A DNA stretch of 64,000 nucleotides, from positions 189,286,001-189,350,000 of the forward strand of contig NC_067401.1 in assembly GCF_016432865.1 (NCBI RefSeq). The letters run 5' to 3'. Positions 1 through 64,000 of this stretch are shown piece after piece. The position numbers and the translations under genes are program-made. This stretch comes from Antechinus flavipes. Its lineage: Eukaryota. Below the pieces are notes generated by a model. The model saw only the letters and a program-made list of their open reading frames with translations. It was not told the origin of the DNA and did no database searches. Each line of letters begins with the position of its first letter. The stretch's first letter is position 1.

Positions 1-181
1 CTTTTGGAGGTTTTGAGGGCAAATCAGGATGGGATGACATAGTACAAGCAGATAATTGCAGACGGAACAATTAGACTAATCATTGTATCAGTTTGGTTTA
101 CTCATTTCTTTAGTTACACAGAGGTTTCTATGGGCTGAAAGAGACGAAAAAAATAAAATAAAGGTGTCTATAAAAAACCTA

Positions 182-5219
<5,038 letters not shown>

Positions 5220-5560
5220 GGTGACTCCGGAACGTCAACCCGCTCCGCCTTCCAGAGCTCGGACACGAGTGGTCTCCGCAGCGATTGCAAAATCCACGGC
5301 GTAGGCGCGTGCGCTCGGGAGGGAGGTTCCTCCTCTCTCCGGAAAAAAAAATCGAGCAAGGAGGGGGAGGGGCTCCTTAAGGCCCCAAAGCACAAAGCCG
5401 GTAGCCCCTGGAACCCAACATTTCCCTGCCGAACCTACGGAAACGAGCAGGAAACGGCAGTTAACGAAAAGGGAACTTTCGTAGGGCTAAGAACAAGCAA
5501 AACTTCCGGTTTTTAAGTCCCGCTCTGCTTCCTTTCTGGCTGCTCCCTACGGGCTTGGAG
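5220..5560 (-). promoter_or_regulatory. DHX16 CpG-rich promoter/5'UTR with an ETS (GABP-type) site
   Basis: CpG-dense from about 4790 to 5520, directly upstream of ATG 5219; ACTTCCGG at 5502-5509. Confidence 0.7.
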
Positions 5561-6249
5561 GTGCTATAGCAGACGTAGAGGAGTTACAGACTAGGCTGGG
5601 AATCATCTACTGAGAGGAAGAGCAGGAAGGATAGATGTCTAGGACTTCCCAACAAGAAGAGACAGTTGAGAACCAGAATCTGAGAAGAGCTGGAAGTATT
5701 AAGCGACTGCCTCTTTGGTCCGTGCTGGGAGAAGTGCCTCCTGGATGGAATTTGAAGGAAGGATGGGATTTTCTCAAAACATAACTTTGAAATTTAGTGA
5801 TGCCCAAGAGAAAAATCCCTAAATCTCACACTGCCCCACTGACAGAAAGGAAATCTCAATTAGAGACCAGACTATAAAGTTTTAAGAGATTAGAGTTATA
5901 AACATCTTGCAAGATCGAGGGCTTGGGTATACTGAATTTTGTATAATTGAATCAGTAGTTGCATGTATTCTAGATCAAGAAGCTAGGACTTGTTGTTATC
6001 TGAACATAATCTTGGAGAAGTCACAAGCTCTCTAGACCTTAATTTCAACAAAAAAAATTCCAAATCTTTTTATTCTTGCTAAAAACTCCAAGACTCCCTC
6101 TTTCTCTCATCCACTCTCTTGATTTATATTTCATTGGAGGGGGAGGGGGAGGAGAGAAAAGGCTGTTCATAGAGCGTGACCTGCTGTCACTATCTCCTTC
6201 ACTTCTTTCTTACATAGATAGCTGTACTCTTAATTCTTAAACCACTCTA

Positions 6250-7625
6250 CTAGCTGCTTCCCTACTTCCTATACTCATACCCATGTTGGCTCTGTCCTCC
6301 TTTGATCCATCAATTCTCCTTTTTTGAGGCTATACTCCTTCAGAAACTTGTCTACAATGGGTGCTTTCACCTCCTTTCCTCTCATTCTTAACTATTTACA
6401 GCCTAACTACCATCTTCATCATTCAACCAAAACTATTCTCTCCAAAATTACCAGTGATCTAGTGGCCATATATAGTGGTCTTTTCTCAGTCATATTTCTT
6501 GACATCTCTGGAGCTTTTGACACTGTTAATCTCTCAAGTTTTTGTGACTATTTTTTCCTGATTCTTCTACCAGTATGACTGCTCCTTCTCAGTCTCCTTT
6601 TCTGAATCCATTGAGGGGAGTAATCATTGTGAAGAAGAGGTCCACATTCCTCAATACTAATTGTTTGACCAACCACCACCAAGAGTCAGATGGGTCTTAG
6701 GAATGGCAACATCTTTTAAATCACAGGTCCTGTTTCAAGCCTGGTCTTTACAACTATCATCTTGGGAAGCAATTTCTATGATAAAAGTTAACCATCCTCA
6801 TAAACTACCAACCAACTGCCACACAGGGCAGCTGGTAATCCAGGTAAAACAGCAGGGCACCTTGAGAGAAAACTAGGAAGCGGTATGTATCTGGCAAATC
6901 AGACTATCATCACAACCTTGACCAACTTCTTTCAGAACCTGATGGGCACAGTCCAAGATCCTGGACCCGAGAGTCTTGGTAATATCAATGTTTTTAACCT
7001 AGTATCGTCATCATCTTGGGAAACAACCCTGCATAGATGCAGCCTGACCACTACTCCTGTAGGCTACTGGACCCTCTCCAGTGCTGGAAGACTCAGGATT
7101 CTTGTCTCCAAAATCCTGGATGGTTCAAAATGGTTCAAAATCGTTAAACTATGATTTTACCAGTGATATGACATTATAATCTGCTTTGGCTCCCTACTTT
7201 TCATGTCAAATATAAAATTCCTTGGACTGCAAAGCCCTTAATATCTTCTCCTACCCTTTTTGGTCATCTTATGTTAAAATCCAACAATAGTTGACCACCC
7301 TGCTATTCCTCAAAAAGGCACTTCATCACCAGATTCTGGGCATTTTCAAGAGCTGCCCCAGTCCTGGAATTCTCTTCCCTTATCTCTGCCTCCAGGTCAC
7401 CCTGGCTTCCTTCAAACTCCAGATAAAAATTCCACCTTTTATGAGAAGCCTTTCCCAGTCCTCAATGCTAGTGCCTTTCCTTATCTCCAATTTATCTTCT
7501 GTCTCATTTGTACACAGTTGAGCTCCTTGAGAGTAGGAACTATATTTTTTAAACTTCTTTTGAATCTCCATTGCTTAGCACAGTACCTGGCACAGAATGT
7601 GTAGGTGCTTAATAAATGTTGGTTT
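6250..7625 (+). mobile_element. Old L2 LINE fragment (RT remnant plus 3' end), interrupted by an unclassified insert at about 6620-7160
   Basis: ORF 6324-6578 contains FLDISGAFDTVN (L2 RT motif LDLSAAFDTV); typical L2 3' end GCTTAGCACAGTACCTGGCAC...GGTGCTTAATAAATGTT at 7573-7620. Confidence 0.7.
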
Positions 7626-8032
7626 TTTTGTTCATAAAACGAGGAAGATTGAATAAGATGAACTAATGAGGGCCCTTCCAAGTTTATAGTCTATTCCTTT
7701 TGGAGACAACTACAACAAAACTCTCCGCCACTCTTCTTTGGGCTATTCTGAAGAGGAAAGTTTGGGGTTTTTTTAATAGCTATTAGTGGAGGGGATCAGG
7801 AACACTTTTCCTTCTTTTCAGTTCCTCTTTCTTGATCTTTTTTTTCCCCAAAGCTATTTCCCCTGCACAGAAGTCTCTTGCTCTGCTTACAATCAATAAA
7901 GCTGAAAAAGAAAGTTTAATTTGTTCCCTAGAAAATGAAATGCCTTTCCCTTCCCCCTGAATATGAAAAAATGGCTGCCCACCCTATAAATTACTCATCA
8001 GAAGAATGAAAGGTAGCCAAAGAGGCTTCCTT

Positions 8033-8038
8033 TTTATT
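8033..8038 (-). terminator. Probable PPP1R18 poly(A) signal
   Basis: AATAAA on the minus strand about 870 nt downstream of the stop codon. Confidence 0.5.
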
Positions 8039-8902
8039 ATGGAAAAATAAAAAAAAAGACAACAAAGAAATTTGAAGTAGGACCTCATTAGGACCCTCCT
8101 GTGTCTTCAATTTAATTCTGAGTCACTGGAAGAAATACAAAAATTAACTACAAAGGAGGAAAGGATTGAGGTCACCCTGATCAAAATAATACTGAACAAG
8201 GCAAGGATAGGGAGGCTAGACATTCAAGAAGAAAGCCAAGCTCCAAACAGTACAAGGCAAATGAGAGGACTGCTCACTGGCTGAACTATGGTTATAGTTA
8301 GGTTGGCATATATAGATAGGCATGGTTTGCAAACCTGGTACTTTGGCTGAGTGAGCTTGGGAAAATGGAATCTGTAAACATAAGTGGGTGGAAACCCAAA
8401 AGAGAAAAGTAGTACATCTATAGAGGAGATAGATGCACCTGTAAACAAAAAGAGGGAATTGAGGACCAGACTTCACAAGGCAGGGTAGCCTGCACTTAAC
8501 TAACCTGGGGGTGGGTTGGCTTGTTGGCAGGGTAGAGTTATTAGCAAGGGACAGTGATAGAAAGTTCTACCATTCATTACTTAGTAGGCTTTGCCCCCTT
8601 CTATAGGGAGTTTGGGTTCTTTGGTTCACAGGAGACACTAAGCCAAGGCCCTCTCCTTTCACTGAAAATGTCTAGGACACATTGAACAAATGTCTGAATC
8701 TGTGATAATGAGTGGGAGGGCAGAGGTGGGCTCGTCCCCTGACACAGCATCAGGAAAGTGAAGTAGAGAAGGAAGTGCGTGGGATTTCTCCTTCCTGACA
8801 GTTCATTTTATGGCATTTGTCAGCACAGCAACTTCAAAGAAGGATGAAAGATTGATCTTCAACGCTCAGGAGTGAGAAGCTCTGCCCTCCCTGTTGGAAA
8901 GG

Positions 8903-11900
8903 TCACCGGCGGCAGGACTCATCTGTGTGGTACAAGAATAAGTAACACAATGATTTTTGTGTCCTACCCCATCCCCTCTCCCACCAGCTTCTTAGCCACT
9001 TTCTCAGGGGAAAGGACATTGAACAATAGAGCCAAAAGTTCTAATCTTGGCTTTGCCATTAACTAGATGTGTGAGTATGGATAAGCCACAAAAACAAATT
9101 TGCATTAAATGACCCCTGAATTCTCTTTCAGCTTTGACATTCTATATATCTATCAATCAAGCATTTATCAAAGTACTTATTATGTACCAAACGTTACACT
9201 AGACAAAAGTTTTTAACATTTTTGAACCATCATAGTAGGCGCTTAATGTTTCTTAATTTATTATAGACTGATAAACCTTTTTGCCAATAGGATCCTTTCT
9301 CAACATAACATTTATAACTGAAAAAATACTAAAGAGGTTAGAAAAAATGCAAATTTTTTTCCCATTCAGATTCAAGAACTGAAATCTGTTTATAGATCCC
9401 AGGGTTAAGAGCTCTTTGACAGTTGCTAAAACAGTTATTGCCTTCAGGGAACTCTCATCACTAGATTACTTTCTACTTCTAGGTCCCAGCCCAGCTCTAA
9501 AAATGCCCCAGGGCTCCAAAGATCACAGTCCTCTCAACTTCCCCCACCTAATATCCCCTTAGATCCCTGAGCAGCCTTTCTCATAACAGACACCAGATGG
9601 CAACCTAGGCAAGCTTGATAGTCATCACCAGGTGGGGGGAACTTACCTACTAGCAAAGCCTTGGTCTGCAGTCCTCCCTGTAATTCCCTTTGCAGTAGCA
9701 GCAATTCCTCTTCATCATCCTCTTCATCTGGCAGGGATGGGGAGGGATCAGGAGTACTGGGGGCCTCAGGCTCAGGGCCCAACTCTTCCAGCACAGAACT
9801 CTCAGAAGGGTACTGATAAGTGGTTTCCAGGGCTGACTCATTAAAAGAAATTTTGAGCTAAGACAGAAGGAAAGGAAGAAAAGAAAGTAAAGCCAGGAAA
9901 CCCAACATAAATAAGGGGGAAATGGGAGAGGAGGGCATTGGACAGGTGATATCTACTACTGATTTGATGGGCTGGGCTTGGACCTCCACATATTTCCTCC
10001 CCAAAAGCATAATTTCTCTCCACTTTTACTCCCTTACACAATATGTTTCTTTCCTCTTCCCAGAGGAACCTTAGTCTTTGGCCTTCCAATCCCATATTTT
10101 TCCCTTTCGGGACACAGGCTCTTTCAGACATTCTGGGAGCCACTGTGGTTAACTGTGTTACAAATTTTGAATTTGGAATCTGGGAATCCTGGTTCTTCCA
10201 TCTACAATATCTCTGTCAGCTTGGGCAAGTTGCTCTAGATCTCTGAAGGAATTGGACTAGATGATTCTTGAAGTCCCTTCCACTACTATAAAGAACCCAT
10301 GACCAAAGTCACTTGTTCTACCAATTTGTAACTTCTCCCTACAAACTAAAGGACCTATGGGAATTATATTTGTCTCTATTTTCCTAGGTGATGAGGGCAG
10401 GATCAAAAATAGGGTAAGAAGAAGTAAGAGAAAAAGACCTTCCCTAAGTATGAGGCAAAGAGCAAAGAACACATCAGTAACCTTAGATCACTTTCAAGAG
10501 GATCCTTGACTGATAGGTCAGAGAACCTATGACACAACATAATGGTGGAAGAGGTTTGGACAAGCAGAGTGAGCACAAGAGCAGACCCCAAAGATAGAAA
10601 ACCTCATTAAACCAGCACATGTGCAGACTAAATCTTAGTTATTAAAAGCTGAGCTCTTCACTCCTCCTTCCCCCATAAGAAGCTCAGAGCAAGGGAGAGG
10701 GAGGGATTAATGCTGAAGCTCACAGAGATTAAGGGGCAAAACTAGGGAAACTCTAAGAACCATTTCTAGGCTCTTCAAGGAATGAATTCAGAAAACTATA
10801 AGGTCTGGCAACTTAGATACTTAGGTGCTCTTGAGAAGAGTGGAACACATCGAGGAATATGGTTGAGAACTATATATTTGGGGGTGAGGATAAGAATTTA
10901 GAACACTAGATTTGGGGTCAGGAGACCTGGGTTCAAATGCTAGCTGCTTTTGTAACCTTGGACAAGTCTCTATGTATGAAAAAGAGGGGAATCAGAATAG
11001 ATGATTGCTAAGTTCTCTTTCAACTACAATTCTATGAACATCGTCTTAGATAGAGGTAAATAAGGGGATCAGATCAAGCCCACAGTCTAATGGCCAAGTG
11101 GTTGTCAATAGAGGCCTTGAGGGCCATGCTGTGGGATGCAATCATCCCCCCACCCCTAGCTCCCAGGGCAAATTAAGTATATTCCACTTTTTTTTTGATA
11201 GACAAATATGGATCTGTCAAAAGGTTGTCCAAACTCTATTTAAATCCATTTTTATTTTCTGCCTATATCATCTGCAGGCTTAGGTATTTTATATTTAATC
11301 TGTTATCCTCTTTGGGAGATAAAACATCCTTTTATTTATCCAAAATTCGTCCTTTCCTTTCTTTGGTTGTCTTCCAGCCCCCACCCTCTCTGACTGGGTG
11401 GCTCAGGAATGCACATGGCTCTGGGGGTGATTCATTCTTCTCCCACCAGCTATTTAAGGTCACAAGGGGGCCTGGTGAGAGTATAGGCAGGACCTTCTCT
11501 TTGAACCTCTGGGAAGAGGAGATAGGGTATCCAATCCCCAGGAGTGGACTGTATTATATGAGGATAGGATTTATAACTGGATAATGGGGAAGATGAATTT
11601 GTTGGAATTAACTGAAATCAATGGGTATTGTTTAGAGAAAGCAATGGGATAGGGAAGATTTGGAATTTGGGGCCAATCCTTTAGTCACTACTAGGATGAG
11701 AAATGGAAACTGGATTGTTCAGTCCCTGAAGAAAGCAAAATCTTCATTGGGAGGAGGCAGTGAAGAAAAAGGGATCTAGAGAAGGTTAAGCAGCCAGATG
11801 TCTGAGTCCCACCCTTTTAAAGAAAACTTTTTTCTCCCTTCCCCCCCTTTCTACTAGACCAGGCTTCCTTCTTCTCACACCACATCCTGAGTAGCACAGA

Positions 11901-14900
11901 GCAGGGCCTAGGCATGCAGCCCAGCCCCCTACCCCCATATACACCCCCACCACACTTGGCCCCATTAGACTTCCGGTTCCACCCTAGCCTTCCTGTTTGG
12001 ATGTTCATTGCTCCCCTATACCAGGACCTAGGCATATGTCCCATTTACTGTCTCCTTCAGCTTTTTTGCCCCTGCCATCTACTTACTAGTTCCCTTCCAG
12101 AAATTAGACTTCTAACCAGCTGCAAAAACCTAGTAGAAACAGTACTACATTTTGGATTCATAAAATCTGGATTGTAGTCGTGAGTCTGCCATTTACTCTC
12201 TAACCTTAAGCAAATCACTTAATGGCAGAAGCTCTCTGAACTTCAGTTTACTTATCTTTAAACTTATACTGGGGCCATCCAACTTCTGTGATTGCTATGG
12301 GGGAAAAGCTCTAACAGATTTTGTAAACCTTTGTATAAAATGTTAGCTTTCCCTACCTCTAAGCTGATACAATGTTAATTGCAATAGGATGTTTTGGTAA
12401 AGACATCCCAATCAGAAGAGGCACCTCTTATATTTGAGCCTCAAATCATTCTTCCTGAGGTTTTCCTTAGTCCCTAATATTCCCAGAACTGTGAGGGTAG
12501 CAGACCCTTTTTCTTCACTCCTGTTACCATTCCTTGCCTAGACTCCAATTTCCTACTCCTGTTCCCACTGTCAAAATCTTGGCAGGTTAGATTTCTTTAC
12601 AACTTCTTCCTGAAAACTCTATGTGAAGTTATTTCTTCCATTTAGCAGAACATTTTCTCCACTTCCAGGACCCCCAAAGAGCTCATCTCCCAAACTATCA
12701 GCATCCAACAATAAGACCTTCATAGTCAGAGGAGCTGAGATTGGACTTCCTAAGGAGGCAGTGGTGTTGGAAATGGGTCCAGCAATACAGAAAGATGATC
12801 TGTGGGGTGAAGTAGTCCTTAGATTGAAACCAATCCTATTTCTAAAAGGATATTTCCCATTACCCATGAAAGATTGTTTTCTTACTTAGTAACTATGTAA
12901 CCTTGGGCAAGTCACTTAACCTTTTAAAATTACAAACATAAAACTTTAAATCTGTTAAGTGGGAATAATGTTTACTACCTCACAACAATAATGTAGAGAA
13001 AGAAGTTCATGAATCTAAAAGCAATATATAAATGCGAGATTATTATAACAAGAAAAAATAAAAGTTATAGCAGGAGAAATCATGATACTTACTGAAAAGG
13101 ACTTCCAAAACACTGACAAAAAAAAGAAAAAACTGGTGGAAAGTTCTTATCCTTGAGATATCCAATTGCCTGTCAGCTTTCATATTCTATGATTCTGTGA
13201 CTATCTCTTAGGACAGAAATTAGTTGGTCTGGATTAAGGAAATGACTTTCCATGTTAGGGATGGGGAAGAGGAAGAAAAGGGATAGAATGGATGGATAAC
13301 CCTTAGGAAAAAGGAGAGATGCCTTAGCTAACCCCACCCCACCCCCAATCCTGACCTAGTTTTTTCCCACTATCTGAAAGTTCTTCCAGAAGTCTCTTCT
13401 GTTGGAAGTAAACTATTTTTACCCTTCACCCCAGGAAATGCTTGTCAGTGAAATAGGGTGGGAAAGGGTAGGGCTCCCAAAACTCGCTAGTGATATCCTC
13501 CAACTAGACTCCACTCCTCAACCCCTGCCTTCTCAACTTCACTCTTTGACTTACTTCAGTTATTTTCCACCCTAAAGGGAGGGCGAGGCCAGAGTGGAAA
13601 GCCACAGAGAGGAAAACCAGCTACAGAGCCAGATCTGGGGAGAAAGGGAAATCCCAGAGAAGGAGGGAAGGGTGAGTATGGGGAGTATTTTGGAGAAGCT
13701 CTTGTCTTCAAGAGAAAAAAGGAATTACTGTCCATGGCTGGGGCACAGCTGGCATGTCCAACCCCAGGGTCATCAGCTACAAGCAGTCACTGTGTCTCTG
13801 ACTCACCCCAGGGGCAGATTTAGGGTTCAAGGGCCTTCTCTGAAACATTCTATTTTCTCTGCTTTCACTGTACTCTTTATGCTCTGCTCTATAACACTAG
13901 CCTATATCCTCAACCCAAATCATTTCTTTTACTCTTACCTCCAGGATTAAGAAAACCTCAATCAAAATTCCCATCTCTTTTTAGGGTATTGATTTCCGAT
14001 TCCTGGGGAAACTACCTCCCAAAAAACTTTTTTATTCTTTCCCTAAAATTAAAATGCAATTTTCTTTTACTGTTTCACATCTGGATTAAAGGTTGAATTC
14101 AACCCACCTTTTTCTGTCTGGTGGAGTCAACAGATCCTCTCTTCCCCTAGAGTGGGGAGAAATGAGCAGATGCCCATACATACCCTACCAAAGAATTCAT
14201 TTTGGCCAGGAAGAATTCACTGCCTAAGAGGAGAGAGAGAAAAAAGACCCACATCCAGAGACAGAGACGGACTAATATAGAGACCATGAGAGATGAGCTG
14301 TTTTCTTAGGAAAAGATGACTGGAAAGGGGGATAAAGGAGGAAATGGGAAGACACAGTGAAATAAATGTAAAGAGAAAGGACATTAGAGGAAGAGAGACA
14401 AAGCCAGAAGCCCAGAGAGAGTTGGGGAATGGGAGTTCAAAGGGGCCAGGCTAGACTTTCCTACCTGTTTGTGGTGTCTCTCAGGGGACCCCTTGGCAAG
14501 GCAGCTTCGGCTGAGTCGGAGGTAGCCCCCAAGCACCAGTATTTCCTCAGCAGTGGGGTACCGCTTCTTCCCAGGGCCAGAGATCTGGGGTTCAGGTGGG
14601 GCAGGGGCTCCAGAGGGCCCAGACCTTCGTGGGTTAACTGTGAAGGTGTGTCCACTGCGGCGGGGAGTCCCTACCCCAGGCCCAGGTTTCACCCCATAGA
14701 ACAGGCGACTCATGAGCAGATCCCCTGGGGGCTGAGGAGTTGGTGGGGTAGAAGGTTGGGGAGATACTGCCGGTGGGGGCTGAGGTTCTGCTGCTTCCTC
14801 TTCCTGAGGCCCTAAACCTTTGGTCCCAACTTCCTTGGGTGGGAGGGGAGAGGTTACAGAATAGTGACTTCTATGGGAGCTCACCATCCTGTTTCCAACC

Positions 14901-16111
14901 CCAGCTTCCTCCACAGCAGCCCCTATCCTCCCTTCTTTAGCTTCTCTCCCAGGCAAGGGCAACTTCTGATCTCCAGAGTCTGAATGCACCATCTTCTGCC
15001 CTGGAGCTTCTGATCTCTCAAGGCTCCACTCTCGAGTCTTCCCAGAATTCAGTCTCCATTTCCGTATTTCCATCTGTTGAGAGCTCTTCTCTACATTCTC
15101 TATTGGATTCAACCTCATTTCTGCTGCCTCCATCATTCCTGGGGTTCGATCCTGAAACTCACCAGGACTTAACCTACACCTTTGTGTCTCTAAAAGTCCT
15201 GAATTTTCCTTGGATTTCTTCTGCATTAGTCTCTGTTCTGTCCTGGATTCCCCCAATCTCCCTTTGCTTTCTTCTCTGGAGTTTAACCTCCATTCTCGAG
15301 TCTCCAATAGCTCTAGACTCTGTCCATGAACTTCTTCGCAATTCAACCTCCATTTATGTATCTCTGTCATCCCCAGCCTCTGTTCTCCATGGTCTCCATA
15401 GCTTAACCTACATTCTCCCACTTCAGACCCCCCAGAAGTCTGTTCTTGAGGTTCTACTGGATTCACATTTCGTTCTCGACCCTCCCCAGGGCTCTTCTTC
15501 CATTTTTGTGATTCAGATAGTACCGAGCTCCTCTCCTCACTTTCCCTAGGACTTAAACTCCATTCCAAAGCCTCTGCAGGCCTAAAACTCTGCTCTTGAA
15601 CTTCTGCTACCCCCAGCCTCCTATCTACAGGCTTCCTCAGGTTCAGCCTCTGCTCTTGAGACTGTCTTCCTACCAGACTCTGTTCCTGAGCCTCTGCTGT
15701 GCTGAGTCTCTGTTCTCGGACTTCCACTCCCCCTGATATATGTCCTCGACACTCAGGTGGCCTCCGATCAGTGAGCTGCTCTTCGGCACTCTGATGCTGC
15801 TGCTGTTGCTGTTGCTTCCGCTCTTGGCGCTCTTGTCGGATAAAGCGATTCTGGTGGACAGGTCCAATGGCCTCCAGAAGGACAACAGGTTCATCAGGTT
15901 CAGAAAGTACTGTCTCTATAGCCTCATTCCCAGGACCTGGTTCCCCAACTGGCATTCCTAGCTTGGCACGGCGTCTCTCCAACAGCCCTCGTTTCCAGGC
16001 TGGCATCTGCAACAGTCGATCCTTCTCAGCTTGCTCCCGGCCTCGAACAGCAGCCTCCTCTTGTCTTCGCTTGGCTAGTAGTTGTTGCTTCCAATCTGGG
16101 ACAGTAGCCAT
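8903..16111 (-). CDS. PPP1R18: Phostensin, PP1 regulatory subunit 18 (about 625 aa); coding exons 14465-16111, 9647-9857, 8903-8922
   Basis: N-terminus MATVPDWKQQLLAKRRQEEA, actin-binding segment GKKRYPTAEEILVLGGYLRLSRSCL, PP1-docking LKISF, and C-terminus DESCRR-stop. GT-AG junctions are in phase; total 1878 nt. Confidence 0.96.
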
Positions 16112-16729
16112 GGTCCCAGTGGGACAAGAAAACTGGAGGGTAGGAGATGGAGCAGTGAGAGAGTGTCAAGAAGAAAGAAGTGGTTTAGAGTTATAAGGAG
16201 TACCAGTGGGGCAGAAATGGAGAGGGGAAAAGTGGTACAGAATTTGCCTGGGAATACAAGGAGGAATAAAGGAAGAAATAATCCTCTGCGAAGAGGGTAA
16301 GATGGAGAGGCTAAGGGAAGAGAACTGCTAGAAAAAAATGAAAATGGAGAAATTAGAGGAAATACCAAGGAACTGAACATAAATGCAGGGGAGAGAAAAA
16401 ACTGAAAGATATAACGGAAGGGAAGAATGCTTGGAGAAAAGGAGGAAAAAAGTCAAGATAGAATATTGGGGTATGGGTTAGGATGACAGAAGGTTAGAGA
16501 GAAGAGGAAAAAAGGCAATTTGGAGAACCAGAGGAAGGAACCAAGTGGAGTGGCTAGAGGGAGAAATATGGAGGGGAAATATGGAGGTTAGGGTAATTCC
16601 TAGCGTGTGGGATGAAAAAGCAAAGCCATGGTGTTGGGGGTAAAAAGGGTGAAGGAGTGGACACGGAAAAAGAGCGGTAAAGGTATATAAAGGTATGGGG
16701 GAAAGGGTACGAGGATAAGGGAGGAAAGA

Positions 16730-17960
16730 ACTGTGCAGCAGAACTGCCAGTCAGCCTGGCCCCTAGCAGACTCTAGCTTCCCCTCCAACCTCAACCAGCC
16801 ATGCCCCTCCTATCCCGGGCCACCCCCTCCACTCGGCCCATGTGCCCCGCCTCTCGGGGCGGGTCTGGGAAAAGACGATACCCGGGGACTTAAGGAAACC
16901 CGAAGTCCAGACACCCAATCCCTTCTCAGAACCCAGAAGTTCACTTCTCTCCTTCGCCTATAACCCTCATCTCCAATGTCCAGCGCCGGTACCAGCCCTC
17001 ATCAGTTAGGAATCTGGGCGTCCTCCCCACCCCTCATCCCCAGACTCCCTCATCATTCTAACTCGAGTATCGAGATGTGGTCCCTGACCACTCTCGCACT
17101 CTATTCCCACAGTCACTCCCTAGACAAAGAACATCTTCCAGTCCGAAGAAGGAGTGGAAGGAAAAAGGGTAGCGGTCGAAGGTGATGGAGGGGGACCACC
17201 TTTCCCCTAAGTATGAATTGCCCCCACCCCCAACTCACGTCCAGTAGGATCCCTCGCAGGAGGGAGGGGGTAGGTGATCAAGAAGGCGTCTGGAGAGAGA
17301 AAGGAAAAGGAAAAGAGCGAGCGAGGGAAGAGTTGGAGATGGGAGGGAGAAGGAGAGACAGACCCAAACGGGGGGGGGGGGGGAGGGAGAGAGGCGGGAT
17401 GGGGGCGGCAACCGCTTTGAGAACAATGGGGAGAAAGAAGGGGGCAAGAGGCGGAACCCGTAGCAAGGGGCGGGGCCTTCCACCTCCAGGACCCCTATCC
17501 GTTTTTTTCCTGGAAAGGACTTTCTAATACGCAGCCCCCTAGCTCGCCACTTAATTCTTCAATGGGACCTAAGATTCTAGTCCTCAGCCTCACACAGCTT
17601 TCCTCTCCTTCGGCTGTTCCGTTCTTCGGACCCAGGTGTTCTTTCTACCCAACTTCATGATTCTCCACCCCCCAATCTTTCCGCCCTCCTCTTCCCCGGT
17701 CCTGGGCGGTGGCCCGTGACTCAGGCCCCTCTGGGGACCCAGGGAGGAAGCCGCAGCAGCTGGGAGTTGTCCTGCCCAATCCCATCCCCCCTTCACAGCT
17801 CCCAGAGCTTTTATTATAGATAGGATCGCCTGGTCATTACTGCCGGGCAGGAAGGGTGTCGCTTGAAAGAAATGGGGGTGGGGGCAACGGGGGATCCGGG
17901 TCAGACGGTGGAGGTGGAGACTGGTGAACGAGTGCTTGGCTTTAAGGGTATCAGGTTCCA
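16730..17960 (-). promoter_or_regulatory. PPP1R18 GC/CpG-rich promoter and non-coding first-exon region (exon limits not resolved)
   Basis: CpG-rich with GC boxes and G-runs (17370-17410), upstream of the acceptor at 16133-16134 that precedes the ATG exon. Confidence 0.55.
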
Positions 17961-18333
17961 CCTTTCAACAGCCCACCCGACCCAGAAGTCAATCAGGTGT
18001 TGGCGGCCAGTATGCTAGTGAAGGAAGTAACTTAACATCCCTTTATCCTAAAGGCGAGTCTAGGACATCCTCAAAAAAGTAAGAGGGCAGGACCTTGTCA
18101 GATGGTCGAAGCACAGTGGCCACAGGAGGGAAGTGAATGCATTTGCTTTCTTTGCACTCTTTCCCCACCACCATTTTGTAGCTACTGAGACAGTTGGCCT
18201 TCCACCTACCACTGCGCTCTTCCAAATTTCAGTTCTATTTTCTTAGAATCGAGACAAGACATCCAGCTAAATAAACCAGAGATAAAACACTTGTGGCCAT
18301 AAGGAGCATAGGAAGAAAAACCATGGTGCTTGG

Positions 18334-18339
18334 ATTTAT
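18334..18339 (-). terminator. Probable NRM poly(A) signal
   Basis: AATAAA on the minus strand about 810 nt downstream of the stop codon. Confidence 0.5.
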
Positions 18340-19148
18340 TTGCCATTTATAATTTCTCTGGGAAACAAGAAATCTAAAATAGGGAGTCGAAAGGGACTCT
18401 GCTCCATCTGCTCTGAGGACAGAGCCTAATGGTGAGGAGGAAATTTTACAAAAAACCTGGCTGGAATAGAATAGGACAGGGATAATAGTAAAGGTACTTC
18501 AATCTGGAGGCTAGAAAACAATTTAGTTCCAATCTAACTCTTGAGGTGGATAAAGATAAAAAAGAAAAGGAGGGGTCCCCAAATACATGATTGGGGATCA
18601 CTGGTAGTAGTAGTTTGATCAGAGCCAATATCTTCCTTTAGGACCTGAAGCAGAAAATACCCAACAAGAGGCCTATTGTTGGGGATAGGCTCAAAGTACT
18701 CATTTCTCTCCCCAGGATCTCATCCCTCTTTCTAGATTGAATTGAGGGATCATGAGGTAAAGAGTGGGATCCTGGATTAAGAGATAGTAAATCTGGAATT
18801 GAATGTGGGCCCCAAGCTGCATGCCATATCCTAAAAACATGCCTAAAGTCTACAAAGAGGGAAACTTGGAATCTAGGAGGTAGAGCTTAGAATTCGGGAA
18901 ATAGAGGTTGAGGAACAGGGAAAGCCTCTGGGGCCCTGAAACATGCAGTCTCAAGCTTCAAAGGGCTTCAAACGACTTTCAAGTTAAGAGAGGTATAGGA
19001 GCCTCAAGTTCAGGAATGGAACTTGGAATCCAGAAAACATTCTCTAGAATAGCTCTTGGATTTCAGGGAACACAAGTTTGAGGAGTGGTGGAGGAATAGT
19101 CAGGGCCTTAGAGCCTAGGGACAATAGTTTCACCGTAGGAGTTAGGTT

Positions 19149-22100
19149 TTACTCAGCATCTCCAATATTGGGCCCAGCAAGTAACTGAAGCTTTCTTTGA
19201 AGCTGGGCCCGGAGGTAGTGCAAGTCTTGCTGATCTAGCCCATGTGCCAGGCCTAGATAGAGGGTGAACAGTGCAGCCAAGAGAATCCTGTCAAGGCCTA
19301 GTCGTGGCACAGCCCAGAGCACTGTCAGGAGCTCCACACACACAGGATGTCTCAAGTGTTCAAAGAGTCTCAGTGCCCGAGGGGATTTCAGTGCCAATGG
19401 CTCCCCCAACCCCAGCACATGATAATATACCTATTGGAGAGGGATGGAAGGATATTAGATCAGAAATTGAATAGTCATATCCCTTTGTTTCTAATTCCAC
19501 CCTGGCCCCTTGATTCCTCCTAAAACCCTGGCTCTGCTTGTGTTCCAGAATTAGTTTTTCCACATCTCCAAAGATGTCTAATTTCCCCCCAACCCTTGGG
19601 GACTGAGATCTCCCCTCTGAGCCTAACTCTTGCCTCGACTTTCCTACAAATCCATGGGAACACTAACATTTCTGGACTTTGGGGGAGGGATATTGGACCC
19701 ATTAGGGGAGGGAAAAGATAACAGGTAGATTGAGGTTAGGATGGAGCAAAAGTCCCATGGAGATTGATTAGGGCATGGGGAGACTGAAGGTGGATCATGT
19801 CTTGGAAAAAGAAATGAAATTCAAAGGATGGAGGCTCAGGAAATGAAAATATTACCTGTTTGAGGCCCATGAGCTCAGGATAGTCAAAAACCAAGAGGAT
19901 ACTAAAAATAAGGAGCCAAGCTATGATGTGCAGCACGAAACAGAGAAGAGGTACCCAGGTCACCCAGGGCTCTGATTGTGCTTCCCAGAGGACTGGACCC
20001 TCTGGCACTGGCTCCCAATAACGCATCACCACCTGGAAGGAACAGATGGGGGAGAAGGCTAGGCTTAATACCCCTTAGAGACCTAATCATCCAATATGCT
20101 GAGGGGAGGCATTCCCTGACAATGCCACAACATACACACATAGACATAGACACACACACACACACACACACACACACTCCTACCCTCTACCCCATGATGA
20201 CTTTTACTCATAATTCATGTAAGGAGCTCCAAGATTCTGGTTTCCAAACCCATTATTAACACAAATGTCCACTATATGTAGGATACTATGCTAGATAATA
20301 AGTTATATTTTTCTTAAGCATCAGGAGTAGAGGGGCAGATTTTTCTCTTTCTTTTTGATCCAATTTTTTCTATGTGACATGATAAATGTAGAAATATGTT
20401 TAGAAGAATTGTACACATTTTAACCTATATTGGATTACTTGCTGGGGGGTGGGAGAAAAATATGGAACACAAAGTTTTGCAAGGATGAATGTTGAAAACT
20501 ATCTTTGCATATATTTTGAAAAATAAAAAGCTATTATAAAAAAAATAGTAGGGGACAGAGAATAGAGAGATATCACTACTATTCTAAAATTCTCTCTGGA
20601 TCCCAGACCTTGCAGTCAACAGAATTTATTCCTACTATGTGCCAAGCACTATGCTAGATACAAGCAAAAATACAAGTTCCTGCCCTCATGAGACCTTTAT
20701 TCTATAGAGATGACAAATACATATAGATACAGGGGATCAGGAAAGCTCTCATTTAGGAGTGAGTGTATGAGTTGAGCTTTGAAGGAAACAAAAGATTCTA
20801 GGAGACACAGGAAAAAGCATGAATAGCAAGGGGGTAAGTAGAGAGAGGAGAGATGTTTGCCAAAGGTCAGAGATGAGAGGTAGATTTGTGTGTGTGAGAA
20901 GGAAAGAGGCAGAGAGCGGGAAAAGAGACAGACAAGCTGGATAGTGTGTAAAGGATAGTAATGTAAAATAACTAAGAATCATATTGAGAGGAGCTCTAAA
21001 TGCCAAATGGGGAAATTTATATTTGATCCTAGAGATAATAGGAAACCACTGAAATTTATGGAACAGGCCAATCTAGGAATATCACTGGCACAATGTGAAA
21101 GCACACAGGAGATGTTTGATTAATTTATGAGATGTGTGGTCACTGTCCTAGATGAGTTTACAATCAAGTTAGCTGAACAAATATCTAGAGAGATAAATAA
21201 TAAAGCAACTTATAATTGTCAAACAAAAAATATAACAGGAGTTCAATAGAGAAGAGTGGATCATGGTCATTGGTAAGGACTTCTTGGAGGAAGAGGGATG
21301 AAGATCAGACCTATACATAGGTGTTGAAGAGAGGTGGTGATAAGCATTCCAATCAGGGGGAACTGAGGGAAAAAAGGAGGAAGTAGTTTGGGAAACACAG
21401 TCTATAGTCTGTCCACAGTAGGGAAGTAGTAGGAGATAAGATTTGAGTTAGAATTTTCAGGATTTTGAATGCTCCAGCTTATTCTCTACTAATGCTGTTT
21501 ACACAGCAACCCAGACATTTGGCACCCTCAACCCCAGGCCCTTTCCCCAATTCCTACTTTTCTTGGGGACCTAGCTGTCTAGCCCCCATACCTGCAGAGC
21601 CAGGGCAGTGCAGGCCACATAGAGTGACCTCTGCAGGACCCCGAAGTGCTGGGCCATCCATGTCTTCACAGGGTCTGCTGCCATAAGACTATGCTGCCCC
21701 ACGAATAGCAGCACCAGCCCCAGGTCCCAAGCTAGAGCTGCCAGGATGCGAGGATCCTGCAGGGCAATCAGCCATTCCTGTCGAGTATCTTAGAATGGGG
21801 GAAAACAGGATGTCAAAAAGAACAGGGAAAGTTCACTTTTATCCTAAGTATCTCCTGTGAATCTCAGGCCATGTTCCTCTGGAGGCCGACCAGGTACCCA
21901 TAATTCCTGATTCTAAATTCTGCCTAAGCCATGCCCCTCTCCCTGTTCTCCATGAATTTTACTTATCTTCAACAATCCCCTTAGGATCATAGAAAAGAAA
22001 CTAAGCAATGCTGGCTGATCCTTTCAAAGAAACTTTGAGGGAAGAGGAAGGGGGTTCTGATTAGTCTTTTAAATTAAAAAGTTAGTGCCCAGAAGCTTGA

Positions 22101-22661
22101 AAATTCCCACCCAAATCTATTTTGCTCCACCTTAGGGGAAAAAAAGTTACGTAGAAGTAGTTCAAATCCTATCTCTGGTGCTACTTAAGTTTTGTGTCCA
22201 AGCAGGGGCAACAAGAATGAGCCTTCTGTCTCAAGATCCTTAAGTTTCTAATTTCAAGGTAAAAACATCTATTACACCTCTTCTGTATTCACCTATAATG
22301 AAGTCTTTTAATACTTCACTCCATTCTTCCCCATATCTCCATTCTTCCCCATATTTCCACCCATTGTTTTTCTCCCCAGAATTAAACTCAGATCCTTCTG
22401 CTATTTTTTTTAAGTCTGACTCCCTCGCTTCCCCTTATACTTCCTTTTCCCCCTTATACGTCCTGTCAAGCTCCACCCCCTTCTCTATCCGCCGAACCCT
22501 CAGGCAAGGCTCCTGCTCCACAACCGCTTACCTCTATCCAACTTCTGACTGCCCCCGAGCAGTGGTTGCAAAGATGTGAAGCAAACAAATTCCACTCCAG
22601 TGCCAAAGGCCAGAATGAAAGACGCAAAAGCGGCAGGGACCAAGACCAGAGCAGGAGCCAT
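19149..22661 (-). CDS. NRM: Nurim, inner nuclear membrane protein (261 aa); exons 22532-22661, 21592-21788, 19856-20032, 19149-19430
   Basis: [25 protein letters not shown]...[11 protein letters not shown]...[17 protein letters not shown]...[15 protein letters not shown]...GDAE-stop. Four GT-AG exons total 786 nt in frame. Confidence 0.97.
20150..20176. repeat. (CA)n microsatellite in NRM intron 2
   Basis: Direct CA run. Confidence 0.9.
20590..21070 (-). mobile_element. L2 LINE fragment
   Basis: Reverse-complement L2 3'-end signature (TTTATTCCTACTATGTGCCAAGCACTATGCTAG) followed by a degenerate L2 body. Confidence 0.55.
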
Positions 22662-22679
22662 GGCGGGGGTGTGGGGAGT

Positions 22680-22780
22680 GGGACTGGGGAAAGGGGAGGA
22701 GCCCGTTTATTCCCGCTTCATTAGCCCCGCCCCTGGCTACGCCTCCAGACCAATGACAAAGATTTTAATTCGAGTTTTTA
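22680..22780 (-). promoter_or_regulatory. NRM proximal promoter (GC box plus CCAAT box)
   Basis: CCCCGCCC at 22725-22732 and CCAAT at 22750-22754, within 100 nt of the ATG. Confidence 0.6.
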
Positions 22781-23146
22781 CGTGCTCTGAATAAACACAG
22801 TCAGCTAAAGTAATTAGGTAAGAAATTTAATAAGGGTTAGAAGACTTAAGCATTTTTAACTAAAAACATAATTCTTTAGTTCTTTAGTTAGGTACCAGTT
22901 GTACCTATATTCCCTCACATATTGCTTGCTTCTCCAAAAATCTCCAGGAATTCTATTAAGGTTCTCTAGTTCCTTCCACATCCCACATGATCCCTCAAAA
23001 ATCTTAATGTCACCTCCCCAACCTTGAAAGTTCTTTACATTATGCCAATCTTTTATGAAACACATTTTTCTTCTAAATAGTTTATTTTACCGTCTGTGCA
23101 TTTAAACAATGTGAGCAGGACATTGTGGATAGGATTCTTAAGGACA

Positions 23147-26100
23147 TTAAGAAGGTAAAGGGTCTGAGGTGGAGAGGAGGAATGCTTCTAGCTGGGCTTC
23201 CTGCCTCAGCACCCCAGTGAGCAGGAACTCTGGCGAAAGTAGGGGCAGCTTAGCCCGAACAGCAGCAGAGCATCTGGAGAGATCCTGGGGACATGAAATC
23301 ACTACTCTCTGGGGCTAAGGACAGAGACACAAAGAGAAAAGAACAAAGATGGAAAGAGATGGATTCAGAATAGAAGCATATGGTATGACCAGCATAAAAA
23401 CTTCTCCCTACATGCTCCCATCACATCTTCCCTTCCCCAATTCTTCCACCCTCTAGCTCTATTTTCAAGTCACTACATTCCTAGTTTCAAATCATACCTT
23501 ATAGACCCGAGGCATGCTAGAAAGCACAGTACCCCCACAGCATGTGATTATCTCTCCCATTTGAGGGGGTGGGGGTTGCACTCCGGGGGTCACATAGAAC
23601 TCATAGCCCTGAGGAGAAAAAAGGCCAACTGAGGTTTGGACAGGAAAACAAGACTTCTACAGAGACTAAGGAAAGACCTTTAAGACAAGATAGTGGGTTA
23701 AGGTATGTCGCCCAACCCACCCTTAACCCACTTAGGGGGAAAATTTAAGACCAGAGCCCCACTCACCTCCAGGAGGCCCCTCTCCTGAGCACGACTCAGT
23801 GCCTCTCGAAGGCTGAAACCAAAGCTGTTCTCCTGCTCAGGATCATTCACCACAAATTCATCAGGTGCCAGGAATCGACCAGCCTTTCGGGACTAGAGGT
23901 TAGGGAGAATCAGCTCCAATCCTCTCTAGGATTTTTCTACCCCTCTATTCATTAACCCTTGCCCCAAATCCTTCTCTAGAAACAGTTTTCCCCATTTTTT
24001 CAATTTATATCTCTGTGTACATAAATTTCATTCGGTATTTTAATCTTTGGCCATATGTATTTGTTTTTGTTTCTAAATGCCTTATAATACTGTCTCACCT
24101 GATGCAACCATTCCAGAGACAGAATAGGTATTCCCCGGCCCAGGGCACATAGGAATTTGACTGTACGTCTAACTCGATCTGTTACCAAATGTGAAGCTTC
24201 TGCCACTGAACTGGCCAGAGTTCCACCCAGTGCCAGCACAGCTTGTTCTCCTCGTGCATCCACCACACCCGTAAATAACACCTGCAGGAAAAAAAGTCAT
24301 CATTCACTGAACCCCAGAAAACCTATGCCTCCCCACTGATTCCTTTTAACATCTTCTATCTTCCACTTACCTAATGAAAATTTTTTATTACCACTTCCAA
24401 AACCCTATGTCTTTTCTCTCAATTCCTCTCCATACATACCTTAGGAGCTCTTAGTTCTCGATTAAGTCTAGCTCGCCGCAAACTCCGTCCAGGTATTCCC
24501 TTGATGATTTCCTTTGTGTGAACTGCTAGTTCTGCAACCTTCACAGGAGTCTTCACTGCAGTCTGAGGTTTAGATAGATCCCAATGAGTTCTTAGTATGG
24601 CCTCACCTGAGTTAATCCTCATCCCTTTTCCTTACCTCAACTTCCACTGGCTTATCATCTTCCTCTTCCTTGATAGATTCTTGTCTCTGGGACCGACCTC
24701 TCCGAGGTTGCTTGGAAAATGGTGATGCTTCCTTGGTAGTTGGAGGCCGCTTTCGGCCTGAGAGCTTAGGCTGGGCCTCTGGAGTAGAGCCAAGCGTATC
24801 TCGCGCTCCTACCCTCCGGCTCCTGGTAGCTCGAGGGACAGATGCCTCAGGTGTCAGAGAATAGGACGACTCTGGGGTGGCTGTGAGGGATTCAGAACTT
24901 TCTCCCGCCCCTGCTCTCTGACTTCGGAGAGCCCTGGGTGGAGGCACAAGGGTTTCAGATCTCTCTGTTGGAACGGAAGGGGAGTGCTCGGGGAAGGATG
25001 TGACTGAAGTAGAACTACAAGTTCCAGTAGCCCCCCGTTTCCTGTTTTGACGAGTCTGAAGGTGGGAATCAGGGATTATAGGCAATTCTTCAGGGATGGG
25101 AGGGTGGAGTTCAGGGGTCAAGAGTGCAGAGGAGGTACTAAAAGGCTTCTGTGTCTGACTCTGGACAGAAGATTCTGATTTGTCTCTAGAATCTTCAAGA
25201 AGAGGAGGTTCAATATTTGAGGCCAAGAGAATCCCCTGCCTCCTGCTTCGTGGTGTTGCTAAAATAGGCGATTCCTGGGAAGCTGGAGACGAAGAATGGG
25301 GTGGTTTGAATGTTCTTCTATTCTGGCTCCTGGTGATTCTGGGAGTTGAAGAAGGGGCTGAGACTTCAGGGACTGCAACTTTAGGTGCTACAAGAGGTAC
25401 ATTTGAGAAATCCTGTTTATCCTGCAGATAAATTGGATAGTGATCAAAGGAAAGACAGGATTAATATATTCAAGTTTACATTACGTTAATTTGCATTTGT
25501 TCCTTTGTATGCTTTTCCCCATCAAACTGTCAATTCTTCAAAAGAACCAACTACCAAAAATTATTATACAGAAGGTCCCATCTTCCTTCTTACCACCAGC
25601 AAAAACACTGACCATTTGTGTAGCAGCACCCCCATATCATTGGTCCAGCTTCTAAGTCTAGTCCTCATAAGCCAGATGGGGAAGTCAACTTCAATGGATA
25701 GAGCTAGACATCCTCACCAATTACAAAGTACCATTATCCACAGGAAAGACAAGCCAGCCTAGGTAAAGCAACAAGGCACTCATTGGGGACGAGTTAGAAG
25801 GCAATATATGCCAGATAAATCAAACTACCACTACTTTGTCATCTCTCCTCAATGCTTATGGAGATAGCCATAGAATCCTTGAACCCAAAGCCTTAGGAAT
25901 AGCAATGCTTCATCTGGTATCGAATGATTTAACATCAATCAGAACATTCTATCAATAAAAATGAAACTAGAAACAAGGCATTACTATCTGCCTTTTTTGC
26001 CTCAACATCCTGTTATTGATGAGACCTTTCCATCTCAGTTATAGCTAAAACCTTCCATATATGCTATATTCCTCATCAGAATGGGAGTTCCTTGAGAGCA

Positions 26101-29100
26101 GGACCTGTTTTACTTTTTTATTTGTAGTCCTAGCTTAGCATAGCTCTTTGCATGTAGTAAACACATACTTTATTCATTCATTTCTTTTTCTGGACCTTTC
26201 TGTGTTCCACTTCCACTACATCTATCAAAAGGCTCTACAAAAAACAACAGTACTAGTTATGAGGCAAAGAGAGAAACAAAAGGAAGACAGATCCTGATTT
26301 ACTGAGGCAAATTTAGAAACAGTGTAAATAATGACACTGTGAAAATTAGATAGCTAACTGAAATTAGATGGAGTAGAACAAAAGAGGACAGAACAATGTG
26401 AAAAAAATGACAAGTAGTTTGGAGCAGGGAAAAAGATTATGCAGAGCATCAACATCAAGAACTCAAGAGTAAGGCAGAATAAAGGATTTTATAGAACTGA
26501 GTAGCAATTAAGAGAGGTGGGAGAAAAGAGGAATAGCTCTTACCACTGGCACTTCCTCAAGAGGCAAAATTTTATCATCATTGAGACCTGGAGAAGAGGA
26601 GAAAATAAGTTTGGCTGGGTATTTGGGAATCTTTCTAGGGATTGAAATAAAGATGTCCTCTGTCACTCACCTCTGTGATGTCTGCTATCATTGGAGATTT
26701 GGGGGTTTAAGGATAATTTCTGCAGGTTCCCTTCCCCAACTTTAGATTTCATTACTGGAGTTGCATTCTGGACCTCCTGGTCATAATCTTCTGACATCTG
26801 TCCCTCTACTTCTCTTTCCAGCATTTCTTTGGGTACTTTCACTTCTACCACTGGACTCTTGGTTCTTCTTTCTGGTGTTTGTTTCTCAGATATGTCTTTC
26901 TCAGGGGTTTGCCTCTCCATTTCCTTATCTAGTACTTTTATTTCTCCACAGCTTTTGATGCCTTTCTCTGTCACAACATTTTGCATTCCTCTACCTGCTT
27001 TACATCTCTGTCCTCTTTCTGATATCTCTGTTTGTACAACTGGACTCACTTTCTTTCTCTTCGATCTCTTTGCCTTATTTGCCAATGTCTTTCTCTTAAA
27101 GGTCTCCTTTTCCACTTTTCTCTCTGGTGTTATTCTAGGTGTCTCTATTTCTATTACCTGGTTCTCCATGTCACCCTCCATAGTTTGTCCTGGGATTTCT
27201 GTGTTTAAATTTGTGTCTTGACTTATTGAGAGCTCTGTTTTTTCTGGACTGTCTGGCTGTAGATTTGAGGCTGTCTTAGATGGTGTGGGACAAGTTCTAT
27301 GGTCTACAATATAAGAGTTGGTAGGTAGAGTTCCTGATGCCTCTGACTGCTCTGAGCAGAATGGCTGTGTAGCCAAGACTTCCCATGGCTCATCTGGACC
27401 ATCTAGGAGAAATCAAGGGAAAGAAACAGATTGAGAGGTATCATAAAATTACAATGTAGACAAGTTTTGTAGATTGTTGAGTAAAACAGAGATAAATTAG
27501 GGTAGGGAAATGTTTGCAGATCTGGGGAGACCCAGATACATGAAGATGGAAGTTTTGAGTGTAGACTAAACCCTAGGTTGAACAGCAGTCTGTTTGCATG
27601 GTCTTCACTTTCAAATGCTTACTATTCCTAACACAAGGAAAGAGTAATAAATAACATCCACCCAGGATATAAGTTTCTGCCTTACAGCCCCAATTCTAAT
27701 CCTGGGACACTTTTCATCCCTATTCCCACTGAGGGACATAGTAACAGAGGTTTTATTCCCATTAAGGACCTAGGTATCTGATTCCAGGGTGGGTCTCACC
27801 TCCACAGTTCTGATTCCCTCCTTCTACAAAGCACTGAGTATCTTGTAAATCCAGGTCTGAATTATCTGAGGAGTTAAAAAAAAAAGATACTAGCCTCAGA
27901 ACTGGTCACTCAACTCATCCTTGAAGTTTACTATAGAAGGTTGGGCATGGAAGGTGACACTTAAACTCACCATCACTCTTGCTCTGGAAATCTTCAATAT
28001 CATCCACATCTGGATCAGTCTCCCGTTCTATGTTATTCTGGGTTCCTTCCAAAAGTACCTGGGCTGACTTCTCTTGAGTGCTTGGTTCCACTACTATGCC
28101 TACTGAGCTATCCCTTGGGAAGGGAGACAGACCATGCTCCACTTTTGTTATAGATATCCTCCCCTGGGTCCCAACTTTTTTAGTGGTCCTTTTCAGTTGA
28201 TCAATCACTGGGGCCCCTTCAACTCTACTGTTCTCTTCATCTGGAAGTTGGCTATTCATATGAAGAGATCCATTGTCATCCCCATCTGTGTCATTGCCCC
28301 CAGTCCTACCAATGGAATGTTGGTCCTTGTTAAGATGTATGGTAGAGAGTTCTGTTGGGGACCCCTCCTCGTTTGCATCTGTATTGTTTGTTCCACCTTT
28401 GAGTAACTGATCTTTGCCCTGATGGATTGCAAGTTTCGCTGCTGAGATCAAGTCCTCTTCTACATCTGTATCACTGTCTCCCTTATCATGTTGGTCCATT
28501 TCCAAGTGTGCTTTAGCTGGTCTCACTAAAAGACCCTCCTCTTCCAAATCTGTACCACTTTCTTCCAAGGAAGAAGGTTGAGTCCCAATTAAAGGTGTCA
28601 CAATTGAGATCCTTTGCAGACTGCCCTCATCATCAATATCCGTATCACTGTCCCTGTCAGGAGGCAAACTTTCCTTCACATGTGCCCCAGATGGAATTGC
28701 CATGATGCTCTCATCTCTTTCCACATCTGTATCACTGTCCCTCCCCACAGCTGAGAGATGGTTCTCTCCACCAGTCCTATTCCACTCCTTATCTACAACA
28801 GAAGCTATCCTGGTAGCTGAAGAAGGCTCCATTGGGAGAGGATCTTCCTCTTCATCTGTGTCACTATCCAGAATGAAAGTAAGAGGCAGTGCAGGGCCCT
28901 TGCAGCCTGGTGAAGCTCCTTCCACATCACTGATAGGGAAAGAGTGAAAAAGGAGAACTTGGAATTCAGATCCCAAGAAAGGACTTAGGTAAACAGAACT
29001 CTAGTTCCCAGTTCTCTTCTCCTTCCACTCTAATAACTATCAAGGGCCTAGCTATTATACCCTTGGTTTTCTTCCCATTAAGCTTCCCCAGGTAGACTTG

Positions 29101-30548
29101 GCAATCTGGCTCCTCAATACTCACCTCTCTGGTACTACAGTTTCAGAAGGGGAATATGTGACCGGTACCCCTATACTCCTATCCAAAGGAGAATCTAGGA
29201 AGAAGAATAAACTTTGTAATTTTATATTCTCCAGGCTCTTCTCCCTACCTTTCACTTTCCTGATACCTCAAATTTACCTCCTTCCTCCTCTGAGTCTTCA
29301 GCCAATAAGGTCCCCTGGAACTGAGGTCCCCCTGTCCCTGGAACCCTGGGTGTCTCCTCCACATTTAGAGCCCCTCGGGGGCCAGGAAGTAGGGGGACAC
29401 CCAAACGATGATATTGGCATGGCAAGTCAGCAAAGAGTACCAAGTCTTGGTCCCTCAATTGATGGCCCACTCCAGGGCTTAGGAGCTTGGGAGGTCTCAG
29501 AAGGCGTGTATGATTAAGGCTCCCACAATCTCGAAGGATAGGTGCCCTGCCTTGAGCTGGAATTTCAATTATTGCATGATGTTTGGAGATAGATGGAAAA
29601 GGCAGAGCCACAGCACATCCTGGTATTCGGCCAACCACATTCTCCCCAGGGTACAGCAGGAAATCTGGGAGTGAAAATTCAATGAAGTATTAATTCAAAA
29701 GCCAGCAATCTTCCCCACTCCTAGTTTTCAATGAATTTTCTTTTTTGGTTTCCCTCATCATTGAATTTATATTTTCTCTAGGAAAAAAAAAAGGGGAGGT
29801 GAAAAGCTATAGCATTTTCTTTAGGAAAAATACAGGAATGGACATGTATACATATATTGTATTTAACATGTATTTTAACATATTTAACATGTATTGGTCT
29901 ACCTGCCATCTGGGGAAGGGGGAGGGGAAAGGAGGGGAAAAATTGGAACAAAATATTTTGCAGTTGTCAATGCTGAAAAATTACCCATGCATATTATCTT
30001 ATAATAAAAAGCTATAAAAGTATATTTTAAAAAACACAGGATTCCTAGTATATGGGAAGTTGTAATTGGGACAGAAGCATTAGGAAAGCACAGGCCATTG
30101 CAGAGCCATTACTCTGATTTACTTTCTTCCTATTGGTTTTAGTATGATTTTCCTAAGTCATCACAAAAAGAATATTTCCCAAATCTATCTGGGTTAGTTA
30201 GCTATGAATTATCTTGAGTTATCAGATCAAACCAGTAAGTATTTTCTTACTGTCTCTCCTGCCACATGAACAAATCAATTACTGGAATACCCTCTACTCC
30301 ACTGTTCTCTTTAGCTGGAATTTGGCTTTTCATTTAAAGAGATCCACTGTCATCCCCATCTGTGTCATTGCCCACCTCTCCCCTTTTCCTTTAAAACCCA
30401 ACATCCTCTGACCTTTCTCAGGTCCTCGAACACTGCTGAATAGGTGCAGCCGCCCTACAGGCTCCAAACCTAAATGTGGCGGAGAGCCATTAGAATCCTC
30501 AGTCTCCTCCTCCTGAGCCTCCCAGTCCACCAATTGAGTGTCCTCCAT
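23147..30548 (-). CDS. MDC1: Mediator of DNA damage checkpoint 1 (predicted 1296 aa); coding exons 30413-30548, 29278-29664, 29125-29194, 27971-28929, 27800-27865, 26671-27402, 26544-26587, 24636-25421, 24440-24562, 24099-24281, 23767-23892, 23498-23608, 23147-23314
   Basis: MEDTQ start, FHA domain ([25 protein letters not shown]), AEDSEEE and VPESD acidic sites, SDTD repeats, TQCF/TQPF, and tandem BRCT ([12 protein letters not shown]...[13 protein letters not shown]). All junctions are GT-AG, phases are consistent, and the sum is 3891 nt. The small middle exons are less certain than FHA/BRCT. Confidence 0.93.
29800..30030 (+). mobile_element. L1 3'-end fragment in an MDC1 intron
   Basis: L1 3'UTR-like sequence ending in AATAAAAAGCTATAAAA. 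Confidence 0.6.
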
Positions 30549-31365
30549 TATCTGTTATGGAGAAATGAAAGGGAAAAACATACTACTACCTTAGACATCG
30601 AACAAGCATCCGACAAGAGAACAAGGAGGAGGAGTGCAGAGGGATAATAAAGCATTTGGGAAAATATATTTGAGACATAGGAAGAGTATGGACCAAGGAT
30701 TCCCTCATTCGGAGATCTAGGCCAAGATAACAGAAGAGGTGTGTGCGTGTGTGTATGGGGGGGCGGGATGAAGAAATCCAATTCTGGCTCTGCTACTTAC
30801 AACCTGTGTGACCTTGATCAAGTCACTAAAGTTCTCTGGGTCTTAAATTTCCTCATCTGCAAAAAACAAGGGGCTTGAGCTAAGACCAGTATATAACATC
30901 ACGTCCGCCTCTTTAAAATGAAAAAAACAAGCCAGCAACCCAAACTCTTAAGATGCTGGAGTTGACCCCTACCCTCAGGGGGAACAAGGGTGAAAGAATG
31001 AGAAGGGGAGGAACCTAGGACCGTATCACCCATCCACCCGGGCCACACCCACTTTCTGAGCAAATCAAAGTAAAATTAAGGTCTCCCCTCCTCAATTTGA
31101 GCGGGCTGCCTATCACCCAGACCCCACAATCCACTGGGTGACCAGTGAATGTCCCAAACCATCAAGATTCCCGGAGATCTTACGAGACTCAGGGCCCTCG
31201 AACCTGTTAGCCCGTTAGATTAGGGCGGCAGGAATCGCAGGAAGCAAACCTCCAAATAGCTCCCGCCCAGACTTTCCCACCCGAAAGGCCTCTTTGCCTC
31301 CCTCAAGAGAAGGGGTTCAAGATGGCGTCCAGTCAAAAGGGTAGTTGGAGAGCCTCCGAACTCAC

Positions 31366-31780
31366 AGGATTCGGGTCCGCGCGCGCGCCACACTAACAAG
31401 CAATCAATTTGTTCCTCTACCACGAGCTCTGACGCTCTGATTGGCTCCTTCTGCCATCTCTCAAGGGTGATTCGCTCAAGGATTGGCCGAAGCTCCCGCG
31501 TGGATCTGAAACAAGTCCAGGAAAAGCGCTCTAGTCTTCACTTCTGGAAGAGGCCGCTACGGTGTCTCGCTTTTACATTGGCTCCGGATGACCGTAGAGG
31601 TGGGGCCGCCTCGCGCGCCTCCAACGGCACTCCGAGATTGGCCATAAACTCTTAAAATTCGAAGGTTAACCTCCGATCCGGCCTGCTGCTCTCGCGCAGT
31701 ATCTAAACTGTAACTACGTCGTGTGGCGCGGACTGACTGCGACAGTCTAGATGGAAAACGCCCAATCACCACGTCAGAAG
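31366..31780 (-). promoter_or_regulatory. MDC1 CpG-island promoter and non-coding exon 1 (candidate donor GTGAGT at 31365)
   Basis: CpG island with five CCAAT/ATTGG boxes (31440, 31482, 31577, 31637, 31762), CGCGCG E2F-like motifs and TTCGAA (CHR-like) at 31658-31663. Confidence 0.65.
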
Positions 31781-32149
31781 GGACCAGAATACCCATTCTT
31801 GGTCTTCCCAGACTTGGCCCCTGCTGACTCATGAGAAATAGAATAGATGAGACGATTATTGTTAGGCGGAGAATGCAAAACCAGATATGGATTAGAGAAT
31901 GAACTTACGAAAGGTAAAATAAATAATTTTGACACAATACCCATTTTTGTAGGAACAAAATGAATACAGCTGAAGTGAGAAACTATACGGTTTTTTTGGG
32001 GGGAGGAGAAATCTTTACAACAATCGATAAGTTTTACGTACATAGCAGCAGTGGGGAATTATCACAAATACGTAAAACAATATTGTCATTAATAATAATT
32101 AAATTTTAAAAAAAGGTTTCAGTGTCAGACCCAAAAAATGGGATAAATA

Positions 32150-33100
32150 CTACAAGGACAGTGAGCTGTTAGGCACAGGAAAATATTCCAAGGATGTTAG
32201 AGGCAGAAAGGACTTGTATTTATCAAAATATTCTGAACACTTTTGGGGAAGGAAGTAAAAACTCAAAAGCAAAATGGATACTAACAATATAACGAGTAAA
32301 GTTGCAGGACATGAAATACAAATTACAAGTACCAAATGAATACAAAACTCTAAACAATAAAGACATCTAAATAATTGGAAAGCATTATTTATGGATAGGC
32401 AAAGCCAATATAATAAAAATGACAAAATGATCTACATTTATTTATTCAATGCTATGTTAAACTGTCAAATAATTAGAGATAGAAAAAAAATGAAAAAAAG
32501 AATGAGAAAGTTTCCAGAATCTTGAGGAAAATAATAAAAAAGTAGAAAGGAAAGGATCTTAGTGGTGCCAAATCTCAAACTATACTACAAAATAATAATC
32601 ATCAATTTTGGGGTTCAGAAGTGTCACAGTTTTTTCTCAGAAAGAATTCAAGTTCAGATAGTAAAGGCATTTAATGAGGTTAATGCTCCATAAGTAGAGA
32701 AGCACCATTAACAGAATGAGGCTAGAGTTTATATAGAGAAAGGAGATTGAGAGTAAATCAGGAAAAGTGGGCAATCTCAGATAAAATTTTATACATGTAG
32801 GTGCTGTATGGGACTTTGCGTCTGTGATTGGATATCTATTGCCAGACATCTTGCTATAGGTAGGTATCTATTTGTGAATTTGTGAATGCTTGGCTCACTG
32901 GGGCCCAAAGATTCTGGCACTGTATGTATATTGCTGCCAGCGGAAAACTTCTACTTATCTCAATCAAGTTGACTTAATACTGTTTAAAAAATAGAACAGA
33001 TTAGGTACACAACATATAAAAGCAAACAATACAGTAGCTTTAGTATCTCATAAACCCAAAGTCACTCAACTAACATTTATTTATTTAAAATTATTTATAT
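32150..33100 (+). mobile_element. Degenerate L1 ORF2 fragment with a probable LTR piece inserted at about 32610-32975
   Basis: L1-like AATAATTGGAAAGCATTATTTATGGATAGGCAAAGCCAATATAATAAAAATGAC; the L1 resumes after a compositionally different insert. LTR identity is tentative. Confidence 0.5.
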
Positions 33101-35260
33101 TTTGTTAAATATTTCCCAATTACATGTAAAAGTTTTAACATTTTTTAAAATTTTGGGTTCCAATTTTCCTCCCTCTCTCTCACCTCTTCCCCATCTTCAA
33201 GAAGTCAAGCAATTTGATATCAACTATACATATGAAATCATGCAAAACATTTCCATAACATCTGTAGTACAAAAGAAACAGAAATAAATAAAAGAATAAT
33301 AAAGAAAAAATAAAAAGAATAAAGATAACAATATTAATAAAGCTTAAAAGAAAAGAAAAAGAAAGCTTTAAAAAAGTATGCTTCATTTGAATTGATTAGT
33401 TCTTTCTCTGGAGATATATAGCATTTTTAATCTGGGTCTTGTCAGAATAGCCATTTTTCACAGTTGATCATCCTTGAAATATTGTTACTGTGTACAATAT
33501 TCTCCTGGTTCTGCTCACTTAATTTTATATCAATTCATATGAGTCTTCCAGGTTTTTGTGAAACCATCCCCTTCATCATTTCTTACAACACAATAGTATT
33601 TCATTACTGTCTAACGTACACCACAACTTGTTCAGTTGTTACTCACTTTATGGGTATCCCCTTGACTGTGAATACTTTGCCACCATAAGAAGAGCCGCTA
33701 TAAATATTTGTGTATAAATGGATCCTTTTCCCTTTCCATTCAACTCTTTGGGATGAAGATCTAGTAATGATATTGCTGGGTCAAAGAATCTTATTTTATA
33801 GAACTTTAGGTATAGTTCCAAATTGTTCTCCAGAAGAGTTAGACTAGTTCACAATGCCACCAACATTGCATTAGTATCCCAATTTTTCTATATTCCCTCC
33901 AGCACTTGTCATTTTCAATTTTTGTCATGTTAGCCAATCTGATAGGTATGATGAGGCTATCTTCGAGTTGTTTTAAAAAGATAAAAAGTGTTCTAAAGAA
34001 TTATTGATAAGATAAGTATCTAATCAATAATACTTTAGAACACTTTTTATCTTTTTAAAAAAATTTTCTCATTCTTGTTTTCAAGATTCCTTGGAAGCAG
34101 GAGGAACGTACACATTGGGAAATATTAGTGATGTTATAAGGAATGATAACAAAAATATATTTTAAAACAATATTTTATACTAGAATGCAGTGTGTAAAAT
34201 CTGTAGAAAGGAGGGCAGTTTGAAAATAAAATCATCACATTCATGTTGTGTGAATTCTTTTTTCAAAGTTACTTTTTATTTCATATATTGAAATTATATA
34301 TTAGTTTCCTTTGTTAATCAATATATTTTATTCTATGCATTTTTAAGAAATATATTTTAATAATAACGTTCAATTTTCAAAATACGTGCATAGTTTTCAA
34401 CATTCACCATTGCAAAACTATATTCCAAGTTTTTCTCCATCCCTTCTTCCCACCCATCCCCCGCCTCCAGACTGCAGTATATTTTTATATGTGCAATTCT
34501 TCTTTACATATTTCCACATTTATCATGCTTCACAAGAAAAATCAGATCAAAAAAGGAAAAAAAAATAAGAAAGAAAAAAAAAGCAAACAACAACAAAAAA
34601 GATGGTTATGTTATGATCCACATTCAGTTCCCACAGTGTTCTTTCTGGATGGAGATGGCTCTCTCCATCACAAATACATTGGAATTGGCCTGAATCACCT
34701 AATTGTTGAAAAGAGCAAGTCCATCAGCGTTGATCATCACATAATTTTGTTGCCACTGTGTATAATGTTCTTTTGGTTCTACTGGCTTTATTTAGCATCA
34801 GTTCATGTAAGTCTTTCCAGGCCTTTCTGAAATCATCCTTCTGATCATTTCTTATAGAATAATACTATTCCATAACATACATATCCTATAACTTATTCAG
34901 TCATTCCTCAACTGATGGTCACCTAATCAGTTTCCAGTTTCTTGTCACCACAAAAAGAGCTGTTACAAACATTTTTGAACAGGTGTATCCTTTTCCCTTT
35001 TTTGTGATCTCTGGTATACAGACCCAGTAGAAATACTGATGGATCAAAGGGTATGCACAACTTGATAGCTCTTTGGGTGTAGTTCCAAATTGAGAACACT
35101 TTTTATGTGACTAGTGATAGCTTTGATCTCTTCTGAAAACTGGTTCTTCATATTCTTTGATTATTTTTCAACTAGGGAATGACTCTTTTTGTAAATTTGG
35201 TTCAGTTCTTTACATATTTGAGAAAAGAGTTCTTTATCAGAGAAACTTGCTGTAAATTTT
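33100..35260 (-). mobile_element. Two tandem L1 3'-end/ORF2-end fragments (about 33100-33975 and 34340-35260)
   Basis: Reverse complement of the marsupial L1 3'UTR plus ORF2 C-terminal region; both are homologous to the other L1 ends in the window. Confidence 0.7.
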
Positions 35261-36848
35261 TTCCCATCATATATTTATTGTGAAATATTAATTATTAAAT
35301 GTGTCTACTATATGCCAGGCACTTATCTTTCTTGTTTTTCAGTTATAGTAATAGAGAAAGGGATTGATAGAAAATAAATGCTTGCAATTTTTAAAGTATT
35401 TAAAATTGAATGCCCAATTAATTGAGGAACTGCTGAACAAACTATGGTTTAAAAATGTAATGGAATAATATTACATTAAGGAGGATTATTGAGAAGTGAT
35501 AAAGTGTAAAAAGCAAATATAATAAAACATATTTTAAAATAGGATAGATTTTATAGACTATTATGAAGTCACTTAACTTCTTAGTGTTCCAGGAAACTGT
35601 CTTAAAACTGTAAGTTGCAGAGAAATTACAGATCTTTATTGTTGGGGGAAGTTCATTACACAAATGAAATCAAGTCCAATCCACACTAGTAGGGGATCTC
35701 AACCTCCCTTTTTCAGAACTTGATAAATCTAACCACAAAATAAACAAGAAAGAAGTTAATGAAGTGAATAGAATTTTTTAAAACTTAAGTATGATAGATC
35801 TTTGGAGAAATTTTAATAGGAATAGAAAAAATATACCTTTTCCTCAAAAGTACATAGCACATACAAAAAATTGATCATGTTATTGAGGCATAAAAATCTC
35901 ACTATGAAATGCAAAAAGGTAGAAATAATAAATGCATCCTTTTCAGATGCAATAAAAATTACATGGGCCATGGAAAATAAACAAAAAATTAATTGGAAAT
36001 GAAATAATCTAATCCTAAAGGAGAAGTGGATCAAACAACAAATCATAGAAACAAATTGATCACTTCATCCAAAAGAATGAGACAACATACTAAAACTTAT
36101 GGGATGCAGTCAAAGCAGTTCTTATAAGGAGTTTTATATCATTAGATGTTTACAAGAATAAAATAGGGAAAAAAGATCAATGAACTAACTGGGCATACAA
36201 CTAAAAACTCTAGAAAAAAGAACAAATTAAAAACCTCCAAGTACATACCAAATTAGAAATTCTAAAAATAAAAGAGGAGATTAGTAAAATTGAAAGAAAA
36301 CCGTTGAACTAATAAAACTAAGAGTTAGTTTTATGAAAAAACCAACAAAATAGATGAATCTGGTTAATTTGACGAGAAAAAGAAAAGAAAACCAAATTAC
36401 CAATATCAAAAATGAAAAGGGTGATTTTGCCATCAATGAAGAGGAAATTAAAGTAATAATTAGAAGCTATTTTGTCCAACTGTATGCCAATAAATCTGGT
36501 AATCTAAATGAAATGGATGAATACTTTTAAAAAATATAGGTTGCCAGATTAACAGAGGAAACAAATTACTTAAATAGTCCCATTTTAGAGAAAGAAATTG
36601 AACAAGCCATTAATGAACTCCTTAAGAAAAACTCTCCAGAGCCAGATGAATTTACAAGTGAACTCTACCAAATGTTTAAAGAAAAATTAATTTCAATACA
36701 ATATAAACTACTCAGAAAAATAAGAGGAAAAGTCCTACCAATTTCCTTTTAAGACACAAATATGGCATTGATATCTAAACCAGGAAGGGCCAAAACAGAG
36801 AAAGAAAATTATAGACCAATTTCCCTAATGAATATTGATGCAAAAATC

Positions 36849-37072
36849 ATTTTAAAATAACTTTTTATTTTTCAAAATACATGCAAAGATACTTGTCAAC
36901 ATTCATCTTTGCAAAACGTTGTGTTCCAAATTTTTTACCGTTCTTCTCCTAGACAGCAAGTAATCCAATGTAGGTTAAACATAAGCAATCCATCTAAACA
37001 TATTTCCACATTTATCATGCTATATAAGAAAAATCAGATCAAAAGGAGAAAAAAAAGAGAAAGAAAAAAAAA
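36849..37072 (-). mobile_element. L1 3' fragment nested in the L1
   Basis: 12-bp TSD GATGCAAAAATC at 36837-36848 and 37073-37084. Confidence 0.8.
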
Positions 37073-37286
37073 GATGCAAAAATCTTAAATAAAATATTAG
37101 CAAAGAGATTATAGCAACTTTATCACCAGGATAATACACTATGACCAAGTGGGATTTATACCAGGAACATAATATCAGGAAAACTATTAGCATAATTGAC
37201 TATATCAATAACCAAACTAACAGAAATAATATGAGTATCTCAAAAAAGCATTTGACAAAATACAACACCCTTAAAAACACTGGAGA

Positions 37287-37444
37287 AAAGCAGCTAGGGA
37301 GCACAGTGGATAGAGCATCAACCCAGAAGTCAGAGGACCTGAGTTCATATCTGACCTCAGACACATAACACTTTCTACTTATATGACCCTGGGCAAGTCA
37401 CTTAACTCCAATTGCCTCAGGAAAAAAAAAAAAAACCAAAAAAC
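37287..37444 (+). mobile_element. WSINE1-type tRNA/CORE SINE nested in the L1
   Basis: GCAGCTAGG..CAGTGGATAGAGCA..GGACCTGAGTTCA..GGGCAAGTCACTTAAC plus A tail; 14-bp TSD AAAAACACT(G/A)GAGA at 37273-37286 and 37445-37458. Confidence 0.85.
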
Positions 37445-37693
37445 AAAAACACTAGAGAGCATATATAGGAATAAATTGAATTTTTCTTAAAATGATAAGT
37501 AGCATCTATCTAATACCATGAGTAAGCATTATATGTAATAGGAATAAGCTAGAAACCTACCCATAAAGATCAGGAATAAAACAAAGTTGCTCATTATTAC
37601 CACTATTATTCAATATAATACTAGAAATGTTAACTTAAGCAATAAGGGAAGAAAAAAAAAAATGAAGGTATTAAAGTAGGTAATGAGGAAACA

Positions 37694-37950
37694 TGTTAAG
37701 GGATAGTCAAGTCTGTAGGAGCCTCCACAGCTGTGGATCATAACATCTGAAGGAGTTGCAGGGCAGCCTTTGCTGACACAGGTCAGACAATGCAATGGCC
37801 TCTCAGTCAGACAGGTCAGAGAACAACAACTGCTTCTCAGTCTCCTTGTATCATCCTCTCACAAGAGGAGATCCATTCTGGGTTGGATCTCCAGCAGCCA
37901 CTGTCTGGTGGCTCTTGTGTATTCCAACAGCTCTCCCGTGTATTCCAACA
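37694..37950. mobile_element. Short solo LTR (257 bp), ERV2/ERVK-like by TSD length
   Basis: TG...CA termini with a 6-bp TSD GAAACA (37688-37693 and 37951-37956) splitting a continuous L1 ORF2 sequence. Confidence 0.8.
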
Positions 37951-39559
37951 GAAACAAAACTATCACTCTGCAGATAATATGATGGTATACTTAGAGAATC
38001 AGCTAAAAAACTACTAAAAACAATTAACAACTTTAGCAAAGTTGCTGAATATAAAATAAACCCACATATATCATCAGCATTTCTATGTTACCAACCAAGT
38101 CCAGCAGCAAGCATCTACCTGCCAAGAACTATATGAACATAATTACAAAACACTTTCTACACCAAGTTACTCTTGGATCCAGCAGTGTCTCTATTGAGTC
38201 TGTATCCCAAAGAGATTGTAAGAAAGGGAAAAGCACCCACATGTTCAAAAATGTTTGTAGCAGCCCTTTTTGAAGTGGAAATTGAATGGATGCCTATTGG
38301 TTGGGGAATGGTTGAATAAGTTATGGTATATGCATTTAATGGATTATCATTGTTCTATAAGAAATGATGAGCTGGGTGATTTCAGAAAAGCCTGAAAAGG
38401 CTTACATGAACAGATGCTGAGTAAAGTGAGTAGAACCAATAGAATATTGTACACAGTAATAACAAGATTATGTAATGATCAACTGTGATGGACTTGGCTC
38501 ATTTCAACAATGAGATGATTTAAGGCAATTCCAATAGACTTGTGATGGAAAGTGTCATCCCCAGCCAGAGAAATAACTATGAAATGAATGTGGATCAAAG
38601 CATAGTATTTTCACCTTGTTTTCATTTGTTTGCTTGTTTTTTTTCTCTCATGTTTTTTCCCTTATGATCGGCTTTTATTTGTGCAGCATGACAAATATTG
38701 AAATATGTTTAGAAAAGCTGCACATTTTAAATCTATATTCGATTGCTTGTTGTCTTGAGGAAGGGGAAGTGGGAAGGAGAAAAATTTGGAAAAGAAGATT
38801 TTGCAAAGGTGAATGTTGAAAACTATCTTTGCATGTATTTGGAAAAAATAAAATACTATTAAAATTTTTAAAAATTGAATTATCTAGTTTCAAACTAATA
38901 TATAAATATATAAGTACATACATATGTATGTATATATGACTTGCTATTCTTTGTATTATTATTATTCAAAGTATCATTTTGTTAAATATAGCAGTGGCAT
39001 ATGTAACTGGTAGTCCCAGTTCACAAATTTTCAATAAGGAAATGACAAATTTTACCATAGATAACATGATATAACTTTCTTCTATTTGGACAGTAGGATA
39101 ATGTATAGAATGCTGGACTCAGAGACAAGAAGATCTCAGAACCCTAAGTCCTTTTAATTTCTATCATCTGTAAAATGAGGATAAATATAGTATCTACCAC
39201 ACAAGGTTGCTGTAAGAATTAAATGAGTTGACATATATGTGTATGTATTATACACATATACTTTATTGCTATAAAAACTTAAAAGCGTTGTATAAATAAT
39301 AATTTTTTATGACATTACTCTAAAATAGAATAATACCTCTCCATATTTCTATGCTCCACATAAAAATGATAATGACTTTATAGTCCCTAAGGAAAATATA
39401 CCAATTTGAGGTAATATCATTTCTTCTCTCTCTGCAACCCCAAATCCAACTTTCCTTTCTTTTAATGGTTCTCATCTCTGGTTCAGCTGCCTAGGAGGGG
39501 TTACCATGGTGATCTGCTTGACCAAGTTACTATGATATCCTGGACCATGCCTGAGAAAC

Positions 39560-40330
39560 ATTAATTTGAATGGAGTGTGGAAACCAACTACCTCCCATAA
39601 TCTGTTGATACTGATGGAGTACAAGAAGTCATGAAGGTGGGGAGTTATTTAGAAAGAATTCAAAAACTTGGTTCATTTTTGAATAAAGGGGCAAAAGCTT
39701 TATTATGATGCCATAAGGCAGGCTAAGTTCGCTAGCAGAACTTGCAATTTACAAGGGGAAATATGGCACCTTTTATAGGAAAGGACTCTTTCCTATAAAG
39801 AAAAGCAAGGGATGCTAACTATGTTAGTTGCTTGGTTTAGAAAGTCAACTGAAGATTAAGGAATCTTTATACAAAATAATCTTGGGGGTTTATATCTGTA
39901 GCTTGGCTTCCTGATAGTATATAGTTACTTGTGGATATCAATTCAAGATAGTTTATTTGTACAAGATAATTCTATCAAAACAAGAAATTCAACAAAGGCC
40001 CACTTAAGGACAAGATAATCCTGTCAGTATCTCTCCCTGGGGCCCTCCTATAAACTGGTTTGCTACTAGGGACACGACTTTTTGCTAGGATTATTTATTT
40101 ATTCATTCCCCCCAAAATGGGACCCCATAATCTTTTCGGTTTTGGAGTGATGGTCCTGTTTTCTGAAGTTGCTTCCTGCTGGGAGTGGGTTTAGAGCTAT
40201 CTTTTGGATCCCAATAGAAGGAGTGATGAACTCAAGGGTCCAGAAGTTGGTTGAAGCAGCATCCAGTGAATCCTGAGTCTCAGGATCAGAAATTGGACTG
40301 GTAATCCAGTGTCATGCATCATTTGAACAT
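39560..40330. mobile_element. Possible LTR/ERV-derived fragment
   Basis: Composition and a reverse poly(A)-signal context resemble an LTR; termini and TSD were not found. Confidence 0.3.
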
Positions 40331-40580
40331 AAATCAAACAAGTTATCCAGAAAGGGTTAGGAATGTTAGTTTTGTAAACAATAGAGTGCTCTGATGTCTA
40401 AGCATACATCTGCCAAAGAAAGTGTTTAAAGAGGCACATTGAGTGAAGAGGATGACAGGCTGAGGGGATTTTCAGTTGTCATCGAAACACGTGTAACAAT
40501 ACTCTTGCAGGAAGAGGCTTTCTACCCCTAGATTCAATCATTGCACAGATGAATTTACTTATAAAAAGCTGACTTTACTT

Positions 40581-41164
40581 TGTAATGGGCTGAGGCTTGA
40601 GTTGATGCACTGAGGTCCCAAGCACATGAGGCTAAATAGTAATTGGACCATACTCTATTAATATATAAGCTTGGAGAAAGAATGGCCCCCACCCACTCTT
40701 TGTGCAAGTCCTGATGTGTTGTATAGGAAATGACGATTTTGGTGGGTGGAGGCAGGGGAGTGGAAAAGGAAGGGGAAGGAGATGGCTCAGTGGCTAGAGC
40801 ACCAGCCCTGAAGTCAGGAGGACCTGAGTTCAAATCTAGCCTCAGACACTTAACAATTCCTGGTTGTGTGACCATGGGCAAGTCACTTAACCCCAATTGC
40901 CTCAGCAAAAAGAAGAAGAGAAAACAAACAGAAAGGTCATGACAATGGCAATCCCAAAAGTCTCTCCTTCCCCTTCCTTTTCCACTCCCCTGCCTCCACC
41001 CACCAAAATCGTCATTTCCTATACAACACATCAGGACTTGCACAAAGAGTGGGTGGGGGCCATTCTTTCTCCAAGCTTATATATTAATAGAGTATGGTCC
41101 AATTACTATTTAGCCTCATGTGCTTGGGACCTCAGTGCATCAACTCAAGCCTCAGCCCATTACA
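40581..41164. repeat. 584-bp element with perfect 202-bp terminal inverted repeats (40581-40782 and 40963-41164), a SINE-containing spacer and flanking TTACTT direct repeats
   Basis: Base-by-base comparison shows the right arm is the exact reverse complement of the left arm. Ends are TG...CA; TTACTT lies at 40575-40580 and 41165-41170. Confidence 0.95.
40783..40935 (+). mobile_element. WSINE1-type SINE lacking its first ~10 nt, forming the palindrome spacer
   Basis: TGGCTCAGTGGCTAGAGCACCAGCCCTGAAGTCAGGAGGACCTGAGTTCAAATC...CCCCAATTGCCTCAGCAAAAAG. Confidence 0.85.
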
Positions 41165-42325
41165 TTACTTCAATTATATTAAAAGTACTTATGTCTTTTC
41201 TCCAAACCACATTTTTTTTTATTTAGTTTGAATGATCAGAAGAATAAGTTATATCAATACTCAATTATTCTTTTTTTTGGCAATATTATTTTATTTTTCA
41301 ACATTCATTTTTATAAGATTTTATGTTCCAAACTTTTTCTCCCTCTGTCACTTACCTCTCCTTTCTCCAAGACAGCAAACAATCTGAAGTAGGTTGTACA
41401 TTTACAATACTTTAAAATATATTTCCCTATTTTTCATGTTGTACAAGAAGTCAGTTATACTTGCATCATTTTGAAACATTTAAGAACCTTATTTCATACC
41501 TATTTCTAGATAGATAGAGATGGCTTTCTATCCATCTATTCATCTATTCATCCATCATCTATCTATATATCTATATATACATAAATATTACCTATCTATC
41601 TCTGTCTGTCTGTCTCTGTTTATCTCTAAGTCAAATCTATCAATTGTTATTGATCGCATCCCTTTGAGTGGCTGGTGGCATTTTTCTAGAATGATGGATT
41701 ACTGATTTAATGATCTGTCAGACATACCTGAACTAAAAAAACTTAAAACAATATCATTAATAATCCCAAGGAATTTTATCTCATTTAGCAAGTTTCAATA
41801 AGTGGAGAGCTTCAGGTGATTTCAGTTCTCAAGGATCACATATCCTAAGTAATAGGTATTGACTATAATCTGGTAACATTAAGAGATCTCTATTCATCAC
41901 AGTAAGAAAATTCATAATTTATCTTGATGTCTAAATAGATGATTTTAAGTTCAACATTATACAAATGATTCTGCTAAAAATAGACTGCTATTCACAGAAT
42001 CTCTTTAAACAATGGGAACATCTTTTAGATAACTCAGTACATACAACCAGTATAAAGTTTACCAGGAGTCACACATGATTTTATTTAAAATCTTTCATTT
42101 GCTTTGCTTTTCTTCTTTTCAAATTTAAATTAATTCTTGTTAGAAATCCTTTCTATATAATAGAATTATAGATTTTTTATTAAATCTATTTCTTGTTTGG
42201 GAATTTCACCACCAATTTTTATTTTTCTAGAACTGATGATCTTGCCACAAGACTATTATAAGAAACCTGGCAAATTCATAAATTAAAGAGAATTGACAGA
42301 GACCCCAGAAAAAGGGCTGAGTTTT

Positions 42326-43704
42326 TATTTTATTTTATTTTATAATTGTTGGGAGTTCAAATGTTGGAGTTCTTGTTTTTCTCAATACACAGCCGGTTTA
42401 GCTTAGAGCCCTCCGAATGTCTCCAAATCCAAGGGTTTTGCCCTTTAGCCTCCAATCAGCACAGAGATGGAATGAATCTCTTGTCTTCTTCACTTGGGGC
42501 TCGGCTAGCTTTCTGGTGAGTCTTTCAGACCAGCTTGGTCTCAGTGGGGGAAGTGCAGGAGCCTAGCCACCAACTACAGTGGTGTGAGATGAAGATGAAT
42601 CTGGTTGTCCACTGAACTCTCCACTCGTAGCTTTATCCTCTGAAAACTCTTCGTCTGCCACCAGCCAGCCAAGTGGAATATATTCTGCCTTGCCTCGGAG
42701 AGAGGGCTTCTGGTGTAATTCCACTGAAATCTGTCAAAGTGCTCTCTGTCTGCACCAGAGTCGCTCCTCTCCAGTCCAGCCGAACTCTCCTCTGCGACCA
42801 GCCAGCCAAGTGGAAAATGTATTCTGGAATTGCTCTCTCTCCTCATTGGCCTTATATGTGAATCTTCTGAGAGAATGGGATTATGGGTTTTCTCCCATAG
42901 TGCTCTCTGGCCCAAAGAGCTTTAAGGGAGGTGTGAACACAAAGGTGTAAACACAAGCACTGTACTAATTAGTTCTACTTAGTACCTTGTTTCAGGTTCT
43001 GGCCAAAATCTTCTTGTAAGATTAGATCAACTCTAATTAGTTAGCAGTTTGTAAGGATTCCAACATATAATAACTTTTTATTGACAGAACCCATGCCAGG
43101 GTAATTTTTTTTACAACATTATCCCTTGCATTCGCTTCTGTTCAGATTTTTCCCCTCCCTCCCTCCACCCCCTCCCCTAGATGGCAAGTAGTCCTATATA
43201 TGTTAAATATGTTGCAGTATATCCTAGATACAATATATGTTTGCAGAACCAAAAACAGTTCTCCTGTTGCACAGGGAGAGTTGGATTCAAAAGGTAAAAA
43301 TAACCCAGGAAGAAAAACAAAAATGCAAACAGTTTACATTCATTTTCCAGTGTTCTTTCTTTGGGTGTAGCTGCTTCTGTCCATCATTTATCAACTGAAA
43401 TGAAGTTAGGTCTCTTTGTCAAAGAAATCCACTTCCATCAAAATACATCCTCATTCAGTATCATTGTTGAAGTATATAATGATCTCCTGGTTCTGCTCAT
43501 TTCACTTAGCATCAGTTCATGTAAGTCTCTCCAAACCTCTCTGTATTTATCCTGCTGGTCCTTTCTTACAGAACAATAATATTCCATAGCATTCATATAC
43601 TACAATTTACCCAGCCATTCTCCAATTGATGGACATCCATTCAATTTCCAGTTTCTAACCACTACAAAGAGGGCTGCCACAAACATTTTGGCACATACAG
43701 GTCC
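42326..43704 (-). mobile_element. Young 5'-truncated L1 3' end with a 16-bp TSD, its A-rich tail split by a solo LTR
   Basis: AAAAGGGCTGAGTTTT at 42310-42325 and 43705-43720; L1 3'UTR body at 43072-43704. Confidence 0.85.
42347..43065. mobile_element. Solo LTR (719 bp), ERV2/ERVK-like by TSD length
   Basis: TGTTGG...CCAACA terminal inverted hexamer; 6-bp TSD TATAAT at 42341-42346 and 43066-43071. Confidence 0.85.
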
Positions 43705-44469
43705 AAAAGGGCTGAGTTTTGCTGTTCCTGCCTGCCCATTCCATCTATCCTTAGGGTGCTGTGGGCTGTGTTCTTTGATATCTCTTTTACCCTATAAAGG
43801 GGTGGGAGGAATAAACTAATTCTGCTTTTTTACTTTTTATCCTGTTTGGACTGCTATGAATAAACAAAACCAATCCAGATAAGATTTTCACCTTATCTCC
43901 TTTCCAATCACCAATTTTAGATTTTAACGTTATGATAGCTTCAAATAACTCAATAATCTTACAGTTTTCATTATAAATGACAATCAAATTGACTTAGATG
44001 TAATTTCCTCTAAATTACAAATTTGGGAACACCCACTTTTCCCAACATTATAAAACAAGGTTCGAAGGGCTAATAAAATAATATTATAGGTTAAAAAAAA
44101 AAAAAACAACTTTGGGATAGGGGAAGCTAGACACCTAAATCTTGGGAAGAGGAATGGATCCTGTAACTATTTATCCCAAACTTACATTATGCTTTCCCTA
44201 CATTTCTTTTGAGTTTAGCAGGGCAGTCCTAGGAATACTGAAGCAGGAAGGCCCACAAAGTACCAACTCTGAAACCAGTATCACCACCTTGCATCCCTGG
44301 ACTTTCCATTTACCACAGATCTGAATCCTACACTCTTTTAATGTTCAATTTAAAAAAAAAATGCTCTAGAAAGTGTCTAATTTTTTTATTCGTTATAAAA
44401 AATAATCTCCCAACCATCCTACCACTCCCTTTTTCATCTCGCTGCATGGACAACAATAGAGAACTACAT

Positions 44470-44846
44470 TTCCCAATAAATATAGCGCTTGGTACCGGGA
44501 GGAAAGGCCAATGGGTACCAGACACTTGCCTGGTATGGACCAATCAGTGCTTCTATAGACAGGCTTTGTCTACTATATAGCTGGCGCCTAACAAGAGAAA
44601 CCTTCCCTCCTCTCAGGCCACGCAGCGCAACGCGCCCCGCCCTGCTTCTCCTCCCAGGCTTCTCCCTTCCCCCCTTCCTTCTTTCTCCTTCACAGAACGT
44701 TTGTGCAGCTGTGTTCTGAACTGGCAGCTCTAACCTTCTGGGGAACCTTCTATTAATAAAAAGCTCAGTTCAGCGGAAAGGAGGGGGGGAAATTATATAA
44801 AAATTCTCCCTGCACGTAACGAGACAAGCAAAAGTAATTTCTAACC
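44470..44846 (+). promoter_or_regulatory. TUBB promoter/5'UTR with two CCAAT boxes 32 bp apart and a TATA-like element
   Basis: CCAAT at 44508-44512 and 44540-44544 (spacing typical of NF-Y-dependent cell-cycle promoters), TATATA at 44574-44579, pyrimidine-rich initiator-like region at about 44600. Confidence 0.65.
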
Positions 44847-48764
<3,918 letters not shown>

Positions 48765-49692
48765 GGAAGATACCCCTGCCACCATCTCAGTCTTCTCAAC
48801 TCTCATAACATTCTTTCCCCATCACCCTTTTCCTCTAAAGTTTGCATTTTCTGTCTTCATCTTTCTCTCTTTTGTGGGTGCTGAGCTTTTTGCCCTCTGT
48901 TCTTCCTTTATGACCTGTCATCTCAGTAATATACTCTCTTCTTCCTCACTACCAGATTTCTCTTCAAGAAGTAGAATGTCTCCAACCCAGAGCCTCAATT
49001 TAGGGGTTTTGGTGCCCAGTAAGTGCCCTGGACTAAAATGGTAACCATGAGAAAAGGTCCTTTGACTTCCCTTGAAGATGCGGGGACCAAGATGTAATAT
49101 TCCTAGTGAAAAGCGTTCTCTTGGTGGGTGTTTGGGGGGGGGAAGAGGAAATAGTATTCCATTCCATAAAAGTCTTGGGGGGGAGGGGCAGGCTCTCATT
49201 CCCCAAACTGTCATTCCTGTCTCTAAATGCCCCTTCCTTTTCTCCCTAGCTCTGGGGGAAGTGTTGACAGTATTATCTCCCTCCTCCCCTCCAAGTTTTG
49301 GTTTTCTACTTGTGTTCATGTTTCTTTGGAGGGGTCTGTGCCTCACTCAGCCAAGTGGGCTTTCCCCCTCAAGCTCTTTTTCCTTCTCTCATTTTGGGAC
49401 CCATCAGTGAGATTTGCTTCAACTTCCAAAATTCCAGAGAAGTCCCTCATTTGAGGAAGATTTCAGTTTTCTTTCAGTTTCTCCTCCCTTCCCCAAATTG
49501 ATTCCCTCCAAAAGAAGAGAAGCTGGGACAAGAAACACTTCCCATCACTATCTCTTTCATTTTCTGTCATCCTTTCCATTTAGCATTTTCTACACTGGGT
49601 TCATCCCCCCAGTTCTAGGTTTCTGTTTTGTGTTGAACTTGCTTTTTTTCATATTGAAAAGATGCCTCCTCTTCCTTCCCCCCCCCCCCCCC

Positions 49693-49698
49693 AATAAA
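49693..49698 (+). terminator. Candidate TUBB poly(A) signal
   Basis: AATAAA about 930 nt after the stop codon. Confidence 0.45.
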
Positions 49699-50465
49699 CA
49701 GGAAATGAGGGGAAAAAACCCTACAAATATAAGTGTCTGATTGATTCTTGGAAAGGGAATGGGAAGTTGCAATATTAGGGTTGGGGTGGGACTTGGAATT
49801 CTGTCTTCTCTTCAATGCCCTTCAGCTCAGTAGTTGTACTATTTTTGGTGGTGGGTGTTTTTTGCACTTAAAATTGAAATAGGAATAGGATAAATTTGAT
49901 GGAACATTGAGAAAGTTTGATAATGGTAGGAACTTAGGATGGTGGTTACTTAGAGGAAGTTAAAAATGCCATACTCCTCCCTCTCCCAAAGGTTTGTTTC
50001 TTGACTATAATATAGTTTTCTCCATTATGCCATTTAAAAGGTCCAACTAGTCCTTCTCTTTAAGAGTGCTTTCTATATTTCCATTTGTGGTTCTGGAATA
50101 GAATTTCTTATTCATTCTAAAACTCTTAAGAGAACTAGCAGCCTGGGATAACTTATTTTCATTGAAGAAAAAGTAGAGGGAAAAAGCCAGAATTCAGGCA
50201 GACAATCATTTAATTAGATGACTAAATAAGTATATTGGGGGTAAGCGGTCACCTTTTTAGAATAGGATAGCTACTGATAGGATGAGGAGCAGCCCCCCAC
50301 AAGACACAGGCAAATGAGCAGGAAGTTCTGAAGAATCCAAATATGGAAGGAAGTGGGGCTACCTCAACTGCAGTAGAACAAAGACCTTGGGTTCAGGAAA
50401 TTTGACTGGTGCATGAAGGAATAGAAATTTGATCCTTTTGTTGCTGCTTCAAAAATTGGCTTGTT

Positions 50466-53400
50466 CTAATTTGCCTGAAGGAAGAGAAAAAGGAAGTATT
50501 GGCATACTTTCTTACCATAGCAGGCTTGCTAGGTAAGAAACCCAAATATTCATGTCATTGCTTAAATATACCCTAGAGACAGCCCCATTTTGTGGTAAGA
50601 AGCAATATCACAATTTAACAATTAAGATCTGACAACCAGATTAAAGCAACCAATATGGCCCCATTTATAGGCTTCTCACCTGGGAAATGCTAACACCTGT
50701 GAGCTTCTCCACACAATTTGGCAAGTGGCTTAGAATGTCCAATACTTCTCCAGTCACCTTGGCAGCCCCCAATGTACCTCCCCCACTAGATACCAGTGTG
50801 ATTTTTTTGGCAGAACTTAGAGGACCACTGATTTCCTCTGCCACCTAAATGAAAGAAGAAAGACCTGTTAAGTAGTCCTTGTCCCTGGTTGCCTTTACTG
50901 TCTAAAGAATTCATTCTCTAACCTGAGTTCTCAATCCTCTGTCCCTAATTCAGGCTATAATCCAGGCACTTCCCCACCCCAAATTATTCTTGCTACATCT
51001 CACCAGGCTCTTGCTACATCTCACCAGGCTCTTAAATTCTTCTGTACACAATAAACACTTAATAAATGGTGGTTCTGTTGACCTGTTTATTGATCCAATT
51101 TCTCCATTTTCTGGTTTAAAATCTAGTTTTAGCCAATTTTTCCCATTTCAACTATCCCAATTCATTGCTTTGAGCTTCCAAAATCTAATTTACTATCTTT
51201 TCTATTTTCCATTAAACTTCCCTTAGGAATATAACCTCGCCCAAACTCAAACCTGGGGTAGTTTCTCCAGCAACATATCCAGTTGGGCAGCTTCCTGGTA
51301 TAATTGAAAGGCCTCTGCCTTCTTGGCCATCTGTTGAGCCTCTGCCCGGGCCCGGACCCCTATAGCATATGCTTCTGCTTCCCCACGTATCTATGAGATA
51401 AGATTTTGTTGGGGGAAAGAGGGAAGACTACAGCTAGGGACAAGATTCCCAGTTGTTGATCCATTCTTTCTCTAGCCCTATCCCTTGACTGACCCGGATT
51501 GACTCAGCTTCAGCTTCTGCTTGCATAATCAGCTGGGACCTGAGAAAGAAAAGGGGAAAAAGGTGTAGAGGGGGGGAATATTTGCTTCTACCCTAGGAAG
51601 GGAGGAAGATGTAAATGGATGTAATGGGATAGAGATGTAAATGAGCAGATTCTTAATAAGGCAAGCTAGAGAATAAAATAACAGAAGTTTTTCATGGAGG
51701 GAGACAAGACCACTAATTGCTAAATCTAATTTGTCCATCTCAAAGTGAGAATAGGATGGGTGTCCCTTACCTCTCCGCCTCAGCTAGTCTTTCTAAGCGG
51801 TATCGGTCAGCCTCTGAGGGCTTCTTCACCCGAGCTTCTAGCTCCTTCTCTCGACGAGTTATCTCCTGTTCTTGCAATGCCACCTGCTGGGCCCGCTCCA
51901 CTACTTGTACCTGCACTCGCTGCTCCTCTATATGCTGCTTTGTCTTTGCCACCTGGATGAATTAGGGACCAGAAATCAGATATAGTGAACCAGAAAGTTA
52001 GTGTTCAGATACTAAGAATAAGGATGTGATGGTGAGAGTTAAATGTAACATAGGCTTAGATTTAATCCCACCTGAAACTGCATAATCTTTGGCTTTTAAT
52101 AAGGATATTAAAATCTTGGTGTATAGGGAAAGTCAACTTAATATACCCTAGACCAATCTCATATCTTTAGGACTTTTCCTAAAAATATTCCCAACTTCCT
52201 TAATACTCCAATTTGGACTATACCATTGCTGCAGTATAGCACTTTTCTAATAGGTCTTTCTGCTTTCATTATCTACACTCTACACTATCATTCAAATTCA
52301 TTTTTCTTTTATAGATAGTAAACTCAAAGATCTTAAGTAGCTCTCTAATAAAGTTGAAACTTCTTTTTCTGGTATTCAAGCCTCCCTACATCTAGTGCCG
52401 ACCTAATTTTACACATGCTTCATCTAATGTTGACTGCTTTTTGCACACTTCTCCCCCCATCATTTTGATAAACGTATTTTGCTACCCATATAGCTGGAAT
52501 ACCTTCTTTCACAATTTTTGCTTAACCCCTCTTCAAAATCAAATGAATGCTTTTTCCTCCAAAGTCTTCCCTGATAACTTACATTGATGACATCATACCT
52601 CATAAAGTCTTTTGGTCTGCAACTCTCTAATGATATACATTAAAATAATATACATAAAAGATATCTCTTTTGTAATTTGCAAATAAGTTTCACTAAGCCA
52701 GGAACTGTATCTTTCTAAACTTTGTAACACTTCCCTCGTAACAGTTTCTTTGCAAGAAACACTTAATACATGTGGATTATTAAATGAAAGAACATACCTA
52801 CATTTTTTAGGAATGGTTTGTTTTCAGCCTATACTGTTGGCTTAGAGCATTCCATCCATAAAGTTACTACTCACTACCCACTAGTCAAGTTCTTACCTTT
52901 TTGAGCTTCAAGAGAATGCTAAAATTAGGTATACATTGAAATCTTGTAATCTCAGCCATAGTCACTATAATGTTTGGGGAAAATGGACTTTTTGAAGGGG
53001 AAGGGATTGGATCTATTATAGCCAAAGTAGCAATTAAAAAAAAAATCCAACAGAACTAAAAATCAAATACCTGTCTCTTTTCTGTTCTACCATACAAGAT
53101 TATGGCCTTTGTTTATATATATGTATAGTTGTTGTGATTGTTCCTTTGCAAGGCAATTAGGATTAAGTGACTTGCCCAGACTTTAGCCCAAGCTAAAAAG
53201 TGTTAAGTGTCTGAGGATGCATTTGAATTGGGGTCCTACTGACTCCAGGACTGATGCTCTATCCACTATGCCATTTAGCTGCCTTAACTGGCCTTTGTTT
53301 ATGTTTCCCCTGCCTTTAATCTTTGTCTTTCTGATACTTTTAGTATTATGGAAAAGACAGGGAAAGCAGATCAGAGACTGTTAAAAATAAAGATGTCCAA

Positions 53401-55825
53401 ACGAGGAAGGCTAGTAAAAGAAAATCGAAGAGTAAGAGTCAGAACTAGAGAATCAAGGAGTAGAGGCAAGACAGTATGGCATGGGTGTCTCTGACCTGCA
53501 GCTGATAGGCTAGGTCAGCCTGTGCACGTCGAGTGTTGACCTCAATGTCATAAACAGCTTTCTTCAGCTCATAGTCCCTTTGTGCCTTGGCCATCTCTAT
53601 CTCGCTCACATACTGAGCTGATACCTTCTGTTGTTTTGCTTTTGCCTCCTGTTGGGACAGAAGATAAGGGTGGTAGTGGAATTAATTTCCTGTGTGGTCT
53701 AGAGTAAGTTACAAGTTTTAAAATTATTGAAACTCAATTACCTAGACTATGTCTAAGGTCATTTTCAGCTCTAGATCCTTTGACTGAAAAATGAGACCCC
53801 AGAAACATATTCATATCATCCCACCTCCCCCAAGTGCTAAATAGCTCTGGCTTTCTACCAGCCTCTTCCCCTTCACATATTCTAATGACTTATCTCCATT
53901 CCCCTGAACTGAGCCACAAAATATGCCATAGTAACTTAGAACTGGTAAGTACATTAGAACTCAAGTAGCATAAACCTTCTTTCTCCCACTTTACAGATGG
54001 GAACACTAGTAAATGTCATAGCTAGGAATTAATTTATATTTTCTGATTTCAAGCCCAGTTCCTTTTCTATGACATTTGCTGGTTCACATATGGCAAATAT
54101 TTGCTAACTGATTGAACCCAATGTCCTTCCCTGCTCCTCTCACCTGGATGCCAGCATCTCTTTTGGCCTCAGCTTCCCCAATACGTGCATCTTTCTGGAC
54201 CTGAGCTGTTCGAGCCTTCCCTAGGGAATGAAGATAATCCTGGGGGAAAGAAATATGGGGTTATAGATTCTGGATGTTTAAATCTGCTTGGAGAGAAGGG
54301 GAGAAATATGACCTAGGAAAGAGGAAAGGAGGTGATGGACTTTTGGTTCACCTGGTCATCATGAATATCCTTGAGAGTATAGCTAACAACACTGATGCCC
54401 ATGTTGACAAGATCAGATGAAGCTACTTTGAACACTTGCTCTGAAAATTTCTGTCGATCCTTATAGATCTCCTAGACAGAATAAAGAAGGTGATTTAAAA
54501 TCTCTGTCCCACTACCCTTTTGTCCCCAGGCCCTATTTCTTTTTTAACAGGTCCCACCTCATTTCTTCAGAATCCACCCATGTAGCTTTCCTAGACCCAT
54601 CTCTTCAATTTTTAAATCCCTTCTTTCTAATCCACCTCTACTGTCATGTGGGCCATGATTGCCCTCTGGTGGCCCTCCAATGTCTCCAATGCAATGTGGG
54701 CAATTTCACCCTCAGTCTTCCCTAGGAACATCTGACAGGCAGCAGCCAACATCTCCTTGTTCTGGCCTTGGATCTTTACCTGGGGAAAAAAGGGTTTGTT
54801 GGGGAGTTTGCAGGAAGTAGAATTTTCCTTTCCAGGAAGAGATATTAAGAAAAGGAAGGCACAATTCCTTATAAGTCTTTTATATCCAGGGAGAAAGGAG
54901 TTCTATAATATCCTAGTAAAAAAAATAGGGTGAAGGAACAGTTGCTATTGGAATAAAAATATTATTTTCTAAGAAGGAGCAGGAAGAAGGGTGGGGAATA
55001 TAACAATACCCAGTTTGGGAGGGGAAGAAGAGGGAGACAGACAGAGATGCATAGGATAATGAGCTTCAAAGAAATAGGCTTATACCCTCACCTGGGCAAT
55101 GCCAGTAACTGATATGGGAACACCATGACGAGTATAGACTTTCTCACTCTTGACATTAAGAGTCAGCGTGTTGAGGGATATTCTGGAGAAAGAAAGTAGG
55201 ACTGAGAGCAATTGAAGAAAAGAAAGCATTTAATGCCCATCTTTCTGGAATCCCTTTCTCACCTACCTCCTAATCTGCTGGATACAGGGCACAACAAAGA
55301 CCCGGCCTCCTGCCACCATGACAGGCGGGCTTCTGCAGAAACCTGCAAGTGTTGAATACAATGAATCTGGCTGGAAAGGGAGTATAGCATTTTCAGGATT
55401 CAGAAGAACAAAGGGAATTAGAGGGAAAAAAAAGCTACAGGTGAAAAACAAAGTTAATATATTATTATATATTGAGTAGCAGGTGGAAAGAAGGGATGAT
55501 GTACTAAAGGAAAAACAGACCTGTGGGAAGGGTGGGGCAGTCAAGTCATGGGAAGGGGGCTAGTTGGGGAAAAAAAATTTGCAAAGGTAGAAAAAGAGAC
55601 AAGGAATCACAGATATTTATGAAACTTAAAGAGCTATAAAAATTATTATTAGCAGAGTGAATTAATCTAGACATTATATTTGTGTATGTATGGAAGTGGG
55701 GTGGTGGTAAACTGGGGAGAGTGTGATCGAATTTATGATTGCTTTGAAGTTTCCAGAAGAAAAGGAAAATATTAACACTTACCTGAGACCACCATAGCCT
55801 CGTTTGGGCCACAAGTGAAAAACAT
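50466..55825 (-). CDS. FLOT1: Flotillin-1 (predicted 420 aa); coding exons 55783-55825, 55267-55342, 55092-55182, 54636-54779, 54352-54471, 54144-54239, 53496-53648, 51771-51952, 51494-51539, 51253-51390, 50680-50844, 50466-50474
   Basis: [35 protein letters not shown] domain, AEAE coiled-coil repeats, ...LTGVSISQ. All junctions are GT-AG and in phase (1263 nt). The last 9-nt coding exon is inferred from acceptor and homology. Confidence 0.96.
52150..52790 (+). mobile_element. L2 LINE fragment in a FLOT1 intron
   Basis: Degenerate L2 body ending in ...ACACTTAATACATGTG. Confidence 0.5.
53117..53288 (-). mobile_element. WSINE1-type SINE with a 14-bp TSD
   Basis: Reverse-complement SINE body; TGGCCTTTGTTTAT at 53103-53116 and 53289-53302. 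Confidence 0.8.
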
Positions 55826-56007
55826 GCTTCAAAAAGGAGCTAGAATGGGAGGGAAGACATGATTTTTAGAGGTCAGCAAGGGAAACGAAGGAGTTTACAT
55901 ATCCCAGCGCTGTCCACTCCATCTCCAATCCTTCTTCATTGTCACCTTATTCCCAGTCTACACAGCTCACTTCACTGATGTAGCACCTTTCTGGATGCCT
56001 AGCTTTT

Positions 56008-56212
56008 TTTTCCCCCAAATACATTTTTAAAATTTTAAAATATTTTTTATTTTATTTTATAATAACTTTATATTGGCAGAACCCATGCCAAGGTAATTTT
56101 TTTACAACATTATCCCTTGCACTCGCTTCTGTTCTGATTTTTCCCCTCCCTTCCTCCACCCCCTCCCCTAGATGGCAAGCAGTCCTATATATGTTAGATA
56201 TATTGCAGTATA
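56008..56212 (-). mobile_element. Short young L1 3' end in FLOT1 intron 1 with a 16-bp TSD
   Basis: TGGATGCCTAGCTTTT at 55992-56007 and 56213-56228; body nearly identical to 43072-43230. Confidence 0.85.
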
Positions 56213-56329
56213 TGGATGCCTAGCTTTTAACCAGACTCCCTTCCCTCCAACATTTTGACCCCAACCCCATTATTTAACAGCCCCTCTTCCCCCAACACGA
56301 GTATACACGGATGCACACACGTAAAAACA

Positions 56330-56960
56330 AATACGCGCACACAAACACACACGCGGATGGGCGCTAGGCGTCGCCTGGGTCACCTGTTTCCCGGCCCTCA
56401 CTTCCTTTAAGGGGTGTGGGGTTCGCGGCCCCGGGGGCGAAGAGGAGGCGGCTCAAAGGACAGAACTTCAGGTCTGCTCTCGCACACGGGCAACTAAGCA
56501 AGCTGTGGCTCCCTCCGTACCAGTGCTCCCTCCCCCGCTGTTTCCCCAAGGCCAACCGCACCCTGCTACTGCCGCAGAGCCCGGACCCCGCCCCCAGGAT
56601 TTGACCAACCTTCTCTTCGTCCCCACCCTACCGTGAGGTTCCACCCCCTTCCCGGCAGCTCCCGCGCTCCTTCTCAGCTGCGGCGTCTGCCGCGACCTAT
56701 GGAGGGATTTCCTCCAAAAAGTTAGGGCCGCTGAGCCGGCTGATCTAGCTAACGTATCTGTCTTCTTTTTCCCCGGCTCTTCTTGCACCCTTGCCTTCTG
56801 GTCTCTTTCACCCCTGTGCACCCAAGCCTGCCGCGCGCTGCTCTGGGGATGTTGCTCCATCCTGGGCTTTCCCATTGTCAGTAACCATGTGCCATCATAT
56901 CCGGTTGTCCGAAATGGGGCACTGAACGCTGGGATTTGGCAGATTTTTTTTTTCTTTCTC
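56330..56960 (-). promoter_or_regulatory. FLOT1 CpG-island promoter and non-coding exon 1 (candidate donors at 56383 and 56631)
   Basis: CpG-rich with GC boxes, upstream of the ATG exon whose acceptor is at 55840-55841. Confidence 0.6.
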
Positions 56961-57135
56961 GGAAGGGGAGAGAATCCGAGCTCAGTCTGTAGAACAAGTG
57001 ATAAACCTCAACCTCAGATTTTCCAGCACCTTCTTGAGTTCTTAGATCACTTAGTCAAGATGTATTTAATAGGTGCCAGGCACTTTGCCAACTGCTGTTA
57101 GATACAAAGAAAAGCCCTCAAAGAATAAAAATTGT

Positions 57136-57287
57136 GGGGGGGCAGCTAGGTGGCGCAGTGGATAGAACACCAGACTTGAAGTCAGGAGGACCTGAATTCA
57201 AATGTGATCTCAGACACCTAACACTTCCTAGCTGTGTGACCCTGGGCAAGTCACTTAACCCCAATTGCCTCAGGAAAAAAAAAAAGT
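57136..57287 (+). mobile_element. Full-length WSINE1-type SINE
   Basis: GGGCAGCTAGGTGGCGCAGTGGATAG (A box)...GACCTGAATTCAAATG (B box)...A tail; 13-bp TSD GAA(T/C)AAAAATTGT at 57123-57135 and 57288-57300. Confidence 0.9.
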
Positions 57288-58418
57288 GAACAAAAATTGT
57301 ATAAACAAGATCCTTCTAAATGAAAGGCACTCTCAGAGAGAAGGCAATGAGGGTAGAAGAGGAATCAAATACTCTACCTTGTGCTGTGCTGCTTTTTGGA
57401 GGCCTCCCTCTCCCATTAAAACTTCCTTGCATTGCCAAATAAGTACTCTTGTTTTCTGGAATCTTTTAATTCCCAAGGCTAGCCTTATTTAATAAATTTT
57501 CCCCATTGATTTTAATGCAAGTTATCCCTTTCTTAAGTCTGTTTTCTGATTTAATGACTCAGAAGTTGGGATGTATTGATCTAGATATTGTAAATAGCTT
57601 GAGTCCATGAGAAGAAATTAGTTGGTCAGTGGGGACCTTAGGATATTCAGGAACTAAAGGAATTACCAAATCATAGATTTAGAACTGAAAGGGATTTTAG
57701 AGGATATTGAATCTAACTCTTTCGTTTTATAGATTAAGAAATGACGGCCAAGGGTCATCTCTAATTTATCCTCTTGGTATATAGTTCACTAATTTATCTT
57801 GTTGGTATATACTTATTTGCATGTTGTCTCCCCCATTACATTATAAACTCCATGAGAGCAGGGATTGGTGGGGTTTTGTTTTGGCCTTTCTTTGTATTCC
57901 CATTGTCTGACTATTAGGTGATTTATAAATTCTTGTTTAAGCTGACCAAAGGTTAAGTGACACTATTGGACAAGTCCAATGAATAATCTTTTTTAATCAC
58001 ACTGAAATACACTTGATCTTCACAATTCTGTGAGCTAAGTAATGAAAGTAGCATTAATTACATCAGAATAGGGAATTCCTTTCACTAACAAGAGTTGACA
58101 ACTGTAACTTGCAGTCTTAGGAGTTTCTGGGGTAAAAACTTTAAGTAAGAACTTAAATGACTTTTGAAGTCAAACAGCTGATATGTCAAATGCAGGATTT
58201 TCACAAACCTAGATCTTCTTGATACCAAGATTTTTCCTTAATCCATTTCCCCAAACTATATGTGATCCTCATTTTTAGGAAGATAAGGCTTTGAGAAATT
58301 GAACTGACTTTTCCTACTCTAGTCCTCTTTGCATTATATCAAGATGCTATTCTCAAGAGGAAAGAAGAACCATTCTCAAGAAACAGCCACAAGATTGGTT
58401 TCCAGCAGTAAGAACAAT

Positions 58419-58424
58419 TTTATT
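58419..58424 (-). terminator. Probable IER3 poly(A) signal
   Basis: AATAAA on the minus strand about 755 nt downstream of the stop codon. Confidence 0.6.
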
Positions 58425-58784
58425 TGCTGTTCATAGAACATACAAGGCAACATATCCCACCACCCCCCAACCCCAGCCCCTCAGGAGCAGTTTCTGAGTA
58501 ATAGTAGTCAATGATTCCTTTAGCCCTTATAGAGCCTCTTCGTAGGTCCCACTGAATTGAGATATGGGGGGGAAGAGAGGGGAAGGCAAATATTGTCATC
58601 TCTAAAGATACTATTCCTATCACTATCACTAGGTTTCTTTTCCAAATCTTCCCTTGATTCAGTTCCCAAGTTCCAGTGGCCTATCAGTTCCCAATTCCAG
58701 TTAATTTATTTTCCAGGCCTTCTCCCCACATTCAGGTTTAGTTTGGTCTAGAGTCCTCACTTCAGCAACTCACTAGAAATATCT

Positions 58785-58965
58785 CAATAAATAAAACAAA
58801 AAACTTCATTGCAGAAAGTTGGAGGCAAATCTCCTATCCAACATGTAAATTAAAATAAATATTATATATACTTTTCTCCCACCACCACTCCCCACCCCCT
58901 GGGATGGTACATAAATAAAAACTTTATATAAATATTATCTAGGAATGACCAGCAATAAATTAATG
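58785..58965 (-). promoter_or_regulatory. AU-rich element cluster in the IER3 3'UTR
   Basis: Six AUUUA pentamers on the mRNA strand (plus-strand TAAAT at 58788, 58846, 58856, 58912, 58929, 58956); IER3 is a known ARE-destabilised immediate-early mRNA. Confidence 0.7.
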
Positions 58966-59178
58966 TCTTTTCTCCCCTGCACCAAAAATGCAGAACAAGT
59001 CTCTCTCTCCCCTCCTTTTACTACAGCTCTGGGATATAGGCTCTGTGGCATTTATGTCATTCCTTGATTTTAGTGTTCAAAGTACGAGAGTGTCTCTGAT
59101 CCAGACTCAGCTTTGCCCTTTCGTACCCCTCGATTCTGTGTTTTTGTTTACTTTTTTGTGTGAGGGTAGTGTAATGGT

Positions 59179-59787
59179 TTAGAAGGCTGCCGGATGCTGT
59201 TGGAAAAAGGCGCTGATGTCCATGGTGTAGTCCGGAGGCTCAAAAGTCAAGTTCTGGGACTCCACAAGTGGAGACGCTGGAATGGGGTCGTAGGCAGGTT
59301 CTTCCAGCACTGGAGGCGCTGGACCTTCCTCTTCCGCCATTAAAATCTGACAAAAGACAACAGTGAGGAGGAGGAAAAGGAGTCGTCTGGCTGGATTGGG
59401 GTCTTCTGCAGGTAACTGACGTCGAACCTGAGAAAGAATGTTTTAAAGTAGTAAGAAAAGAAAAACTCAGGCATCCAGCTCTCCCAGCCAGTTTCTGGGA
59501 CCAAAGAGCCAGGTCCTGTGGCCCTACTCTGTCCTTCCAGTTTTTCCTACTTTCTGGGTCTTAAGAGATGGAACACTCACCATTCGAGGGTAGAGGACTC
59601 TGCGGCTGCGCTTGCGAATTACTCCGATTCTGGAGCGGGCGGGTCGGTAAGTGGCAGGCTCCGGGAGGGGGTCGAAAGTAAAGATCTCCGGCCCAGACCT
59701 TCTCCGGGGTCTAGGACTGGGGATAGGACCTGGGGTTGGGGCCACGGTGACCGGCGCAGCAGGGAGGGAACCTCGATTACGACACAT
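59179..59787 (-). CDS. IER3: Immediate early response 3 (IEX-1), 151 aa; exons 59581-59787 and 59179-59427
   Basis: MCRNRGSL...[15 protein letters not shown]...[12 protein letters not shown]|[33 protein letters not shown]...QQHPAAF-stop; single phase-0 GT-AG intron. Confidence 0.97.
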
Positions 59788-59819
59788 AGTGCTTTTGAGG
59801 AGAAGCGAGGAATGCAACT

Positions 59820-60085
59820 TGTTCCTTAAGTAGAGCTAATATGGAGTAAGCTGGGCAGGACCGCCCCCGCCATGTCTTAGCGCTATTGGGTGACAGGGCA
59901 AAAAGCAGGAGGAGAAAGGGAAATTCCTGCATGTTAGGCAAGGCGGAGCGGTGGGAGGTGGAGATAGAGGAGTGAGACGGCGCCTGTATTGCGTGTTCCC
60001 TCGGTGGGAGGGTGATGTGGGGGAAGCTGAGGATTTAGCTGCACCGAAGGTGGGTATGGGCACATGTCCCGACTTGTGGCTTCCA
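59820..60085 (-). promoter_or_regulatory. IER3 promoter with GC box, CCAAT, NF-kB site and p53-type element
   Basis: CCGCCCCCGCC at about 59861-59871, ATTGG 59885-59889, GGGAAATTCC 59918-59927, GCACATGTCC-CGACTTGTGG 60060-60079. Confidence 0.75.
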
Positions 60086-60779
60086 CAAGAATTTAAAGAC
60101 AAAAATACATTGTTATTTATACACAGATAGTCAGCTCAGTCACTGCGGAGAATTACAAAATCAGGGAATTTTCAAGTTGGAAAGAACTTTAAAGGCCATC
60201 TAATCCAACACAATCAAAAGAATTTTCACTATCATGTACCTGACCACTCACAAATTGACGACAGCTCTAATTATTAGGAAGTTGTTTTTTTTTTCTTTTC
60301 AGTGACAGAGCTTAAAGTTGCCTTTACAATTTTCACCCAGTACTTCTGGTTCTACCCACTGGAATCCAACAGAATAAATCTAATCTTTTCTTCTAAGTGA
60401 AAATCTTTTGATTACTTGAAGACCTTATCATATTCCCCCTGAAACTTATTTTCTTTAGGCTAAATATTGCCCGTTTTTTCCACCACTCCTCTTACCACTT
60501 GGATTCCAGCTTCTTCTCTATCCTGGTTGTCTTCCATTGCATACTTTCTAGCTTATCAATATCATTTTAAAACTCTGTATCCTGGAGAATAGTAGGACTA
60601 TTTATTGCTTCCTTAGCCTACACTTCTGTGAATGCATTGTAATGTCAAAGGAAAGGGTATGGGGTCTCCAGTTATAATTTTTCCCCCCCCTTTATGATTG
60701 TGTTTACATTCTTCATTAAATGAACTTATTGAGTATTATGTTTGATATGGACAAACAATATGATACAATGTAATAGAGA

Positions 60780-61140
60780 GTATTTACCATATTTGAAGTC
60801 AGAAGATCTAGACTTTAATCCTTTTTCTATTTATTTTTCCATATGACCCCGAGTAAATCATTTCTCTCTGGGCCTTTGAAAAATGAAGGAGCTGGACTAA
60901 AAGACTGCTAAAGTGAGGAGAGGGAGCATGACTTTTTGAAAAGATTTGGAATCTGAAGATTAAAATTTGAATCCTGACTGCTATATCTTTTCTCCTGGCT
61001 GACACTGGACAAGTGCCTGATACTCCTACCTTTCTGGGCCTCAATTTTCTCATCTTTAAAATGAGATAGTTTAATTCGATGATTTGTAAAGTTTCTTCTT
61101 GCTCTATATCAATGATACAACACAAATCTAAATTCTATGA
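60780..61140 (+). mobile_element. MIR/CORE-SINE remnants (similar remnants at about 1490-1610, 2660-2820, 10170-10290, 10890-11040, 12140-12340, 12890-13050, 30790-30900, 39100-39300, 53900-54060, 57660-57760, 62560-62720, 63190-63290)
   Basis: CORE motifs such as GGGCAAGTCACTTAAC and CCTCAGTTTTCTCATCT(G/T)TAAAATG in degenerate form. Confidence 0.55.
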
Positions 61141-61744
61141 CCCTATATAATACATAGGATACATATCATATCCTATTGAGGGAGATAAGATATATAGCTA
61201 TTTATAGCTACATGTGTAGCTATAAAAACAAAACAATATAAAATAGGTATATATAATATATCTGAGTTTATAATATGTATACATGTTTGGTCTCTGTCAG
61301 TGTAAGCAAGTATTTATTTCTCACTGATGGAGTCAGACTCTGAATCTGGAAAATTCTGTTCTTTGTCTCTTCATGAACTTTATTGAAGATCAGAGTAAAG
61401 GGTATAAAGTTGTCTGATATGTAATGAGCACAATCGTGTGCAAACAGCCTTGTTGCTTTAAAGTTATTGTATGGCTGATTGTGTCTCCATACATATTTTT
61501 TCCTCGGATGTTTCTCCATTTTCGTCTCTGCACTTTGTCTCTGAATTTCCCTGAATATTTGGGAGTGTGGTCTATATTTCTTTGTATTTCTCAGGGTGCC
61601 TGTTATATTGTTGTTGGTTTTCTGGATTTCATACAAATAATATACCTGTATTTTTTTCCCAGTACTTATCCTGGTTTACAATTCTGCCAGTACCTGTACA
61701 TCTTATTGGCTCTGTTTATGTGAATGTTGGTAGATATAATATTC

Positions 61745-62225
61745 ATTCTGTTCTGTCCCTGTTAGACTATATCTGAAATATTGTGTTAAGTTCTCATGTC
61801 ACAGTTTAAGAAGAATATTGAAAAATTGGGAGAGTATTCAGAGGAAAACAACTAAGATAATGAAGGGACTTGAGTCCGTGTCATATGAGCATTAGTTGAA
61901 GTAAATGAGAATGTTTAGCCTGGAGAAGAAAATATACAATGGAACATGATAGCTAGATATCTTCAAGTATTTAAAGGGCTGTCATGTGGAGAAGGGATTG
62001 GATTTGTTCTGATTGACTAGAGAGGGCAGGACTAGGAACTGTAAGGTAGAGAGGCAAATTTAGGCTTGATGTCAGGAAAAACTTTCTAATAGTTAGAGCT
62101 GTCTAAAAAGTTCAATGAATTGAATATAAAAGTGATAGGTTCCCCCTCTTTGAAGAATTTTCATGCAAAGGGTGTGACCTTTCTTGGTGTGTATTTTAAT
62201 AGGGGATTATTTTTCAGGTATATAT
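61745..62225 (+). mobile_element. L3/CR1 LINE 3' fragment
   Basis: CR1-type sequence ...GAGAATGTTTAGCCTGGAGAAGA...CTTCAAGTATTTAAAGGGCTGTCATGTGGAG...AAACTTTCTAATAGTTAGAGCTGTC. Confidence 0.7.
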
Positions 62226-62843
62226 TAAGCTAAATGGCAGATGAAGTCTCTTCAAACTAATTTATGGTTCTATAAACAAACAATTAACATTAGTAGTAAA
62301 CAGTTAGACCATACTTGGAGCATTCAGAGATGGGCATCATATTTTAGGAGTTATATTAACAAACTTCAGTGTAGAGGATGATGACAAAAAAGGTGTAATA
62401 TCAAAACCATGTCCTATGAGACATGGTTGAAAGAATTGGGGAAGTCTATCCTATAGAAGAGAATTGGCTTAGAGGGGACATAACTTCTGTCTTCAGTGGG
62501 GGATGTCATCTGGAAGAAGGATTAGATTTATTATGTACATGTACATATAAAGGCATAAAATATCAGGAACTTGAAACATCCTTAGAGAAAATCTGGTTCA
62601 ATCCTCTCATTTTATATTTATGTGGAAACTGAGGCCTAGAGAAACCTACACAGTTTATTAGTGGCAAAGAATAGCACTAGAGCTAAATCTTCTGCCTTCC
62701 AGGTCAGGAATCTTTCCACCTCATCACAGATTCATTTATCTTTTGTTTATACATATTACTTTTATCATCTTCCCTAATCTATTCTCTCTATCTCTTCTGC
62801 AGACTTATACCTTTTTCACACACATAAGACATTTCTTCCATAT

Positions 62844-62845
<2 letters not shown>

Positions 62846-62879
<34 letters not shown>

Positions 62880-62897
62880 GTATATGTATATGTATAT
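62846..62897. repeat. Compound (CA)n/(TATATG)n microsatellite
   Basis: Direct simple repeats. Confidence 0.9.
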
Positions 62898-62903
62898 ATT
62901 CAG

Positions 62904-63170
62904 TGTAGAGCATATAAGCTAGGACCCTCAGCTAGATTGATTCAAAGAGATTCAGAGGGCAGAGAAGACAGGCAGGAGCTCAAGTTCTCGGAACCAAAGA
63001 GAGAGATAGGCCTCTAAGAAAGCTAACTGGGCTCCAGGAAAGGAGACAAGACTTTGAAAGAGATAATAAAGGATTTGGACTTTAACCCCTGGCTACTTGT
63101 GTGGTGATTACTGAACTGAAACAAAGCCTGCTCCCAGAGACCCCAAGAAAACACAAAAGAGAACATTGCA
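62904..63170 (+). mobile_element. Partial LTR (R-U5-like portion)
   Basis: TATA-like CATATAAG, AATAAA at 63065-63070, CA end; family assignment is from pattern recognition only. Confidence 0.5.
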
Positions 63171-64000
63171 TTGCCTGCTATAACTTTTAAAGTCACTACT
63201 TCTCTGGATTTGAACTTTCCTATCTGTGAAATAAAGGGGTTAGACTAGATGACGTAGGAGGTTTCTTCCTGTTCTAGAATCCTGTGATTCTTCTATAAAT
63301 TACAGGAGGCTGAAGATAATTTTATCAATTATTATCTGTACAATAATGAAGTCTTAGGAAGTTTTATTAAGCTTTTCCTTAATTAGAAGCATTTCTGGAA
63401 CAAGGCATGTGGTCAATATTTGAAAATACCAGTTTCTCCCTACATTTGAAAACTGCACTCATGAAAATTGTACTATCACAGGAAGCTTTCAGTCTTTATT
63501 AAAACATCTGAAAATAGATTTATTCTAAGAATCTACACCCTCAAGTATCATACAGAGGATTTTTTGTTTGTTTGTTTGTTTTTTTGGTATTAGCATGTAT
63601 ATATATATTTTTAAATGATATTAAAAAGGACCTTTCCTGAATATTGTACCCTGGGTGGTTCTGCCTACTTTGCCTTACCCCTAGTTCTTACCTTAAATCT
63701 GATTGGAGGAGCTCTTATTGAGGTCAGGTGATCACTACTATGGATGTCATAGATCAATTTATATATTAAACAGGGAATTAGAACAAATGACTTCTTTTTT
63801 GGCTTTAAGATTCTCTGATTCTCTAATGTGACCTACCTCTCTCAAATGTAGAGAAAATATATAATTGCAAAAAGATACACATTGTATTACAAAGGGGTAC
63901 ACATACATATTTTTACAACCCTCTGCCATGCACATGATACACTCCAGGGACAACTTCACAATCGTTCCAAATTCAAGCAGATACTATTTCTCCCTTCATG

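Follow-up and report, generated by a model that had tools for sequence, protein, structure and literature searches.

The stretch of DNA analysed here, a 64-kb window of the Antechinus flavipes genome, contains between positions 179 and 48764 the genes DHX16, PPP1R18, NRM and MDC1, all on the minus strand, followed by TUBB on the plus strand. The names DHX16, NRM, MDC1 and TUBB were given by recognition of the translations, and the order DHX16-PPP1R18-NRM-MDC1-TUBB corresponds to a familiar gene block of the MHC class I region in mammals. The PPP1R18 exon is identical to the Tasmanian devil protein at 527 of 550 positions, and reaches about 80% against other marsupial orders, which places the host among the dasyurids. 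The unit described below is intergenic: it lies 10.0 kb from the start codon of MDC1 (minus strand) and 3.7 kb from that of TUBB (plus strand), and both genes are directed away from it. The 1.6 kb on its left side (39000-40580) show nothing similar elsewhere in the window, and parts of them resemble a decayed repeat of another kind. The components of the unit are the following:

40575-40580, plus strand: left copy of the TSD TTACTT, ascribed to the original ERV integration; a TSD of 6 bp is likewise present in the MEBrv 3 representative
40581-40782, plus strand: left arm, probably a new inverted copy of the first 202 bp of the LTR, in place of the LTR 3′ part
40783-40905, plus strand: body of a WSINE1-type tRNA-derived SINE, with about 12 nt absent at the 5′ end and the upstream TSD absent
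40783-40793, plus strand: A box of the SINE, intact
40828-40836, plus strand: B box of the SINE, intact
40906-40934, plus strand: degenerate, A-rich tail of the SINE
40935-40962, minus strand: LTR remnant, present on the donor side only, which should contain the downstream TSD copy of the SINE
40963-41164, minus strand: right arm, probably the original 5′ end of an MEBrv 3-like solo LTR (donor)
41165-41170, plus strand: right copy of the TSD TTACTT

Over their 202 bp, the arms at 40581-40782 and 40963-41164 are reverse complements of each other without a single mismatch. They enclose a spacer of 180 bp, and their pairing ends immediately beyond the 202 bp, both outward and inward. Among the 25 longest of the 42 inverted pairs of at least 30 nt in the 64-kb window, this is the sole pair at 100%; the other long inverted pairs show 70-94% identity, and the second-longest exact inverted arm in the whole window measures 28 bp. 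TTACTT stands on either side of the unit, and when flank lengths of 3-11 were tried a direct repeat appeared at 6 only, for which the probability by chance, from local composition, is about 8e-4. Both the perfect 202-bp inverted arms and the intact 6-bp TSD, which a preliminary description had reported, are borne out by these results. No further copy of the arm was found within the window, and in a search for contaminating copies in bacterial and archaeal genomes none of 327 pattern matches was confirmed. Perfect identity amid decayed surroundings might betray an artefact of assembly or library, either a foldback chimera or polishing that removed real differences between the arms. This is quite unlikely, given that the inversion ends, and the forward strand resumes, precisely where the LTR terminates, with the 6-bp TSD left in place, that the junction overlaps of 2-7 nt are, by general assembler reasoning, too short for graph mis-joins, and that the window holds a single such structure and contains no Ns; polishing might reduce the divergence of the arms, but it could not generate the left one.

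Judged by its sequence, the arm corresponds to the 5′ (U3-side) portion of an LTR like that of MEBrv 3, i.e., marsupial endogenous betaretrovirus 3, a class II, IAP-like, env-less element (Harding et al., 2024; PMC11334065). The starts of eight representative marsupial ERVs, taken from the supplement of that work, were compared with the arm, and one of them, MEBrv 3, resembled it. The arm and the MEBrv 3 LTR are identical at 156 of 175 positions (89%; counted by eye, with one representative, and passing over a 61-nt duplication in the reference LTR), distributed as 119 matching sites in arm positions 1-137 and 37/38 in positions 138-175. Arm positions 176-202 are a purine tract in arm and reference alike, whose alignment is unreliable, and they stand outside the 175-position count. 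The earlier proposal that the arm is the 5′ (U3) part of an ERV LTR is thereby supported, and the LTR can now be assigned to an MEBrv 3-like family.

In dasyurids, MEBrv 3 is the majority ERV (PMC11334065), and the same source reports recent activity in quoll, dunnart and antechinus. As a clade it is defined by pol/RT phylogeny, and the unit contains no internal sequence of this kind. The LTRs of the reference record are annotated at 29-497 and 6812-7280 and are identical, as in a young provirus. Its 6-bp TSD occupies record positions 23-28 and 7281-7286, a primer site follows the 5′ LTR, a purine tract precedes the 3′ LTR, and the poly(A) signal is located at LTR positions 398-403. The unit has the TG...CA ends and the 6-bp TSD expected of an MEBrv 3 LTR, so that in these features, as well as in its 5′ LTR sequence and its dasyurid host, it is like an MEBrv 3 solo LTR. 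It differs in that the 3′ part with the poly(A) signal is gone and an inverted 5′ copy is found instead. Neither AATAAA nor ATTAAA occurs in the unit on either strand and, therefore, it has to be regarded as a derivative of an MEBrv 3 LTR and not as an intact solo LTR. With respect to the reference, it also carries a SINE and lacks the 61-nt internal duplication. A devil ERV1 solo LTR (PMC4408412) was considered as the source of the arm as well, and was dropped on account of its TSDs of 4 nt. Arm motifs gave no match in four supplementary files of PMC4408412, a weak result, since such a search missed the homologue in PMC11334065, which is printed in blocks of ten.

Most of the spacer is a SINE that appears to be of the WSINE1 type, a name taken from the description in PMC3403934; the hallmarks of this family, namely a tRNA-derived head, A and B boxes, a short body, an A tail and abundant copies, are all present. 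Further WSINE1-type copies lie at 57151-57296, 37301-37449 and 53151-53273, the first two of which retain 9-nt TSDs. Identity with these three copies is 77-86%. Counted by site, the differences number 15/122, 19/121 and 29/122, and the branch proper to the spacer SINE amounts to 5.7-7.0%. The SINE starts at its A box, without about 12 nt that the three other copies possess; the loss becomes 9-10 nt if the 2-3-nt junction overlap is assigned to the SINE. A 9-nt TSD was found in the two other copies tested, while around the spacer SINE only 5-nt purine matches occur. The diverged WSINE1 of the preliminary description therefore stands, and its 5′ loss is corrected from about 10 to about 12 nt. 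This decayed SINE also bears on a different origin of the arms, in which a full provirus with two identical LTRs was hit by inversion and deletion, or a second LTR was inserted in the opposite orientation and then converted. The LTRs of a young provirus are indeed identical at insertion, as in the MEBrv 3 reference, but the unit has a single TSD, the old SINE inside and no internal ERV sequence; for an inversion, one of the breaks would have had to coincide precisely with the LTR end, and in the case of two independent insertions the common 6-mer would be fortuitous (about 8e-4). Such an origin is extremely unlikely.

The 28 nt that close the spacer (40935-40962) do not belong to the SINE; on the minus strand, at least 14 of these nucleotides extend the LTR. 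Read in that orientation, 40962-40949 can be aligned by eye to reference LTR positions 262-276, where 12 of 14 sites are identical, a single 1-nt gap is needed and eight consecutive bases match exactly. At the inner end of the left arm, on the contrary, the LTR similarity ceases and the SINE starts directly. Since the LTR similarity extends past the repeat boundary on the right arm only, the left arm can be identified as the copy and the right arm as the original. The head of the SINE and its upstream TSD are missing, which indicates that a single continuous segment, comprising the SINE head, its TSD and the LTR 3′ part, was overwritten by the copy. Within 40935-40948, 13 bases read on the minus strand resemble positions 346-358 of the reference LTR at 10 sites (by eye), a short match; if it holds, and it is too short to be sure, the LTR at this locus would be a shorter variant than the reference.

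The unit is quite probably the product of a recent single template switch in an MEBrv 3-like solo LTR and not a new transposon. The order of events that we infer begins with an MEBrv 3-like ERV, which would have integrated on the minus strand with a 6-bp TSD and would then have been reduced to a solo LTR. A WSINE1, to judge from its position and decay, would have entered this LTR afterwards, in the opposite orientation. Much later, one switch-and-return during replication or repair would have copied the first 202 bp of the LTR in reverse-complemented form, and this copy would have replaced a segment that presumably comprised the LTR 3′ part, the upstream TSD of the SINE and about 12 nt of the SINE itself. 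One of the switch points would be the LTR's own short inverted termini (5-7 nt). In this sense, the 3′ end of the reference LTR, once reverse-complemented, agrees with the first 5 nt of the arm and with 6 of its first 7; if the lost LTR 3′ end resembled the reference, 5-7 nt of homology were thus available right at the LTR boundary. Use of these termini in the switch would account for a boundary that coincides with the LTR end and for the survival of the TSD. The other switch point would be the 2-3-nt overlap at the SINE 5′ end, where the purine tract ends: the last bases of the arm are AGA, and two of the three SINE copies show AG followed by G or A at the junction. An overlap of this size is within chance and is lacking in one of the three comparison copies, so it is weak on its own. 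The event would belong to the four-point type 1-4-3-2 or to its mirror 3-2-1-4. The new strand may have passed to the opposite strand via the LTR-end homology and come back at the SINE or, alternatively, the fold-back may have taken place at the SINE head, with re-entry at the LTR end; both routes are equally compatible with the sequence. Local template switching in a SINE-bearing solo LTR was one of the two models initially proposed for the unit, and it fits the polarity of the arms, the truncated SINE without its upstream TSD, and what may be short homologies at both junctions. Homology of this kind is usual at switch points but not obligatory.

Short-range template-switch mutations (Loytynoja and Goldman, 2017, PMC5453318; Loytynoja, 2022) are similar in that a nearby reverse-complement copy replaces the adjoining segment and a perfect inverted repeat is formed around an uninverted spacer. 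PMC5453318 indicates that types 1-4-3-2 and 3-2-1-4 create inverted repeats, and that type 1-4-3-2 together with its mirror represents 31% of 794 high-confidence human-chimp events. One difference from the events described there is the size, 202 bp as opposed to a mean of about 12 bp. In 10.1101/2021.11.26.470150, unmasked human events have a mean of 11.56 bp and maxima of 97-180, and human template-switch events extend up to 318 bp. The 202 bp of the arm consequently lie in the far tail of event lengths, and the jump must span roughly 500-600 bp, both of which speak against a template switch. A further difference is that the unit sits inside repeats, which the surveys largely masked, and that the switch was apparently guided by the LTR inverted termini.

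Regarding the time of the event, arms as old as the branch of the SINE would differ at about 24 sites, and the observed number is zero. With no difference observed, the 95% upper limit on their age is 1.7 My if the published WSINE1 rate is used (0.0045/My; PMC3403934) and 3.7 My if a rate of 0.002 is assumed; the arm duplication probably dates within the last few million years. The rough branch length of the SINE corresponds to about 13-16 My at the published rate, and WSINE1 has been inactive for 23-30 My, according to PMC4408412. These two values and the 11% distance of the arm from a recently active element are compatible only loosely; on either dating, the SINE is far older than the identity of the arms. 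It is important to note that arm identity alone does not distinguish recent origin from recent conversion, with which it fits equally well. The unit might accordingly be an old inverted repeat held identical by repeated arm-to-arm conversion, perhaps since its hairpin is used. Template switching is described in PMC5453318 as making near-perfect repeats perfect, and the hairpin would be very stable as RNA (predicted fold of -464 kcal/mol, z -41.8). This history demands, however, conversion of the full 202 bp every few million years over a 180-bp spacer, a distance at which pairing is poor in eukaryotic forks (PMC7999016), and Rfam, searched over 32000-45000, yielded nothing on the unit up to E 0.1. 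We regard it as unlikely.

The second initial model, a mobile MITE-like unit, received no support. In it, the MEBrv 3 machinery would have made or mobilised the foldback, with a two-U3-ended DNA inserted by integrase as a unit; this DNA is pictured as a fold-back product of reverse transcription, from a source element that carried the SINE. The unit is bounded on both sides by the same TG...CA LTR end and by a perfect 6-bp TSD, and the recent activity of MEBrv 3 mentioned above is in agreement with the model. An intact TSD would be expected with a probability of about 1 after a young insertion compared with 0.4-0.6 after an old one, and its intactness weighs little, as an old TSD survives with the latter probability. 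Besides, a 6-bp TSD is the ordinary footprint of MEBrv 3 integration and thus gives no support to MITE-like mobility. Neither strand of the unit contains a PBS-like site, the repeats are inverted and not direct, and no purine tract lies beyond either end. By established retrovirology, the unit, which lacks PBS, PPT and poly(A) signal, cannot itself be reverse-transcribed in the standard ERV manner. The model also requires a source LTR bearing a long-dead SINE, the 64-kb window contains no second copy of the unit, and no comparable product was found described in the openly accessible literature. Taken as a whole, insertion by integrase is very unlikely, and the product of the template switch is probably an immobile, single-locus and neutral rearrangement that mimics a foldback transposon.

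The outward likeness to MITE and foldback DNA transposons (e.g., RCHARR1 of the devil; PMC4408412) consists of long terminal inverted arms, a non-coding spacer and a TSD. The ends, however, are not derived from a DNA transposon: the arms are betaretroviral LTR and not transposase-binding ends, and neither multiple copies (in the 64-kb window) nor a matching transposase was seen. DIRS-1 retrotransposons also have inverted long terminal sequences (PMC3950715), but these elements encode RT and a tyrosine recombinase, whereas no recognisable product is encoded by the unit, whose arms derive from an ERV of the integrase type. A stop-free frame of 173 codons (40558-41076, minus strand) spans arm, SINE and arm. 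None of 46 candidates scored in a protein search with this frame, and a further search returned six matches: four to antisense SINE, one to a tRNA-like stretch and one to a repetitive protein. As a gene the frame is likely spurious; the matches correspond to exonised antisense SINE in predicted proteins or to chance, and none of them runs via the LTR.

No description of a foldback solo LTR was found in the openly accessible literature. The parts and the mechanism are already known, and their combination represents a neat and unusually long instance, in which 600 bp of a single locus show the donor and the recipient, the two points of switching and, in SINE decay and arm identity, two relative clocks. 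It also illustrates that inverted arms plus a TSD are no proof of mobility, a caution for the automated annotation of MITEs. Since template-switch surveys mostly masked repeats, foldbacks guided by LTR ends may have been missed. It is quite unlikely that foldback solo LTRs form a recurring class, in which the short inverted ends of any solo LTR could guide a long switch into a MITE-like palindrome, with some of the two-U3-ended units inserted or reinserted by ERV integrase in those dasyurids in which MEBrv 3 is active; if true, this would provide a route from a retroviral LTR to a foldback element and to long dsRNA loci. The devil genome alone contains about 64,500 solo LTRs (PMC11334065).

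Formation of dsRNA would require a transcript that runs through the two arms, and the neighbouring genes both point away. A Pol III transcript from the SINE would encounter four Ts at position 40978, after covering 16 nt of the right arm, and would probably stop there, in which case it would form a short stem only. Transcription of the unit driven by the LTR, or antisense from upstream of TUBB, is possible. Template switches create hairpin RNA genes near TE promoters (PMC10710096), and these de novo miRNAs resemble the unit in that their perfect stem arises at once, close to the promoter of a TE; their stems are miRNA-sized, in contrast to the 202 bp found here. The preliminary description had also suggested cruciform extrusion, which is unlikely with a 180-bp spacer (about 200 kcal/mol net to open, by a crude nearest-neighbour sum). 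In eukaryotic cells, fork stalling has been reported at spacers of 12 bp and not of 52 bp (PMC7999016), and in yeast the spacer transition is near 8-9 bp (PMC8053094). The long spacer, averse to cruciforms, may be the reason for the persistence of the repeat. A second palindrome is found in the same intergenic interval at 33968-34063, in sequence with 76% AT, with arms of 47 nt at 94% identity, an exact core of 28 bp and a loop of 2-4 nt. Rfam gave only weak hairpin matches on it, far under the cut-off. This palindrome is a better candidate for a cruciform than the LTR unit, and it is perhaps an older product of template switching.
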